The notes under the pieces: model-generated | The model's database searches: none | The model's input: the letters and a program-made list of their open reading frames with translations, nothing else | What the model was told of the DNA's origin: nothing | Source: a virus | Lineage: Duplodnaviria > Heunggongvirae > Uroviricota > Caudoviricetes | IMG/VR virus record: IMGVR_UViG_2718217859_000005 | DNA length: 45,085 bases | Reading direction: 5' to 3' (one strand) | Part shown: positions 1 through 45,085 of the stretch, piece after piece | How the letters are laid out: the number at the start of each line of letters is the position of its first letter | How positions within the stretch are numbered: position 1 is the stretch's first letter | Translations under genes and position numbers: made by a program

Positions 1-1314
1 CTAACCCACTGATTTTAATAGGCCTCTTGTGTCACTTTGGTGACTATGGGACATCATTGGGACATAATCTGCCAGCTTCTGATTCAGCATTGCGATCTGT
101 TCTGCATTGCTGTCAGTCATCCATGCTCCGTATACATTGAAAACCATCTGGGCACTTGCATGGCCCATCTGGCTGGCAATGAAGCTTGGATTTGCTCCGG
201 CAGATAATGACCAGCACGCATAAGTGTGTCGTGACTGGTATGCCTTTCGATGCCTGATGCCTGCACGCTTAATGGCTGTTTCCCATGAGTCGCCAATGGA
301 ATCTACCTTGTAGATAAAACCTACCTGTTTGCTTTTTCTAACCACCTGGGGGTTGAATACGAAAGTACATTCATGATTCACTGAACGTCCATATTCACGT
401 AGTTGAACCTTGATGTGGTGCTGCTTACCCAGTCTTGTCATTTCAGCCTGATTTTTCAGGACACTGATAGCGGGCTGGATAAGATGCACAACCCTGTTTG
501 TACTTGCTTCAGTTTTAGGTAGAGTGAACTCACCGAGTTTCGTATAATTGCGCCTGATAGTAATTGTTCCTGCTTTCAGATCGATATCTTCCCAGGCCAG
601 GGAGACCAGCTCACCATGACGCATTCCTGTGTACACAGCCAATGACCACAGGTTTTTTGTCTGCTGATGCCGGCAAGCATCTATCAGGCGAATAAATTCG
701 TCACGAGTTAGCGGATCTGGCTCTGCCCTGGCTTTTTTAAGAGGCTTAATTCCCTCGAAGGGGTTTGCTTCTAAGTAACCGTGATCTGCAGCAAACTGAA
801 ACATTCCAGCGATTGTCGTCATATAATAATTTACAGTAACGACGCTCCGTCCTCTTGCTGGTGCTTTGTCTTTCGTTGAATTCTGATATCCGGTCAGCAA
901 ATCTTTCCTGATATACAGCAATTCCTCTTTGGTCACCGTTGACACCAGTCTGCTACCTCCAATTTTCGGAATCATTGTTCTTGCAACGGACTCATAGCGA
1001 TTGAATGCATTTGCAGAGATTTCCATGCGTTTCAGATCCAGCCACTTTTTTTCAAGTTCTTTCACCGTAATTTCTTTTTTATTTACCCCAAAAGCCTTGA
1101 GGTTAGGAGAGTCAGGGAACTGCGCAGCGTAATCAAAGTTTCCTGTACGAATGGCAAAACATACAGATGTCCGCAGCTCTCCGGCGATCTTCCTGTTCTT
1201 GGCAGTGTCAGGGACACCAAGATTTTCCCTGACACGTTTACCTTTAAAATTAAACCAGATGCGTAATGTGCCACCGTGGTTTTCGACGCCTGTTGGATAT
1301 TTGACTTTATCCAT
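1..1314 (-). CDS. int: Phage tyrosine integrase (lambdoid Int family)
   Basis: 437-aa ORF ending exactly at the window start (stop TAG = reverse complement of nt 1-3). C-terminal region has a tyrosine-recombinase-like catalytic stretch (..RHTYACW..GHASAQMVFNVYGAW..). Sits at the prophage end next to an excisionase-like gene, as in lambda. Confidence 0.9.
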   Translation of the reverse strand: MDKVKYPTGVENHGGTLRIWFNFKGKRVRENLGVPDTAKNRKIAGELRTSVCFAIRTGNFDYAAQFPDSPNLKAFGVNKKEITVKELEKKWLDLKRMEISANAFNRYESVARTMIPKIGGSRLVSTVTKEELLYIRKDLLTGYQNSTKDKAPARGRSVVTVNYYMTTIAGMFQFAADHGYLEANPFEGIKPLKKARAEPDPLTRDEFIRLIDACRHQQTKNLWSLAVYTGMRHGELVSLAWEDIDLKAGTITIRRNYTKLGEFTLPKTEASTNRVVHLIQPAISVLKNQAEMTRLGKQHHIKVQLREYGRSVNHECTFVFNPQVVRKSKQVGFIYKVDSIGDSWETAIKRAGIRHRKAYQSRHTYACWSLSAGANPSFIASQMGHASAQMVFNVYGAWMTDSNAEQIAMLNQKLADYVPMMSHSHQSDTRGLLKSVG

Positions 1315-1369
1315 CGATACCTCCAGACGCCCAAGAGCGATATGAGCTTACATATTTCATGGTATTAAA

Positions 1370-1606
1370 TCACCCAGGTTGTTTGTTTTTCATTGAAGCG
1401 ACCCAGGCATCGATTGCTTTTCTGTTATACATACATTCGCTGGAAGGTTTTGGATTACCGTCAGGCGATACGTGAATATACTCTCTTCCTACCATCCAGC
1501 ATTCTTTCCGGGCCCGGAGAATTGTGCCTGGTTTGAGCCCGGTAATTGCGATAAGAACGCTTTCACAAACCCATTCATTGGGAGCCAGTTGAATCACATT
1601 GCCCAT
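1370..1606 (-). CDS. Putative excisionase-like small DNA-binding protein
   Basis: 78-aa ORF immediately upstream of and co-oriented with int; small and basic. Assignment is positional with weak sequence memory. Confidence 0.5.
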   Translation of the reverse strand: MGNVIQLAPNEWVCESVLIAITGLKPGTILRARKECWMVGREYIHVSPDGNPKPSSECMYNRKAIDAWVASMKNKQPG

Positions 1607-1614
1607 GCATTACC

Positions 1615-1761
1615 TCACACAACACTCAGCCCACGGCAGTGGCACCACACTTCAAACATTCGTTTCACAATTTCACGGCAGTAGAAACCGTCAACATCTC
1701 GCGTCAGGTCATAGCGATTGCCGTAACGCTGGCGTACCCATAGCTCAAACGCTTTATTCAT
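1615..1761 (-). CDS. Hypothetical small Cys-containing protein (48 aa)
   Basis: ORF not in the track (under 60 aa): ATG at 1761 preceded by AAGGA, stop at 1615; MNKAFELWVRQRYGNRYDLTRDVDGFYCREIVKRMFEVWCHCRGLSVV. Packed between neighbouring genes in the same operon. Confidence 0.3.
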   Translation of the reverse strand: MNKAFELWVRQRYGNRYDLTRDVDGFYCREIVKRMFEVWCHCRGLSVV

Positions 1762-1764
1762 TCT

Positions 1765-2007
1765 TTATTTCCTTTTCATGGCCCGTAATTTTTTCAGATG
1801 AGTTTCCTGTTCTGTATCTGCCAGAATTTGTCGGTATTCCTGGTGATCGAGCCGTTCAAACAGTTCATTAAAATCGTTTATTATTACCGACTGTATTCGC
1901 CCATCCATTCTTCTGTACAACACAGTGTTATTTATGCAGCGAATAATTTTTACCGGGTAACCGGCACTGTCGGTATACAGTTGTCCCTGATTAATCAAAG
2001 CGAACAT
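1765..2007 (-). CDS. Hypothetical early-left protein (81 aa)
   Basis: Internal ATG of track ORF 1765..2130 with an AGGAGA RBS (MFALINQGQ...); the longer ORF would overlap the upstream gene by about 90 nt. Confidence 0.4.
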   Translation of the reverse strand: MFALINQGQLYTDSAGYPVKIIRCINNTVLYRRMDGRIQSVIINDFNELFERLDHQEYRQILADTEQETHLKKLRAMKRK

Positions 2008-2038
2008 TTTTTCTCCTGCTCTCTGAATAGTGAGAACT

Positions 2039-2410
2039 TCAGAGTCGTATGTTTGTAGCGGGTTCAATACTGATAATTTCTGCTGAGATAAGCATCCCGG
2101 CAAGCCAGAGTTCTCCGGACAGGTCTTCATCCTGACATATCAGTTCGCCAATATTAATGGTGGCCATGATATCTGTTCCCCCTGTGCGCTCATCCTCGAC
2201 TTCTTCATAAGGCAGTGTTGCGTACAGGCTTTCAATAGCGCAACTGATAACATCCAGTCCGGTCAGATTGCCGCCGACAGTAACTTCGAATGTTTCGCGG
2301 TATTCCCATAACCCGAAAGTTAATCGAACGGTTTGTTTTGTCATGCGTCCGCATGACGTCAGATTCGGGTCATAGTTCATTATTTGCGGTTGGGCATTAT
2401 GGGTGTTCAT
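2039..2410 (-). CDS. Hypothetical early-left protein (123 aa)
   Basis: Track ORF with an AAGGGA RBS upstream of the ATG at 2410; acidic protein with no recognised motifs. Confidence 0.45.
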   Translation of the reverse strand: MNTHNAQPQIMNYDPNLTSCGRMTKQTVRLTFGLWEYRETFEVTVGGNLTGLDVISCAIESLYATLPYEEVEDERTGGTDIMATINIGELICQDEDLSGELWLAGMLISAEIISIEPATNIRL

Positions 2411-2424
2411 CTGCTTTTCCCTTA

Positions 2425-2443
2425 GCCCGGCGACCTGCCGGGC
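2425..2443 (-). promoter_or_regulatory. Intercistronic GC-rich hairpin (GCCCGGC-5 nt-GCCGGGC), no U-tract
   Basis: Perfect 7-bp inverted repeat between the SPFH gene stop (2451) and the next start (2410); not followed by a T-run on the transcribed strand, so more likely an mRNA stability or processing element than an intrinsic terminator. Confidence 0.4.
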
Positions 2444-2450
2444 ATATAAG

Positions 2451-3278
2451 TTATTTAACCTGGATAAATGGTGTACTGGCGCCGCTGGTCATGTATTGCG
2501 GCAGTGTGCCGTTCCATTTATTGATGGCTTCCAGCTCCATAACACCGGGGTTCTGGCGCAGAGCTTCACCGCGTAAACGAATAGCATCGGCTTCAGCCTG
2601 GGCTTTTGTGCGAATCGCATCTGCCTGTCCGGCAGCTTCCGCGCGCAACATGTTGGCTTCCGCTTCGCGCTGTTTAACTTCCTGCTCGCGCTGCAGTGTT
2701 TTCTGGTTCGCCGTGACTTTGGCATTAATGCTGTCGAGAACGGTTGGCGGATACTCCGGCTTACCCACATATGAGAGGCTCATTACCTGAATACCGATGG
2801 GCGTCATTTCTTCCTGAATGTCTTTAAGAGCAGCATCCAGCAGCTCAGACTTGCCGCCGTCGATAAATTTGTCGGTGGTCATTTTGCTGGCCAGTCGGTT
2901 AAGTGCGTCGGCGATCTTCTGACGCAGGTCGGTGTCGGTAATGTCATCCACGCCTTTGCGGTAGGTCTGAAACACCGTGGTAACTTTGGATGGATCAACT
3001 TTGTAGGCCACGCCAATGTGATAGCCGATGGTTGTACCGTCACTCATCTGGAAACTGAACGGTTCATCGTAGGTCTTCATTTGCTTGAAGGTGGGGAAGA
3101 TGTAAACTTCAGTATTCCAGCCAGTCCAGTAGCGACCAACACCGACCACCTCACCGACGCCTTTGTCGTCGCCCAGTTTATTTACCTTGATGCCAACATT
3201 ACCTGGTTCAACGCGATCGCAACCGACAAGGCCAATAGTCGGCAGAACAATGGCTAAAGCAAAAATAATTTTTTTCAT
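2451..3278 (-). CDS. SPFH/band-7 (stomatin/prohibitin/HflK-C-like) family lipoprotein
   Basis: 275 aa. N-terminal signal peptide with lipobox (..PTIGLVGC), then a body with SPFH-like features and a C-terminal Ala/Glu/Arg-rich coiled coil (QREQEVKQREAEANMLRAEAAGQADAIRTKAQAEADAIRLRGEA). AAGGA RBS; ATGA stop/start overlap with the upstream small gene. Confidence 0.75.
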   Translation of the reverse strand: MKKIIFALAIVLPTIGLVGCDRVEPGNVGIKVNKLGDDKGVGEVVGVGRYWTGWNTEVYIFPTFKQMKTYDEPFSFQMSDGTTIGYHIGVAYKVDPSKVTTVFQTYRKGVDDITDTDLRQKIADALNRLASKMTTDKFIDGGKSELLDAALKDIQEEMTPIGIQVMSLSYVGKPEYPPTVLDSINAKVTANQKTLQREQEVKQREAEANMLRAEAAGQADAIRTKAQAEADAIRLRGEALRQNPGVMELEAINKWNGTLPQYMTSGASTPFIQVK

Positions 3279-3463
3279 CTTTTATCCTTAGTGAAAGAAA
3301 GACCCTTGTAAATGGCATAAATGCAGGGCGGGGTCAGAAACGCCAGTGCAAAGCCAGAAATAACTGCTATCGTATCCTTCATGGATATAAGGAACGGAAC
3401 AAGTAATCCGTAAATACATGCGATAATTGCCAGTAAAATTACTATTGTGAAATACAGTCTCAT
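3275..3463 (-). CDS. Small hydrophobic membrane protein (62 aa, two predicted TM segments)
   Basis: Track ORF MRLYFTIVILLAIIACIYGLLVPFLISMKDTIAVISGFALAFLTPPCIYAIYKGLSFTKDKR; translationally coupled (ATGA) to the SPFH gene. Confidence 0.5.
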   Translation of the reverse strand: MRLYFTIVILLAIIACIYGLLVPFLISMKDTIAVISGFALAFLTPPCIYAIYKGLSFTKDKR

Positions 3464-3486
3464 TGGTCTGTGGTATCCCGATATTT

Positions 3487-3594
3487 TTAACCGACTGACA
3501 GCACAATAAAGAGAATAATGATTTCAGTTAGTGTCAGTACTGTGGCAAGGATTAAAATCAGTTTTACTCTGTTTAATTCACGGTTGCTTTTCAT
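3487..3594 (-). CDS. Tiny hydrophobic peptide (35 aa, one predicted TM segment)
   Basis: ORF found by eye (MKSNRELNRVKLILILATVLTLTEIIILFIVLSVG); no strong RBS. First position of the SPFH operon. Confidence 0.3.
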   Translation of the reverse strand: MKSNRELNRVKLILILATVLTLTEIIILFIVLSVG

Positions 3595-3639
3595 ACAAAC
3601 GGTTAGTAAAAAACGGAAGAATTATATTCTTCTTAATAT

Positions 3640-4221
3640 TTAATGTGTCACTGGCGCTTCTGGCATACTATGAGTATTCAGGTCGTTAATCATTTCATCC
3701 AGAAGGAGTTCAAGCCCTTCGCGCCCCATAGCAGAGACAATGAAACCATTATCAGGATCTGCGATGAGCATTTTTTGATAGAGAAACAGAACTCGCCCCA
3801 TGCCTTCAGCTTCGCCATATTTTTCAATAAATCCCCATTCGACATGGTTTTGCAGGGCAATGCGAAGTGGTCCGGGGTAGATACTCAGGCAACCATGTTT
3901 CCCCTTGTAAATAACTGCGCGATCTGTAGTTCCATTATCGTTAGGGATATCAACAGTGCCGTTCTTGTCTTCCTCTTCATTTATAAATGTCGTCACATAC
4001 AGCCATCGCCACTGAGCAACCTTCATATCGACTGAAAATCGTCCCAGCAACCCTGCATCATCGGCTTCAGCAATACATTGCATGATTCTTAAACCGTGTG
4101 AGTTTGGATAATCGTATTCACCATCATTAAGTCGCTGTACGGCATCAACAAAATCAATGGTTGTATTGCCAATTTTTATGCCATGTGGCGTAACTTCTGG
4201 TCGGAACTCTGAATGATTCAT
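3640..4221 (-). CDS. Hypothetical protein (193 aa), unknown function
   Basis: Internal ATG of track ORF 3640..4296 with an AGGAG RBS (MNHSEFRPEV...); ATGA overlap with the upstream 62-aa gene. Confidence 0.55.
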   Translation of the reverse strand: MNHSEFRPEVTPHGIKIGNTTIDFVDAVQRLNDGEYDYPNSHGLRIMQCIAEADDAGLLGRFSVDMKVAQWRWLYVTTFINEEEDKNGTVDIPNDNGTTDRAVIYKGKHGCLSIYPGPLRIALQNHVEWGFIEKYGEAEGMGRVLFLYQKMLIADPDNGFIVSAMGREGLELLLDEMINDLNTHSMPEAPVTH

Positions 4222-4406
4222 AATGTTTGCTCCTTTGCTGGTGGAATAATCGTGTAGCCAGCTCTTTTTGCCATCCACAGAAATGTATCCATGCAACCAA
4301 CGAATTCATTATCCAACAGATGTTTTGAGTAAATTACTTCACCATTTTCAATGGTTAGCAACACTCTTACTTTTTTATGTGTTATGTTTTGTTGTTTTTC
4401 TTCCAT
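4218..4406 (-). CDS. Hypothetical small protein (62 aa)
   Basis: Track ORF 4218..4421 trimmed to the ATG at 4406 (MEEKQQN...), which has a GGGAG RBS; coupled to the downstream 193-aa gene. Confidence 0.45.
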   Translation of the reverse strand: MEEKQQNITHKKVRVLLTIENGEVIYSKHLLDNEFVGCMDTFLWMAKRAGYTIIPPAKEQTL

Positions 4407-4410
4407 TGAC

Positions 4411-4524
4411 TTATCTCCCATATGCTTTGCGCAAATACAGGCTGGCTATATGAAGATAAGAATCTCCATGTTGTGCAATGAGGCAGGCAGTTTTATACGA
4501 TGCCTTATGTTTCAGGAAAGTCAT
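4411..4524 (-). CDS. Hypothetical small protein (37 aa)
   Basis: ORF found by eye: ATG at 4524 with an AGGAG RBS 9 nt upstream; stop overlaps the RBS region of the next gene. Confidence 0.25.
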   Translation of the reverse strand: MTFLKHKASYKTACLIAQHGDSYLHIASLYLRKAYGR

Positions 4525-4602
4525 AACATAATCTCCTGCGAATAAAGGTTGCAACAATCCCCGGCGATAAAACCGTAATAAACATTCAGGGAATATTTAT
4601 TG

Positions 4603-4968
4603 TTATTGCGCTAATTCTTTTTCGGCAGCAGATTTTGCATATTCACATGCAAAATTCAGAATTTCGCTGCCAAGTGTTTTTGTTTCGTGATTACTGGACA
4701 TATGTAATACCTGTGTTGCATGCAATAAATGATAAACATTTACCGCAAATGAGTCCGGCTCCAGACAAATGCCTTCATAATCATCTTGTTGTGAGGTTGT
4801 TTCTGTCATTGCTCCTGAAGTGCATGCGAGTCTGTTTTTGACAATTCTCTTTCCTCTAATCACTATATCGGCAACATCTATTGCCTTTACAACCTCCGGG
4901 AGAAGTTCCGGGTTTGTATAATCAAAGTCATCAACATGGAGAACGGTTATGTTTTCGAACTTTTTCAT
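4603..4968 (-). CDS. Hypothetical protein (121 aa) whose C-terminal half is paralogous to the N-terminal domain of the upstream HTH protein
   Basis: ATG at 4968 overlaps the TGA of the upstream gene (ATGA) and has an AGGAG RBS. Its C-terminal segment (ICLEPDSFAVNVYHLLHATQVLH...LGSEILNFACEYAKSAA) aligns by eye with the N-terminus of the 153-aa protein (LEGLELDSFALNIANLLSAVRTFH...LGIEVMEFIHEYALSAA). Confidence 0.55.
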   Translation of the reverse strand: MKKFENITVLHVDDFDYTNPELLPEVVKAIDVADIVIRGKRIVKNRLACTSGAMTETTSQQDDYEGICLEPDSFAVNVYHLLHATQVLHMSSNHETKTLGSEILNFACEYAKSAAEKELAQ

Positions 4969-5426
4969 GCGCAAGTATCTCCTGCTGTTGGTTTACCGGT
5001 TAACAGCCACATCGGGTCGCAACCAAGGACATTTGCCAGCGGGATAAGCATACTGATAGTTGGTTCATAGTCTCCGCTCTCCCACTGAATGATGATTTCT
5101 TCATCGAGATCGAGCAGCCTGGCGAGTTCGGCGGTTGTTAAGCCGCAGGCTTCGCGTTGGGTGCGAAGGTTAACCAGCCAGCCTTTAGGGAAGGATTGTT
5201 TTTGTTGTGCAGGAGAAGCCGCAGATAGAGCATATTCATGGATAAATTCCATTACCTCAATGCCCAGTTCCTTTGAGCGAGCACAATCCAGAAGATGGAA
5301 TGTGCGTACAGCACTTAGCAAATTTGCAATATTTAATGCAAAGGAATCAAGTTCTAAGCCTTCAAGCGTAACACAGCCGCAGTTGATAAAATTAGTTGTT
5401 TCTGGAGTTGCTTTTAGTGTCTTCAT
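4965..5426 (-). CDS. Two-domain protein: unknown N-terminal domain plus C-terminal XRE-family helix-turn-helix
   Basis: 153 aa; C-terminal segment LRTQREACGLTTAELARLLDLDEEIIIQWESGDYEPTISMLIPLANVLGCDPMWLL matches the XRE/Cro-CI HTH pattern. First gene of a cassette with its own promoter. Confidence 0.7.
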   Translation of the reverse strand: MKTLKATPETTNFINCGCVTLEGLELDSFALNIANLLSAVRTFHLLDCARSKELGIEVMEFIHEYALSAASPAQQKQSFPKGWLVNLRTQREACGLTTAELARLLDLDEEIIIQWESGDYEPTISMLIPLANVLGCDPMWLLTGKPTAGDTCA

Positions 5427-5479
5427 ATACCCACCAACAATTTTAAATTGAATTTAATCAAGTTATAATTGATGGTGCG

Positions 5480-5508
5480 ATATTATGCTTTGAGAAATAG
5501 GCTGTCAA
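5480..5508 (-). promoter_or_regulatory. Near-consensus sigma70 promoter (TTGACA-17 nt-TAATAT) driving the 4965..5426 cassette
   Basis: On the minus strand, -35 TTGACA at 5508-5503 and -10 TAATAT at 5485-5480 with a 17-nt spacer; about 50 nt upstream of the ATG at 5426 and downstream of the cI terminator. Confidence 0.55.
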
Positions 5509-5535
5509 GAAAAAATTGATATCGTGTGTTTTAGG

Positions 5536-5560
5536 CAGAAAAAAACGGGCAAAGCCCGTT
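5536..5560 (-). terminator. Rho-independent terminator downstream of cI
   Basis: Hairpin AACGGGC-AAA-GCCCGTT followed on the minus strand by a 7-8 T run, 12 nt after the cI stop. Confidence 0.55.
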
Positions 5561-5571
5561 AAAATCAAAGA

Positions 5572-6261
5572 CTAACCAAATCTGTTTATATTGAATGGTA
5601 CTGATGAGATCACTTTAGACTGGATATAAAGCAGAGCTAACCCCTCTTTTTCGATGCTCCATGGTTGATAATTGGGGTTATCAGATAACACCATGATTTT
5701 GCTTCCAATTTTTTGAAGTCTTTTCACGTAGCATTCTCCATCAAAACAAAATGCATAAATGCCATCGCCATCAAAATAAGTTACTGTCTTATCAAGAAAA
5801 AGAAGGTCGCCAGGTGAGATTGTGGGAGCCATACTGTCTCCTCTGGCGTTACCTATTTCTATATTTTTGAATGCCCGATTTCCAACAAGGCGTCGGGCAT
5901 ATTCAGGATCAAGTTCTATTGAGCGCACTACATCTATCAAGTCACCACGGACATGAGTTCCATCACCGCAACTAAACTCAACATCAAGGACATTAAACAC
6001 GACGCTATCTGTTCTTGTCTGGTGTTTCTCTTGCGAGGAAAAGGTTGGTGAGGAGTCTTCACCTAAGAACCAGGATTGTGGATAACCGCTAATCTCGGAT
6101 AAATGCGCGAGCTTATCACTCCGTGGAAATGTTTTTCCTGTTGTCCAGTACTGCACTGATTGCGCACTCACACCTAACTTGCGGGCCAGTTGAGCCTGAG
6201 TCCATCCTTTTGCTTTCAGCATCGCGGCTATTCGATTTTCCGTGTTTTTGACGTTCTTCAT
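5572..6261 (-). CDS. cI: CI-type prophage repressor (N-terminal XRE HTH plus C-terminal S24/LexA-like autopeptidase domain)
   Basis: N-terminal HTH (LKAKGWTQAQLARKLGVSAQSVQYW); C-terminal S24 motifs (GDSMAPT with Ser nucleophile, and ..YVKRL.. with Lys). ATG at 6261 has an AGGA RBS; the track start at 6267 is a TTG. Confidence 0.9.
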   Translation of the reverse strand: MKNVKNTENRIAAMLKAKGWTQAQLARKLGVSAQSVQYWTTGKTFPRSDKLAHLSEISGYPQSWFLGEDSSPTFSSQEKHQTRTDSVVFNVLDVEFSCGDGTHVRGDLIDVVRSIELDPEYARRLVGNRAFKNIEIGNARGDSMAPTISPGDLLFLDKTVTYFDGDGIYAFCFDGECYVKRLQKIGSKIMVLSDNPNYQPWSIEKEGLALLYIQSKVISSVPFNINRFG

Positions 6262-6394
6262 GACCAAATCCTGTGGGTTTCTTTACAAGGATAAATCTTT
6301 ACTTGATTTTAGTGTATTCGATCCTTTTGCAACTTGCATGTTAATTTAAACTTGATGTATTTTTGATTTATAAAGTTAATATTGGTGCTTTGTT
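6262..6394. promoter_or_regulatory. Divergent immunity control region (putative PRM/PR and operators)
   Basis: 133-bp AT-rich spacer between divergent cI and cro-like genes. Contains repeated ACTTGAT/TTGAT(T)T motifs (near 6301, 6351, 6364), an AAGGAT/ATCCTT inverted repeat, and a candidate rightward promoter (TTGATG..TAATAT near 6352-6378). Confidence 0.4.
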
Positions 6395-6694
6395 ATGAAA
6401 GGAAATGATTACGACAAACTTCGTGCATTAATTGCGCAAAATGCCATAGCGCGAAATCTTGGTGTGACGCCGCAAGCGGTGAATCAGTGGTTTTCAAAAA
6501 ACACAATTCCTGCTCGTTTCGTTTTACGCGTATGTGAAGTAGTTGCATGGAAGGTCACGCCACATGGCTTAAGGCCAGATCTTTATCCTCACCCTGAAGA
6601 TGGAATTCCTGATTCGTTACGCAAAATTTCAAATCCAAGCCTAGCGCGCACGGAAGATGGGCAGAGTGATTCATCAGAAATGTCCACGCGATGA
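6395..6694 (+). CDS. Cro-like HTH regulator
   Basis: 99-aa ORF divergent from cI, first gene of the rightward operon; HTH-like segment IARNLGVTPQAVNQWFSKNTIP. Confidence 0.65.
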   Translation: MKGNDYDKLRALIAQNAIARNLGVTPQAVNQWFSKNTIPARFVLRVCEVVAWKVTPHGLRPDLYPHPEDGIPDSLRKISNPSLARTEDGQSDSSEMSTR

Positions 6695-6770
6695 ACGGTT
6701 ACTGAACGAAAAAAGAAAAGCCGGGCCGCACTCCGTCAGCCCGACTTATTCTGATTAGTAAGGGGATTTC

Positions 6771-7625
6771 ATGATGATCAATAAACAAAAATTAGTCAAC
6801 CCTGAAAACTTGCCAGTTATTGAGTGGCAGGGAGTACGTGTAGTTACCACCGAAACGTTGGCGGCGGGATATGGAACAACGCCAATCCGTATACAACAGA
6901 ACTACATTCGAAACGAAGATCGTTTCGTTGAGGGTAAACACTTTTTCAAAATCAGCGGTGATGAGCTGAAATCTTTCCGACTATCTTTTAGCGAGTCGGT
7001 TAATAAACATACAACATCACTTGTCCTCTGGACAGAACGCGGCGCTGCCCGCATGTCAAAAATCGTCGATACAGACGAGGCCTGGTTGTTCTTCGAAAAA
7101 ATGGAGCAGGCGTATTTTCGTAAAGCAACGCCTTCTTCAAACACTATTCCAGACTTTGACGATCCGATCGCTGCTGCTGAAGCGTGGATTGAAGCCAAAA
7201 AATCCGAACGCCTTGCTCTCGGGTATGCAGAGCGTCAGGCTCGCTACATCAGCAAACTCGAAAGCCATCTCGCCGATGGCATCACTCCTGTGCAGTTCTG
7301 CAAACAGCTCAACGGTGTAAACACTCGTCAGATTAATGCGTTCCTTGAAGAGCGTAACTGGCTGTATGACGACCGTCCGGAGGCTATGTATCCGCGCTGG
7401 CGTGTAAAAGCGTATGCACGTGACCAATACCTGACTGAGCGTTCTGGGCAGGTTGAGCAGGAAAACGGGGAAATGCGCGAGATTTTCAAACCACTCCTGA
7501 AGAAAAAAGGTGCCGCCTGGTTATATCGCCATTATCTGAACGGCGAACTACCTATGAAGAAAACATGGGATGGGCAATTTACCCATAACACTGAGCTCGC
7601 GAATCTTTTACAGGAGAGCAAATGA
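6771..7625 (+). CDS. Phage antirepressor-like protein (KilA-N/ORF6N-type N-terminus, KilAC-type C-terminus)
   Basis: 284 aa; AAGGGGA RBS. Domain organisation typical of prophage Ant proteins as recalled; occupies the cII position. Confidence 0.65.
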   Translation: MMINKQKLVNPENLPVIEWQGVRVVTTETLAAGYGTTPIRIQQNYIRNEDRFVEGKHFFKISGDELKSFRLSFSESVNKHTTSLVLWTERGAARMSKIVDTDEAWLFFEKMEQAYFRKATPSSNTIPDFDDPIAAAEAWIEAKKSERLALGYAERQARYISKLESHLADGITPVQFCKQLNGVNTRQINAFLEERNWLYDDRPEAMYPRWRVKAYARDQYLTERSGQVEQENGEMREIFKPLLKKKGAAWLYRHYLNGELPMKKTWDGQFTHNTELANLLQESK

Positions 7626-7834
7626 TGCAAACCAAGACATGTGTAACTGGTGATGTCGATCTGAAACCTTGCCCGTTCTGCGGAAATCCGGAAGTACAAC
7701 TCATTGAGGTGAAATATTTTCTGGATGGCGATGATGGTTATTACGTCGCATGTACTTGCTGTAACGCAAACCAGATTCCTGATTCGAAAGAACGTGCTGT
7801 TCATGACTGGAACCAGCGCGAAAACGCGGATTGA
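7622..7834 (+). CDS. Lar-family restriction-alleviation protein (zinc ribbon)
   Basis: 70 aa with CPFCG...(17 aa)...CTCC, matching the Lar/RalR-type restriction alleviation fold as recalled; CAGGAGAG RBS. Confidence 0.65.
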   Translation: MMQTKTCVTGDVDLKPCPFCGNPEVQLIEVKYFLDGDDGYYVACTCCNANQIPDSKERAVHDWNQRENAD

Positions 7835-8148
7835 CGGCGAGTAGGTACAAAATGATCCGCAACCAACATATTGATTCTGCAATTTCGGGACGTTACACTG
7901 TTCCTGCACCTTATAAAGCGGGTGCCGGGGGTCGCAGCCCGGAATTGCATACGGCGATATATGACGCGCCTGCGTCTTTTTTATCGTCCGCGCTCACGCA
8001 CGCCAGAATTATGGTGGGCTGGGCAGGGGAGCCGAAAGGCTCGCCGGTTTCCGTATGCGCCGGTACTGCGAACCCTGTTCAGTTCACCACCCATGAGTTT
8101 CGCAGCTCCGGTGGTGGAAGTTATCCATTGCATACGGAGGCTGCCATC

Positions 8149-8514
8149 ATGGCTACAGTCCCAACTTCCCCATACCTGAAAATCGAAGTCGTCAACGGCA
8201 AAGCTGTTATTTTCTCCCTGCATGTTGCCTGCCACTTTAAGCGCATGCACCAGAACATCGTCGACAAAATCGAGTATCTGAACTGCTCGCGTGAATTCTT
8301 CTCCCGTAATTTCATACCGGGTACTTACCACGTGTATGGCGATTCCCTGCGTGGTTATTACATCACCCTTGACGGCCTGATGATGCTTCAGCTTGGGTTA
8401 AGTCTGCGCACAATGCGGTACTACGAGAGCTGTATTGAAGCATTCCATAAGGCAGAAACCAGCCTCAGTCACACCGCTTTTCGCCGTAATCAATGGGAGG
8501 CGCGCCATGTGTAA
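8149..8514 (+). CDS. Hypothetical protein (about 121 aa); N-terminal extent uncertain
   Basis: Internal ATG of track ORF 7831..8514 with a GGAGG RBS. The upstream 300 nt is GC-rich with ORFs in several frames, so the gene may extend to 7852. Confidence 0.4.
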   Translation: MATVPTSPYLKIEVVNGKAVIFSLHVACHFKRMHQNIVDKIEYLNCSREFFSRNFIPGTYHVYGDSLRGYYITLDGLMMLQLGLSLRTMRYYESCIEAFHKAETSLSHTAFRRNQWEARHV

Positions 8515-8740
8515 TAACCATTATTCAGACACCTCTGTTACGGTAATTAAAACCCTGATGGATGCACTGATTGACATCTCTGTTATCGCAGATATGGCGC
8601 ATAAACACGCCACCAGTGAAACAGAATATGCCGGTGCTTTCGTTCCTTATTCACTGGCTGCCATGCAAATTAGCGCCGACCAGGCGCTGGAAACAGCCAG
8701 CAAAATGCTCATGGCTGATGTGCAGGAGGTACATCCATGA
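8507..8740 (+). CDS. Hypothetical protein (77 aa)
   Basis: ATG at 8507 with a GGAGG RBS, overlapping the previous stop (MCNNHYSDTS...). Confidence 0.4.
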   Translation: MCNNHYSDTSVTVIKTLMDALIDISVIADMAHKHATSETEYAGAFVPYSLAAMQISADQALETASKMLMADVQEVHP

Positions 8741-8970
8741 TTCGCCGCAGCGTTAATTTCCTGTATCACCGATACAACCGTTGCCCCCGTGTGGGGCAGT
8801 GGTTTGCCACCAGCAACGGTCACGTTCTGCGGGTTTGCCTGGTCAATACAGAAAGCCAGAAGGTTGTCTGCCAGGTTCAGGGGCGTACTCATACCCTGAG
8901 TTATCCGCTGGTGGCGTTTCAGTCCGGAAAAATGTTTAAACGCCTGGGAGGTGGCTATGCGTCCGTCTGA
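8737..8970 (+). CDS. Hypothetical protein (77 aa)
   Basis: Track ORF; ATGA overlap with the upstream gene. Confidence 0.35.
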   Translation: MIRRSVNFLYHRYNRCPRVGQWFATSNGHVLRVCLVNTESQKVVCQVQGRTHTLSYPLVAFQSGKMFKRLGGGYASV

Positions 8971-9865
8971 TCTTCTGCTCGATTTTGGACATCCGGTTGC
9001 TTATTACCCTGGGCTCGTTAAATACATGGGAAGTCCGCACGCTGTTATTTTCTTTGGTCAGATTTTTTACTGGCAGGATAAAGCACATGCAGCGGAAGGC
9101 GTACATAAAACGCGTGAAGAGATACAACACGAAACCGGACTTACATTTGAACAACAGGCTGTAGCGCGTAAGCATCTTGTGTCCAGAGGCATTTTGGTTG
9201 AAACCAACAAGCGTCTTGAGCACAAAATGTTCTACCGTATAGATTGTGAGCGCCTTAATGAAATTATCAATGAAAACAATCAGTTTTCCCGAAATGGGGA
9301 AACCCGTTTTCGGGAAACTGTAAAACCCAATTTCGCGGAGGAGGGAAAGCCTTCACCGCGGACACGGGAAACCCCTCACCGCGGAGAAGGGAAAACCAAT
9401 TTCGATCTTACAGAGAATACAACAGAGATTACTTCAGAGAATACTACAGAGAGTAAAAACACTATTGGCGCATCCGCTGACGCGTCTGCACCAGCACGTT
9501 CTGCCCGACAGGAATATTCACCGGAATTTGAACAGGCCTGGCAGGAATATCCCAAACGTGCTGGTGGTAATTCCAAGTCAGCAGCCTTCAAAGCCTGGAA
9601 AGCCCGTCTCAGGGAGGGAATAAAACCTGAAGTCATGCTTGATGGCGTGAAGCGGTATGCCGCCTGGGTACGTGCAACAGGAAATACCGGCACACAGTTC
9701 GTGAAGCAGGCCGCAACGTTCTTTGGCCCCGATCGTCATTTCGAAGATTTCTGGCAACAGCCAGCCGCTCCCGGAGGTGGGCGACAGCGACAGGTCGATG
9801 TCCTGTCTGGCCTTGGTGCCATGTCTGACAAATTCGGTAAATCCAGTGACAAATTGACATTCTGA
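8957..9865 (+). CDS. Replication initiation / origin-binding protein (O-like replisome organiser)
   Basis: ATG at 8957 with a GGAGG RBS (the track start at 8951 is GTG). Winged-helix-like N-terminus; the gene carries internal iteron repeats as lambda O does; followed by helicase-loader and helicase genes. Confidence 0.7.
   Translation: MRPSDLLLDFGHPVAYYPGLVKYMGSPHAVIFFGQIFYWQDKAHAAEGVHKTREEIQHETGLTFEQQAVARKHLVSRGILVETNKRLEHKMFYRIDCERLNEIINENNQFSRNGETRFRETVKPNFAEEGKPSPRTRETPHRGEGKTNFDLTENTTEITSENTTESKNTIGASADASAPARSARQEYSPEFEQAWQEYPKRAGGNSKSAAFKAWKARLREGIKPEVMLDGVKRYAAWVRATGNTGTQFVKQAATFFGPDRHFEDFWQQPAAPGGGRQRQVDVLSGLGAMSDKFGKSSDKLTF
9281..9460. repeat. Putative replication origin: iterons plus a flanking A/T-richer repeat segment inside the initiator gene
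   Basis: Two repeat families, each in two copies: (G)AAA(A/C)CCAATTTCG at about 9322 and 9392, and GGGAAA(G/C)CC(T/C)TCACCGCGGA at 9343 and 9366; an inverted repeat CCCGAAA/TTTCGGG at 9284-9317; then CAGAGAATAC direct repeats at 9411-9450. Confidence 0.6.
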
Positions 9866-9875
9866 GGTGACAGCG

Positions 9876-10754
9876 ATGATGACGTTTAACCTGCGTGAAC
9901 AACAAACAAGACTACAGGCGCGAATGGATGAGTTACGGGCAGAGATTGCATTTGCTCAGAAGGGCGAAAAGCCATGGCCTTATCGTTCCTGCCTGATGCG
10001 TGAAGGTCGCGGGTATTGCGAAAAACACGGTAAATACCATACGCATATACTGGTGTGGAGCGATCGCAATGGCGAGGACAGAGAAAAAATTTCATGCTGC
10101 CCTGACTGCTTGATCGCTGAGGCCAACGATTTGACCATGGAGCTGTCGTCCCTCAAGGCGGAAGAGCTGACTGATAACGCCGGAATTGCCCTGCGTTTTC
10201 GGGACTGTGAGTTTGATAACTATCTGGAGGTTAATCCTGACGCAGCCAGAAATCTTGCAGCCTGTCGCCGCTATGCGGAGAACTGGCCAGATATGCTGGA
10301 GAACGGCACCAGTCTTGTTATGACTGGCAGTTGCGGTACCGGGAAAAATCATCTGGCGGTATCAATGGCAAAACACATCATCCGTAATCATCTGGCCAGT
10401 GTGGAGATTACTGATGTGATGCGCCTTACCCGTGCTGTGAAAAACTGCTGGCGGAATGACAGCGAAAAAACAGCGGATGAAGTTATTGAGCATTATGCGT
10501 CATTGGATTTGCTGATCATCGACGAAGTCGGCGTTCAGTTTGGCAGCGCGGCTGAAATGGCTATTTTGCAGGAAATTATCAATGCCCGGTACGAAAGCAT
10601 CCTGCCCACCATCCTGATCAGCAACCTTTCACCGGAAGAGTTGTGGGCGTTCATCAGCCCCCGCATTGCCGACAGGATCACAGACGGGGGACGCAACTGG
10701 TTGTCGTTTAACTGGCCCAGCTATCGTGCGCATATTGGAGGTGTGGCTGCATGA
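9876..10754 (+). CDS. DnaC/IstB-like AAA+ ATPase (putative helicase loader) with N-terminal Cys-rich motif
   Basis: Walker A GSCGTGKNHLA and Walker B LLIIDEVG; N-terminal C..C/CCPDC cluster. ATG at 9876 after GAGG (the track start at 9867 is GTG). Confidence 0.75.
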   Translation: MMTFNLREQQTRLQARMDELRAEIAFAQKGEKPWPYRSCLMREGRGYCEKHGKYHTHILVWSDRNGEDREKISCCPDCLIAEANDLTMELSSLKAEELTDNAGIALRFRDCEFDNYLEVNPDAARNLAACRRYAENWPDMLENGTSLVMTGSCGTGKNHLAVSMAKHIIRNHLASVEITDVMRLTRAVKNCWRNDSEKTADEVIEHYASLDLLIIDEVGVQFGSAAEMAILQEIINARYESILPTILISNLSPEELWAFISPRIADRITDGGRNWLSFNWPSYRAHIGGVAA

Positions 10755-12142
10755 CCACTCCAGTATGGCGTAACGATGATCTGGAAGGCGCTGTCATTGG
10801 CGCGTTTTTTCTGCGTGGGGCAGATCATGAAGTGATGGATATTCTGGCCACACTGCCAGCGGACGTTTTTTCTGTACGAGCGTATAGGGATATCTACACA
10901 GGCATCTGCCGACAGGCTCGTGTTTCAGGTGTGATTGATCCTGTGCTGCTGTGTAATGAAATGCCGGAACTTGCTCCGGTGATTACTGATACCGGGCGTA
11001 AAAGCTGGGTGAAGTCGTCACTGGAGCACTATGTTGCAGCGTTGCGTCGCAATGCCGCACTGCGTGATGCAGAAAAGACGCTGAATGAGGCGTTGCAGAA
11101 ATTACGTGATGCGCATACCTGTGAAGCAGCTGAAGATGCCCTGAAGGATGCGCAGAACATGATGGCCTCATTGTCGATGGAAAAAGGCGCAATTCAGCCG
11201 GTACATATTGATGATGTGCTTCCGGAAGTGGTTGACCGTGTTGAATGCCGGAATCAGGGGCTGGAGAAATCCAGGACGTTGATGACCGGTATTGATGAAC
11301 TGGACGCAAAAACAGGCGGCATGGAGCCCGGCGACCTGGTATTTATTGCGGCTCGTCCGTCAATGGGCAAAACCGAACTGGCGCTGGATATCATCGACAA
11401 AGTGACTGAACAGGGGCGCGGTGTTCTTCTGTTCACAATGGAAATGGCGAACATTCAGATCGGTGAACGCATGGTGTCTGCTGCCGGAGGAATGCCTGTA
11501 TCGCGCCTGAAATCTGTCTCTCACTTTGGTGACGAAGACTGGGCGCGTTTCATTAAGGGTGTGGAGCTGATGACCGGACGCAATATCTGGATGGTGGACC
11601 AGGCGAACCTGACCATTGACGAGATATGCGTAACAACGAAACACCATTTGATTAAACATCCGGAAACGGCACTGGTGGTGGTTGATTATCTCGGGCTGAT
11701 AAAAACCCGAACCACGGGGCGTCATGACCTTGCCGTGGGTGAAATCTCAAAGGGGCTTAAAGGCCTGGCAAAATCCGGCGGATTACCGGTGGTTGCGCTG
11801 AGCCAGCTTTCCCGTGGTGTGGAGTCCAGGCCCAATAAACGCCCTATGAACTCAGACCTGAAAAACTCCGGAGAAATAGAGGCGGATGCAGACATCATTC
11901 TGATGCTTTACAGGGATGAAGTGTACAACCCGGATACGCAGGCCAGAGGCATTGCAGAAATCAATATCACGAAACAACGTAACGGTTCTCTGGGGACGAT
12001 TTACCGACGTTTTTATAACGGACATTTTCTGCCTGTAGACCAGGAAAGCGCGCAGGTTCTTTCCACATCAATGCAGCCGTCCAGACCGCGCAGATACAGT
12101 AACAAACGAACCGACAGTAGTAAGATGGAGCGTTTCTTTTGA
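10751..12142 (+). CDS. DnaB-like replicative helicase
   Basis: 463 aa; RecA-like C-terminal domain with Walker A ARPSMGKT and DnaB-like motifs (VVVDYLGLI, LSQLSRGVE). Confidence 0.8.
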   Translation: MTTPVWRNDDLEGAVIGAFFLRGADHEVMDILATLPADVFSVRAYRDIYTGICRQARVSGVIDPVLLCNEMPELAPVITDTGRKSWVKSSLEHYVAALRRNAALRDAEKTLNEALQKLRDAHTCEAAEDALKDAQNMMASLSMEKGAIQPVHIDDVLPEVVDRVECRNQGLEKSRTLMTGIDELDAKTGGMEPGDLVFIAARPSMGKTELALDIIDKVTEQGRGVLLFTMEMANIQIGERMVSAAGGMPVSRLKSVSHFGDEDWARFIKGVELMTGRNIWMVDQANLTIDEICVTTKHHLIKHPETALVVVDYLGLIKTRTTGRHDLAVGEISKGLKGLAKSGGLPVVALSQLSRGVESRPNKRPMNSDLKNSGEIEADADIILMLYRDEVYNPDTQARGIAEINITKQRNGSLGTIYRRFYNGHFLPVDQESAQVLSTSMQPSRPRRYSNKRTDSSKMERFF

Positions 12143-12153
12143 ACAACCAGACA

Positions 12154-12396
12154 ATGACTTTTACCCCTGAACAATTACGCAAACAGGCGCAGGAAATGCT
12201 GCGACAGGCGGAACAACTGGAAAAATCAGGCGTAACAAAAGATGCCATTCGTCGGGATATGGTACCCGCGCTCAGAGAACTGATGCAGGCAAAACACCGC
12301 GCACAAAAAGCAGTGGATGAGCTGGTGGATTGTGTGGCAGAGCTGGAAACCAAAGTTGGAAAGTTTGAAAAACTAGTGCAGGAGGTACTGCGCTGA
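12154..12396 (+). CDS. Hypothetical coiled-coil protein
   Basis: Track ORF 12139..12396; the first ATG is at 12154 and a TTG at 12139 has a GGAG RBS. Highly charged helical sequence. Confidence 0.35.
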
Positions 12397-12761
12397 TGCG
12401 TGATATTCAGATGGTTCTTGAGCGTTGGGGGGCGTGGGTGGCAAATAACCACGAAGATGTTACCTGGTCGTCGATTGCTGCGGGATTCAAAGGACTGATT
12501 CCGTCAAAGGTTAAGTCACGTCCGCAATGTTGTGACGATGACGCGATGATCATTTGTGGTTGCATGGCTCGTCTGAAAAAGAACAACCGTGACTTGCATG
12601 ATCTGCTCGTGGATTATTACGTTGGGGGAATGACTTTTATGGCGCTTGCAAGGAAACATGGACGTTCAGATTGCTGGGTTGGTCGTTTGTTGCAAAAAGC
12701 AGAGGGGATCGTGGCTGGTATGTTAATGATGTTGGATGTCAAACTAGAGATGGAATATTAA
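12396..12761 (+). CDS. Q: Late-gene antiterminator Q-like protein (small Phage_antitermQ type)
   Basis: 121 aa with a Cys cluster ([12 protein letters not shown]); last gene of the early-right operon immediately before the late region; resembles the small Q proteins of E. coli cryptic lambdoid prophages as recalled. Confidence 0.6.
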
Positions 12762-12928
12762 TTTAATTCTCATAGAATTCTTTTCTTTATGAGGGGCGAA
12801 TAATGCCCCTAAACTAGAATATTATAGCTGCCTCATTATCTGGGCAGCATTAGGTTGTTGAGTGGTTTTCGCTATTAAAGCAATCATTCAAAAGGTATAA
12901 AATATGAAGCTGGGTTCTATATTAACGC

Positions 12929-14116
12929 TTACTCCATGCTAAGTGAATCCTGATAGCGCTTAAATGCCTCCGCGAAAGCTAGAGCAGCATCAGCATTTGA
13001 TACCATGTATTCTTCTGTAATGCCTGTTTGGGACTGGAAATATAACTTTCCATAAATGCAAATTGGGATTTGATAGTTATCTTTAAATCGTCGGTCTGGT
13101 GAGCCATCTTTATTTGTTTTTGCCCATGTATGCCCAGCTATGCTGGCATCACTCGGAACACCATCCTCTTCATGGAACCCTTGATGCTGCGCATTAATTT
13201 GTAATTCCCGTAAGTCAATCAGAGCAAATGCCCCATCGGGGCGAGGAATTACAGCAATACCCGGATAAAGCAATATATCGTCGCCATTGACATTTTCAAA
13301 TCGCATTGCTCTTCCAGTAAAACGAATTAGATCTGTTGAAGCGAAATCAAATACGACTGGATGACGATCAACTGCTCGTGTAGCTAACGTCCTTTCTGCA
13401 AACTGATCTATAGCTTTATCTGCGGTAATATCCCATTTTTTGATACTTGATTTTAAAATATCGAAAGCACGAATCATTGCTGCATAAGCCCGCTGTGAGG
13501 AATCGCTGGTTTCGAAATTAATGACGATTTTAGTGTTATCTTCCCAGGATACAAGACGAGATACTTCTGCTTGTATTTGTGGTAGCGTTGCTTCAAGTTC
13601 TGCAATGCGACGTTTATAAAACCATCGAAACAGGCTTGATTTACGTCGAGCCAATTCACTCTTTTGTCTTGATTCTTCTGCAAGAGCCTCTTGTAAGTCA
13701 GATGCTATTTCCGCTCTTTGTTCTCGTGCTTTAACGATCAAGTCTCGTAAAGGTAAAAGAGATGTACTTGTCAAGGCCTCTACTGAGGCACTGGAGATTT
13801 CATTCATGCCTGTTTGTGGCATGTACATTTTTGCGTTTGATGGGGTGTTGTCTGAAATTAACTCGGGTGCATCAATATGAGATTCTACAGACGACGGATT
13901 TAGCTGAATGGTTGTGGATGGTTTGTCTTTGTATGGTAAACGAGGGGATGTATACGATAAACCAGATCCTGGTAACCCTAGAGTTGCTTTAATTCCTTTT
14001 TGGTTAACATTAACTGTGGCTCCGGGGACACCAAAACTTGCGCTTACCCCATGTTTACCGATGTTAAGGCGTACTCCGGGGAAAATGGTAAAAGTTTGTC
14101 TGAAGCGAAGAGACAT
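12929..14116 (-). CDS. DUF4236-like N-terminal domain protein with central coiled coil and unknown C-terminal domain
   Basis: 395 aa; AGGGA RBS. N-terminus MSLRFRQTFTIFPGVRLNIGKHGVSASFGVPGATVNVNQKGIKATLGLPGSGLSY matches the DUF4236 pattern as I remember it; central segment is charged and helical. Convergent with Q. Confidence 0.7.
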   Translation of the reverse strand: MSLRFRQTFTIFPGVRLNIGKHGVSASFGVPGATVNVNQKGIKATLGLPGSGLSYTSPRLPYKDKPSTTIQLNPSSVESHIDAPELISDNTPSNAKMYMPQTGMNEISSASVEALTSTSLLPLRDLIVKAREQRAEIASDLQEALAEESRQKSELARRKSSLFRWFYKRRIAELEATLPQIQAEVSRLVSWEDNTKIVINFETSDSSQRAYAAMIRAFDILKSSIKKWDITADKAIDQFAERTLATRAVDRHPVVFDFASTDLIRFTGRAMRFENVNGDDILLYPGIAVIPRPDGAFALIDLRELQINAQHQGFHEEDGVPSDASIAGHTWAKTNKDGSPDRRFKDNYQIPICIYGKLYFQSQTGITEEYMVSNADAALAFAEAFKRYQDSLSME

Positions 14117-14146
14117 AAGATAATCCCTGTGTAGTAATGTCTAAAG

Positions 14147-14169
14147 TTACATTCCATACTGGAATGTAA
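14147..14169. promoter_or_regulatory. Perfect 9-bp inverted repeat (TTACATTCC-5 nt-GGAATGTAA) in the promoter/5-prime region of the DUF4236-like gene
   Basis: Seen directly, 31-53 nt upstream of the ATG at 14116, within the AT-rich divergent intergenic region 14117-14454. Confidence 0.45.
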
Positions 14170-14454
14170 TACTGCGATGAGACACGAGGCTCATTAAGGA
14201 TTTTTGCATTTTGCTGACATAAATTCTATAAAAATTATGGTGATAAACGTTTTACAATCGTAAAAAAACAAATATGCTGTTAAGAGTGGTACTACGCCAC
14301 ACAGCTTAAACCTGCCGTCGAGCGGTTTTTTTGTACCTGTAAACCTAGTGCAGTACAGTAAACTCGCTGGTGGTTGTGAATACTGACTTTTTATCTTGCT
14401 GGCTTTTTAGACAAGAGTTATTGGTATGTCATGTTAACCAGAAGGGAAAAAGAC

Positions 14455-14652
14455 ATGCTAAAACAGCAGGATATGACCGAAACCGCCAGAGTGGTGTTTA
14501 ATGAATTAAGCGTCACCGAACCGGCGACCGTCGGGGAAATTGCGCAGAATACTTACCTTTCACGCGAACGCTGCCAGTTAATACTGACTCAGCTTGTTAT
14601 GGCGGGTCTGGCAGATTATCAGTTCGGTTGTTACAGACGTCTTCCGCAGTGA
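14455..14652 (+). CDS. Small winged-helix regulator, PapI/FaeA-like
   Basis: ATG at 14455 with an AAGGGA RBS (track ORF starts at 14431). About 66 aa; pattern ...ATVGEIAQNTYLSRERCQLILTQLVMAGL... resembles PapI-family regulators. Confidence 0.45.
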   Translation: MLKQQDMTETARVVFNELSVTEPATVGEIAQNTYLSRERCQLILTQLVMAGLADYQFGCYRRLPQ

Positions 14653-14788
14653 AGGCTTTTTAATTCGTGGTAATGGGCGGCTGGTGGGTGTTAGCGGCAC
14701 CTGTCAGTCATTTGCTTATGTGTTGATGAGAATTTACTTTTTGGGGCTATAATTAAGCTAACCAATTGCTAATTAAAGTAAAATTATA

Positions 14789-15502
14789 ATGGATGTTGTC
14801 TGTTCAGTTATCATGGTTTGCTCCCCAATTAATATTTTTCTTGAAAAGGATACGTTGTCACTTAAGCCCGGCTCAGTCGTTCTGGCCACCAAATGCATCA
14901 GGGAGCTTTTCCTTATGCATTATGGCAAAGTAAAAATTGTCGATATAAGCCATTCTATAGTAAGTCAATATCTGGAAAGCCAGCATAAGCTGACAAGAGG
15001 TCCTCTGACTGACATTCCACTTTACTTGTTGCTGGACCCCAACAATCCTGCGCTGGCTGCAGCTTTAATTACCAGCCAGAGATTTTCCGGAGAGACCACG
15101 GATATGTTTCTTATGATGGCCTGCCTGTCGCTGTTTGAATCAGATGAACGGATGTCATTATTTTTAAGTGGATGTGTATCCAGTATAAGTGTCAAAGTCA
15201 GAGCGATTATTCAAACAGATATATCATCAAGCTGGACGCTTGGTGCGATTGCTCTACAGTTGCATATGAGTGAGAGCTTGTTAAAGAAAAAACTCAAGGA
15301 TGAAGGTCTCAGGTTCAGTAATTTGTTACTTGAGGAACGGATGCGGGTTGCTGTAAATATGTTATGTTCCCGACATGGATATGGACAGGCTGTAGCAGAA
15401 AAATGCGGTTATTCAAGTAGGTCCTACTTTATCTCTGTATTTCACCGCTATTATGGCTTCCCGCCAGACAGATATGTATCTATGCAAGGGCTTGATTTTT
15501 GA
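14789..15502 (+). CDS. AraC-family transcriptional regulator (Rns/AggR-like size and layout)
   Basis: C-terminal AraC-type double HTH (LGAIALQLHMSESLLKKKLKDEG... and ...VAEKCGYSSRSYFISVFHRYYGFPPDRY); AT-rich gene; true start may be an internal Met. Confidence 0.75.
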   Translation: MDVVCSVIMVCSPINIFLEKDTLSLKPGSVVLATKCIRELFLMHYGKVKIVDISHSIVSQYLESQHKLTRGPLTDIPLYLLLDPNNPALAAALITSQRFSGETTDMFLMMACLSLFESDERMSLFLSGCVSSISVKVRAIIQTDISSSWTLGAIALQLHMSESLLKKKLKDEGLRFSNLLLEERMRVAVNMLCSRHGYGQAVAEKCGYSSRSYFISVFHRYYGFPPDRYVSMQGLDF

Positions 15503-15528
15503 TTTCATCTGATTATTATTTTCGGCCC

Positions 15529-15604
15529 GGCCCTTTAGCTCAGTGGTGAGAGCGAGCGACTCATAATCGCCAGGTCGCTGGTTCAAATCCAGCAAGGGCC
15601 ACCA
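15529..15604 (+). tRNA. tRNA with CAU anticodon (Ile2/lysidine-type or Met), ileX-like
   Basis: 76 nt; 7-bp acceptor stem GGCCCTT/AAGGGCC, anticodon loop CTCATAA, T-loop TTCAAAT, encoded CCA. Closely resembles E. coli ileX as recalled. Confidence 0.85.
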
Positions 15605-15605
15605 A

Positions 15606-15682
15606 CCGCCACTAGCTCATCAGGAAAGAGAGTCAACCCTTTAAGTTGAGAGTGCGAGGTTCGAGTCTCCGGTGGCGGTCCA
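15606..15682 (+). tRNA. Degenerate tRNA-like element (possible pseudo-tRNA; anticodon-loop CCTTTAA)
   Basis: Perfect acceptor stem (CCGCCAC/GTGGCGG) and anticodon stem (TCAAC/GTTGA), but a mismatch in the D-stem and in the T-stem, and C instead of U at position 33. Confidence 0.4.
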
Positions 15683-15684
15683 GT

Positions 15685-15760
<76 letters not shown>

Positions 15761-15763
15761 TAT

Positions 15764-15838
<75 letters not shown>

Positions 15839-16106
15839 GCAGAGGACGATACTAGGTTGTTTTTGGGCACTGACACTTTATGTGGGGCGTTTTTACCTGA
15901 CTCCTTACCGCGTCCTGTTCTGTAATGAATGCTATTTATTACGGTACCAGTGCTATTTTTTTACAATAGTGGAATGGTGCATTACCGGTGGAGATTTTGT
16001 ATTTCCTGGCAGGGTCGGTGATGCATCATTCCGATGTTGTAAGCATCGCTCAGAATAACGTTGAGATTAATCGCGTACTAAGCAAAACCTGGAAATACAT
16101 CCTTAA

Positions 16107-16130
16107 CCGCCGCACCAGGCGGTTTTTTTT
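16107..16130 (+). terminator. Rho-independent terminator
   Basis: Hairpin CCGCC-GCACCA-GGCGG followed by an 8-T run. Confidence 0.55.
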
Positions 16131-16305
16131 ATTCATTTTTTTCATGGCTCGCTACGGCGGGCCTTTTTCATATCCGCGCCACGCCCGGCGCACATCAAAA
16201 ACCACAGAGCCTTTCAGGGGTGAGCTTACGGGATGGTCAGTGTGACTTTCTCTGTGGGCTGGTCACCCCCGGGCGGAGGCTCACCCACTAAAAGGAAAAG
16301 TCACG

Positions 16306-16731
16306 ATGTTTGGTATTTTCAAAAAGAAAACCCGCAAGGCCATTACCGAAGTGAAGAAGATGGAGAACCGCGACGCAGTGGAGGCGACCGTCTGGGGTGC
16401 GTATTCCATTGCATATGCTGACGGCACCTGTGACGCGAAAGAAATCGCGGTACTGGAGAAAACCATTGCAGCACTTCCTGCCTTTGCGCCGTTCTCGGGT
16501 GAGATTGCACAAATGAGTGCAAATATCCGCGCCCGTTATGAAGCATCGCCGCGTTCTGCCAATGCCGAAGCCCTCCGCCAGCTGGCTGATATTGCAGGTA
16601 CTGATGACGCAGTTAATGTGCTGTGCCTGTGTCTGGATATCGCTGACCAGGATGGTATTGGTCCGGATGAAGAAGCACAGCTCAAGAAAATTGCTCAGGC
16701 GCTGCAGCTACCACTGGAGCAGTACCTGTGA
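16306..16731 (+). CDS. TerB-like domain protein
   Basis: 141 aa; AAGGA RBS. All-helical pattern aligning by eye with TerB (VEATVWGAYSIAYADGTCDAKEIAVLEK...; ...VLCLCLDIADQDGIGPDEEAQLKKIAQAL). Confidence 0.65.
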   Translation: MFGIFKKKTRKAITEVKKMENRDAVEATVWGAYSIAYADGTCDAKEIAVLEKTIAALPAFAPFSGEIAQMSANIRARYEASPRSANAEALRQLADIAGTDDAVNVLCLCLDIADQDGIGPDEEAQLKKIAQALQLPLEQYL

Positions 16732-16892
16732 AAAGTGCGCGCCTTGTGCTGGCTGCCATCCTGCTGTTTCTGGTAGTGGCAGTGGATTTCACCGGACGGC
16801 TGATGTCGGTACTGGCAGATGGTGTGCTGGTGGCGGGGATGGTGATAATGGTGTTGCCTTTGCTGAAGAGTGTAAAAAATACACAGACGTGA
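16728..16892 (+). CDS. Small hydrophobic protein (54 aa, GTG start overlapping the TerB-like stop)
   Basis: ORF found by eye (V/MKSARLVLAAILLFLVVAVDFTGRLMSVLADGVLVAGMVIMVLPLLKSVKNTQT); two predicted TM segments. Confidence 0.3.
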   Translation: MKSARLVLAAILLFLVVAVDFTGRLMSVLADGVLVAGMVIMVLPLLKSVKNTQT

Positions 16893-17086
16893 AATGTTAA
16901 ATCCATCACAATTAAGTTGATTGGGCATTGCTGGTTGACGGAGCTTTTGTTAGAAAAAATTTGCATGGTGGATCCCCCCGGGTGGTGGGCATATGAGTGA
17001 TGTATGTTTCTGTTCTGCTCCTTTATTATGCTGATTCGGGTACTGATACTGAATTCATCGGGAGGCACCCGGCACCATGCAAGCAT

Positions 17087-17109
17087 GCCCCTCTCCTGAG
17101 GGGCTTTTT
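17087..17109 (+). terminator. Rho-independent terminator
   Basis: Hairpin GCCCCTC-TCCT-GAGGGGC followed by TTTTTA. Confidence 0.5.
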
Positions 17110-17153
17110 ATATAAACAGGTTCTACAGATTCTATCAGACATGCGTAAACTTA

Positions 17154-17489
17154 TTATGGCCTGTGTCGTTTTAGTCCGTAGGGGCATATTTGCAGAATGC
17201 AACGGTTATTAAAGCATTCATTAAATACGTTATCTGAATTTGCAGGGCATTCCTGGCTGTTTTTGATTAAATCCCAGAATCTTTTATTGAATGGTACAAC
17301 GTTGTAAATGGTTACAGGTAGCACTTTGTTATTGAGTACGATACCTGTGTGAGTCAGCGTAAATATACTTTCAGGAGGTAAGAAAACATCCGATTGATAC
17401 CAGATTATTAATTTTATTTTACTCCATATGGCTGAAAAAGATATTCCACATGATGGCTGGATAACTGTGTCAATCACAATCCACTTCAT
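17154..17489 (-). CDS. Hypothetical Cys-rich protein (111 aa)
   Basis: Track ORF with a good AAGGA RBS 7 nt upstream of the ATG at 17489; AT-rich; Cys-rich C-terminus ([27 protein letters not shown]). Confidence 0.35.
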
Positions 17490-17661
17490 TTAGTTTCCTT
17501 ATTTATGCCTTGCTGGTGATGTTCTGAAAAGTATAAATGATAATTTTGAATGTAAACCATAGAGCAGAATTATTTTTCTGATGTATGAGGTATCAGGACC
17601 ATCAGTAATTAACGGGTGGCTTTTTTATTGTTGTCAGCTTCCGGATAACGGGAGACGGGGT

Positions 17662-17877
17662 ATGTACCAGATGGAAAAAATCACAACAGGTGTGTCATAC
17701 ACCACGTCAGCGGTGGGGACGGGATACTGGTTACTGCAGCTGCTGGACAAAGTCTCTCCGTCCCAGTGGGTGGCAATAGGCGTGCTGGGGAGTCTGCTGT
17801 TTGGTCTGCTGACGTACCTGACGAACCTGTATTTCAAAATTAAAGAAGACCGGCGTAAGGCGGCGCGGGGAGAGTAG
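17662..17877 (+). CDS. S: Class II holin, phage 21 S-type (pinholin), with dual-start motif MYQM
   Basis: 71 aa from the ATG at 17662 (GGGAGACGGGG RBS). Strong resemblance to S21 as recalled (..[34 protein letters not shown]). Confidence 0.8.
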
Positions 17878-17880
17878 ACG

Positions 17881-18522
17881 ATGAACCATGAAGAAATGAA
17901 TCAGCGCATAAGTTGCCTGGAAAATGAAATCACTGAACTGAATAAAAAACTGTCGGTGCTGATGGTTTCTGAAGATGAAAAAAAACGCCGCGATGAGCAG
18001 GAAGCAGCGTTTTACGATGATTGCATCAAAATTGCTCGCAGGACCTTTGAGAAGATTTTGCAGGAAAAGTTTTTACCGACCGCATTGTCAGAAAAGTACT
18101 CCATTACAGTTAAAAGTGCCGGAGAGGAAGGCAATAAACGTTATTTTATTGCGTCTGCACCGGATAAAGACCAGGAATGGGGGGATAATCGGCCATCTTT
18201 TATTGTGACAAGCGATGACTGGAATATCACGATCCGTGAAGATGGAAAAGTAACACCAGCATCGCACCAGCACAGTGAGGCGCTCATTGAATTTGCCATT
18301 GATTACCTGAAGAACAATAAAAAGCAGGGACTAATGAAGCGCATTGGTCGTTGCATGGGATATCTGCAGGTAGCTGCTGAGATTGAAGCGCTGGCCAGTG
18401 GTGCGGACAAGGATGCAGTTGTGCGGGAGGCTCTTCTTCGTGATTTTGATAATCCGCCCTTTAAAAAAGTGCCGGCTTACTGGTTTCATCCAGGACTGAC
18501 TTATCTTAAAGGACGTATATAA
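17881..18522 (+). CDS. Hypothetical protein (213 aa) with N-terminal coiled coil, inserted between holin and endolysin
   Basis: Starts 4 nt after the holin stop with a GGGAGAG RBS; N-terminal heptad-like helix (MNHEEMNQRISCLENEITELNKKLSVL...); no lysozyme motifs. Confidence 0.6.
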   Translation: MNHEEMNQRISCLENEITELNKKLSVLMVSEDEKKRRDEQEAAFYDDCIKIARRTFEKILQEKFLPTALSEKYSITVKSAGEEGNKRYFIASAPDKDQEWGDNRPSFIVTSDDWNITIREDGKVTPASHQHSEALIEFAIDYLKNNKKQGLMKRIGRCMGYLQVAAEIEALASGADKDAVVREALLRDFDNPPFKKVPAYWFHPGLTYLKGRI

Positions 18523-18531
18523 GCTGGCTCG

Positions 18532-18846
18532 TTATCTGTTGCCGGATAATCGACGGAAGATGCGTTCTTTTTGTGATTTGGCGTAATGATGATCCCACTC
18601 ACATTCAAGGTAGTTTAATTCTTCGTTTAACCAGTCATTTATATTGTCTTTCAGACGTAGAAGCATGGCTGGTGTTAATATTCTGGACATAATGTCGAGA
18701 GTTGGTGGTGTGAGGTGTCCATACGGCTCAGCCTGAATGGATTTTACTGCTTCGTGGTTTTGCTGAATGAGTTTAAGGAATGCTGATTTAAATTGTTCAT
18801 TCATGGCCTGCATGCAGGCGGTATATTTATGTTCATCGTTATACAT
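18532..18846 (-). CDS. Hypothetical protein (about 104 aa), convergent with the preceding gene
   Basis: Track ORF 18532..18900 trimmed to the ATG with a GAGGA RBS (MYNDEHKYTA...). Confidence 0.4.
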   Translation of the reverse strand: MYNDEHKYTACMQAMNEQFKSAFLKLIQQNHEAVKSIQAEPYGHLTPPTLDIMSRILTPAMLLRLKDNINDWLNEELNYLECEWDHHYAKSQKERIFRRLSGNR

Positions 18847-18974
18847 TGCTAAATCCTCGACGGGAATTGTCAGATATATTTCAGCCATCAGGTAAAACAC
18901 CAGTGCCCACCACTGGCGGGCTGAAGACTTAACATATCCAGGGATTCGGAACCGATAAATCCTGATAAATATCC

Positions 18975-19508
18975 ATGAACACCAAAATCAAATACGGTCT
19001 GTCGGCTGCCGTTCTGGCGCTGATTGCCGCAGGTGCGCCTGCGCCTGAAATCCTCGACCAGTTTCTGGATGAAAAGGAAGGTAACCACACCACGGCATAC
19101 CGTGATGGTGCGGGGATCTGGACCATCTGCCGTGGAGCCACCCGGGTGGATGGTAAGCCTGTTATTCCTGGCATGAAGCTGTCAAAGGAAAAATGCGACC
19201 GGGTTAACGCCATTGAACGTGACAAGGCGCTGGCATGGGTGGCGAAAAACATCAAAGTGCCACTGACTGAACCCCAGAAAGCGGGGATCGCGTCATTCTG
19301 TCCGTATAACATTGGCCCCGGTAAGTGTTTCCCGTCGACGTTTTATAAACGAATTAATGCAGGCGATCGCAGGGGAGCGTGTGAAGCGATTCGCTGGTGG
19401 ATTAAGGACGGTGGCAGAGACTGCCGTATCCGCTCAAATAATTGCTACGGTCAGGTATCCCGGCGAGATCAGGAAAGTGCGCTGGCGTGCTGGGGAATCG
19501 ACAGATAA
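18975..19508 (+). CDS. R: SAR (signal-anchor-release) endolysin, T4-lysozyme-like glycoside hydrolase (phage 21 R-type)
   Basis: N-terminal weakly hydrophobic Gly/Ala-rich SAR segment (YGLSAAVLALIAAGAPAPEIL), then a catalytic E-8aa-D-5aa-T triad (EGNHTTAYRDGAGIWT). Pairing with a pinholin is the phage 21 arrangement. Confidence 0.85.
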   Translation: MNTKIKYGLSAAVLALIAAGAPAPEILDQFLDEKEGNHTTAYRDGAGIWTICRGATRVDGKPVIPGMKLSKEKCDRVNAIERDKALAWVAKNIKVPLTEPQKAGIASFCPYNIGPGKCFPSTFYKRINAGDRRGACEAIRWWIKDGGRDCRIRSNNCYGQVSRRDQESALACWGIDR

Positions 19509-19601
19509 GCAGAATATTTTGCTGAAAAATGACGTTGACCAACGCGGACGGATAACACGAAATCCTGCGAACTGGCAAAACCTAAGTGAATAAAAGTAAA
19601 A

Positions 19602-19640
19602 CCCCGTTTGTTGGCAGCAAGCGGGGTTTTGTGTTTCTGA
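19602..19640 (+). terminator. Rho-independent terminator-like hairpin after the endolysin gene
   Basis: AACCCCG-loop-CGGGGTT followed by TTTTGTGTTT. Confidence 0.45.
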
Positions 19641-19663
19641 CCTTGGATAAGGCAAGGGAGAAC

Positions 19664-19846
19664 ATGGAAAAGTATAAACGAATTCTGTTGAGGTTGACTA
19701 TGAAAAACGGCCTTGAACTGAAAGCGCCTGTAACTGATGACATCAGCAGAGCGCTGGCTTTTGCTATTAAGTGGGTGGCGGTCGGTATTGCTGTGTCTCC
19801 GATGCTGTATGGGCTGGCAAAACTGGTCATTGCGTTGAAATCGTGA
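19664..19846 (+). CDS. Small protein with C-terminal TM segment (60 aa)
   Basis: Internal ATG of track ORF 19586..19846 with a GGGAGAA RBS; the longer ORF would span the hairpin at 19602-19640. Confidence 0.3.
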   Translation: MEKYKRILLRLTMKNGLELKAPVTDDISRALAFAIKWVAVGIAVSPMLYGLAKLVIALKS

Positions 19847-19858
19847 AGAGGATTAAGC

Positions 19859-19990
19859 ATGTCAGACAAGCTCATAACGCTGGCGAAGATCCTCTGTGTA
19901 ATCGTCGGCATTTCATTTTCACTAATGCTGGTTGCTCTTAGGCTGGATGATGTTGTCTTCGTCGGGGATGCTGGGGTGAGGGGGATATGA
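19859..19990 (+). CDS. Small membrane protein (43 aa)
   Basis: ORF found by eye; GAGGA RBS; stop overlaps the Rz start (ATGA). Confidence 0.3.
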
Positions 19991-20454
19991 ACCGTGTTCT
20001 GTGTGTGGTGATTATTGTCCTGCTGGTAGCCTGTGGTGCGCTTGGTCTGGGGCTGAATCATTACCGCGATAACGCCATCACCTACAAAGCGCAGCGCGAT
20101 AAAAAAGTCAGAGAGCTGGAGCTGGCGAACGCGACAATTACTGATATGCAGATACGCCAGCGTGATGTCGCTGCACTTGATGCCAGATACTCGAGGGAAT
20201 TAGCCGATGCGAGAGCTGAAAATGAAACTCTGCGTGCTGATGTTGCCGCTGGTCGTAAGCGCCTGCGGATCAACGCCACCTGCTCCGGTACCGTGCGTGA
20301 AGCCACCGGCACCTCCGGCGTGGATAATGCAACCGGCCCCCGACTGGCAGACACAGTTGAACGGGATTATTTCACTCTCAGAGAGCGGTTGATGATGATG
20401 CAGAAGCAGCTGGAAGGGGCGCAGGAATATATCCGCACTCAGTGTATTAACTAG
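19987..20454 (+). CDS. Rz: Rz-type inner-membrane spanin (i-spanin)
   Basis: 155 aa; N-terminal TM segment ([20 protein letters not shown]) and periplasmic coiled coil; contains the embedded Rz1 frame. Confidence 0.8.
20222..20392 (+). CDS. Rz1: Rz1-type outer-membrane lipoprotein spanin (o-spanin), embedded in the +1 frame of Rz
   Basis: [15 protein letters not shown] lipobox followed by a Pro-rich segment ([24 protein letters not shown]); entirely within Rz in another frame. Confidence 0.7.
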
Positions 20455-20477
20455 TATTTTTGTTATCCGGAGAATGC

Positions 20478-20702
20478 ATGAAGAAATTACTGGTAACCGT
20501 AAAGCCTTTTCAGGGAACAATTCTGTTCCGTATTTTGCAGCGTGGTCGTGTTCTTGTTGAAGGTTCGTTCAGTGGTAAATGTACGCAATTACACTCCCGG
20601 ATCTTTCAGGTGAATGCCACGAATGAAGAGCTAACCGTTGAGTGTACGATGAATGCCGCTAAATGCCGCATGGTATCGGCTGCATTACAGCCAGTGTGTT
20701 GA
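20478..20702 (+). CDS. Hypothetical protein (75 aa)
   Basis: Internal ATG of track ORF 20460..20702 (MKKLLVTVKPFQ...) with a GGAGAA RBS. Confidence 0.3.
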   Translation: MKKLLVTVKPFQGTILFRILQRGRVLVEGSFSGKCTQLHSRIFQVNATNEELTVECTMNAAKCRMVSAALQPVC

Positions 20703-20908
20703 GCGACCTTATTATCCATGCGCGGTATTGTCGCCGTATTTCCGCATTAACAGAGACCGCAGCCCGACAGGGAGACTCCTCTGCGCGAGTGTGCGGGGAT
20801 AATCAAAAACGATACACACCGGGGTTTACTGCGTTAACGGAGCGCGGCGTTGTCCCCTCATAGTCGCCTGGCCGGTGCGATGGTGGAAGAAACCGGAAAT
20901 TTATTCAA

Positions 20909-20938
20909 TAAAAAAACCTGCCGGGTTGTTACGGCAGG
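20909..20938 (-). terminator. Rho-independent terminator (minus strand)
   Basis: Hairpin CCTGCCG-8 nt-CGGCAGG preceded on the plus strand by A7, which is a T-run after the hairpin on the minus strand. Confidence 0.45.
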
Positions 20939-21562
20939 TTATGGCACATGCAGAAGAGAATGTTGTTGTTATGACGAATTTTTTATCAGATTTTAATGCA
21001 AGTATTCAATTCGAAATAACCGAGCCTGAATTACAATATATGTTATGAATTATTCTCTTATTTTTTGAGCCATTCAACAAGACTGGCATGGAGCCGTTAC
21101 CCGATCTCCATAAAGGAATAACAGGAAATATCTTATTATTAAGCATTTCTGAATAATAAATGAGGTCGCTGGATTAATATATTGTCTTTTTAACTGGAGT
21201 TGCGGTAGTTTTGCCCGATGTTTTTTGATGACTTATTATTTATTCTTATGCAATATGCGATTTTAAGTATGTTAAGTCTTTATCGGATTGTTTATGTAAG
21301 CACGATGGTTAAATTTTATGATTCTCTGCCGTCTGACATGGATTGAATTTGCTCATTATTTGACTGGGTGAATACATCATAAAACGAAAACGGGGCAACT
21401 GCACTCGCAGGCTCTTTGTCAGTGTCGCTGGTGTGTTTTGGGGCTGATAACGATGAAGACCTCTCCCGGAGGAGATTCAGACATACCTGCACAAAGCCTG
21501 AATTGAAAAGCAACAGTTATAATGTGCAGTGCGGTGGGGATGAAAAATATGTGAGCATAATC

Positions 21563-21591
21563 AAAAAAACTGCTGTGTTGGAGCACAGCAG
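21563..21591 (-). terminator. Rho-independent terminator (minus strand), downstream of the RHH-like gene
   Basis: Hairpin CTGCTGTG-TTGGAG-CACAGCAG preceded on the plus strand by A7. Confidence 0.45.
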
Positions 21592-21737
21592 TAAAGGTAC
21601 TGATAAGGGTAGAAGATTATTATTGTTATTCTTTTTTATTTTATATGACGGATGATTTCAATTCGGAATAAATACGACTAATAACTGCGACTTTTTGTAA
21701 ATTCAGCAATATAAAGAAATGGTTATATGAACAGTTA

Positions 21738-21950
21738 TCACAGAGCAGACGGTGTATCATTCTTTGTTACAGTTAACTGACGGGCACATTTTATGTCTGC
21801 TGCCAGCCTCCGGCGACAGGCTTCAATAACCCATGCCGAAAAGTTGCCGGAGCCTTTATGCTCAAGGGCGATATTGATCTGCTCAATCATGTGATTGGGA
21901 AAACGGATGTTACGGGTTGTTGTTTTGCTGGTTTTGTTCTTCGATGACAT
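21738..21950 (-). CDS. Small ribbon-helix-helix-like DNA-binding protein
   Basis: 70 aa; RNIRFPNHMIEQINIALEH...NFSAWVIEACRRRL fits a beta-strand/helix/helix RHH layout; basic N-terminal tail. Confidence 0.45.
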   Translation of the reverse strand: MSSKNKTSKTTTRNIRFPNHMIEQINIALEHKGSGNFSAWVIEACRRRLAADIKCARQLTVTKNDTPSAL

Positions 21951-22149
21951 TGTCTTTTTCCATATTCACTGCAGTGTTCTGTATTGTCCAAAGATGTTTT
22001 TACTTAAATTTGATGCAGATCAATTAATGCATTGAGACCGAACTCATTATTTGTCCTCTTTCATGGTGAACTTGTCGGTTGAGATAACTTTTATTTAATT
22101 GATAATTATTATCATTTTCGGGTCCTTTCTGGCGATCCGGCCTGTTACG

Positions 22150-22161
22150 GGGCGGCGACCT
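22150..22161. other. cosN-type cohesive-end site (GGGCGGCGACCT), lambda-type
   Basis: Exact match to the lambda 12-nt cohesive end as I recall it; the 40 nt that follow (CGCGGGTTTTCGCTATTTATGAAAATTTTCCGG) also match the lambda left end. Lies about 190 nt upstream of the small terminase gene. Confidence 0.8.
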
Positions 22162-22190
22162 CGCGGGTTTTCGCTATTTATGAAAATTTT

Positions 22191-22302
22191 CCGGGATCCA
22201 TGTCCGGTTTCTCTTCAAGTTAACTATATGAAAAATATAAAAACAGGTTTTCTGTGAACCGGACATGAACAAAAATAGACATGTAAGCCGGACATGACCG
22301 GT
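22191..22302. repeat. Putative cosB: three CCGGACATG repeats (one inverted) flanking an A-rich IHF-like segment
   Basis: CATGTCCGG at 22199-22207, CCGGACATG at about 22260 and 22289; A-rich AAAAATATAAAAACA between them. Differs from the lambda R-site sequence, implying a different small-terminase specificity. Confidence 0.5.
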
Positions 22303-22343
22303 TTTGTTGTGATTGTGAGGTGAGAGTTTTTGCGAGGTGAGGA

Positions 22344-22853
22344 GTGGCTACGCAGACTGAAGTTGCCAGGCATTTAAGTCTGACCGATCGCCAGCTTCGC
22401 AGATTGCAGAAATTGCCGGGTGCCCCGATATCGAATAAGAGAGGGCAACTGGATCTGGATGCCTGGCGCGATTTTTACATATCGTATCTGAGGAGAAGTA
22501 AAAACGATGTGCCTGATGGCGATAGCGAAGACGACTATGAGGAGAAATTGCTTATTGCCAGATGGGAACTGACAGCAGAACAGGCTGTTACACAGCAGTT
22601 AAAAAATGAGGTGTCAAAAGGAAAACTTATTGACACCGGGTTCTGTATTTTTGCCCTCAGTAAGCTGGCAATGGCGTTATCCAGTACGCTTGATTCCATC
22701 CCTTTATCCATGCAGCGACAGTTTCCTGATTTAACACCGCGCCATCTTGACCATCTGAAAACCCTTATTGCGAAGGGGGCAAATCAGTGTGCGCGGGCGG
22801 GGGATAAATTACCGGATTTACTCGATGAATATATCAGAGCAACAACTGAATAA
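22344..22853 (+). CDS. Terminase small subunit (Nu1-like, N-terminal HTH)
   Basis: GTG start with a GAGGTGAGGA RBS; N-terminal HTH-like segment (TQTEVARHLSLTDRQLRRL); immediately upstream of and overlapping the large terminase gene. Confidence 0.75.
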   Translation: MATQTEVARHLSLTDRQLRRLQKLPGAPISNKRGQLDLDAWRDFYISYLRRSKNDVPDGDSEDDYEEKLLIARWELTAEQAVTQQLKNEVSKGKLIDTGFCIFALSKLAMALSSTLDSIPLSMQRQFPDLTPRHLDHLKTLIAKGANQCARAGDKLPDLLDEYIRATTE

Positions 22854-24753
22854 TATGATGAGCGCTGTCACAACAGCATTACAGCCCCTGATAAGGGCAT
22901 TGCCGGTGACGCCAGTTGAATGGGCTGATCAAAATTATTATCTGCCTAAAGAATCTTCATATGGTGAGGGAGAATGGAAAACGCTGCCATTCCAGATCGC
23001 CATCATGAACAGCATGGGGAATGATCAGATCCGCACTGTTAATCTGATTAAATCTGCCCGTGTTGGCTATACAAAGATGTTGCTGGGGGTGGTCGGGTAT
23101 TTTATTGAGCATAAATCCCGAAACAGTCTGCTTTTTCAGCCTACGGATTCTGCCGCTGAAGATTTTATGAAGTCTCACGTGGAGGCGACGATTCGGGACG
23201 TGCCATGCCTGAAAGACCTTTCCCCATGGCTGGGTCGTAAACATCGTGACAATACTCTCACGCTGAAACGCTTTTCATCGGGTGTGGGCTTCTGGTGCCT
23301 GGGCGGCGCTGCCGCCAAAAACTACCGTGAAAAATCCGTGGACGTGGTCTGCTATGACGAACTTTCCTCGTTCGAGCCGGATGTCGAAAAAGAGGGCTCG
23401 CCAACCCTGCTGGGGGATAAGCGTATTGAGGGCTCTGTATGGCCAAAATCCATTCGCGGCTCGACGCCTAAAATCAAAGGCACCTGTCAGATCGAAAAAG
23501 CCGCTAACGAGTCGGCACATTTCATGCGTTTTTATGTGCCCTGCCCGCACTGTGGGGAGGCGCAGTATCTGAAATTTGGCGATGAATCCACGCCTTTTGG
23601 CCTTAAATGGGAGAAGGACAGCCCCGAAAGCGTTTTCTACCTCTGTGAACATTATGGCTGCGTGATCCATCAGTCTGAGCTTGACCAGAGCAACGGGCGG
23701 TGGATCTGTGAAAACACGGGCATGTGGACCCGTGACGGCCTGATGTTTTTCTGCGCCCGGGGTGATGAAATTCCGCCGCCGCGCTCCATCACTTTCCATA
23801 TCTGGACGGCGTACAGTCCGTTCACCACCTGGGTACAGATAGTCTATGACTGGCTGGATGCACTGAAAGATCCCAACGGCCTGAAAACCTTTGTGAACAC
23901 CACGCTGGGCGAGACCTGGGAAGAGGCCGTGGGCGAAAAACTCGATCACCAGGTACTGATGGATAAGGTTGTGCGTTACACGGCGGCGGTGCCTGCCCGG
24001 GTGGTTTATCTGACGGCGGGCATTGACTCGCAGCGAAACCGTTTTGAGATGTATGTCTGGGGATGGGCTCCGGGAGAGGAAGCCTTTCTGGTGGATAAAA
24101 TCATCATTATGGGGCGTCCCGATGAGGAAGAGACGCTGTTACGTGTGGATGCGGCGATCAACAAAAAATACCGCCATGCAGACGGAACCGAAATGACCAT
24201 TTCCCGTGTCTGCTGGGACACCGGGGGGATCGATGGCGAAATCGTTTATCAGAGGTCAAAAAAACACGGTGTTTTCCGGGTGCTGCCGGTAAAAGGCGCA
24301 TCTGTCTATGGCAAGCCGGTGATCACCATGCCAAAAACCCGCAATCAGCGGGGCGTGTATCTGTGTGAAGTGGGGACGGACACCGCAAAAGAAATTCTCT
24401 ATGCCCGTATGAACGCTGAACCCACGCCTGCGGATGAAGCCACGTCGTATGCCATCCGTTTTCCTGATGATCCGGAGATTTTTTCGCAGACAGAAGCGCA
24501 GCAACTGGTCGCGGAAGAGCTTGTGGAGAAGTGGGAAAAAGGAAAGATGCGTCTGCTGTGGGATAACAAAAAGCGGCGTAACGAAGCGCTGGACTGTCTG
24601 GTGTATGCCTACGCGGCATTACGTGTGTCCGTGCAACGCTGGCAGCTTGATCTGGCTGTACTGGCAAAATCCCGGGAAGAAGAGACGACCCGGCCAACCC
24701 TTAAAGAACTGGCAGCGAAGCTGTCCGGAGGAGTGAATGGTTACAGTCGCTGA
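22825..24753 (+). CDS. A: Terminase large subunit (lambda gpA family)
   Basis: Extensive near-colinear similarity to lambda gpA as recalled (..AVEWADQNYYLPKESSYGEGEWKTLPFQIAIMNSMG..; ..SVWPKSIRGSTPK..; ..WDNKKRRNEALDC..). Start taken at the ATG at 22825 (MNISEQQ). Confidence 0.9.
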   Translation: MNISEQQLNNMMSAVTTALQPLIRALPVTPVEWADQNYYLPKESSYGEGEWKTLPFQIAIMNSMGNDQIRTVNLIKSARVGYTKMLLGVVGYFIEHKSRNSLLFQPTDSAAEDFMKSHVEATIRDVPCLKDLSPWLGRKHRDNTLTLKRFSSGVGFWCLGGAAAKNYREKSVDVVCYDELSSFEPDVEKEGSPTLLGDKRIEGSVWPKSIRGSTPKIKGTCQIEKAANESAHFMRFYVPCPHCGEAQYLKFGDESTPFGLKWEKDSPESVFYLCEHYGCVIHQSELDQSNGRWICENTGMWTRDGLMFFCARGDEIPPPRSITFHIWTAYSPFTTWVQIVYDWLDALKDPNGLKTFVNTTLGETWEEAVGEKLDHQVLMDKVVRYTAAVPARVVYLTAGIDSQRNRFEMYVWGWAPGEEAFLVDKIIIMGRPDEEETLLRVDAAINKKYRHADGTEMTISRVCWDTGGIDGEIVYQRSKKHGVFRVLPVKGASVYGKPVITMPKTRNQRGVYLCEVGTDTAKEILYARMNAEPTPADEATSYAIRFPDDPEIFSQTEAQQLVAEELVEKWEKGKMRLLWDNKKRRNEALDCLVYAYAALRVSVQRWQLDLAVLAKSREEETTRPTLKELAAKLSGGVNGYSR

Positions 24754-24943
24754 ACTGCAGGCGCTGCGTCAGGCGCGCCTTGATTTATTAACCGGTAAAC
24801 GGGTGGTGTCTGTCCAGAAAGATGGTCGCAGAATTGAATATACGGCAGCTTCTCTGGATGAGCTTAACCGGGCGATCAATGATGCGGAGTCGGTACTGGG
24901 GACAACCCGACGTCGCCGTCGTCCGCTGGGAGTGAGGTTATGA
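24737..24943 (+). CDS. W: Head-tail joining protein (lambda gpW-like)
   Basis: 68 aa; ..LTGKRVVSVQKDGRRIEYTAASL.. matches gpW as recalled. Confidence 0.8.
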   Translation: MVTVAELQALRQARLDLLTGKRVVSVQKDGRRIEYTAASLDELNRAINDAESVLGTTRRRRRPLGVRL

Positions 24944-26532
24944 AACGAACGCCTGTCCTGATTGATGTGAACGGCGTTCCGCTTCGTGAGAGTCTCAGCT
25001 ACAACGGGGGCGGCGCAGGATTTGGCGGGCAAATGGCTGAGTGGTTGCCACCGGCGCAGAGTGCCGATGCGGCCCTGCTGCCCGCGTTGCGTCTGGGGAA
25101 TGCCCGGGCAGATGATCTGGTGCGCAATAACGGAATAGCGGCTAATGCGGTGGCTCTGCATAAGGATCACATTGTCGGGCATATGTTTCTGATCAGCTAC
25201 CGTCCGAACTGGCGCTGGCTGGGGATGCGGGAGACCGCAGCAAAAAGCTTTGTCGATGAGGTGGAGGCGGCCTGGTCGGAATACGCCGAAGGGATGTCTG
25301 GCGAGATCGACGTGGAAGGAAAACGCACGTTCACGGAATTTATCCGTGAAGGTGTGGGCGTTCATGCGTTTAACGGCGAAATCTTTGTGCAGCCGGTCTG
25401 GGATACGGAAACCACGCAGTTATTCCGTACGCGTTTTAAAGCCGTGAGTCCGAAACGGGTGGACACGCCTGGACACGGTATGGGGAACCGTTTTCTGCGG
25501 GCTGGTGTGGAGGTCGATCGATATGGCCGTGCCGTCGCGTACCATATCTGTGAGGATGATTTTCCGTTCTCTGGTAGTGGACGATGGGAACGGATCCCGC
25601 GTGAACTTCCCACCGGGCGTCCGGCCATGCTGCATATTTTCGAGCCGGTGGAGGACGGGCAGACCCGTGGGGCTAATCAGTTTTACAGCGTCATGGAACG
25701 GCTGAAGATGCTCGATTCCCTGCAGGCAACACAGCTTCAGTCGGCCATAGTGAAGGCGATGTATGCAGCGACGATTGAAAGTGAACTTGATACCGAAAAG
25801 GCCTTTGAATATATCGCCGGCGCGCCACAGGAGCAGAAGGATAATCCGCTTATTAATATTCTGGAGAAGTTCTCCAGCTGGTATGACACGAATCACGTGA
25901 CACTGGGCGGTGTCAAAATTCCGCACCTTTTCCCTGGTGATGATCTGAAACTACAGACTGCGCAGGATTCAGACAATGGATTTTCTGCGCTTGAACAGGC
26001 GCTTCTGCGGTATATCGCCGCCGGTCTTGGCGTTTCCTACGAACAGTTGTCCCGTGATTACTCGAAGGTCAGTTACTCAAGTGCCCGCGCCTCCGCCAAT
26101 GAGTCGTGGCGCTATTTTATGGGGCGGCGAAAATTTATTGCGGCCCGGCTGGCCACGCAGATGTTTTCCTGCTGGCTGGAAGAGGCACTTCTTCGGGGGA
26201 TTATTCGTCCGCCACGGGCACGTTTTGATTTTTATCAGGCGCGATCAGCCTGGTCACGGGCAGAGTGGATTGGTGCCGGAAGAATGGCCATTGACGGGCT
26301 CAAGGAAGTCCAGGAATCGGTGATGCGCATTGAGGCCGGACTGAGCACGTATGAGAAAGAGCTGGCGCTGATGGGCGAGGATTATCAGGACATTTTCCGC
26401 CAGCAGGTCAGGGAATCTGCAGAGCGGCAAAAAGCCGGACTCTCACGTCCGGTGTGGATAGCGCAGGCGTATCAGCAGCAGATAGCGGAGAGTCGCAGGC
26501 CGGAAGAGGAGACAACACCACGTGAGACGTAA
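24940..26532 (+). CDS. B: Portal protein (lambda gpB family)
   Basis: 530 aa; position and size match lambda B; ATGA overlap with W. Confidence 0.85.
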   Translation: MKRTPVLIDVNGVPLRESLSYNGGGAGFGGQMAEWLPPAQSADAALLPALRLGNARADDLVRNNGIAANAVALHKDHIVGHMFLISYRPNWRWLGMRETAAKSFVDEVEAAWSEYAEGMSGEIDVEGKRTFTEFIREGVGVHAFNGEIFVQPVWDTETTQLFRTRFKAVSPKRVDTPGHGMGNRFLRAGVEVDRYGRAVAYHICEDDFPFSGSGRWERIPRELPTGRPAMLHIFEPVEDGQTRGANQFYSVMERLKMLDSLQATQLQSAIVKAMYAATIESELDTEKAFEYIAGAPQEQKDNPLINILEKFSSWYDTNHVTLGGVKIPHLFPGDDLKLQTAQDSDNGFSALEQALLRYIAAGLGVSYEQLSRDYSKVSYSSARASANESWRYFMGRRKFIAARLATQMFSCWLEEALLRGIIRPPRARFDFYQARSAWSRAEWIGAGRMAIDGLKEVQESVMRIEAGLSTYEKELALMGEDYQDIFRQQVRESAERQKAGLSRPVWIAQAYQQQIAESRRPEEETTPRET

Positions 26533-28027
26533 TCTTTCACACATTATTGCCGCAGCATTCAATGAACCGCTGCTTCTGGAGCCCGCCTATGCGCGGGTTT
26601 TCTTTTGCGCGCTCGGGCGCGAGATGGGGGCAGCAAGTCTTTCGGTACCACAACAGCAGGTACAGCTTGATGCTCCCGGAATGCTGGCTGAAACGGACGA
26701 GTACATGGCCGGAGGTAAACGACCGGCCCGTGTTTACCGGGTGGTGAACGGTATTGCTGTACTGCCGGTGACCGGCACGCTGGTGCACAGGCTGGGTGGT
26801 ATGCGGCCATTTTCCGGAATGACAGGCTATGATGGCATTGTCGCCTGTCTTCAGCAGGCAATGGCGGATAGCCAGGTGCGGGGCGTACTGCTGGACATTG
26901 ACAGTCCGGGCGGGCAGGCCGCCGGCGCGTTTGACTGCGCTGACATGATTTATCGCCTCCGCCAGCAGAAGCCGGTCTGGGCACTGTGCAATGACACGGC
27001 CTGTTCTGCAGCCATGCTGCTGGCGTCGGCCTGCTCCCGACGGCTGGTTACCCAGACATCCCGTATCGGCTCCATTGGCGTGATGATGAGCCATGTCAGC
27101 TATGCCGGGCATCTGGCACAGGCCGGTGTGGATATCACGCTGATTTACTCAGGGGCGCATAAGGTGGATGGCAATCAGTTTGAAGCCTTACCGGCAGAGG
27201 TTCGCCAGGACATGCAGAAGCGCATTGATGCGGCGCACCGGATGTTTGCCGAAAAAGTGGCGATGTATACCGGGTTGTCTGTGGATGCGGTCACGGGAAC
27301 AGAGGCCGCCGTTTTTGAAGGTCAGTCCGGCATTGAGGCCGGGCTGGCGGATGAATTAATCAATGCGTCGGATGCCATCAGTGTGATGGCAACGGCGCTG
27401 AACACACATGATACAGGAGGCACTATGCCGCAATTAACTGCAACGGAAGCCGCCGTGCAGGAGAACCAGCGAGTAATGGGGATCCTGACATGCCAGGAAG
27501 CGAAAGGACGTGAACAGCTTGCCACGATGCTGGCAGGACAACAGGGCATGAGCGTTGAACAGGCCCGGGCGATTCTGGCCGCGGCGGCACCGCAGCAGCC
27601 GGTGGCATCCACGCAGAGTGAAGCCGATCGCATTATGGCGTGTGAAGAGGCGAAAGGTCGTGAACAACTGGCGGCAACGCTGGCGGCGATGCCGGAGATG
27701 ACGGTGGAAAAAGCCCGCCCTGTCCTGGCTGCTTCACCGCAGGCGGATGCCGGACCCTCACTCCGTGATCAGATCATGGCACTGGATGAGGCAAAAGGGG
27801 CTGAGGCGCAGGCTGAACAGCTGGCTGCCTGCCCGGGAATGACCGTGGAGAGCGCCCGGGCTGTGCTGGCTGCGGGATCAGGTAAGGCAGAGCCGGTCTC
27901 TGCATCCACAACCGCCATGTTTGAACATTTCATGGCGAACCATTCACCGGCAGCGGTACAGGGTGGCGTGCCACAGACGTCAGCAGACGGTGATGCGGAC
28001 GTGAAAATGCTCATGGCCATGCCATGA
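26522..28027 (+). CDS. C: Prohead protease / scaffold (lambda gpC-Nu3-like, S49/ClpP-type protease with C-terminal scaffold repeats)
   Basis: 501 aa; position matches lambda C/Nu3. C-terminal region contains three tandem repeats of about 50 aa (..EAKGREQLA..M.VE.AR.VLAA..). Confidence 0.8.
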   Translation: MRRNLSHIIAAAFNEPLLLEPAYARVFFCALGREMGAASLSVPQQQVQLDAPGMLAETDEYMAGGKRPARVYRVVNGIAVLPVTGTLVHRLGGMRPFSGMTGYDGIVACLQQAMADSQVRGVLLDIDSPGGQAAGAFDCADMIYRLRQQKPVWALCNDTACSAAMLLASACSRRLVTQTSRIGSIGVMMSHVSYAGHLAQAGVDITLIYSGAHKVDGNQFEALPAEVRQDMQKRIDAAHRMFAEKVAMYTGLSVDAVTGTEAAVFEGQSGIEAGLADELINASDAISVMATALNTHDTGGTMPQLTATEAAVQENQRVMGILTCQEAKGREQLATMLAGQQGMSVEQARAILAAAAPQQPVASTQSEADRIMACEEAKGREQLAATLAAMPEMTVEKARPVLAASPQADAGPSLRDQIMALDEAKGAEAQAEQLAACPGMTVESARAVLAAGSGKAEPVSASTTAMFEHFMANHSPAAVQGGVPQTSADGDADVKMLMAMP

Positions 28028-28063
28028 AGTCAGTGCTGACCATCAACAGGAGGTTTTTACAAT

Positions 28064-28411
28064 ATGGTAACGAAAACCATCACTGAACAGCGTGCGGAAG
28101 TACGTATTTTTGCAGGTAATGATCCGGCTCACACCGCCACAGGCAGCAGCGGGATTTCCTCGGCAACACCGGCACTGACGCCCCTGATGCTGGATGAAGC
28201 CAGCGGGAAACTGGTGGTCTGGGACGGACAGAAAGCCGGTAGTGCGGTTGGCATACTGGTACTGCCGCTTGAAGGCACAGAGACGGTACTGACCTATTAC
28301 AAGTCGGGGACCTTTGCGACGGAGGCAATCCGCTGGCCTGAAAGTGTGGATGAACACAAAAAGGCAAATGCCTTTGCCGGCAGTGCCCTGAGTCACGCGG
28401 CGCTGCCGTAA
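28064..28411 (+). CDS. D: Head decoration protein (lambda gpD-like)
   Basis: 115 aa; ..DPAHTAT...PALTPLMLD...KLVVWDG....AVGIL...YYKSGTF.. matches gpD as recalled. Confidence 0.85.
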   Translation: MVTKTITEQRAEVRIFAGNDPAHTATGSSGISSATPALTPLMLDEASGKLVVWDGQKAGSAVGILVLPLEGTETVLTYYKSGTFATEAIRWPESVDEHKKANAFAGSALSHAALP

Positions 28412-28468
28412 CACGTTATCAGGCCACCGCGGTGGCCTGACTGATTTCTGAATGAAAGGAACTGATTT

Positions 28469-29497
28469 ATGGGATTGTTTACGACCCGCCAGTTGCTCGG
28501 TTATACCGAACAAAAAGTGAAATATCGTGCGCTGTTTCTGGAGCTGTTTTTCCGCCGTACGGTGAATTTCCATACCGAAGAGGTGATGCTGGACAAAATT
28601 ACCGGAAAAACGCCGGTGGCGGCCTATGTTTCCCCGGTTGTTGAAGGAAAAGTGCTGCGTCATCGTGGTGGTGAAACCCGCGTGTTACGTCCGGGCTACG
28701 TCAAGCCGAAACACGAATTTAATTACCAGCAGGCGGTTGAGCGTCTTCCCGGTGAAGATCCGGCTCAGCTGAACGACCCGGCCTACCGTCGTCTGCGTAT
28801 CATCACAGATAACCTCAAACAGGAAGAGCACGCCATTGTCCAGGTGGAAGAAATGCAGGCGGTGAATGCCGTGCTGTATGGCAAATACACCATGGAAGGA
28901 GACCAGTTCGAGAAAATTGAGGTTGATTTTGGACGCTCTGAAGGAAATAACATTGAGCAGGCCGACGGTAAAAAATGGTCTGAGCAGGACCGTGATACGT
29001 TTGATCCGACGCATGATATTGACCTTTACTGCGATCAGGCCAGCGGTCTTGTGAATATTGCCATTATGGACGGTACTGTCTGGCGTCTGCTGAATGGCTT
29101 TAAGCTTTTCCGCGAAAAACTGGATACCCGTCGCGGCTCAAATTCACAACTCGAAACGGCAGTGAAAGACCTGGGGGCTGTGGTGTCTTTCAAAGGGTAT
29201 TACGGTGATCTGGCCATTGTGGTGGCAAAAACGTCTTATGTGGCAGAAGACGGTACCGAAAAACGTTATCTGCCGGAGGGTACACTGGTCCTGGGGAATA
29301 CGGCAGCAGAGGGCATTCGTTGCTATGGTGCCATTCAGGATGCACAGGCGTTGTCCGAAGGTGTGGTGGCCTCTTCCCGTTATCCGAAACACTGGCTGAC
29401 CGTGGGCGATCCGGCCCGTGAATTTACCATGACGCAGTCCGCACCGCTGATGGTGCTGCCGGATCCGGATGAGTTTGTGGTGGTGCAGGTGAAATAA
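28469..29497 (+). CDS. E: Major capsid protein (lambda gpE-like)
   Basis: 342 aa; strong similarity to lambda E as recalled (..GSNSQLETAVKDLG..; ..GDPAREFTMTQSAPLMVLPDPDEFVVVQV). Confidence 0.9.
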   Translation: MGLFTTRQLLGYTEQKVKYRALFLELFFRRTVNFHTEEVMLDKITGKTPVAAYVSPVVEGKVLRHRGGETRVLRPGYVKPKHEFNYQQAVERLPGEDPAQLNDPAYRRLRIITDNLKQEEHAIVQVEEMQAVNAVLYGKYTMEGDQFEKIEVDFGRSEGNNIEQADGKKWSEQDRDTFDPTHDIDLYCDQASGLVNIAIMDGTVWRLLNGFKLFREKLDTRRGSNSQLETAVKDLGAVVSFKGYYGDLAIVVAKTSYVAEDGTEKRYLPEGTLVLGNTAAEGIRCYGAIQDAQALSEGVVASSRYPKHWLTVGDPAREFTMTQSAPLMVLPDPDEFVVVQVK

Positions 29498-29505
29498 TCC
29501 GTGAG

Positions 29506-29534
29506 CGGGGGCGAAATGCCCCCGTGTCTTTTTT
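29506..29534 (+). terminator. Rho-independent terminator-like hairpin immediately after the major capsid gene
   Basis: CGGGGGC-GAAAT-GCCCCCG followed by TGTCTTTTTT, 9 nt after the E stop. Confidence 0.5.
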
Positions 29535-29548
29535 CACAGGGGGCTGAT

Positions 29549-29932
29549 ATGGCAACAAAAGAAGAAAATCTGAATCGTCTTCGTCAACTGGCTGGCCTGC
29601 TGGGGCGCGAGGCGGATATATCGGGGAGTGCTGCGGATATTGCGCAACGTGTGTCTGAGTGGGAAGAGGAGCTTGCTGCTTCCCGGGAGGGCATTATGCC
29701 TGGTGATGAGAGCGGGCCTGAGCAAAATCACACAGACGATGGTGAGCAGTTGCACAACACTGATGCTACGGATGATGTTAAAGCGGTTCGTGTGCGGAAA
29801 TGCCTGCATGTGATGGGGTATTGCCCGGAGACAGGCCGTCCCGTTGAACTGACGTACCGGGGCATGCGTGTTCTGGTGCCATCACCACTGGCGACAGCCA
29901 TGATACAGCACGGAACGGCTGAGCATGCGTGA
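29549..29932 (+). CDS. FI: DNA-packaging protein FI-like
   Basis: ATG at 29549 with an AGGGGG RBS; acidic protein in the FI position between E and FII. Confidence 0.6.
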   Translation: MATKEENLNRLRQLAGLLGREADISGSAADIAQRVSEWEEELAASREGIMPGDESGPEQNHTDDGEQLHNTDATDDVKAVRVRKCLHVMGYCPETGRPVELTYRGMRVLVPSPLATAMIQHGTAEHA

Positions 29933-30278
29933 TTTTCAGAATGCCTTTGATGCTGCCCTTGCCGGGGTGGACAGCACGATTATTGAAGTGATGGGGCTCT
30001 GTGCGCAGTTCACCTCGGGGGCACAGTGTGGCAGCGAAGTTCAGGGGGTTTTTGACGATCCGGAGTCGCTGGGGTTTGCCGGTAGCGGGGTCCGTATTGA
30101 AGGAAGCTGCCCGTCATTATTTGTACGGACGGATACGGTTCGTGCTGTGCGGCGTGGTGACACGCTGACCATTAATGGTGAGACATTCTGGGTGGATCGT
30201 GTTTCTCCGGATGACGGGGGCAGTTGTTATCTCTGGCTCAACCGTGGGCAACCACCGGCAGTTAACCGGCGACGATAA
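29925..30278 (+). CDS. FII: Head completion protein (lambda gpFII-like)
   Basis: 117 aa; ..GVFDDPESLGFAGSGVRIEGS.PSLFVRTD.V......GDTLTI.GE.FWVDRVSPDDGGSC.LWL.RG.PPAVNRRR matches FII as recalled. Confidence 0.85.
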   Translation: MRDFQNAFDAALAGVDSTIIEVMGLCAQFTSGAQCGSEVQGVFDDPESLGFAGSGVRIEGSCPSLFVRTDTVRAVRRGDTLTINGETFWVDRVSPDDGGSCYLWLNRGQPPAVNRRR

Positions 30279-30292
30279 ACGCAGGGTGAATT

Positions 30293-30826
30293 ATGGCGAT
30301 AAAAGGGCTTGATCAGGCGATTGAAAATCTGAGCCGGGTTCGTAAAAACGCCATTCCGGCGGCTTCAGCAATGGCCATTAACCGCGTGGCCACAACGGCG
30401 ATTAATCAGTCTTCGTCACAGGTTGCCCGGGAGACCAGGGTGAGCCGGAAACTGGTAAAGGAACGGTCCAGACTGAAACGGGCCACGGTCAGAAATCCGA
30501 ATGCCAAAATTATCGTTAAACGCGGTGATCTCCCGGTGATTAAGCTGGGGATCAGGATGCTGGGCCGTCGTCCGAACAGCATACTCAAAGCCGGTCAGCA
30601 TCGTTATCAGCGGGCATTTATTCAGCGATTAAAAAATGGTCGCTGGCATGTAATGCAGCGTGTGGCCGGGAAAAACCGTTACCCCATTGATGTGGTGAAA
30701 ATCCCGATGGCGGCCCCACTGAAACAGGCGTTTGATGAAAACGTTGACCGTATCCGGCGTGAACGCCTGCCCGGAGAACTGGCATATGCGCTGAAACAAC
30801 AACTGAGGATTGCGATAAAACGATGA
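30293..30826 (+). CDS. Z: Tail completion protein (lambda gpZ-like)
   Basis: 177 aa; ..NGRWHVMQRVAGKNRYPIDVVKIPMA.. matches gpZ as recalled. Confidence 0.85.
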   Translation: MAIKGLDQAIENLSRVRKNAIPAASAMAINRVATTAINQSSSQVARETRVSRKLVKERSRLKRATVRNPNAKIIVKRGDLPVIKLGIRMLGRRPNSILKAGQHRYQRAFIQRLKNGRWHVMQRVAGKNRYPIDVVKIPMAAPLKQAFDENVDRIRRERLPGELAYALKQQLRIAIKR

Positions 30827-31218
30827 AACATACTGATATCCGTGCTGCAGTGCTGGATGCACTGGAGCAGCATGAACACGGGGCGACGCTGTTTGATGGT
30901 CGCCCCGTTGTTTTTGACGAAGAGGATTTTCCCGCGGTCGCGGTTTATCTGACGGATGCAGAGTATACCGGTGAAGAGCTGGATGCAGATACCTGGCGGG
31001 CCACACTGCATATTGAGGTGTTTTTACCGGCACAGGTACCGGATTCAGAGCTTGATCAGTGGATGGAAAGCCGGATTTACCCGGCGATGGCGGCGATCCC
31101 TGCACTGGCAGGCATGATTACCACGATGGTTACGCAGGGCTATGACTATCGTCGTGATGACGATATGGCATTGTGGAGTTCTGCAGATCTGACTTATTCC
31201 ATTACATACGAGATGTGA
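30823..31218 (+). CDS. U: Tail terminator protein (lambda gpU-like)
   Basis: 131 aa; ..[48 protein letters not shown].. matches gpU as recalled. Confidence 0.85.
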
Positions 31219-31225
31219 GGACGAT

Positions 31226-31897
31226 ATGGCAACACCAAATCCCCTGGCGCCGGTAAAAGGTGCCGGTACCACACTGTGGGTTTACACCGGCACGGGTGAT
31301 GCTTATGCAAACCCGTTGTCAGACGATGACTGGCAGCGACTGGCTAAGGTGAAGGATCTGACACCCGGCGAGATGACGGCAGAATCCTACGATGATAACT
31401 ACCTGGATGATGAAGACGCGGACTGGACCGCGACCGGGCAGGGACAGAAATCTGCGGGTGATACCAGTTTTACGCTGGCCTGGAAACCGGGAGAGGAAGG
31501 CCAGAAAGGGCTTATAGGCTGGTTTGAAAGCGGCGATGTCCGGGCCTATAAAATCCGTTTTCCGAATGGCACGGTGGATGTGTTTCGTGGCTGGGTCAGC
31601 AGTATCGGTAAGGCCGTGACGGCGAAAGAAGTGATCACCCGAACAGTGAAAGTTACCAACGTGGGCAAACCCTCCGTGGCGGAAGAACGCAGCGAAATTA
31701 CGCCGGTCACTGCAATTAAGGTGACGCCGACATCCGGTACCGTGGAAAAAGGGAAAGCAACCACCCTGACTGTTTCTTTTGAGCCGGAAAGTGCAACCGA
31801 CAAGACGTTCAGAGCGGTTTCCGCCGATCCGTCAACGGGAACCATTGCTGTGAAAGATATGGTGATCACTGTGACGGGGTTAAGGCTGGAAAAGTGA
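31226..31897 (+). CDS. V: Major tail protein (lambda gpV-like); C-terminal Ig-like domain interrupted by a frame disruption
   Basis: Strong similarity to gpV over residues 1-215. The ORF then ends prematurely (..[10 protein letters not shown]), while the expected C-terminus ([29 protein letters not shown]) is encoded in another frame through 31977. Confidence 0.85.
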
Positions 31898-31990
31898 GTA
31901 TCCCCGTGATTTCCGGTAATGGTCAGTTTGCCACGGTAGCTGAAGTCACCGTTACTGAAGCGGGCGCTGCAGGGTAAACGGAGGTTATAC

Positions 31991-32422
31991 ATGTTTCTGA
32001 AAACAGAACAATTTGAATATAACGGTGTGTCCGTCACGCTTTCTGAACTGTCTGCGCTGCAGCGTATCGAGCATCTTGCCCTCCTGAAACGGCGGGCAGA
32101 AGAGTCTGAAGCCAGCGGCAACCTGCAGGTGAGCGTGGAAGACATTGTCAGAACCGGGGCGTTTCTGGTGGCGATGTCCCTGTGGCATAACCATCCGCAG
32201 AAAACGGAGTCACCGTCAATGAATGAGGCTGTGATGCAGATTGAGCAGGAAGTCCTGACCACCTGGCCTGCTGATGCCATTGCCCGGGCGGAAGACGTGG
32301 TGTTGCATCTGTCCGGGATGAGTGAGCCTGTTCATGTGGATACGGATATCACCGAAGTGGCGAAAAATAATGCGCTTACTGATGATGATTTTTCTGCGGG
32401 AAAGTCTTCGACGGCGAGCTGA
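31991..32422 (+). CDS. G: Tail assembly chaperone (lambda gpG-like)
   Basis: 143 aa; strong similarity to gpG as recalled; ends after the slippery sequence GGGAAAG (32398-32404). Confidence 0.85.
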   Translation: MFLKTEQFEYNGVSVTLSELSALQRIEHLALLKRRAEESEASGNLQVSVEDIVRTGAFLVAMSLWHNHPQKTESPSMNEAVMQIEQEVLTTWPADAIARAEDVVLHLSGMSEPVHVDTDITEVAKNNALTDDDFSAGKSSTAS

Positions 32423-32861
32423 ATTTTGCCCTCAGACTGGCGCGTGAGATGGGGAGGCCTGACTGGCGCGCCATGCTTGCCGGGATGACATCCACCGAAT
32501 ATGCCGACTGGCACCGTTTTTACCGCACGCATTATTTTCACGATACCCAACTGGATATGCATTTTTCCGGGTTGACGTACACCGTACTCAGCCTGTTTTT
32601 TTGCGATCCGGATATGTATCCCTCGGACTTCAGTCTGCTTGCCCCCGGCGTGAGGAAGAGCAGACGGAAATGCCGGATGAGGAAAAAATGCTGATGCAGA
32701 AAGCGGCAGGACTTGCCGGAGGCATCCGGTTTGGTGGGGAAGGAGGGGGCGATATTTCACCTTCTGCGGATGTGGTGGATGTCAGTGAGGATGATGTCGC
32801 ATTAATGATGGCTTCAGCGGGGATTCCTGGAGGTGTGAGATATGTCCCAGCCGGTTGGTGA
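32398..32861 (+). CDS. T: T segment of the G-T tail assembly chaperone (reached by -1 programmed frameshift at GGGAAAG); carries a second, non-programmed frame disruption
   Basis: The -1 frame after the slippery site encodes gpT-like sequence (..GRPDWRAMLAGMTSTEYADWHRFY..HFSGLTYTVLSLFF..). At the C5 run at 32641-32648 the gpT-like sequence switches to a third frame (..REEEQTEMPDEEKMLMQKAAGLAGG..GGVRY..) that ends at 32861 overlapping the H start. Confidence 0.55.
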
Positions 32862-35421
32862 TCTTGTTATTGACCTGAGTCTGGATGCGGTCCGTTTCGA
32901 TGAGCAGATAAGCCGGGTAAGGCGTCATTTTTCAGGACTGGATACCGACGCCAGAAAAACCGCCAGTGCTGTTGAACAGGGCCTGAGCCGTCAGGCGCTG
33001 GCTGCACAAAAAGCCGGGATTTCCGTCGGGCAGTATAAAGCGGCCATGCGTACCCTGCCTGCACAGTTTACGGATATCGCCACGCAGCTTGCCGGTGGTC
33101 AGAATCCCTGGCTGATCCTGCTGCAACAGGGCGGTCAGGTGAAGGACGCCTTCGGCGGGATGATCCCCATGTTCAGGGGGCTTGCCGGTGCGATCACCCT
33201 GCCGATGGTCGGGGTCACCTCGCTGGCGGTGGCGACAGGTGCGCTGGCGTATGCCTGGTACCAGGGGGATTCCACGCTTTCAGCGTTTAATAAAACCCTG
33301 GTTCTTTCCGGTAATCAGTCCGGACTGACTGCCGATCGCATGCTGACGCTCTCCAGAGCCGGACAGGCAGCAGGGCTGACGTTTAACCAGGCGAGCGAGT
33401 CACTGGCAGCCCTGGTGAATGCCGGTGTGCGTGGTGGTGAACAGTTTGATGCCATCAACCAGAGTGTGGCGCGTTTTGCTTCTGCATCCGGTGTGGAAGT
33501 GGACAAGGTTGCAGAGGCTTTTGGAAAGCTGACCACCGACCCGACGTCGGGACTGATGGCTATGGCGCGCCAGTTCCGTAACGTGACGGCAGAGCAGATT
33601 GCGTATGTTGCGCAGCTGCAGCGTTCGGGGGATGAGGCAGGGGCCTTACAGGCGGCGAACGATATCGCCACAAAAGGCTTTGATGAGCAGACCCGTCGCC
33701 TGAAAGAAAACATGGGGACGCTGGAAACCTGGGCGGATAAAACCGGGAAGGCATTCAAATTGATGTGGGATGCCATCCTGGATATCGGTCGTCCTGAATC
33801 CTCAGCGGATATGCTCGCCAGTGCGCAGAAGGCATTTGATGAGGCGGATAAAAAATGGCAGTGGTACCAGAGCCGGAGTCAGCGCCGGGGAAAGACCTCC
33901 TCTTTCCGTGCCAACCTTCAGGGTGCATGGGATGACCGTGAAAATGCCCGTCTGGGGCTGGCGGCAGCCACGCTGCAGTCGGATATGGAAAAAGCCGGTG
34001 AACTGGTGGCAAGGGACCGGGCTGAGCGTGAGGCGTCACAGCTGAAGTATACCGGAGAGGCGCAGAAGGCGTATGAGCGCCTGCTGACGCCACTGGAGAA
34101 ATATACTGACCGGCAGGAAGAGCTGAATAATGCCCTGAAAGACGGGAAAATCCTGCAGGCGGATTACAACACGCTGATGGCGGCGGCGAAAAAGGATTAT
34201 GAATCGACGCTGAAAAAACCGAAGTCGTCAGGTGTCAAAGTGTCAGCCGGGGAGCGTCAGGAAGACCGGGCGCATGCAGCCCTGCTGACGCTTCAGGCAG
34301 AACTCCGGACGCTGGAGAAGCATGCCGGAGCGAATGAGAAAATCAGCCAGCAGCGCCGGGATTTGTGGAAGGCGGAGAGTCAGTTCGCGGTACTGGAGGA
34401 GGCGGCGCAACGTCGCCAGCTGTCTGTACAGGAGAAATCCCTGCTGGCGCATAAAGACGAGACGCTGGAGTACAAACGCCAGCTGGCTGCACTTGGTGAC
34501 AAGGTTACGTATCAGGGGCGCCTGAACACGCTGGCGCAGCAGGCGGATAAATTCGCACAGCAGCAACGGGCAAAACGGGCCGCCATTGATGCGAAAAGCC
34601 GGGGGCTGACTGACCGGCAGGCAGAACGGGAAGCCACGGAACAGCGCCTGAAGGAACAGTATGGCGATAATCCTCTGGCGCTGAATAACGTCATGTCAGA
34701 GCAGAAAAAGACCTGGGCGGCTGAAGACCTGCTTCGCGGGAGCTGGATGGCAGGCCTCAGGTCCGGCTGGAGCGAGTGGAAAGAGAGCGCCACGGACAGT
34801 ATGTCGCAGGTTAAAAGTGCTGCCACGCAGACCTTTGATGGTATTGCACAGAATATGGCGGCGATGCTGACCGGCAGTGAACAGAACTGGCGCAGCTTCA
34901 CCCGTTCCGTGCTGTCCATGATGACAGAAATTCTGCTTAAGCAGGCAATGGTGGGGATTGTCGGGAGTATCGGCAGCGCCATTGGCGGGGCTGTTGGTGG
35001 CGGCGCATCCGCGTCAGGCGGTACAGCCATTCAGGCCGCTGCGGCGAAATTCCATTTTGCGACCGGGGGATTTACGGGAACCGGCGGCAAATACGAGCCT
35101 GCGGGGATTGTTCACCGCGGGGAGTTTGTCTTCACGAAGGAGGCAACCAGCCGGATTGGTGTCGGTAACCTGTACCGCCTGATGCATGGCTATGCGGAAG
35201 GTGGTTATGTGGGTGGTGCCGGAATTCCGGCGCAGATGCGGCGGGTGGAAGGCATTAATTTTAATCAGAACAATCACGTGGTGATTCAGAACGACGGTAT
35301 CAACGGACAGGCGGGGCCGCAGATGCTGAAGGCTGTGTATGACATGGCCCGTAAGGGGGCGCAGGATGAGCTCCGGCTGCAGTTACGTGATGGCGGTATG
35401 TTATCAGGGAGCGGGCGATGA
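32842..35421 (+). CDS. H: Tape measure protein (lambda gpH-like)
   Basis: 859 aa; near-colinear similarity to lambda H as recalled over most of its length. Confidence 0.9.
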   Translation: MSQPVGDLVIDLSLDAVRFDEQISRVRRHFSGLDTDARKTASAVEQGLSRQALAAQKAGISVGQYKAAMRTLPAQFTDIATQLAGGQNPWLILLQQGGQVKDAFGGMIPMFRGLAGAITLPMVGVTSLAVATGALAYAWYQGDSTLSAFNKTLVLSGNQSGLTADRMLTLSRAGQAAGLTFNQASESLAALVNAGVRGGEQFDAINQSVARFASASGVEVDKVAEAFGKLTTDPTSGLMAMARQFRNVTAEQIAYVAQLQRSGDEAGALQAANDIATKGFDEQTRRLKENMGTLETWADKTGKAFKLMWDAILDIGRPESSADMLASAQKAFDEADKKWQWYQSRSQRRGKTSSFRANLQGAWDDRENARLGLAAATLQSDMEKAGELVARDRAEREASQLKYTGEAQKAYERLLTPLEKYTDRQEELNNALKDGKILQADYNTLMAAAKKDYESTLKKPKSSGVKVSAGERQEDRAHAALLTLQAELRTLEKHAGANEKISQQRRDLWKAESQFAVLEEAAQRRQLSVQEKSLLAHKDETLEYKRQLAALGDKVTYQGRLNTLAQQADKFAQQQRAKRAAIDAKSRGLTDRQAEREATEQRLKEQYGDNPLALNNVMSEQKKTWAAEDLLRGSWMAGLRSGWSEWKESATDSMSQVKSAATQTFDGIAQNMAAMLTGSEQNWRSFTRSVLSMMTEILLKQAMVGIVGSIGSAIGGAVGGGASASGGTAIQAAAAKFHFATGGFTGTGGKYEPAGIVHRGEFVFTKEATSRIGVGNLYRLMHGYAEGGYVGGAGIPAQMRRVEGINFNQNNHVVIQNDGINGQAGPQMLKAVYDMARKGAQDELRLQLRDGGMLSGSGR

Positions 35422-35747
35422 AAACATTTCGCTGGAAAGTGAAGCCGGATATGGAGGTGATGTCGCAGCCATCGGTGCGTGAAGTGCGTTTTGGTGACGG
35501 GTATTCGCAGCGCATGGCTGCAGGACTGAATGCAGACCTTAAGACGTACAGGGTGACGCTTTCCGTGACCCGGGAGGAGGCCCGGCATCTGGAAGCGTTC
35601 CTGGCAGAGCACGGGGGCTGGAAGGCGTTTTTGTGGACACCGCCTTATGCATACCGGCAGATAAAAGTGAACTGTGCCGGGTGGTCTGCGCGGGTCGGGA
35701 TGTTGCGCGTTGAGTTCAGCGCGGAGTTTAAGCAGGTGGTGAACTGA
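35418..35747 (+). CDS. M: Minor tail protein (lambda gpM-like)
   Basis: 109 aa; MKTFRWKVKP...FGDGYSQR...FLWTPPY..RQIKV.CA.WS.RV.MLRVEFSAEF.QVVN. Confidence 0.85.
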   Translation: MKTFRWKVKPDMEVMSQPSVREVRFGDGYSQRMAAGLNADLKTYRVTLSVTREEARHLEAFLAEHGGWKAFLWTPPYAYRQIKVNCAGWSARVGMLRVEFSAEFKQVVN

Positions 35748-36445
35748 TGCAGGATATTCACGAAGAAAGTCTTGGCGAGTCGGTTAAATCAGAGCAGTCA
35801 CCGCGGGTGGTACTCTGGGAAATCGACCTGACGGTGCAGGGCGGTGGGCGGTATTTTTTCTGCAATGAGCTGAATGAGAAAGGGGAGCCGGTGACCTGGC
35901 AGGGGCGGAAGTACCAGGCATACCCGATTGACGGCAGCGGCTTTGAGATGAACGGGAAGGGCAGCAGTGCCCGCCCGTCGCTGACGGTGTCCAATCTGTT
36001 TGGCCTTGTCACCGGGATGGCGGAGGACCTGCAGAGTCTGGTGGGGGCCACGGTGGTCCGCCGCCGGGTGTATGCGCGTTTTCTGGATGCGGTGAATTTT
36101 GTGGCAGGTAATCCTGAGGCAGACCCGGAGCAGGAGCTGGCGGACCGCTGGGTGGTGGAGCAGATGTCAGAGCTGACGGCCATGACGGCCTCGTTTGTGC
36201 TGGCCACTCCGACCGAGACGGACGGGGCGTTGTTTCCCGGTCGCATTATGCTGGCGAATACCTGTATGTGGGATTACCGGGGAGATGAATGCGGGTATAA
36301 CGGTCCGGCAGTGGCGGATGAGTTCGATAAACCCACCACAGATATCCGTAAGGACAAATGCAGCAAGTGCATGCGCGGGTGTGAGCTGCGCGGTATGGTG
36401 GCTAATTTCGGCGGTTTCCTTTCCATTAATAAACTTTCGCAGTAA
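35747..36445 (+). CDS. L: Minor tail protein (lambda gpL-like)
   Basis: 232 aa; ..FPGRIMLANTC.W.YRGDECGY.GPAVADE.D.PT.DI.KDKCSKC..GC..R...NFGGFLSINKLSQ. Confidence 0.85.
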   Translation: MQDIHEESLGESVKSEQSPRVVLWEIDLTVQGGGRYFFCNELNEKGEPVTWQGRKYQAYPIDGSGFEMNGKGSSARPSLTVSNLFGLVTGMAEDLQSLVGATVVRRRVYARFLDAVNFVAGNPEADPEQELADRWVVEQMSELTAMTASFVLATPTETDGALFPGRIMLANTCMWDYRGDECGYNGPAVADEFDKPTTDIRKDKCSKCMRGCELRGMVANFGGFLSINKLSQ

Positions 36446-36455
36446 ATCCCATTTT

Positions 36456-37199
36456 ATGACACAGACTGAATCAGCGATTCTGGCGCATGCCCGGCGGTGT
36501 GCGCCTGCGGAGTCGTGCGGCTTCGTGGTGAGAACGCCGGAGGGAGACAGGTATCTTCCCTGCGTGAATACCTCCGCAGAGCCTGAGGCATATTTTCGTA
36601 TTGCACCGGAGGACTGGCTGCGGGCAGAGATGCAGGGGGAGATTGTGGCACTGGTCCACAGTCATCCCGGTGGTCTGCCCTGGCTGAGCGAGGCGGACCG
36701 GCGACTGCAGATAAAGAGTGCCCTGTCCTGGTGGCTGGTCTGCCGGGGGGCGATTCACAAGTTCCGCTGTGTTCCGCACCTGACCGGACGGCGCTTTGAA
36801 CATGGTGTGACGGACTGTTACACCCTGTTCCGGGATGCATACCATCTGGCAGGGATAACGCTGCCGGATTTTGCGCGCGAGGATGAGTGGTGGCGCAACG
36901 GCCAGAACCTGTACCTGGACAATATGGAGGCCACGGGATTTTACCGGGTGCCCCTGCCCTCTGCACAGCCGGGCGATATCCTGCTGTGCTGCTTTGGCGC
37001 ATCGGTGGCCAATCACGCCGCCATTTACTGCGGTAACGGTGAACTGCTTCACCATATACCTGAACAACTGAGTAAACGGGAGAGGTATTCTGAAAAATGG
37101 CAACGACGAACGCATTCTGTCTGGCATCACCGCCACTGGTCCGCATCTGCCTTCACGGGGATTTACAACGATTTGGCCGCCGCCTCAGCCTGTATGTGA
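36456..37199 (+). CDS. K: Tail assembly protein (lambda gpK-like, JAB/MPN plus NlpC/P60-like)
   Basis: ATG at 36456 (MTQTESAILAHARRCAPAESCGFVV...); near-identical N-terminus to gpK as recalled. The track ORF 36195..37199 starts too far upstream. Confidence 0.85.
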   Translation: MTQTESAILAHARRCAPAESCGFVVRTPEGDRYLPCVNTSAEPEAYFRIAPEDWLRAEMQGEIVALVHSHPGGLPWLSEADRRLQIKSALSWWLVCRGAIHKFRCVPHLTGRRFEHGVTDCYTLFRDAYHLAGITLPDFAREDEWWRNGQNLYLDNMEATGFYRVPLPSAQPGDILLCCFGASVANHAAIYCGNGELLHHIPEQLSKRERYSEKWQRRTHSVWHHRHWSASAFTGIYNDLAAASACM

Positions 37200-37741
37200 A
37201 TACGGCAGCGGAAGCTATTCGTGCCCTGTCGCTGCAGCTGTCGGGATTCCGCCGTCAGATGAATGAAGGCTGGTACCGGGTACGTATTCGCGGTGAGGAT
37301 ACGGCACCTGAGGCAGTGTATGCCCGCCTTCATGAGCCACTGAACCCGGGGGATGTCATTCATCTGGTACCCCGGACTGAAGGAGCCAAAAGTGGGGGTG
37401 TTTTTCAGACGGTGCTGGGTGCGGCACTGGTTGTTGCCTCCATCTGGATGCCGGGTATCGGTATTGCAGCCAGCAATATTATGTTTTCCATGGGGGCTGC
37501 CATGTCGCTGGGTGGGGTGGCTCAGATGCTGGCCCCGAAGGCAAAAACACCGGATTACCGGACAACGGATAACGGCAGACAGAACACCTACTTTTCCTCG
37601 CTGGACAATATGATTGCTCAGGGTAATCCTGTGCCGGTGCCATACGGTGAAATGCTGGTTGGTTCCCGACGGATATCCCAGGACATCAGTACCCGTGATG
37701 AAGGTGGTGACGGGAAAGTGGTGGTTATCGGCAGAGGATAA
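37097..37741 (+). CDS. I: Tail assembly protein (lambda gpI-like)
   Basis: 214 aa; ..RICL.GDLQRFGRR..; ..GAKSGGVFQ.VLGAA..; ..MLAPKA.TP...TTDNG.QNTYFSSLDNM.AQGN..PV.YGEM.VGSR.. Confidence 0.8.
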   Translation: MATTNAFCLASPPLVRICLHGDLQRFGRRLSLYVNTAAEAIRALSLQLSGFRRQMNEGWYRVRIRGEDTAPEAVYARLHEPLNPGDVIHLVPRTEGAKSGGVFQTVLGAALVVASIWMPGIGIAASNIMFSMGAAMSLGGVAQMLAPKAKTPDYRTTDNGRQNTYFSSLDNMIAQGNPVPVPYGEMLVGSRRISQDISTRDEGGDGKVVVIGRG

Positions 37742-37746
37742 AAAAA

Positions 37747-37778
37747 TCTCCCGTAATACTCACGAATATTACGGGAGA
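37747..37778. promoter_or_regulatory. 11-bp perfect inverted repeat hairpin (CTCCCGTAATA-8 nt-TATTACGGGAG) flanked by A-runs, in the I-J intergenic insertion
   Basis: Seen directly; A6 precedes and AAA follows on the plus strand (a T6 run after the hairpin if read on the minus strand). Confidence 0.4.
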
Positions 37779-37920
37779 AACGAATAGTCACCTTGATTAG
37801 TTAAGTTTTGACCAATTGCCTTTATCAGTCTGAAGAACTGTAAAAATGTGGAGTTATTCCTGCAACCGTCAGTTTCCGGAAATGTGAATAAACTCATAAT
37901 TTTTATTCAGTCATTATGAT

Positions 37921-37950
37921 ACAGGCATCCCCCGGGGTGCCTGTTCTTTT
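37921..37950 (+). terminator. GC-rich hairpin (ACAGGCA-TCCCCCGGGG-TGCCTGT) followed by a T-rich tract, about 35 nt upstream of J
   Basis: Seen directly; terminator-like or attenuator-like structure directly before the J start at 37985. Confidence 0.4.
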
Positions 37951-37984
37951 GTGCGTAACAGTTATCACAGTAAAGGGTGAGGCA

Positions 37985-40900
37985 ATGGGAAAAGGTGGCG
38001 GCAAGGCGCACACGCCAGTTGAGGCAAAGGACAATCTTAAGTCCACGCAGATGATGAGCGTGATTGATGCGATTGGAGAGGGACCGATAGAAGGCCCGGT
38101 GAAGGGACTGCAGAGTATCCTGGTGAATAAAACCCCGCTGACGGACACGGACGGCAATCCCGTGATACACGGTGTGACCGCCGTCTGGCGCGCCGGGGAG
38201 CAGGAGCAGACCCCGCCGGAAGGTTTTGAGTCCTCCGGGGCTGAAACTGCACTGGGCGTGGAAGTGACGAAGGCAAAGCCGGTGACGCGCACCATTACGT
38301 CCGCGAACATTGACCGCCTGCGGGTCACCTTCGGGGTACAGTCACTGGTGGAGACCACCTCCAGGGGCGACCGTAATCCGGCTTCTGTTCGTCTGCTGAT
38401 TCAGCTGCAGCGTAACGGTAGCTGGGTGACGGAAAAGGATGTCACCATTAACGGTAAGACCACCTCGCAGTACCTGACGTCGGTGATTCTGAATAATCTG
38501 CCTGAGCGCCCCTTTAACATCCGGATGGTCAGGGAGACGGCTGACAGCACCACGGACCAGCTGCAGAACAGAACGCTGTGGTCGTCATACACCGAAATCA
38601 TCGATGTGAAACAGTGCTACCCGAACACGGCCATTGTGGGCCTGCAGGTGGATGCGGAGCAGTTTGGCGGTCAGCAGATAACTGTGAACTACCATATCCG
38701 CGGTCGCATCATTCAGGTGCCGTCAAACTATGACCCGGAAAAACGTACTTACAGCGGTATCTGGGACGGGAGTATGAAACCGGCCTGGAGCAACAACCCG
38801 GCCTGGTGCCTGTGGGACATGCTGACCCACCCGCGCTACGGGATGGGGAAACGTCTGGGGGCCGCAGACGTGGACAAATGGGCACTGTATGCCATTGCGC
38901 AGTACTGCGACCAGCCGGTGCCGGATGGCTTCGGGGGGACCGAACCGCGGATGACGTTTAATGCGTACCTGTCACAACAGCGTAAGGCGTGGGATGTGCT
39001 CAGTGATTTCTGCTCGGCGATGCGCTGTATGCCGGTATGGAACGGGCAGACGCTGACGTTCGTGCAGGACCGCCCATCGGATGTGGTGTGGCCCTACACC
39101 AACAGCGATGTGGTGGTGGATGATAACGGTGTGGGCTTCCGCTACAGCTTCAGCGCCCTGAAGGACCGGCACACGGCGGTGGAGGTGAATTACACCGACC
39201 CGCAGAACGGCTGGCAGACCTCCACTGAACTGGTGGAAGACCCGGAAGCCATACTGCGCTACGGACGCAATCTGCTGAAGATGGATGCGTTCGGCTGTAC
39301 CAGTCGCGGTCAGGCTCACCGTGCCGGACTGTGGGTGATAAAGACCGAACTGCTGGAAACGCAGACGGTGGATTTCACGCTCGGATCACAGGGGCTGCGC
39401 CACACGCCCGGTGACATCATTGAAGTCTGTGATAACGACTACGCCGGGACCCTGACCGGCGGGCGCATTCTGAACATCGATGCCGCCAGTCTCACCCTGA
39501 CGCTGGACCGGGAGGTGAGGCTTCCGGAGACCGGTACCGCCACGGTGAACCTGATTAATGGCAGCGGTAAGCCGGTGAGTGTGGACATCACGGCACAGCC
39601 TGCTCCTGACCGGATACAGGTCAGCGCCCTGCCTGATGGCGTGGCGACATACGGGGTATGGGGGCTGAAAATTCCCGGTCTTCGACGTCGCCTGTTCCGC
39701 TGTGTGGCCATCCGGGAAAACACGGACGGCACCTTTGCCATCACGGCGGTGCAGCACGTACCGGAAAAAGAAGCCATTGTGGATAACGGGGCCACCTTTG
39801 AGCCGCTGTCCGGCTCCCTGAACAGCGTCACTCCTCCGGCAGTGCAGCACCTCACGGTGGAGGTGAGCGCGGATGATGGCCAGTATCTGGCGCAGGCGAA
39901 ATGGGACACGCCGCGGGTGGTGAAGGGTGTGCGCTTCAGTCTGCGCCTGAACCGTGGAAGCGGTGAAGACAGCCGTCTGGTGACCACCGCCATCACTGCA
40001 GACACGGCGCACCGTTTCAGTGGTCTGCCACTGGGGGAATACACCCTGACGGTGCGGGCGATAAACAGTTATGGCCAGCAGGGGGAACCCGCCACCACCT
40101 CATTCCGGATTAACGCCCCGGCAGCGCCTGCCACAATTGAACTGATACCGGGGTATTTTCAGATAACGGCAGTCCCGCGTCTTGCGGTGTATGACCCGAC
40201 GGTGCAGTTTGAGTTCTGGTTCTCGGAAAATCAGATTACGGATATCCGGCAGGTTGAAACCACAGCCCGCTATCTCGGTACGGCGATGTACTGGACAGCT
40301 GCCAGTATTAATATCAGGCCGGGCCATGATTATTACTTTTATATCCGCAGTGTGAACATCGTCGGTAAATCAGCGTTTGTGGAAGCTGTCGGCCAGCCGG
40401 TTAATGATGCTGAGGTGTATCTCAATTTTTTTGAAGGGAAAATAAACAGCACCCTGCTGGGGCAGGAGCTGAACGATCGTATTAATGCCTCGGCATTGCG
40501 CAGTGAAGTTGAGCAACTGGAGGATGAGATCAATCAGCAGATAGAGAGTGATATTGCTGAAGTGACCCAAAAAATCGGGGAGACAGAAAACAGCCTCACG
40601 CAGCTGGTTGCGAAAAAAAATGATGAGCTGTCACTGGGTATATCACAGGTGAGCCAGAGAGTGGATAACGTCAGCAGCGAACTCACGCAGACGGTCAGTC
40701 AGAGTAATGAGGAGAATGCACGCCAGATAGCGCAGGTTCGCCAGTATGTGGATCAAAAAAGCAGTGAAATCATGACGACAACGGACCAGAAGCTGGGAGA
40801 TCAGGAGGCCACCATCCAGCAGATACAAAAGGTTCAGACGGACACCAGTAATAACCTGAACAGTATGTGGGCCGTGAAACTGCAGCAGATGCAGGATGGT

Positions 40901-41677
40901 CGCCTTTATATTGCGGGTATCGGTGCCGGTATTGAGAACACCCCCGACGGCATGCAGAGTCAGGTGCTGCTGGCGGCAGACAGGATTGCGATGATTAATC
41001 CTGCAAATGGCAACACAAAACCGATGTTTGTTGGTCAGGGTGATCAGATATTCATGAATGAAGTGTTCCTGAAATATCTGACGGCCCCCACCATTACCAG
41101 CGGTGGAAATCCACCGGCATTTTCCCTGACACCGGACGGAAAGCTGACTGCTAAAAATGCGGATATCAGTGGCAGTGTGAATGCGAACTCCGGGACGCTC
41201 AACAACGTCACGATTAATGAGAACTGTCAGATTAAGGGGAAACTGTCAGCCAATCAGATTGAAGGCGATATTGTCAAAACAGTGGGTAAGGCTTTCCCGC
41301 GGGACTCCCGGGCACCGGAGCGGTGGCCATCAGGGACCATTACCGTCAGGATTTATGACGATCAGCCTTTTGACAGGCAAATTGTTATTCCAGCGGTGGC
41401 ATTCTGCGGCGCTAAACATGAGCGGGAGAATAACGATATTTATTCGTCATGCCGCCTGATAGTGAAGAAAAATGGTGCTGAAATTTATAACCGTACCGCG
41501 CTGGATAATACGCTGATTTACAGTGGTGTTATTGATATGCCAGCTGGTCACGGCCACATGACGCTGGAGTTTTCGGTGTCAGCATGGCTGGTAAATGACT
41601 GGTATCCCACAGCAAGTATCAGCGATTTGCTGGTTGTGGTGATGAAGAAAGCCACCGCAGGCATCAGTATCAGCTGA
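37985..41677 (+). CDS. J: Central tail fibre / host-specificity protein (lambda gpJ-like)
   Basis: ATG at 37985 ([22 protein letters not shown]...) with a GGTGAGG RBS. Similarity to lambda J as recalled through the conserved N-terminal two-thirds; the C-terminal receptor-binding region is divergent. Confidence 0.9.
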
Positions 41678-41743
41678 ATTTTATAACCCCAATACGGGCG
41701 CCAGAAATGGCGCTTTTTTATTGCAGAAAAGCGAGAGGTAATT

Positions 41744-42343
41744 ATGCGTAAATTATGTGCTGTTATTCTGTCTGCAGTAGTCTGGCTGGTCGCCGCTGGT
41801 ACGCCAGCGAGTGCAGCAGAGCATCAGTCCACACTAAGCGGCGGGTATCTTCAGTCCCATACTGATATGCCCGGAAACGATGACCTGAAGGGCATTAACG
41901 TGAAATACCGTTATGAATTTACGGACACGCTGGGGCTGATTACGTCATTCAGTTATGCCAACGCTGAAGATGAGCAAAAAACGCATTACAGCGATACCCG
42001 CTGGCATGAAGATTCCGTGCGTAACCGCTGGTTCAGCGTGATGGCGGGGCCGTCTGTGCGCGTGAATGAATGGTTCAGCGCGTATGCGATGGCGGGTATG
42101 GCTTACAGCCGTGTTTCGACTTTCTCCGGAGATTATATCCGCGTAACTGACAACAAGGGGAAAAAGCACGATGTGCTGACCGGAAGTGATGACGGTCGCC
42201 ACAGCAACACGTCTCTGGCGTGGGGGGCTGGCGTGCAGTTTAACCCGACCGAATCCGTGGCCATTGATATTGCTTATGAAGGCTCCGGCAGTGGTGACTG
42301 GCGCACTGACGGTTTCATCGTGGGTGTCGGTTATAAATTCTGA
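41744..42343 (+). CDS. lom: Lom/Ail-family outer-membrane beta-barrel protein (moron)
   Basis: Signal peptide; C-terminus identical to the lambda Lom ending as recalled (..[25 protein letters not shown]). Confidence 0.85.
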
Positions 42344-42368
42344 TTAGCCAGGTAACACAGTGTTATGA

Positions 42369-42397
42369 CAGCCCGCCGGGTTCAGGCGGGCTTTTTT
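42369..42397 (+). terminator. Rho-independent terminator after lom
   Basis: GCCCGCC-GGGTTCA-GGCGGGC followed by TTTTTTG. Confidence 0.6.
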
Positions 42398-42408
42398 GTG
42401 GGGTGAAT

Positions 42409-44499
42409 ATGGCAGTAAAGATTTCAGGTGTCCTGAAGGACGGAGCGGGTGAGCCTGTCGTAAACTGTGCGATTGAATTGCGTGCCAGAAGAACCAGTCC
42501 GACAGTTGTGGTTAATATTGTGGCAACCTGTCTTACGGGAAGTGATGGCGGGTATACTATTAATGCTGAGCCGGGATTTTATGATGTATTTTTGTCCCGC
42601 TCAGGGCATCCTACTGTAAAGGCGGGGGAAATTTATGTTGCACCGACAGATGAGCCGGATACGCTGAATGCTTTTCTGGATGCACCAAAGGAGGGTGATT
42701 TACGCCCTGAGGTAATGAAGCGTTTTGAGGAAATGGTAAATACCGTTGTTCGCTTGTCTGAGCAGGTGGTCAGTGACAGGGAGAGAGCAGAAACAGCTGC
42801 TGATGATGCAATCAATGCAGCAACATCTGCGGCGGTTAGTAAGGATGAGGCAGAAGAGCTAAAAAATCAGACACAGCAGAGCGCCGAAGCTGCAGCCGGA
42901 AACGCACAGCAGACCGCGCAGGATGTGGAGGCAACGGTCACCGCCCGTGATGATGCGGAACGTTTTGCGGGTGAGGCAGAAAACAGCGCACAGTCATCAG
43001 GCACAGCGCGGGACGAATCAGTCGATGCCGCCGAACGTGCCCGCCTTTATCATAATGCCGCATCATCAGCTGCAACCAGCGCGGAAAATGCAGCAAATGC
43101 TGCACTCGGGCATGAAAACAGCGCCGCTGAATACGCCCGACAGGCTAAAGACAGCCAGGATGCAGGTGCAGACAATGCGCAGGAAGCGAAACAGTACAGG
43201 GATGAGGCACAGCAGATAGTTGATGACCTGAATGCAACAAATGCCAGCACGACAGAAAAAGGTCTGGTGCAACTCTGTAGTGATACGGACAACGACAGCG
43301 AGGAACTGGCTGCCACGCCAAAGGCTGTCAAAGACGTCATGGACGAGACGAAAACAAAAGCGCCACTGGACAGCCCGGCCTTCACCGGCACCCCAACCAC
43401 CCCAACCCCACCGGATGATGCCGCCGGTCTGGAAGCAGCGAACGCAGCGTTTGTGCGCAAACTGCTTGCTGCGCTGGTTGGCTCATCGCCGGAAGTTCTG
43501 GACACCCTGAACGAGCTGGCAGCGGCGCTGGGCAATGACCCGAACTTTGCGACGACAATCACAAACGCGCTGGCAGGCAAACAACCGCTTAATGACGTCT
43601 TAACGGCAATCAGCGCACTGACGCAACGGGCAGATAATCTTCTGTACTTCAATACAGACGGGAATGCCTCACTGTCTCTGCTGTCAGAGAAGGGCCGCGC
43701 ATTGCTGGCGCATGACACGGCTGAAGCCATGCGCACGGAGCTTGAGCTGAGCGCGGCTGCGACGATGGAACCCCAGAGTGATATCCGCGACCGCACACCG
43801 GGCAGGCTGGCACTGTCCGGCATGCATGGATTTGGTCAGGCATTTACCAGCACTGAAGCCCTGGCGTTTGAGGGACTGTCTGATTTCGTTGAATGGCTGA
43901 AGAAAGTCACGCCGGGGCGGTATGCGGTCAGTATTACAGATTCATCACAACTGCTTACCGGTACCACGCAATTTAACGGCATTATTGACGTGATGTGGTC
44001 CCCGTACGCCAACAGTGAATCTGACACAGCCCGCAAATTTAAAACCCTGATGTGTTACAACCAGTATTATCAGGGTGAACACTGTATTCACTATATGCAG
44101 TACCGGTACAACGACAGCGATAACAGCTGGAACATGTCATCGCGGGTAGTTGTTTACGACGGAGATTCACTGGCGTACCTGTTGTCCAGGACAGCAGGCT
44201 CAGGCTCATATTACAAATATCCGGCGGTTGGTGTGCCAATACTGGCGGCATATCAGGGAACTGAGACGGGTGATACGTCCATAAAAATTGGCCTGGGCGA
44301 CGTGGTGCCGGGGTCCCGTCTGGGGCCGGTTCGTATCGCATCCACGTTCAGTGAGACGGGCTCATACACCTATTCAGCACAACTTACAGTTTATGGTGCA
44401 GGCAGCTACAGTTTTCCGGGGCGTTATATGGCGCTGTCCGGTTACAGCGGCGTGGCTACCAATGGGGCTTTAACATGCCTGTTTGTGCGCATCGAGTAA
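42409..44499 (+). CDS. stf: Side tail fibre protein (lambda Stf-like N-terminus, divergent distal region)
   Basis: N-terminus MAVKISGVLKDG...VVNCAIELRA matches lambda Stf as recalled; long Ala/Ser/Glu-rich low-complexity shaft. Confidence 0.8.
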   Translation: MAVKISGVLKDGAGEPVVNCAIELRARRTSPTVVVNIVATCLTGSDGGYTINAEPGFYDVFLSRSGHPTVKAGEIYVAPTDEPDTLNAFLDAPKEGDLRPEVMKRFEEMVNTVVRLSEQVVSDRERAETAADDAINAATSAAVSKDEAEELKNQTQQSAEAAAGNAQQTAQDVEATVTARDDAERFAGEAENSAQSSGTARDESVDAAERARLYHNAASSAATSAENAANAALGHENSAAEYARQAKDSQDAGADNAQEAKQYRDEAQQIVDDLNATNASTTEKGLVQLCSDTDNDSEELAATPKAVKDVMDETKTKAPLDSPAFTGTPTTPTPPDDAAGLEAANAAFVRKLLAALVGSSPEVLDTLNELAAALGNDPNFATTITNALAGKQPLNDVLTAISALTQRADNLLYFNTDGNASLSLLSEKGRALLAHDTAEAMRTELELSAAATMEPQSDIRDRTPGRLALSGMHGFGQAFTSTEALAFEGLSDFVEWLKKVTPGRYAVSITDSSQLLTGTTQFNGIIDVMWSPYANSESDTARKFKTLMCYNQYYQGEHCIHYMQYRYNDSDNSWNMSSRVVVYDGDSLAYLLSRTAGSGSYYKYPAVGVPILAAYQGTETGDTSIKIGLGDVVPGSRLGPVRIASTFSETGSYTYSAQLTVYGAGSYSFPGRYMALSGYSGVATNGALTCLFVRIE

Positions 44500-44512
44500 C
44501 GGGGAATAAAAC

Positions 44513-45085
44513 ATGAAAATCAGAGCGGTAAAAGGCATCAGAAACGCGCATTACCTTGAAAATGGTGCGGTTGACTGCGAGGTGTTATTTGAAGGTGAAA
44601 CGGAGTTTGCCCTGTATACCGCCATACAGGATGACACGGCCCCGACAGGCCAGCATGTCTGGCAGGAGCTGCAAAGCGGGAAATGGGGCGAAATCGCCCC
44701 GTTCACTGTCACGCCTGAACTTATTGCAGCGGCAAAGGATGCCAAAAGGCGGGAAATTGAGGCATGGCGCGACAGTCAGGAAAACGTTGAGTTTATTTTC
44801 ACGTTTGATGGCCGTCGTTTTGATGGCGGAAAAACCTCGCAGTCACGCCTTGCGCCCGTGGTTGCAACAGCGCAGGCCGGACTGCTTCCGGAGGGTTTTT
44901 TCTGGACTGATGCGGATAATAACAACGTCGTACTGACCAGGGAGAAACTTATTGCGCTGAACGATGCCATGATGGTGGCCATGGTGGCGGAGGGCTTTAA
45001 AATCCACGAACGCCAGCGCGAGATGAAGGAACAACTGAATAATCTGAATGACTTGGCTTCAATTCGAGCGCTTGACGTTACGTAA
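44513..45085 (+). CDS. Putative tail fibre assembly / chaperone protein (atypical; not clearly lambda Tfa-like)
   Basis: 190-aa ORF immediately downstream of stf, ending with TAA at the last three bases of the window. Assignment is positional; the sequence does not obviously match lambda Tfa. Confidence 0.4.
   Translation: MKIRAVKGIRNAHYLENGAVDCEVLFEGETEFALYTAIQDDTAPTGQHVWQELQSGKWGEIAPFTVTPELIAAAKDAKRREIEAWRDSQENVEFIFTFDGRRFDGGKTSQSRLAPVVATAQAGLLPEGFFWTDADNNNVVLTREKLIALNDAMMVAMVAEGFKIHERQREMKEQLNNLNDLASIRALDVT

Follow-up and report, generated by a model that had tools for sequence, protein, structure and literature searches.

Probable accessory genes in the polymorphic holin-endolysin interval of a lambdoid prophage lysis cassette

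The window (the whole 45,085-nucleotide stretch of IMG/VR record IMGVR_UViG_2718217859_000005, apparently a lambdoid prophage integrated beside the Escherichia coli yecN and DUF72 genes) contains a lysis cassette in which the holin gene S and the endolysin gene R are separated by a low-GC insert of 1,097 bp (17878-18974), carrying the two genes ORF-A and ORF-B (Table 1). Holin, both ORFs and endolysin were found at the positions given in an earlier sequence-only reading of the window, and the convergent gene of about 104 aa reported there corresponds to ORF-B, with 104 aa on the minus strand. The inserted block had been set at 17881-18900, which was too short, as a conserved 128-bp non-coding stretch preceding R is also part of the insert. 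The GC percentage is 39-48 in the insert versus 52-57 in S and R, and the base composition is thus unlike that of the neighbouring genes, as is typical of morons.

Table 1. Genes and other features of the S-R interval, in window coordinates.
Feature	Position	Strand	Remarks
S, P21/933W-type class II holin (pinholin), 71 aa	17662..17877	+	left slot border
ORF-A, 213-aa soluble late protein, DUF1327-less isoform of mosaic "YdfR-family" protein (phrog_1085)	17881..18522	+	
ORF-A N-terminal helical module, aa 1-64, with short heptad zipper, aa 10-27	17881..18072	+	AF2 and sequence
ORF-A conserved C-terminal domain, aa 97-213, family core	18169..18519	+	alignments
ORF-B, 104-aa soluble five-helix protein (phrog_1853), convergent with ORF-A	18532..18846	-	
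Conserved element upstream of ORF-B	18894..18944	-	CCCTGGATATGTT, stem-loop CGCCAGTG/CACTGGTG (18918-18898), then TTTT
Linker before R, without Shine-Dalgarno (...GGAACCGATAAATCCTGATAAATATCC-ATG)	18922..18974	+	conserved, common to all occupied slots
R, lysozyme with Gly/Ala-rich N-terminal segment, SAR-type endolysin	18975..19508	+	right slot border

S was assigned to the P21 holin S family (PF04971) with 112 bits against a gathering cut-off of 26 (E=1.1e-32), and it is named "class II holin family protein" by PGAP in a 99.7% identical E. coli record. The gene has two potential starts (ATG 17662, second 17671) and its stop codon at 17875-17877. R belongs to PF00959 (87 bits, E=1.3e-24), and its N-terminus GLSAAVLALIAAGAPAP was judged by eye to fit a SAR segment; the R families of Stx phages are predicted SAR endolysins (PMC8136144).

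The ATG of ORF-A is situated 3 nt after the S stop codon, with the Shine-Dalgarno sequence GGGGAGAG inside the end of S, and ORF-A would therefore be made in step with the holin. Neither a promoter nor a terminator of its own was found for ORF-A, which must come from the late transcript, in agreement with the late expression proposed earlier. This transcript is presumably Q-dependent, and translation of ORF-A is probably coupled to that of S, at exactly the junction (S stop, 3-4 nt, ATG) used by R in empty slots. ORF-A matched phrog_1085 (E=5e-101) over profile positions 117-296 of 296, and positions 1-116, i.e. DUF1327, have no counterpart in it. Of the DUF1327 protein P0071 (333 aa), only residues 120-333 align with ORF-A, at 62% identity. 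DUF1327 (PF07041) was absent from ORF-A, with no Pfam match at E≤0.01, and was present in a 296-aa relative from locus L005 (E=2.7e-40).

The description of ORF-A as a coiled-coil protein was found to apply to residues ca. 10-27, where the heptad positions I10, L13, I17, L20, L24 and L27 can be read directly from the sequence, and not to the remainder. AlphaFold2 placed helices at residues 3-26 and 31-64, with pLDDT of 74-79 across the first 20 residues, and in the longer relatives this helical module is located downstream of DUF1327. The complete model, based on 19 homologs, was poor (pLDDT 52) and was therefore not used for fold searches. The C-terminal domain is characterised by the pattern H-x-H/R...GRxMGxLQxAAEIE...DNPPFK...W..PG..YLK, and it constitutes alone the whole of a 129-aa relative in L009. 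Its profile returned 22 matches against 1.84 billion representatives, with distant relatives at E=1e-24 to 1e-10, and no relative in PDB by profile; large HEAT/NACHT and SRCR proteins among the matches were discarded as repeat artefacts. ORF-A is predicted to be a cytoplasmic protein composed of a short oligomerising coiled coil and the C-terminal domain, without the N-terminal DUF1327.

ORF-B is read from ATG 18846 to the stop codon at 18532-18534, with GAGGA 7 nt upstream of the ATG, and its stop codon is separated from that of ORF-A by 9 nt. Longer versions from GTG/ATG starts (122 aa in the ORF list, 118 aa in PGAP) were excluded by indels in relatives. The protein matched phrog_1853 (E=1.5e-45) over profile positions 57-158 of 159, and the gene has the lowest GC percentage of the region (39-41). 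No terminator was found after the ORF-B stop codon. ORF-B would represent an independent convergent gene, encoding a small cytoplasmic protein of five helices.

The element upstream of ORF-B is more conserved than the flanking genes. A -10-like TATGTT is located at 18936-18931 within its CCCTGGATATGTT part, and the stem-loop, which was flagged as terminator-like, is kept in nine distinct sequences, also where distant relatives have another neighbour; 98.6% of the alignment cells are paired, and all three changes are G.U on the minus strand. Minimum-free-energy folding restricted to the window sequence gave another stem of 7 bp (GCCCGCC/GGTGGGC), which is not conserved, and the comparative stem was preferred. 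An antisense sRNA against the R start, ending at the hairpin, was also considered and dropped, as relatives carry the element where the neighbour is not R. No RNA family of Rfam was found inside the slot. The putative role of the element is read from its conservation and layout: because ORF-B possesses this element of its own, consisting of a weak promoter-like box and a stem-loop, it is most likely expressed apart from the late genes, e.g. in the lysogen. A sigma-70 scan of the window gave no match at threshold for an ORF-B promoter, and our own promoter scan gave weak candidates only (a -10-like box with 4/6 matches and a poor -35); no convincing sigma-70 promoter was thus found in the window, and expression in the lysogen is what we infer. 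The ORF-B homologs of L011/L016 type are without the hairpin and have a perfect TATAAT at the matching place.

Searches with ORF-A and ORF-B against Pfam (also at E≤10), NCBIfam, PDB (sequence and profile) and BFVD returned nothing meaningful, and neither protein gave a hit to a recognisable domain or fold of a toxin, nuclease or immunity protein. No defence-protein model of PADLOC-DB v2 was matched at E≤1, whether by ORF-A, by ORF-B or by the convergent gene of PhiR5_1. Both proteins are hydrophilic overall and contain no transmembrane or signal segment, with the highest 19-residue Kyte-Doolittle means of 0.76 (ORF-A) and 0.94 (ORF-B), when at least one transmembrane segment is expected of an antiholin. 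Neither ORF is thus recognisable as a lysis protein, as the sequence-only reading had assumed. In two Stx-phage genomics papers the cassette is described and the slot genes are not, and a further literature search gave nothing relevant.

Homologs of ORF-A and ORF-B stay open over dS of 0.3-0.77 with dN/dS of 0.27-0.47 (ORF-A 0.30-0.46), and by this measure both are genuine genes, which evolve 4-10 times faster than S (dN/dS 0.02-0.08) and R (0.05-0.20). That they would be decaying, functionless remnants was already disfavoured and is very improbable. Truncated, frameshifted and deleted variants do exist (L012, L009), related genes are labelled as pseudogenes by PGAP, and the family is taxonomically narrow, a scan of species-representative genomes having returned only three loci, all in Escherichia/Shigella. 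However, the dN/dS values are clearly below 1 and the reading frames intact, the exact ORF-A sequence was present on 46 contigs and its 90% cluster had 253 members, ORF-B was of full length in all 94 genomes carrying the window type, and the pair is conserved below 40% identity. The PGAP "pseudogenes" of the slot proved to be intact 268-aa ORFs, mislabelled as truncated YdfR pseudogenes.

A sample spread over complete E. coli genomes, biased to copies resembling the query, had the slot filled in 31 of 32 S-to-R matches, nearly always with "YdfR family" genes, and among 51 sampled phage records it was occupied in ca. 14 and empty in ca. 36. Annotations of Stx2 phage 86 (gp05/gp06) and of Stx2_12E129 include the identical gene pair. 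Accordingly, the slot content can not be regarded as unusual, as had been supposed: homologs are common at this exact position, none of them with a known lysis function. Of 5,426 complete E. coli genomes, with 13,353 copies of the cassette, at least 1,130 matched a part of the query 17881-18900, outbreak lineages such as O104:H4 among them, and most of the sampled matches covered the C-terminal domain of ORF-A. In VT2-Sakai-type phages S and R are in turn adjacent, the R ATG being located 4 nt after the S stop, which bears out the earlier view of two genes splitting an otherwise adjacent pair; insertion between genes that are neighbours in related phages is another feature of morons. As the slot is empty in these phages, its content is not needed for lysis. 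The linker before R is present in the window and in L001, L002, L003, L006, L008 and L010, and largely in L011; VT2-Sakai is without it, and its R uses the Shine-Dalgarno sequence inside S.

The occupied slot is highly mosaic, holding DUF1327 only, DUF1327 with coiled coil and C-terminal domain, coiled coil with C-terminal domain, or the C-terminal domain by itself, each of these forms occurring both with a convergent gene and without. The convergent genes are of at least two unrelated kinds: in PhiR5_1, a phrog_2572 gene takes the place of ORF-B behind the same hairpin element. YdfR/DUF1327 genes of E. coli lambdoid prophages, such as ydfR between essQ and rrrQ in Qin and gp05 in phage 86, where it is followed by the same ORF-B, occupy the same slot and junction as ORF-A. 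In the longer family members, the two-thirds outside DUF1327 are homologous to ORF-A; the name-giving domain itself is missing from ORF-A, and as K-12 YdfR is DUF1327 alone, the two have no domain in common.

On the basis of these results, the insert probably represents a dispensable late-region accessory (moron-like) module within a polymorphic S-R slot of the 21/933W-type cassette, and not a part of the lysis machinery. In phage lambda, bor is a convergent gene downstream of Rz. Like the lambdoid morons bor and lom, the insert is located between genes adjacent in relatives, has lower GC, and is dispensable and mosaic, and ORF-B shares the opposite orientation of bor. Unlike these morons, ORF-A is without promoter and terminator of its own and rides the late transcript, and ORF-B differs by the missing terminator and by a promoter box that is only a candidate. 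The label "accessory" moreover says little on mechanism.

Modulation of lysis timing, action on the host envelope and cargo released at lysis had been put forward as roles in the sequence-only reading, and the evidence speaks rather against a lysis role. The phage proteins T4 RIII and P1 LydB are cytoplasmic or soluble lysis regulators acting on their holins, and ORF-A is similarly small, soluble, located inside the lysis cassette and made with the holin, although it has no sequence or fold similarity to them. ORF-A, possibly together with ORF-B, could in the same manner be a cytoplasmic lysis-timing regulator acting on the holin or on endolysin release, which we consider unlikely. Its location between S and R immediately after the S stop suits such a function, as does the position of the family members examined, always 1-3 genes from a holin of P21 type, lambda-S type (PF05106) or PF16080. 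Furthermore, R in occupied slots has exchanged the Shine-Dalgarno sequence shared with S for the linker without one, which could alter the S:R ratio, and ydfR has been picked up in an envelope-biogenesis screen cited in PMC13232886. That lead, however, concerns DUF1327, which ORF-A does not contain, neither protein has a membrane segment, and lysis-proficient phages have the empty slot. Nor are the relatives confined to a single holin type or to the interval between S and R: distant ORF-A relatives were found between Q and the holin, another enterobacterial prophage has the tail-to-tail pair upstream of a holin of lambda-S type, and in L010 the pair follows a different holin and endolysin, adjoining a deleted R remnant. 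A specific holin binder should co-vary with its holin, and these varied, unrelated holin neighbours therefore count against lysis timing, as do the fast evolution of the slot genes compared to S and R and their frameshifted or deleted copies. The constant closeness to holins of three families could still mean that the role is linked to lysis, and that the location is more than a zone tolerant of insertions.

Pore-forming-colicin operons consist of an induced toxin gene, a convergent and constitutive membrane-immunity gene, and a releasing lysis gene, and the order and orientation of ORF-A, ORF-B and the lysis genes match this arrangement. ORF-A and ORF-B as an effector-antidote (toxin-immunity) pair would explain why the tail-to-tail pair is kept in three genomic positions at 39% (C-terminal domain of ORF-A) and 38% (ORF-B) identity, and it is in line with the invariably full-length ORF-B, with its own conserved element or perfect TATAAT, and with the minimal locus L009, where only the C-terminal domain and ORF-B are left. 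Yet the two genes often occur singly: the C-terminal domain is mostly without ORF-B (1,130 genomes with any query match versus 94 with window-type ORF-B; e.g. L005, L013, L014), and an ORF-B homolog was found without ORF-A on at least 91 contigs (including L016-L019). Co-occurrence is thus not obligate. Nor do the genes co-vary, since L011 is 93% identical to the window in ORF-A (DNA) and 47% in ORF-B (protein). The C-terminal domain is the most conserved part of ORF-A, opposite to the pattern of polymorphic toxins, no fold of a toxin, nuclease or immunity protein was matched, and ORF-B is soluble, unlike the membrane-bound colicin immunity proteins. A toxin-immunity function is on these grounds distinctly doubtful.

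ORF-B could instead be a stand-alone prophage moron, acting in superinfection exclusion, defence or host modulation, functionally unrelated to ORF-A and only sharing a recombination hot spot with it. Its GC percentage, its bor-like orientation, the replacement by an unrelated gene at the same place and hairpin in PhiR5_1, and the lone homologs in L016-L019 all fit, when the missing PADLOC match, the lack of an informative fold for ORF-B, the lack of a terminator after its stop, and its adjacency to the C-terminal domain also in distant relatives do not. This alternative, which is largely compatible with the preferred explanation of an accessory module, seems rather improbable.

Phages are known to encode modulators of RNase E, i.e. 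gp0.7 of T7, Srd of T4 and Dip of phiKZ. The parallel to the slot genes would be one of functional analogy only, by way of the DUF1327 fused to ORF-A relatives; there is no homology, and ORF-A is without the RNase E-binding domain. In two-hybrid and pull-down assays, YdfR (DUF1327) was shown to bind RNase E at its N-terminal, catalytic half, and YdfR also co-purifies with RNA; both bindings map to DUF1327 residues 1-72, and overproduction of YdfR is not toxic (PMC13232886). This is the only functional lead, and it concerns a domain that ORF-A lacks. The C-terminal domain may tentatively be viewed as an effector or interaction module, which would work in the cytoplasm late in infection and on the same process as DUF1327, its fusion partner in most relatives. 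Because of this fusion, what the family adjusts would be the turnover of host RNA, or some other conflict-type target, and not hole formation; ORF-B would be either its partner or a separate prophage-expressed moron that travelled with the C-terminal domain. Coiled coil and C-terminal domain without DUF1327 were found also in a distant clade (P0142).

With low probability, the tail-to-tail unit could be a conserved two-gene module of long standing, linked to lysis cassettes and composed of a late-strand gene that ends in the C-terminal domain and a convergent five-helix gene with a hairpin in its own leader. It would then constitute a new switch or effector-partner system, either as a cytoplasmic lysis-timing modulator spanning holin classes or as a late modulator of RNase E or RNA decay checked by ORF-B. 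The expression phases of the two genes would be opposite, lysogeny for ORF-B and the time after Q-dependent induction for ORF-A, and since no terminator separates the genes, their transcripts would be antisense to one another.

If the preferred accessory-module explanation is true, S and R of 21/933W-type cassettes are not in fixed adjacency, their junction being a highly mosaic accessory slot that is routinely occupied, and comparisons of Stx-phage lysis modules should take the slot content into account. The DUF1327 fusion and the conserved convergent partner with a structured leader in turn lead to concrete, testable hypotheses. Synthesis of the C-terminal domain would coincide with that of the holin and, in many cases, of Shiga toxin.

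The late region of this lambdoid prophage, which is integrated beside the E. coli yecN and DUF72 genes, runs in the order Q, four tRNA genes, a TerB-family gene, a DUF3927 gene, an STnc100-like sRNA, iraM on the opposite strand, and the pinholin gene S, and its lysis region is 99.7% identical to that of E. coli OkiPb01701. Between S and the endolysin gene R (the slot), the late-strand ORF-A (213 aa) and the convergent ORF-B (104 aa) were confirmed in position and start, as laid out in the sequence-only reading. The insertion described there as 17881-18900 is real, but the true block is longer and takes in 128 bp of conserved non-coding DNA. The stop of S and the ATG of ORF-A are 3 nt apart, and the Shine-Dalgarno sequence GGGGAGAG falls within the 3′ end of S. 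Longer ORF-B readings of 118 and 122 aa were excluded by frame-breaking indels in relatives.

Features of the late and lysis region in the window
Feature	Position	Strand	Remarks
tRNA array	15529-15838	+	four tandem genes 3′ of Q; anticodons cat, ttt, tgt, tcc
second tRNA, Lys (ttt)	15606-15682	+	within the array
TerB-family and DUF3927 genes	16306-16892	+	ahead of iraM
STnc100 sRNA	16934-17109	+	full-length match to RF02076, 93.7 bits against a gathering score of 47
iraM homolog	17154-17489	-	anti-adaptor; immediately upstream of the holin
S	17662-17877	+	P21-type class II holin, PF04971, E=1.1e-32
inserted block	17878-18974		ORF-A, ORF-B and non-coding DNA
ORF-A	17881-18522	+	
ORF-B	18846-18532	-	ATG at 18846, GAGGA in front
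TGTCAGATATAT	18866-18880		upstream of ORF-B
hairpin stem	18918-18898	-	8 bp, GC-rich
linker	18922-18974		directly before R
R	18975-19508	+	phage lysozyme, PF00959, E=1.3e-24; N-terminus Gly/Ala-rich
R-Rz slot	19509-19986		two small ORFs (PGAP: ~60 and 43 aa)
Rz/Rz1	19987-20454 and 20207-20392		beyond R and the two small ORFs

In phage VT2-Sakai, R starts 4 nt past the stop of S, at the junction taken by ORF-A in the window, so an empty-slot reference state exists; ORF-A can be made from the late transcript alone, at a junction otherwise used by R. In sequenced Stx phages the slot is mostly empty: of 51 sampled records covering S to R, about 36 lacked an insert and about 14 were occupied. In complete E. 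coli genomes the slot was filled in 31 of 32 sampled S-to-R matches, a sample biased toward copies like the query, nearly always by a "YdfR family protein". The arrangement, in which the sequence-only reading saw an unusual place for a late non-lysis protein, is commonplace in E. coli prophages and can be found in existing public annotation. The two-gene form of the window is a minority among slot contents: at least 80% of 17500-19600 was present in 84 of 5,426 genomes and window-type ORF-B in 94, while 1,130 genomes matched some part of 17881-18900, most sampled matches lying over the C-terminal domain of ORF-A. Among 50,697 phage records, that domain was found in only five and ORF-B in four. 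Two recent papers on Stx-phage genomics describe a conserved cassette of pinholin and SAR endolysin, with no mention of slot genes.

Slot content is very mosaic. It comprised a DUF1327-only gene (114 aa; Stx1a phages, L008); DUF1327 with both coiled coil and C-terminal domain, lacking a convergent gene (296 aa; ATCC 25922, L005); DUF1327 with C-terminal domain plus ORF-B (268 aa; Stx2 phage 86 gp05/gp06 and O104:H4 2011C-3493); the 213-aa form plus ORF-B (the window and Stx2_12E129); the C-terminal domain alone plus ORF-B (129 aa; L009); a protein of DUF1327 and coiled coil plus an unrelated convergent gene (PhiR5_1); and deleted or frameshifted versions (L012). PGAP labels the 268- and 296-aa genes (L006 2622-3428, L026 1682-2017, L005 3459-4349) as "YdfR family protein, incomplete, missing C-terminus" pseudogenes of the first 336 nt only; since the full ORFs are open, these calls probably stem from a family model that is too short.

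ORF-A and ORF-B are real genes. Homologs of ORF-A were open across dS 0.30-0.77 with dN/dS of 0.30-0.46, and those of ORF-B across dS 0.40-0.55 with dN/dS of 0.27-0.47, against 0.02-0.20 for S and R in the same loci. Both are accordingly under purifying selection, yet their rate of evolution is 4-10 times that of the lysis genes. ORF-B was full length in all 94 carrier genomes, and the exact ORF-A sequence occurred on 46 contigs, with 253 members in its 90% cluster; that the two are decay remnants is highly improbable. The GC content of the insert is 39-48% (S and R, 52-57%). The comparisons show a mosaic, fast-evolving module of foreign composition that lysis does not require. We lean toward it being accessory, moron-like cargo rather than lysis machinery, lambdoid morons being, besides the YdfR-family slot genes, the closest known comparison.

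Neither protein matched Pfam, NCBIfam, PADLOC or PDB sequences; their PHROG families (phrog_1085 for ORF-A, phrog_1853 for ORF-B) are listed as of unknown function, and all public names are "hypothetical protein". Both products are soluble and hydrophilic, and neither contains a membrane segment or a signal sequence. A role of ORF-A as a cytoplasmic regulator of lysis timing is distinctly unlikely. ORF-A consists of a helical part (residues 1-64, with a short heptad zipper at 10-27), a short middle segment, and the conserved C-terminal domain (97-213). It covers positions 117-296 of the phrog_1085 profile and is 62% identical to residues 120-333 of the 333-aa DUF1327 protein P0071, sharing just the first two codons with the DUF1327 forms at its start. 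ORF-A is accordingly a form of a modular family that has no DUF1327 domain, and does not itself belong to DUF1327. YdfR-family slot genes occupy the same slot and are homologous over two-thirds of their length, but their defining domain is missing from ORF-A.

The fusion of DUF1327 to the C-terminal domain in most relatives is the only functional lead. K-12 YdfR consists of DUF1327 only; two-hybrid and pull-down assays showed that it binds the catalytic half of RNase E, RNA was found to co-purify with it, and its overproduction was not toxic (PMC13232886). Together these suggest that the family would act on RNA turnover late in infection; for the window copy this mechanism is rather doubtful, because the RNase E-binding domain is absent.

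A profile of the C-terminal domain, searched against 1.84 billion representative proteins, gave 22 hits, about ten of them true distant relatives (E=1e-24 to 1e-6); three HEAT/NACHT and SRCR proteins were discarded as repeat artefacts. In most of these relatives the C-terminal domain is preceded by a DUF1327-like N-terminus and a coiled coil; all of them share the invariant core GR..G.LQ.AAE ... PP.K ... W..PG..Y. Their alignment held no obvious conserved catalytic set, and no PDB relative was found by profile. The genes of P0141 and P0147 are found outside the S-R interval, in the stretch from Q to the holin. Behind the gene of P0142 (184 aa, coiled coil and C-terminal domain, 39% identical to ORF-A across the domain) lies a 105-aa gene in tail-to-tail orientation, with 38% identity to ORF-B (E=2e-29), and this pair is 5′ of a lambda-S-type holin, in a prophage whose holin is 79% identical in DNA to Gifsy-1/2 and whose endolysin is 82% identical to Citrobacter phage phiNP. 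In L010 the ORF-A/ORF-B pair stands behind a different holin and endolysin, beside a deleted R remnant. It follows from these contexts that the ORF-A/ORF-B unit is old and moves as a whole, and that its association is with lysis cassettes generally rather than with pinholins or the S-R interval. L010 itself is a recombinant cassette (lambda-S-type holin and a 138-aa putative endolysin), in which the R21-type gene is a short, internally deleted remnant (1-410, reverse strand) adjoining the intact pair.

The linkage is not obligate. Most carriers of the C-terminal domain lack ORF-B, on at least 91 contigs an ORF-B homolog stands alone, its neighbour being a DUF1327 stub of 10 codons, and in L011 ORF-A is 93% identical in DNA and ORF-B just 47% in protein. 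That ORF-A and ORF-B form a colicin-like effector-antidote pair is very unlikely; that ORF-B is an unrelated prophage moron is unlikely, though compatible with the accessory reading.

Conservation is higher in the 128 bp separating ORF-B from R than in either gene. The linker before R (...GGAACCGATAAATCCTGATAAATATCC-ATG) has no Shine-Dalgarno sequence and two GATAAAT repeats; it is common to all occupied slots and the same in the window, L001, L002, L003, L006, L008 and L010. In empty-slot phages, by contrast, R is served by a strong Shine-Dalgarno sequence inside the 3′ end of S; an insertion here may therefore alter how R is translated, regardless of the filling gene.

On the ORF-B strand, the box CCCTGGATATGTT is followed by the stem and TTTT. 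The stem was kept in nine distinct sequences, including distant relatives whose neighbour is not R, and also lies upstream of the unrelated convergent gene in PhiR5_1. In the nine-sequence alignment 98.6% of cells were paired, and each of the three substitutions produces a G.U pair on the ORF-B strand, where the late strand would have A.C; covariation support is modest because there are no double compensatory changes. L011- and L016-type ORF-B homologs lack the hairpin and have a perfect TATAAT directly behind the shared box, which places the predicted ORF-B promoter at the box. The hairpin is presumably a 5′ leader element, a stabiliser or attenuator, and ORF-B would have its own expression, probably in the lysogen. 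No intrinsic terminator was found after the ORF-B stop in the window; ORF-B transcription is therefore expected to continue into ORF-A in antisense, and a late transcript reaching R must pass through ORF-B in antisense. That the conserved tail-to-tail pair and its structured leader form a two-gene system, linked to lysis cassettes, whose halves are expressed in opposite phases is a tentative and quite improbable reading.

In L016-L019, a strong terminator (GGCCGTCAGTGGGTGACACTGGCGG, then T7) lies 5′ of S at about position 3811 on the late strand, with a stem of nearly the same sequence as the hairpin before ORF-B; the two may share an origin, or the stem may be a terminator motif that recurs among these phages. 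The orientation of TGTCAGATATAT with respect to the shared ATATCCAGG box is opposite in the window type and the L011 type (L011, about 3540-3560), a hint that this intergenic region has undergone an inversion or contains a palindromic site of recombination.

The iraM homolog and the TerB-family and DUF3927 genes are further late-region cargo. STnc100, a gammaproteobacterial sRNA family, matched between the DUF3927 gene and iraM, just 5′ of the lysis cassette. The tRNA array occupies the site of stx in Stx phages; its cat tRNA is Ile according to PGAP, and its Lys tRNA scored just 33 bits in Rfam and is absent from the PGAP annotation of a near-identical genome. The interval from R to Rz is a second polymorphic slot, which in VT2-Sakai and Stx2 phage 86 holds the antirepressor gene ant.

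What the first reader, a model, noticed from the sequence alone, without database searches (positions are those of the whole stretch)
31860..31977. Frame disruption near the C-terminus of major tail protein V
The V ORF ends at 31897 (..[10 protein letters not shown]), but the sequence expected for the gpV C-terminus (..[33 protein letters not shown]) is encoded in another frame from about 31873 to 31977. A single missing base around GTGACGGGG (31871-31879) would restore one continuous reading frame. Either this is a sequencing indel at a G run, or a genuine mutation truncating the C-terminal Ig-like domain, which in lambda is dispensable for tail assembly.
Basis: seen in the sequence. Interest (0 to 1): 0.5.

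Follow-up and report, generated by a model that had tools for sequence, protein, structure and literature searches.

The report
One-base gap in tail-tube gene V
The lambda-like major tail gene V of this E. coli prophage is split by one missing G in a run of Gs, and a second missing C splits tail gene T 766 bases downstream. Both gaps occur only in this record and are most likely long-read assembly errors, or otherwise ordinary prophage decay.

Summary
The V reading frame (31226-31897, 223 aa) ends ...[10 protein letters not shown], and the normal C-terminus is encoded in the -1 frame up to 31977. The cause is a G4 run (31876-31879) where every relative examined has G5 and an intact 250-aa lambda gpV orthologue.

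C6 has become C5 at 32642-32646, which splits tail-assembly gene T.

Both alleles are private to this record. They are absent from 5,426 complete E. coli genomes, three contig collections and a 15-billion protein set. The rest of the prophage is almost identical to its kin: 0 private substitutions in the 25.4-kb late region and 2 in the early region.

Draft contigs of kin show no private indel. Long contiguous assemblies of the same prophage carry their own single-base indels. In kin genomes V and T lie inside exact repeats of 1.8-3.8 kb, where short-read polishing fails.

Best reading, about 60%: homopolymer consensus errors, and V is really intact. Main rival, about 37%: genuine slipped-strand deletions. 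In that case the T defect, not the V truncation, would abolish tail assembly. A programmed frameshift is not supported. Only reads or resequencing can decide. Interest is low.

The parts
30823..31218 (+). Gene U (tail terminator, 131 aa), intact in the window
   Evidence: ORF. The exact protein is widespread (PF06141). In the OkiPb017xx genomes this gene is annotated as frameshifted through a 1-nt deletion opposite window position 31185.
31226..31897 (+). Gene V as read: 223-aa product made of 218 native residues plus LRLEK. The tube domain is intact and the Big_2 Ig-like domain is cut.
   Evidence: Pfam PF16461 covers residues 18-152 in full. PF02368 Big_2 matches only profile positions 1-57 of 79. 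The intact relative matches lambda gpV (6p3e) at E=3e-123.
31876..31879 (+). G4 homopolymer, the site of the missing base (G5 in all relatives)
   Evidence: Alignments. G5 is present in L001, L002, L003, L005, L006, L009, L013 and L021.
31873..31977 (+). Remainder of V in the -1 frame (native residues 219-250 and the stop codon)
   Evidence: It is identical to residues 217-250 of the intact 250-aa protein and matches relatives 100% at the DNA level.
31991..32422 (+). Gene G (tail assembly chaperone, 143 aa), intact
   Evidence: Pfam PF06894, E=7e-50.
32398..32404 (+). Canonical G-T programmed -1 slippery heptamer G GGA AAG, intact
   Evidence: Read from the sequence. The frame arithmetic links the G frame to the T frame. 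The motif is as described for lambda and TP901-1.
32449..32694 (+). Gene T as read: 81-aa ORF made of 66 native residues plus 15 aberrant ones
   Evidence: The intact T is 137 aa. PF06223 matches only profile positions 1-49 of 73.
32642..32646 (+). C5 homopolymer, the site of the second missing base (C6 in all relatives)
   Evidence: The allele is absent from IMG/VR.
32643..32861 (+). Remainder of T in the other frame (PRREEEQTEM...VPAGW*)
   Evidence: The ORF 32601-32861 carries the native C-terminal half of T (compare).
32842..35421 (+). Gene H (tape measure, 859 aa), intact. It completes the lambda order U-V-G-T-H.
   Evidence: Annotation of the identical gene in L003.

Best explanation
The frame break is a one-base under-call of a G5 run (read as G4) in the consensus of a long-read-based assembly. 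The C6 to C5 contraction in gene T, 766 bp downstream, is a second error of the same kind. In the real DNA, V is most likely an intact 250-aa orthologue of lambda gpV (tube domain plus C-terminal Big_2 Ig-like domain), and T is an intact 137-aa frame reached by the normal G-T -1 frameshift. The errors would have survived because V-G-T sits in a segment that is duplicated almost exactly between lambdoid prophages of the same genome, and short-read polishing cannot correct such segments. Shown here: the missing bases, their privacy to this record, and the near-identity of everything else. Inferred: the sequencing technology and the repeat status in the source genome.
For: 1. All eight relatives inspected at this site have G5, and the seven that also cover T have C6; only the window has G4/C5.
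2. The alleles are private. No 100% match exists in 5,426 complete E. coli genomes; all 18 hits at 99% or better span 766 nt against the 765-nt query. The G4 pattern has 0 hits in viral, metagenome and genome contig collections, and the C5 pattern has 0 hits in viral contigs. The truncated 223-aa and 81-aa products are absent from about 15 billion proteins, while the intact 250-aa V is found on 683 contigs.
3. The window is otherwise the lineage consensus. Against OkiPb01701 there are 5 differences in 25.4 kb. At 20758, 31185 and 42108 the window holds the ancestral or widespread state. Drafts L011, L012, L015, L016 and L017 are 100.000% identical over 4.8-10.2 kb, and L013 equals the window plus G5, C6 and one SNP of its own. 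Window-private changes over about 42 kb are 2 transitions and 2 G/C-homopolymer deletions. Base substitutions outnumber indels 4- to 23-fold in bacterial mutation-accumulation studies (PMC6330053). By my own binomial estimate, 2 or more indels among 4 changes then has a probability of about 0.01-0.18.
4. There is an internal control. About 66 kb of near-identical short draft contigs contain no private indel. Long contiguous assemblies of the same prophage each carry private 1-nt indels: GB089 portal, RM9088 tail fibre, OkiPb U, MFDS1022581 several, and the GenBank-only L009, L025 and L026 many, several of them at GATC, CCWGG or homopolymers.
5. Drafts of kin break at about 17.6 kb and 34.9-35.1 kb. 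Both deletions lie between these points. In GB089 two prophage copies share exact runs of 3,807 nt (covering V) and 1,799 nt (covering T).
6. Residual errors of long-read bacterial assemblies are mostly homopolymer indels, and they persist in repeats after short-read polishing (PMC8812927).
Against: No reads are available and the source and its sequencing technology are unknown, so the argument is circumstantial.
- The error density (2 in 45 kb, with none of the roughly 100 A/T runs of 5 or more in the late region affected) is low for raw nanopore assemblies and high for well-polished ones.
- Real mutations also favour deletions in G/C runs.
- The window does carry 2 private substitutions, so its lineage has diverged for real.
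- Eight OkiPb assemblies share one identical U frameshift (equal scores). That is either a real mutation, which would show that real tail-gene frameshifts occur in this lineage, or a systematic error.
- Defective lambdoid prophages are common in such strains (general knowledge).
Confidence: 0.6

Rival explanations
1. These are genuine slipped-strand -1 deletions in a resident prophage, that is, recent pseudogenisation. V would yield a 223-aa protein with an intact tube domain and a broken Ig-like domain. gpGT would lose the C-terminal half of its T domain, which is the part that recruits gpV to the tape measure. Tail assembly would fail and the prophage could not make infectious particles.
For: The bases are missing from the record as given. 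Homopolymers are the natural hotspots for indels, with a bias towards deletions and G/C runs (PMC6330053). Kin prophages carry their own disruptions, and at least one cannot be a base-calling error: the IS66 insertion in the RM9088 protease gene. One U frameshift is reproduced in 8 assemblies. The window has 2 private substitutions, so there was time for real change.
Against: Two indels against two substitutions is unusual for natural mutation (about 0.01-0.18 by my estimate from the ratios). There is no decay downstream of either frameshift (0 private substitutions in 25.4 kb). The alleles appear in no other assembly or protein set. Both sites lie in the segment where assemblies of kin genomes are least reliable.
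Confidence: 0.37
2. The frameshifts are functional or compensated. Ribosomes would slip -1 on the G run (P-site tRNA-Gly re-pairing from GGG at 31877-31879 to GGG at 31876-31878), giving a mixture of short V and full-length V. This would resemble phages that add an Ig-like domain to a fraction of their tail or capsid subunits by programmed frameshifting.
For: A -1 slip on the run would regenerate exactly the wild-type sequence ...TVTGVKAGK... (frame arithmetic). Low-level compensatory frameshifting on G runs is documented elsewhere, for example the herpesvirus TK G7 run (PMC5009743). The true programmed G-T site lies only 0.5 kb away.
Against: The arrangement occurs in this one record only, whereas the exact in-frame 250-aa V protein is encoded on 683 contigs. 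There is no X XXY YYZ heptamer. The downstream 81 nt fold no better than shuffled sequence (z = -1.06). There is no Rfam match. The break lies inside the Big_2 domain rather than at a domain boundary, so the short product would carry an incomplete domain.
Confidence: 0.02

Closest known systems
Bacteriophage lambda major tail (tube) protein gpV (PDB 6p3e, 2k4q, 2l04)
   Same: With the frame restored, the 250-aa protein aligns end to end with lambda gpV (E=3e-123). It has the same architecture, PF16461 tube domain plus C-terminal Big_2 Ig-like domain, and the same gene order U-V-G-T-H.
   Different: As written in this record the protein stops after residue 218 plus 5 aberrant residues. It loses the last 32 residues, about the last quarter of the Ig-like domain.
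Lambda gpV mutants lacking the C-terminal domain (work cited in PMC8718954)
   Same: The truncation affects only the non-tube Ig-like domain. In lambda, removing that domain still allows tail formation.
   Different: In lambda the loss costs about 100-fold in activity. Here only part of the domain is removed, which may leave an unfolded remnant. That effect was not tested.
Lambda tail assembly chaperones gpG and gpGT with the programmed -1 frameshift
   Same: G (PF06894), T (PF06223) and the slippery G GGA AAG heptamer are all present in the lambda arrangement.
   Different: The T frame is interrupted at codon 66 by the C6 to C5 contraction. That is not part of the programmed system.
Residual homopolymer-length errors in long-read bacterial assemblies (Polypolish paper, PMC8812927)
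   Same: Both changes are single-base deletions in homopolymers that cause apparent frameshifts, and they lie in a region that is a long exact repeat in kin genomes.
   Different: The technology used for this record is unknown, and only two such events are seen in 45 kb.
Programmed frameshifts that append Ig-like domains to phage structural proteins (for example SPP1 gp17.1*; recalled from the literature listed in PMC8718954, not tested here)
   Same: An Ig-like C-terminal extension of a major tail protein lies in another reading frame.
   Different: Those sites are conserved and lie at domain boundaries. This one is private to one record and lies inside the domain.

Membership tests
Lambda gpV-type major tail tube protein | N-terminal tail tube domain (Pfam PF16461 Phage_TTP_12) | tested here: met
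   Residues 18-152 match profile positions 1-135 of 135, E=2e-70.
Lambda gpV-type major tail tube protein | Complete C-terminal Big_2 Ig-like domain in the same reading frame | tested here: not met
   As read, only profile positions 1-57 of 79 are in frame. The domain is complete (1-79) once one G is restored, as in the relatives.
Lambda gpV-type major tail tube protein | Full-length sequence similarity to lambda gpV and synteny U-V-G-T-H | tested here: met
   E=3e-123 to 6p3e over residues 1-245. Gene order.
Programmed -1 ribosomal frameshift site | Slippery heptamer X XXY YYZ at the shift point | tested here: not met
   The sequence at the shift is ACG GGG TTA. Only single-tRNA re-pairing on GGGG is possible.
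Programmed -1 ribosomal frameshift site | The out-of-frame arrangement is conserved among relatives | tested here: not met
   Every relative inspected is in frame. The split products are absent from the protein collection.
Programmed -1 ribosomal frameshift site | Downstream stimulatory RNA structure | tested here: not met
   The minimum free energy is -20.3 kcal/mol against a shuffle mean of -17.1 (z = -1.06). No Rfam family matches.
Long-read homopolymer consensus error | Single-base length change inside a homopolymer, typically a deletion | tested here: met
   G5 to G4 and C6 to C5.
Long-read homopolymer consensus error | Private to one assembly, with surrounding sequence otherwise identical to kin | tested here: met
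Long-read homopolymer consensus error | Located in an intragenomic repeat that short reads cannot polish | tested here: inconclusive
   This holds in kin genomes: exact repeats of 3.8 and 1.8 kb in GB089, and draft contigs that break around this segment. The window's own genome is not available.
Long-read homopolymer consensus error | Reads or independent resequencing contradict the consensus | not testable with these tools
   No read data are available and the source record was not identified.
Decaying (pseudogenised) prophage gene | Further degenerative changes, or the lesion shared by clonal relatives | tested here: not met
   There are no private substitutions in the 25.4-kb late region, and no other assembly shares the lesions. 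A very recent event is not excluded.

The most novel reading that the evidence does not exclude
Both deletions are real and not independent. A single burst of -1 frameshift mutagenesis at G/C runs would have hit V and its assembly partner, the T domain of gpGT, within 766 bp. Such a burst could come from an SOS-induced error-prone polymerase acting on the prophage during an abortive induction. The result would be a tail-less prophage in which only rare -1 ribosomal slippage on the shortened runs gives traces of full-length protein. The link to SOS polymerases rests on my own recollection of the literature and was not tested.
Probability: 0.03. Interest if true: 0.3.

Novelty: not a real feature. 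Interest (0 to 1): 0.07.

Why it matters
The finding matters mainly for annotation. If the two contractions are assembly errors, the prophage has a complete lambda-type morphogenetic module and should be scored as potentially inducible, with V and T annotated as intact genes rather than pseudogenes. If they are real, the prophage is tail-defective because of T, not V, and is one more example of early prophage inactivation. Neither outcome changes what is known about lambda-like tails. The case also shows that a frameshift in one gene should be judged against the whole element: the second contraction and the private-indel pattern across assemblies carry most of the information.

Tried and rejected
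- I searched for the G4 allele in IMG/VR, metagenome and GTDB genome contigs and found 0 hits in each. The C5 allele has 0 hits in IMG/VR.
- Exact look-up of the truncated V and T products found neither, so the source assembly could not be identified and its technology remains unknown.
- I considered a programmed or compensatory frameshift and rejected it: no heptamer, no structure, no Rfam match, and no conservation.
- I considered that the window-versus-OkiPb substitutions might be window-private, but polarisation showed the window holds the ancestral or widespread state.
- I tried to read Xu, Hendrix and Duda 2014 (PMC3907469) on gpGT; it is not held. I used PMC5009743 and PMC4493119 instead.
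- I could not obtain the V/T alleles of the closest early-region relative (GCA_038936475.1, L032), because its contig ends at window position 17597 and look-ups cannot be restricted to one sample.

Full report
**1. Observation**

The ORF at 31226-31897 encodes 223 aa ending [10 protein letters not shown]. The frame starting at 31873 encodes [34 protein letters not shown] and ends at 31977.

A megablast of 31226-31990 against 5,426 complete E. coli genomes gave no identical hit. The 18 records at 99% identity or better all span 766 nt against the 765-nt query. Alignment with two of them places the single gap in the G run: ACGGGGTT in the window (G4, 31876-31879) against ACGGGGGTT. The relatives' gene encodes a 250-aa protein whose last 34 residues are exactly the out-of-frame peptide of the window.

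**2. What the gene is**

The intact protein is an orthologue of lambda gpV. It matches PDB 6p3e at E=3e-123 over residues 1-245, and the C-terminal-domain structure 2l04 aligns to residues 160-245.

Pfam finds the tail tube domain PF16461 (18-152) and a Big_2 Ig-like domain (160-241). In the window's 223-aa product the tube domain is complete, but Big_2 stops at profile position 57 of 79.

The neighbours follow the lambda order:
- U at 30823-31218.
- G at 31991-32422 (PF06894).
- The canonical slippery heptamer G GGA AAG at 32398-32404.
- T, then the tape measure gene H at 32842-35421.

The window as a whole is a lambdoid prophage. Its first base is the end of an integrase gene that in relatives abuts yecE.

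**3.

Window 19701-45085 differs from the prophage of strain OkiPb01701 at only five positions in 25.4 kb:

| Window position | Difference |
|---|---|
| 20758 | Substitution |
| 31185 | The window has an A that OkiPb lacks; OkiPb's U gene is annotated as frameshifted |
| 31876-31879 | Missing G in V |
| 32642-32646 | Missing C: C5 in the window, C6 in OkiPb |
| 42108 | Substitution |

The missing C interrupts T after codon 66 of 137. The window has an 81-aa ORF (32449-32694), and the native C-terminal half continues in another frame to 32861. PF06223 is cut at profile position 49 of 73.

All other relatives that cover these sites have G5 and C6: L001, L005, L006, L009, L013 and L021.

**4. Privacy of the alleles**

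- The G4 pattern has no exact match in IMG/VR, the metagenome collection or the GTDB species genomes.
- The C5 pattern has none in IMG/VR.
- The 223-aa and 81-aa products are absent from a collection of about 15 billion proteins, while the intact 250-aa V is present on 683 contigs.
- That collection uses its own gene calls even for frameshifted genes. It lists a 208-aa V for L009. The source assembly is therefore simply not in it.

**5. What else is private to the window**

Outgroups show that at 20758 and 31185 the window has the ancestral state. The window's Lom variant at 42108 is the widespread one, found in 57 blocks of the collection.

Five draft contigs from different assemblies are 100.000% identical to the window over 4.8-10.2 kb downstream of mid-H. 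L013, the one draft that reaches V and T, equals the window plus G5, C6 and one substitution of its own.

For the early region, draft L032 differs at 3 positions and 0 gaps in 16.8 kb. Two of these are window-private transitions: 6362 (intergenic) and 12375 (synonymous).

The window's private changes over about 42 kb are therefore two substitutions and two single-base deletions, both in G/C homopolymers of length 5 or 6.

**6. Weighing error against real mutation**

In bacterial mutation-accumulation studies, base substitutions outnumber small indels 4- to 23-fold. Indels concentrate in simple repeats and show a deletion bias (PMC6330053). By my own binomial estimate, two or more indels among four changes then has a probability of roughly 0.01-0.18. 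The context of the deletions fits both hypotheses, but their proportion favours error.

Long-read bacterial assemblies are known to retain mostly homopolymer indels that create false frameshifts, and these persist in repeats after short-read polishing (PMC8812927).

- About 66 kb of near-identical short draft contigs contain no private indel. Long contiguous assemblies of the same prophage each have private 1-nt indels. GB089 has one in the portal gene, RM9088 in the tail fibre gene, OkiPb in U and MFDS1022581 in several genes. The GenBank-only long contigs L009, L025 and L026 are riddled with them, several at GATC, CCWGG or homopolymers.
- Drafts of kin break at about 17.6 kb and 34.9-35.1 kb of the window. 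This marks the intervening segment, which holds both deletions, as multi-copy. A 45-kb uninterrupted window most likely comes from a long-read-based assembly (inference).
- In GB089 the two prophage copies share exact runs of 3,807 nt covering V and 1,799 nt covering T. Both are far longer than short-read inserts.

Several points count against error.
- No reads are available.
- None of the roughly 100 A/T runs of 5 or more in the late region is affected.
- The lineage has real private substitutions.
- Eight OkiPb assemblies share one U frameshift, which may be real.
- RM9088 has an IS66 insertion in its protease gene, which is certainly real. Tail and head gene inactivation therefore does happen in this prophage family.

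I put error at about 0.60 and real mutation at about 0.37.

**7. Consequences if the changes are real**

The V product would keep the tube domain. In lambda, removing the C-terminal domain still allows tails to form but lowers biological activity about 100-fold (PMC8718954). Here only the last quarter of the domain is lost, with untested effects on folding.

The T lesion is more serious. gpG and gpGT are essential, the G part binds the tape measure, and the T domain binds and recruits gpV (PMC5009743; PMC4493119). A real T frameshift would therefore block tail assembly whatever the state of V.

**8. Programmed or compensatory frameshifting**

A -1 slip of tRNA-Gly on the G run would regenerate the wild-type sequence (frame arithmetic). 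Compensatory slippage on G runs is known elsewhere.

The evidence is against it here.
- There is no X XXY YYZ heptamer.
- The downstream fold is unremarkable (z = -1.06).
- There is no Rfam match.
- The break lies inside the domain.
- The arrangement exists in no other sequence.

I give this about 0.02.

**9. Verdict**

Failing that, it is ordinary recent prophage decay. Nothing here is new biology, and the interest is low. Only reads or resequencing can settle the question.

Noticed in passing
window 32642-32646 (gene T, 32449-32861): There is a second private homopolymer contraction (C6 to C5), 766 bp downstream of the finding. It frameshifts the T part of the essential gpGT tail assembly chaperone.
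   Followed up: yes
L003 11484 (opposite window 31185), NZ_AP042598.1 and seven sister OkiPb017xx genomes: The neighbouring gene U is annotated as 'frameshifted' in eight RefSeq complete genomes because of a 1-nt deletion (GCAGATC to GCGATC) next to a Dam site. The window has the intact form. This is either a real clonal mutation or a systematic base-calling error.
   Followed up: partly
L009 (GCA_047261955.1), L025 and L026 (GCA_047262225.1): GenBank-only megabase contigs carrying the same prophage family are full of 1-nt indels. V is cut to 208 aa by a deletion in CCGATCC, J is split in three, and the terminase, portal and L genes are split. Several indels lie at GATC or CCWGG motifs and homopolymers, which points to unpolished long-read assemblies.
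   Followed up: partly
window 6362: A window-private C to T change, creating a T5 run, lies in the intergenic region between the divergent repressor-like gene (5572-6267, minus strand) and the cro-like gene (6395-6694). That is where operators and promoters would lie. Its effect is unknown.
   Followed up: no
window 15529-15838: ARAGORN calls four tRNA genes: Met-CAT, Lys-TTT, Thr-TGT and Gly-TCC. The RefSeq annotation of near-identical relatives lists three (Ile, Thr, Gly) and nothing at the Lys-TTT position. L032 has its own SNP opposite window position 15603, at the 3' end of the first tRNA.
   Followed up: no
window 1 and 45085: The window begins exactly at the end of the integrase CDS, which in relatives overlaps the 3' end of yecE, and ends exactly at the stop codon of the DUF4376 gene. 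It looks like a prophage cut out at gene boundaries, without host flanks.
   Followed up: partly
window 12396-17900: The region between the Q antiterminator and the holin carries a DUF4236 gene, an AraC-type regulator, the tRNA cluster, TerB-like and DUF3927 genes and iraM, but no Shiga toxin genes. The yecE site is a usual site for Stx phages (the last point is from general knowledge).
   Followed up: partly
L005 6722-10934 (RM9088) and L006 5140-6731 (GB089): Kin prophages have their own lesions. RM9088 has an IS66-family element inserted in the S49 protease/scaffold gene, plus a truncated J and a frameshifted tail fibre gene. GB089 has a 1-nt deletion (GGG to GG) in the portal gene.
   Followed up: partly

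Follow-up and report, generated by a model that had tools for sequence, protein, structure and literature searches.

What occupies the space between the tail genes I and J in this virus DNA? The window, by which we mean the whole stretch of 45,085 nucleotides that was analysed, carries a lambda-like tail operon on its plus strand according to open reading frame (ORF) calls and Pfam searches. Gene I corresponds to the ORF at 37097-37741, which matches Pfam Lambda_tail_I and ends with a TAA stop codon at 37739-37741, and gene J, which encodes the tip-attachment protein with its GpJ domain, begins with an ATG at 37985. The I-J spacer is exactly 37742-37984 (243 bp), as the original prediction had described it, and the two hairpins reported there are both present. 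The accompanying statement that I and J are essentially contiguous in lambda is imprecise, as the lambda gap measures 60 bp and contains a hairpin of its own. No record examined, whether of a phage or of an E. coli genome, has any annotation inside the gap, and no conserved ORF was found in it. Rfam searches, run on the gap at a permissive threshold and on the whole window at gathering thresholds, returned no family covering the gap, and the matches inside it were at chance level only (mir-2041, 23 bits against a threshold of 70).

The hairpin on the I side (hairpin 1, 37747-37778) comprises 14 pairs and a 4-nt loop in the terminator scan, or 15-nt arms with 93% complementarity in the inverted-repeat search. 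The 11-bp perfect inverted repeat noted here earlier is real and longer than stated, and of the A-runs said to flank it, A7 is found on one side only (37740-37746, the I side), the other side carrying AAA. The A-run beside it makes hairpin 1 a rho-independent terminator on the minus strand, antisense to I and J: in that reading the hairpin is followed by U7 (37746-37740), which takes in the final two bases of the I stop codon. Taken as a whole, the observations are best explained, with good confidence, by one copy of a minus-strand small RNA (sRNA) unit of the PasB/EcOnc22-24 family in the I-J gap. The gap feature is a prophage sRNA moron at the I-J junction together with a junction hairpin, real and functional in kind. 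A small RNA locus had been among the options offered previously; that option was right, in that homologous loci encode validated sRNAs, and it missed the minus strand and the terminator role of hairpin 1. The features of the gap are as follows.

37742-37846, minus strand: predicted sRNA gene of the PasB/EcOnc22 family, diverged "type-3" subtype (covariance model R1, collinearity with the PasB locus, identity)
37740-37746, minus strand: U7 tail of the sRNA terminator (sequence, terminator scan)
37747-37778, minus strand: terminator hairpin of the predicted sRNA, 14-bp stem and 4-nt loop (terminator scan, inverted-repeat search, fold)
37779-37794, minus strand: candidate seed AAGGUGACUAUUCGUU, just 5' of the terminator (type-3 alignments, window fold)
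37795-37800, minus strand: CUAAUC, where nearly all other units carry the anti-Shine-Dalgarno-like CUCCUU (alignments)
37853-37858, minus strand: -10 position, AATAAC (promoter table)
37877-37882, minus strand: -35 position, TTTCCG, 3 of 6 matches, a hexamer that is variable across the family (promoter table)
37880-37909, no strand assigned: most conserved block of the repeat unit, plus-strand reading AAATGTGAATAAACTCATAATTTTTATTCA (column information profile)
37921-37953, plus strand: terminator-like hairpin at 37921-37944 and T-rich tail (terminator scan)
37973-37987, plus strand: ribosome-binding region of J, AAGGGTGAGG, and ATG (sequence, ORF call, Pfam)

PasB was described in prophage PP6 of EPEC O127:H6 E2348/69 (Pearl Mizrahi et al. 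2021, PMC8550237, Table S6). It is an 83-nt RNA on the minus strand of NC_011601, from 1466343 to 1466261, between E2348C_1436 and E2348C_1437, listed with the orientation code "(> <) >" and detected with the Northern probe AATCCCGCAGTGATCGCGGAGCT (PMC8550237). These two neighbors are I, which ends at 1466255, and J, which starts at 1466496, separated by a gap of 240 bp, and the probe has the sequence of the terminator in this gap, read on the plus strand. From the I stop to the J start, the window gap can be aligned with the PasB gap over its full length. Both have an I-J gap of about 240 bp and a unit in antisense orientation, with the same order of upstream block, promoter, body, and terminator and with a J-proximal plus-strand hairpin; the PasB 3' end lies 6 nt from the I stop, and the window U-tract abuts it. 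The sequences have diverged, however. The bodies are 56% identical, the terminator stem reads TCTCCCGTAAT in the window and TCCCGCAG in PasB, the -10 box is AATAAC in the window and TATAAT in PasB, and both CUCCUU and the seed block GUUAAUCUUCAU are replaced in the window.

PasB was validated by RIL-seq and Northern blot, takes part in 37 RIL-seq interactions, and shows log2 changes of -6.8 and -2.4 in the hfq mutant (PMC8550237). Its baseMean is 482-1082, compared with 4.8 and 15 for the flanking tail genes, and its level is higher in static overnight LB cultures than in DMEM cultures in exponential phase (PMC8550237). As PasB is abundant while the flanking tail genes are near-silent, the unit is evidently expressed on its own in the lysogen. 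About 20 nt separate the predicted -10 box of PasB from its reported 5' end further downstream, so that even for PasB this end may be a start site or a product of processing.

Membership of the window copy was assessed with covariance model R1, which was built from 24 other units, with the window and every type-3 unit left out, and was run with filters off. The best R1 match in the 45 kb is window 37742-37852 on the minus strand (29 bits, E 7.8e-4 under a rough calibration). This is a weak match compared with core members (74-102 bits) and resembles the scores of type-3 array units (24.5-34 bits); the PasB/EcOnc family has no Rfam model, so these scores have no independent curated threshold to be read against. 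With unit 3 of the four-unit arrays, the window body shares 80% identity. In its position the copy agrees with the family, lying in the I-J gap, antisense, with its 3' end by the I stop codon. Its terminator is rho-independent, with a 14-bp stem and a U-tract of 7 as in PasB, the predicted fold of the window retains the stem at 37747-37778, and an equivalent hairpin is found in every unit of the family. A terminator with a long U-tract is the module that binds the proximal face of Hfq. RNAalifold on 24 units supported the terminator stem alone, with a single compensatory pair, so covariation contributes little to the assignment. The upstream block GAATAAAAnTTCTGAAnnTCTTCACATTT is also in place at 37880-37909, at the usual spacing of 32.5 bp from its centre to the "-10" position.

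Two elements of the family are altered in the window. The -10 box normally resembles TATAAT in having an A at position 2 and a T at position 6, and reads TATAAT, AATAAT, CATAAT, or TATCAT in the relatives; the window has AATAAC, in which the position-6 T (at -7) is gone. A consensus scan of 37000-38700 found no consensus-like sigma-70 promoter on either strand. In the body, the family seed block AACUCCUUaaaGUUAAUCUUCAU is replaced by AACUAAUCAAGGUGACUAUUCGU. Zhu et al. placed the PasB seed in the region just 5' of the terminator (bioRxiv 10.64898/2026.05.13.724894). The equivalent region of the window copy, AAGGUGACUAUUCGUU, is conserved among type-3 units and is partly paired in the window's own predicted fold, whereas its equivalent in the predicted PasB fold is unpaired; we infer a seed role for 37779-37794 in the window copy. 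The 3' end of the predicted sRNA is the U-tract. The 5' end is uncertain and would lie either near 37832, if aligned to the reported PasB 5' end, or near 37846, 7 nt past the -10-like box. With the -10 box weakened and the seed region altered, expression of the window copy is uncertain on sequence grounds, while its terminator, upstream block, and type-3 block are intact. Hfq dependence, expression in the lysogen, and base pairing, as demonstrated for PasB and EcOnc22, would follow for the window copy by analogy, from homology and position.

Further relatives come from EHEC O157:H7 Sakai, in which EcOnc22, EcOnc23, and EcOnc24 are homologous to one another and were assigned to the plus strand of Sp15, Sp14, and Sp11, respectively (Tree et al. 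2014, PMC4104026, Table S2). They were found by Hfq-CRAC, and EcOnc22 appears at about 85 nt on Northern blot and is destabilized without Hfq (PMC4104026). The PasB papers do not name them among the homologues, and the 2021 paper gives no EHEC homologue of PasB (PMC8550237). The EcOnc22/23/24 positions correspond to the I-J gaps of Sp15, Sp14, and Sp11, prophages whose I and J are minus-strand genes, which makes the RNAs antisense, and R1 scores 96 bits at each of the three loci (L124, L125, and L126; NC_002695.2 2902830-2902926, 2676761-2676857, and 2166811-2166907). The CRAC peak coordinates refer to an older genome version and were shifted by an offset of +137 to +146, calibrated on AgvB at 1.94 Mb, away from the EcOnc loci; the corrected peaks fall within the R1 matches. 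Allowing for this offset, which we infer, EcOnc22-24 are very likely PasB-family members. They share with the window unit its placement in an I-J gap and its antisense orientation, but they are core-type members, in contrast to the type-3 copy of the window.

Other prophage sRNAs, namely AgvB, AsxR, PasA/C, and PasD/STnc100, resemble the unit as short Hfq-binding RNAs expressed in lysogens from conserved lambdoid insertion points. They differ in lying downstream of PR' near the lysis genes instead of in the tail operon, and they have no sequence relationship with the window unit. An identity as an AgvB/AsxR-type anti-sRNA was considered and rejected, since those sit at the PR' moron site.

Several further RNA features were observed elsewhere in the window. 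Rfam places a copy of STnc100, a relative of PasD, at 16934-17109 (plus strand, 93.7 bits), isrK followed by C4 antisense RNA at 7906-7982 and 8007-8094 (plus strand), and three tRNA genes within 15529-15835 (plus strand). Even when up to 3 mismatches are allowed, the PasA and PasC probes match nowhere in the window. The stretch 20700-22000 is ORF-poor and A+T-rich, and its minus strand carries two strong terminators (20940-20915 and 21592-21569) as well as a single promoter-like site (21077-21049). R1 has weak matches there (18.9 and 16.5 bits), which are probably driven by the terminators, and the stretch could hold additional sRNA genes that lack annotation.

The most conserved part of the unit lies outside the RNA. 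The column information profile shows that the block at 37880-37909 is more conserved than the RNA body, and it is located directly upstream of the sRNA promoter, overlapping the -35 position by 3 bp. It is found in every array unit (see below), which makes it part of the sRNA unit, not of J. The block is probably a protein-binding or UP-like promoter element. Its pattern, AAATGTGA-N6-TCAtA (TGTGA-N6-TCAtA), is CRP-site-like and unique within the window, where 0.02 occurrences are expected by chance, and the distance from block centre to -10 box is 32.5 bp in all units. Class II activation by CRP was considered and set aside: the block fits AAATGTGA-N6-TCAnA, but its centre lies 32.5 bp from the -10 box instead of the canonical 29.5 bp. 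DMEM contains glucose, and the higher level of PasB in LB than in this medium would fit CRP control, which we regard as only a lead.

We then surveyed the distribution of the gap. In phage records, the match is limited to the J-proximal half (37854-37984, about 85% identity) and falls in unannotated I-J gaps of long-tailed Stx1a, Stx2c, and Stx2a phages. Of 5426 complete E. coli genomes, 844 contain matches to the gap, with as many as 10 sites in a single genome, and about 15 of the 5426 carry the exact 243-bp form; E. coli MFDS1022581 and OkiPb01701 are 100% identical to the window over 37600-38100. Other prophages have an I-J gap of about 910 bp, likewise unannotated. The locus set comprised 80 IMG/VR loci with a closely related J and loci from E. 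coli genomes. The 58 related loci analysed contain one to four units per I-J gap (about 240 to 930 bp), delimited by motif and hairpin searches and by MAFFT. Across the locus set, the gaps fall into the following classes.

About 60 bp: no unit, as in lambda
239-264 bp: one unit
422-426 bp: two units
716 bp: three units
908-930 bp: four units
855 bp: minus-strand sodC, which encodes a Cu,Zn superoxide dismutase, in place of most of the unit

Arrays of two, three, or four units are found at L004 (751-1667), L005 (1060-1970), L088 (1285-2001), and L057 (1576-2001). The 915-bp gap of L004 consists of four diverged tandem units; Tandem Repeats Finder reported nothing in it because the units are less than 70% alike. 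In the minus-strand alignment, the block order is constant across 49 distinct units from the 58 related loci and the window: GAATAAAAnTTCTGAAnnTCTTCACATTT, a variable -35, the -10 box, CGTTAC with a T-run, a variable stretch, AAuAACUCCuUaaaGUUAAUCUUCAU, and the terminator hairpin with its U-tract. Every array unit has its own terminator and its own upstream block, so that each looks like an independent minus-strand transcription unit. The recurrence of the same architecture in hundreds of E. coli genomes and in the 58 related loci makes the feature more than a chance occurrence.

The window copy belongs to a subtype, type-3, defined by the terminator stem TCTCCCGTAAT...ATTACGGGAGA and the conserved block AAGGUGACUAUUCGUU adjoining the terminator on its 5' side. 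When 2.9 million viral contigs were scanned, only 14 type-3 stretches were recovered, in two lineages, one being unit 3 of the arrays and the other the single-unit form as in the window. The closest sequence relative is array unit 3 (L004 1201-1309, L116, L005), with which the window shares the 80% identity mentioned above, the block GGUGACUAUUCGUUUC, and the terminator TCTCCCGT...ACGGGAGA. Array unit 3 has a CATAAT -10 box, retains CUCCUU, and sits within an array, whereas the window copy is the sole unit in its gap. The window lineage differs from all other units twice, in its AATAAC -10 box and in the change of CUCCUU to CUAAUC. The 2026 survey reported PasB variants with few nucleotide differences only and no tandem copies (bioRxiv 10.64898/2026.05.13.724894). 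The type-3 subtype would therefore have escaped capture there.

Three observations accompany this survey. At the unit junctions of L004 (905-985 and 1365-1445), the sequences GGGGATAAAAAAAT and ATCGGTGGCAGAGGA resemble the last I codons and the A-run (GTTATCGGCAGAGGATAAAAAAAT in the window), with a local alignment of junction to I end at p of about 0.005 against shuffles; judged from sequence, this suggests that the arrays may have grown by recombination that copied the I 3' end along with the unit. In the 855-bp gaps (L082 1150-2000; also L084, L096, L062, L106, and L008), sodC is encoded on the minus strand with its own terminator (Pfam Sod_Cu, E 4e-32). It replaces the sRNA promoter and the pre-J hairpin, and a PasB-like body and terminator remain just downstream, so an sRNA there could come from the sodC 3' region. 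A scan of genome contigs with the J N-terminus yielded mostly lambda-type 60-bp junctions, which are uninformative for the unit. Near-identical junctions of this type, with a J about 77% identical to that of the window, occur in Streptomyces, Neobacillus, Shewanella, Bradyrhizobium, and other assemblies (L010, L013, L014, L016-L018, L020, L022-L027, L036, and others), often on short low-coverage contigs, and contamination with phage lambda DNA is the likely explanation.

The second hairpin of the gap is a separate matter. The original prediction of a GC-rich hairpin and T-rich tract before J was borne out: hairpin 2 (37921-37944) has 10 pairs, 6 of them G-C, and the tail TCTTTTGTG, and it ends 40 nt ahead of the J ATG. 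With a G+C-rich stem and a U-tract on the coding strand, 37921-37953 has the sequence features of a terminator. The hairpin occurs in the J-proximal position only and is nearly invariant across J-proximal units, a single stem pair varying between C-G, U-A, and U-G; internal array units and sodC-type gaps are without it. A plus-strand sRNA ending at this terminator was considered and rejected, as there is no conserved plus-strand promoter and the internal array units lack the terminator. The lambda I-J junction has a 60-bp gap with no sRNA unit and no similarity to the gap sequence, but a strong hairpin is predicted there, immediately ahead of J (-21 kcal/mol, z = -2.8), formed by AAACCGCC-TGCG-GGCGGTTT about 25 nt before the J start. 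With a hairpin at the same position in lambda, the pre-J hairpin looks like a general lambdoid feature. In some loci (L068, L101, and L070), 2 to 4 copies of the heptamer CAGACAT follow the pre-J hairpin, within the last approximately 60 nt ahead of J; these repeats account for part of the 240-264 bp length spread and are absent from the window.

Could the gap instead serve J, encode a protein, or derive from a mobile element? The attenuator idea of the original prediction, in which 37921-37953 would terminate part of late transcription and so set J levels, draws on the terminator-like form of hairpin 2, its conservation in every J-proximal unit, with one stem pair varying as C-G, U-A, or U-G, and the lambda hairpin at the same relative place. 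Lambdoid late operons are, however, transcribed by a Q-modified, terminator-resistant polymerase. Since such a polymerase ignores terminators, a true J attenuator is considered unlikely; moreover, J is kept in sodC-type gaps that lack the hairpin entirely, and the hairpin covers only about 30 of the 243 bp, the remainder, including the minus-strand terminator, being accounted for by the sRNA unit. The earlier statement that the gap has no ORF of meaningful length is essentially right, the only ORF noted being one of 42 aa on the minus strand (37769-37897). That this ORF is what the gap encodes is very improbable. It is present and is followed by the minus-strand terminator, but its ATG is confined to the exact sequence variant of the window and is replaced by CTG in 45 of the 49 distinct related units, including the closest relative L044; no Shine-Dalgarno sequence precedes it, and it has no Pfam match. 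The length of the gap (243 bp against 60 bp in lambda) and the inverted repeats inside it speak for a MITE or IS-like remnant inserted between I and J, a reading to which we give hardly any weight. The repeat search found no terminal inverted repeats and no target-site duplication: the inverted repeats are two local hairpins, and no direct repeat flanks the segment. The matches in E. coli are confined to I-J gaps and not dispersed, and length variation reflects the number of tandem units or the presence of sodC.

The alternative that bears most directly on the window copy accepts the homology and questions the function. The copy might be a decayed, untranscribed PasB-family gene, homologous without function, and we regard this as a genuine possibility that falls short of an even chance. 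It is favored by the -10 box without the key T at -7, a -35 hexamer with 3 of 6 matches, the loss of the CUCCUU motif, the partial pairing of the seed-equivalent region, and the rarity of the exact 243-bp form among E. coli genomes; the promoter changes are limited to the lineage of the window, L044/L128, and L141. On the other hand, the terminator is perfect and stronger than those of the array copies, neither the conserved upstream block nor the AAGGUGACUAUUCGUU block is disrupted, and activator-dependent promoters often have poor hexamers. We tentatively put forward a different view, although it is somewhat unlikely to hold as a whole: the I-J junction would be a cassette site for 1-4 tandem, seed-diverged sRNA genes under a common conserved promoter-upstream operator, possibly for CRP or another host factor, and the type-3 copy of the window would be no relic but a functional paralogue, with a seed that has switched and a target set of its own.

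On the preferred reading of a PasB/EcOnc22-24-family unit in the gap, the sRNA gene would be a self-contained transcription unit, or moron, opposing the direction of the tail operon. Its predicted order on the minus strand is the conserved block (37909-37880), the -35 (37882-37877) and -10 (37858-37853) positions, the RNA, and the terminator. The RNA would be about 90-105 nt long, from about 37846 or 37832 to 37742, with the terminator hairpin (37778-37747) and U7 abutting the I stop codon. Their Hfq-dependent stability and their ligation to many mRNAs in RIL-seq mark PasB and EcOnc22/23/24 as trans-acting, Hfq-dependent base-pairing sRNAs that use the single-stranded stretch on the 5' side of the terminator for pairing. 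The window copy, a rare diverged subtype, may be weakly expressed, re-targeted, or decaying. The pre-J hairpin would be a separate feature of the J-side junction, most likely passed by Q-modified polymerase when the late genes are transcribed. Its role would otherwise be to halt transcription that is not antiterminated ahead of J, or to shield the 3' end of processed upstream mRNA.

An sRNA gene at this junction is of a kind already published, with PasB in 2021 and 2026 and EcOnc22-24 in 2014. New here are the diverged type-3 member, the arrays of one to four units, and a site held in common with sodC. A system of this known kind accounts for the window copy, which may have weak activity or none, and with its recognition as an sRNA gene copy the annotation of a previously unannotated gap is corrected. 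The PasB family is far more diverse than blastn surveys suggest, and its insertion site is also used by the virulence gene sodC. Prophage sRNAs such as PasB and EcOnc22 tie prophages to the host Hfq network in pathogenic E. coli.
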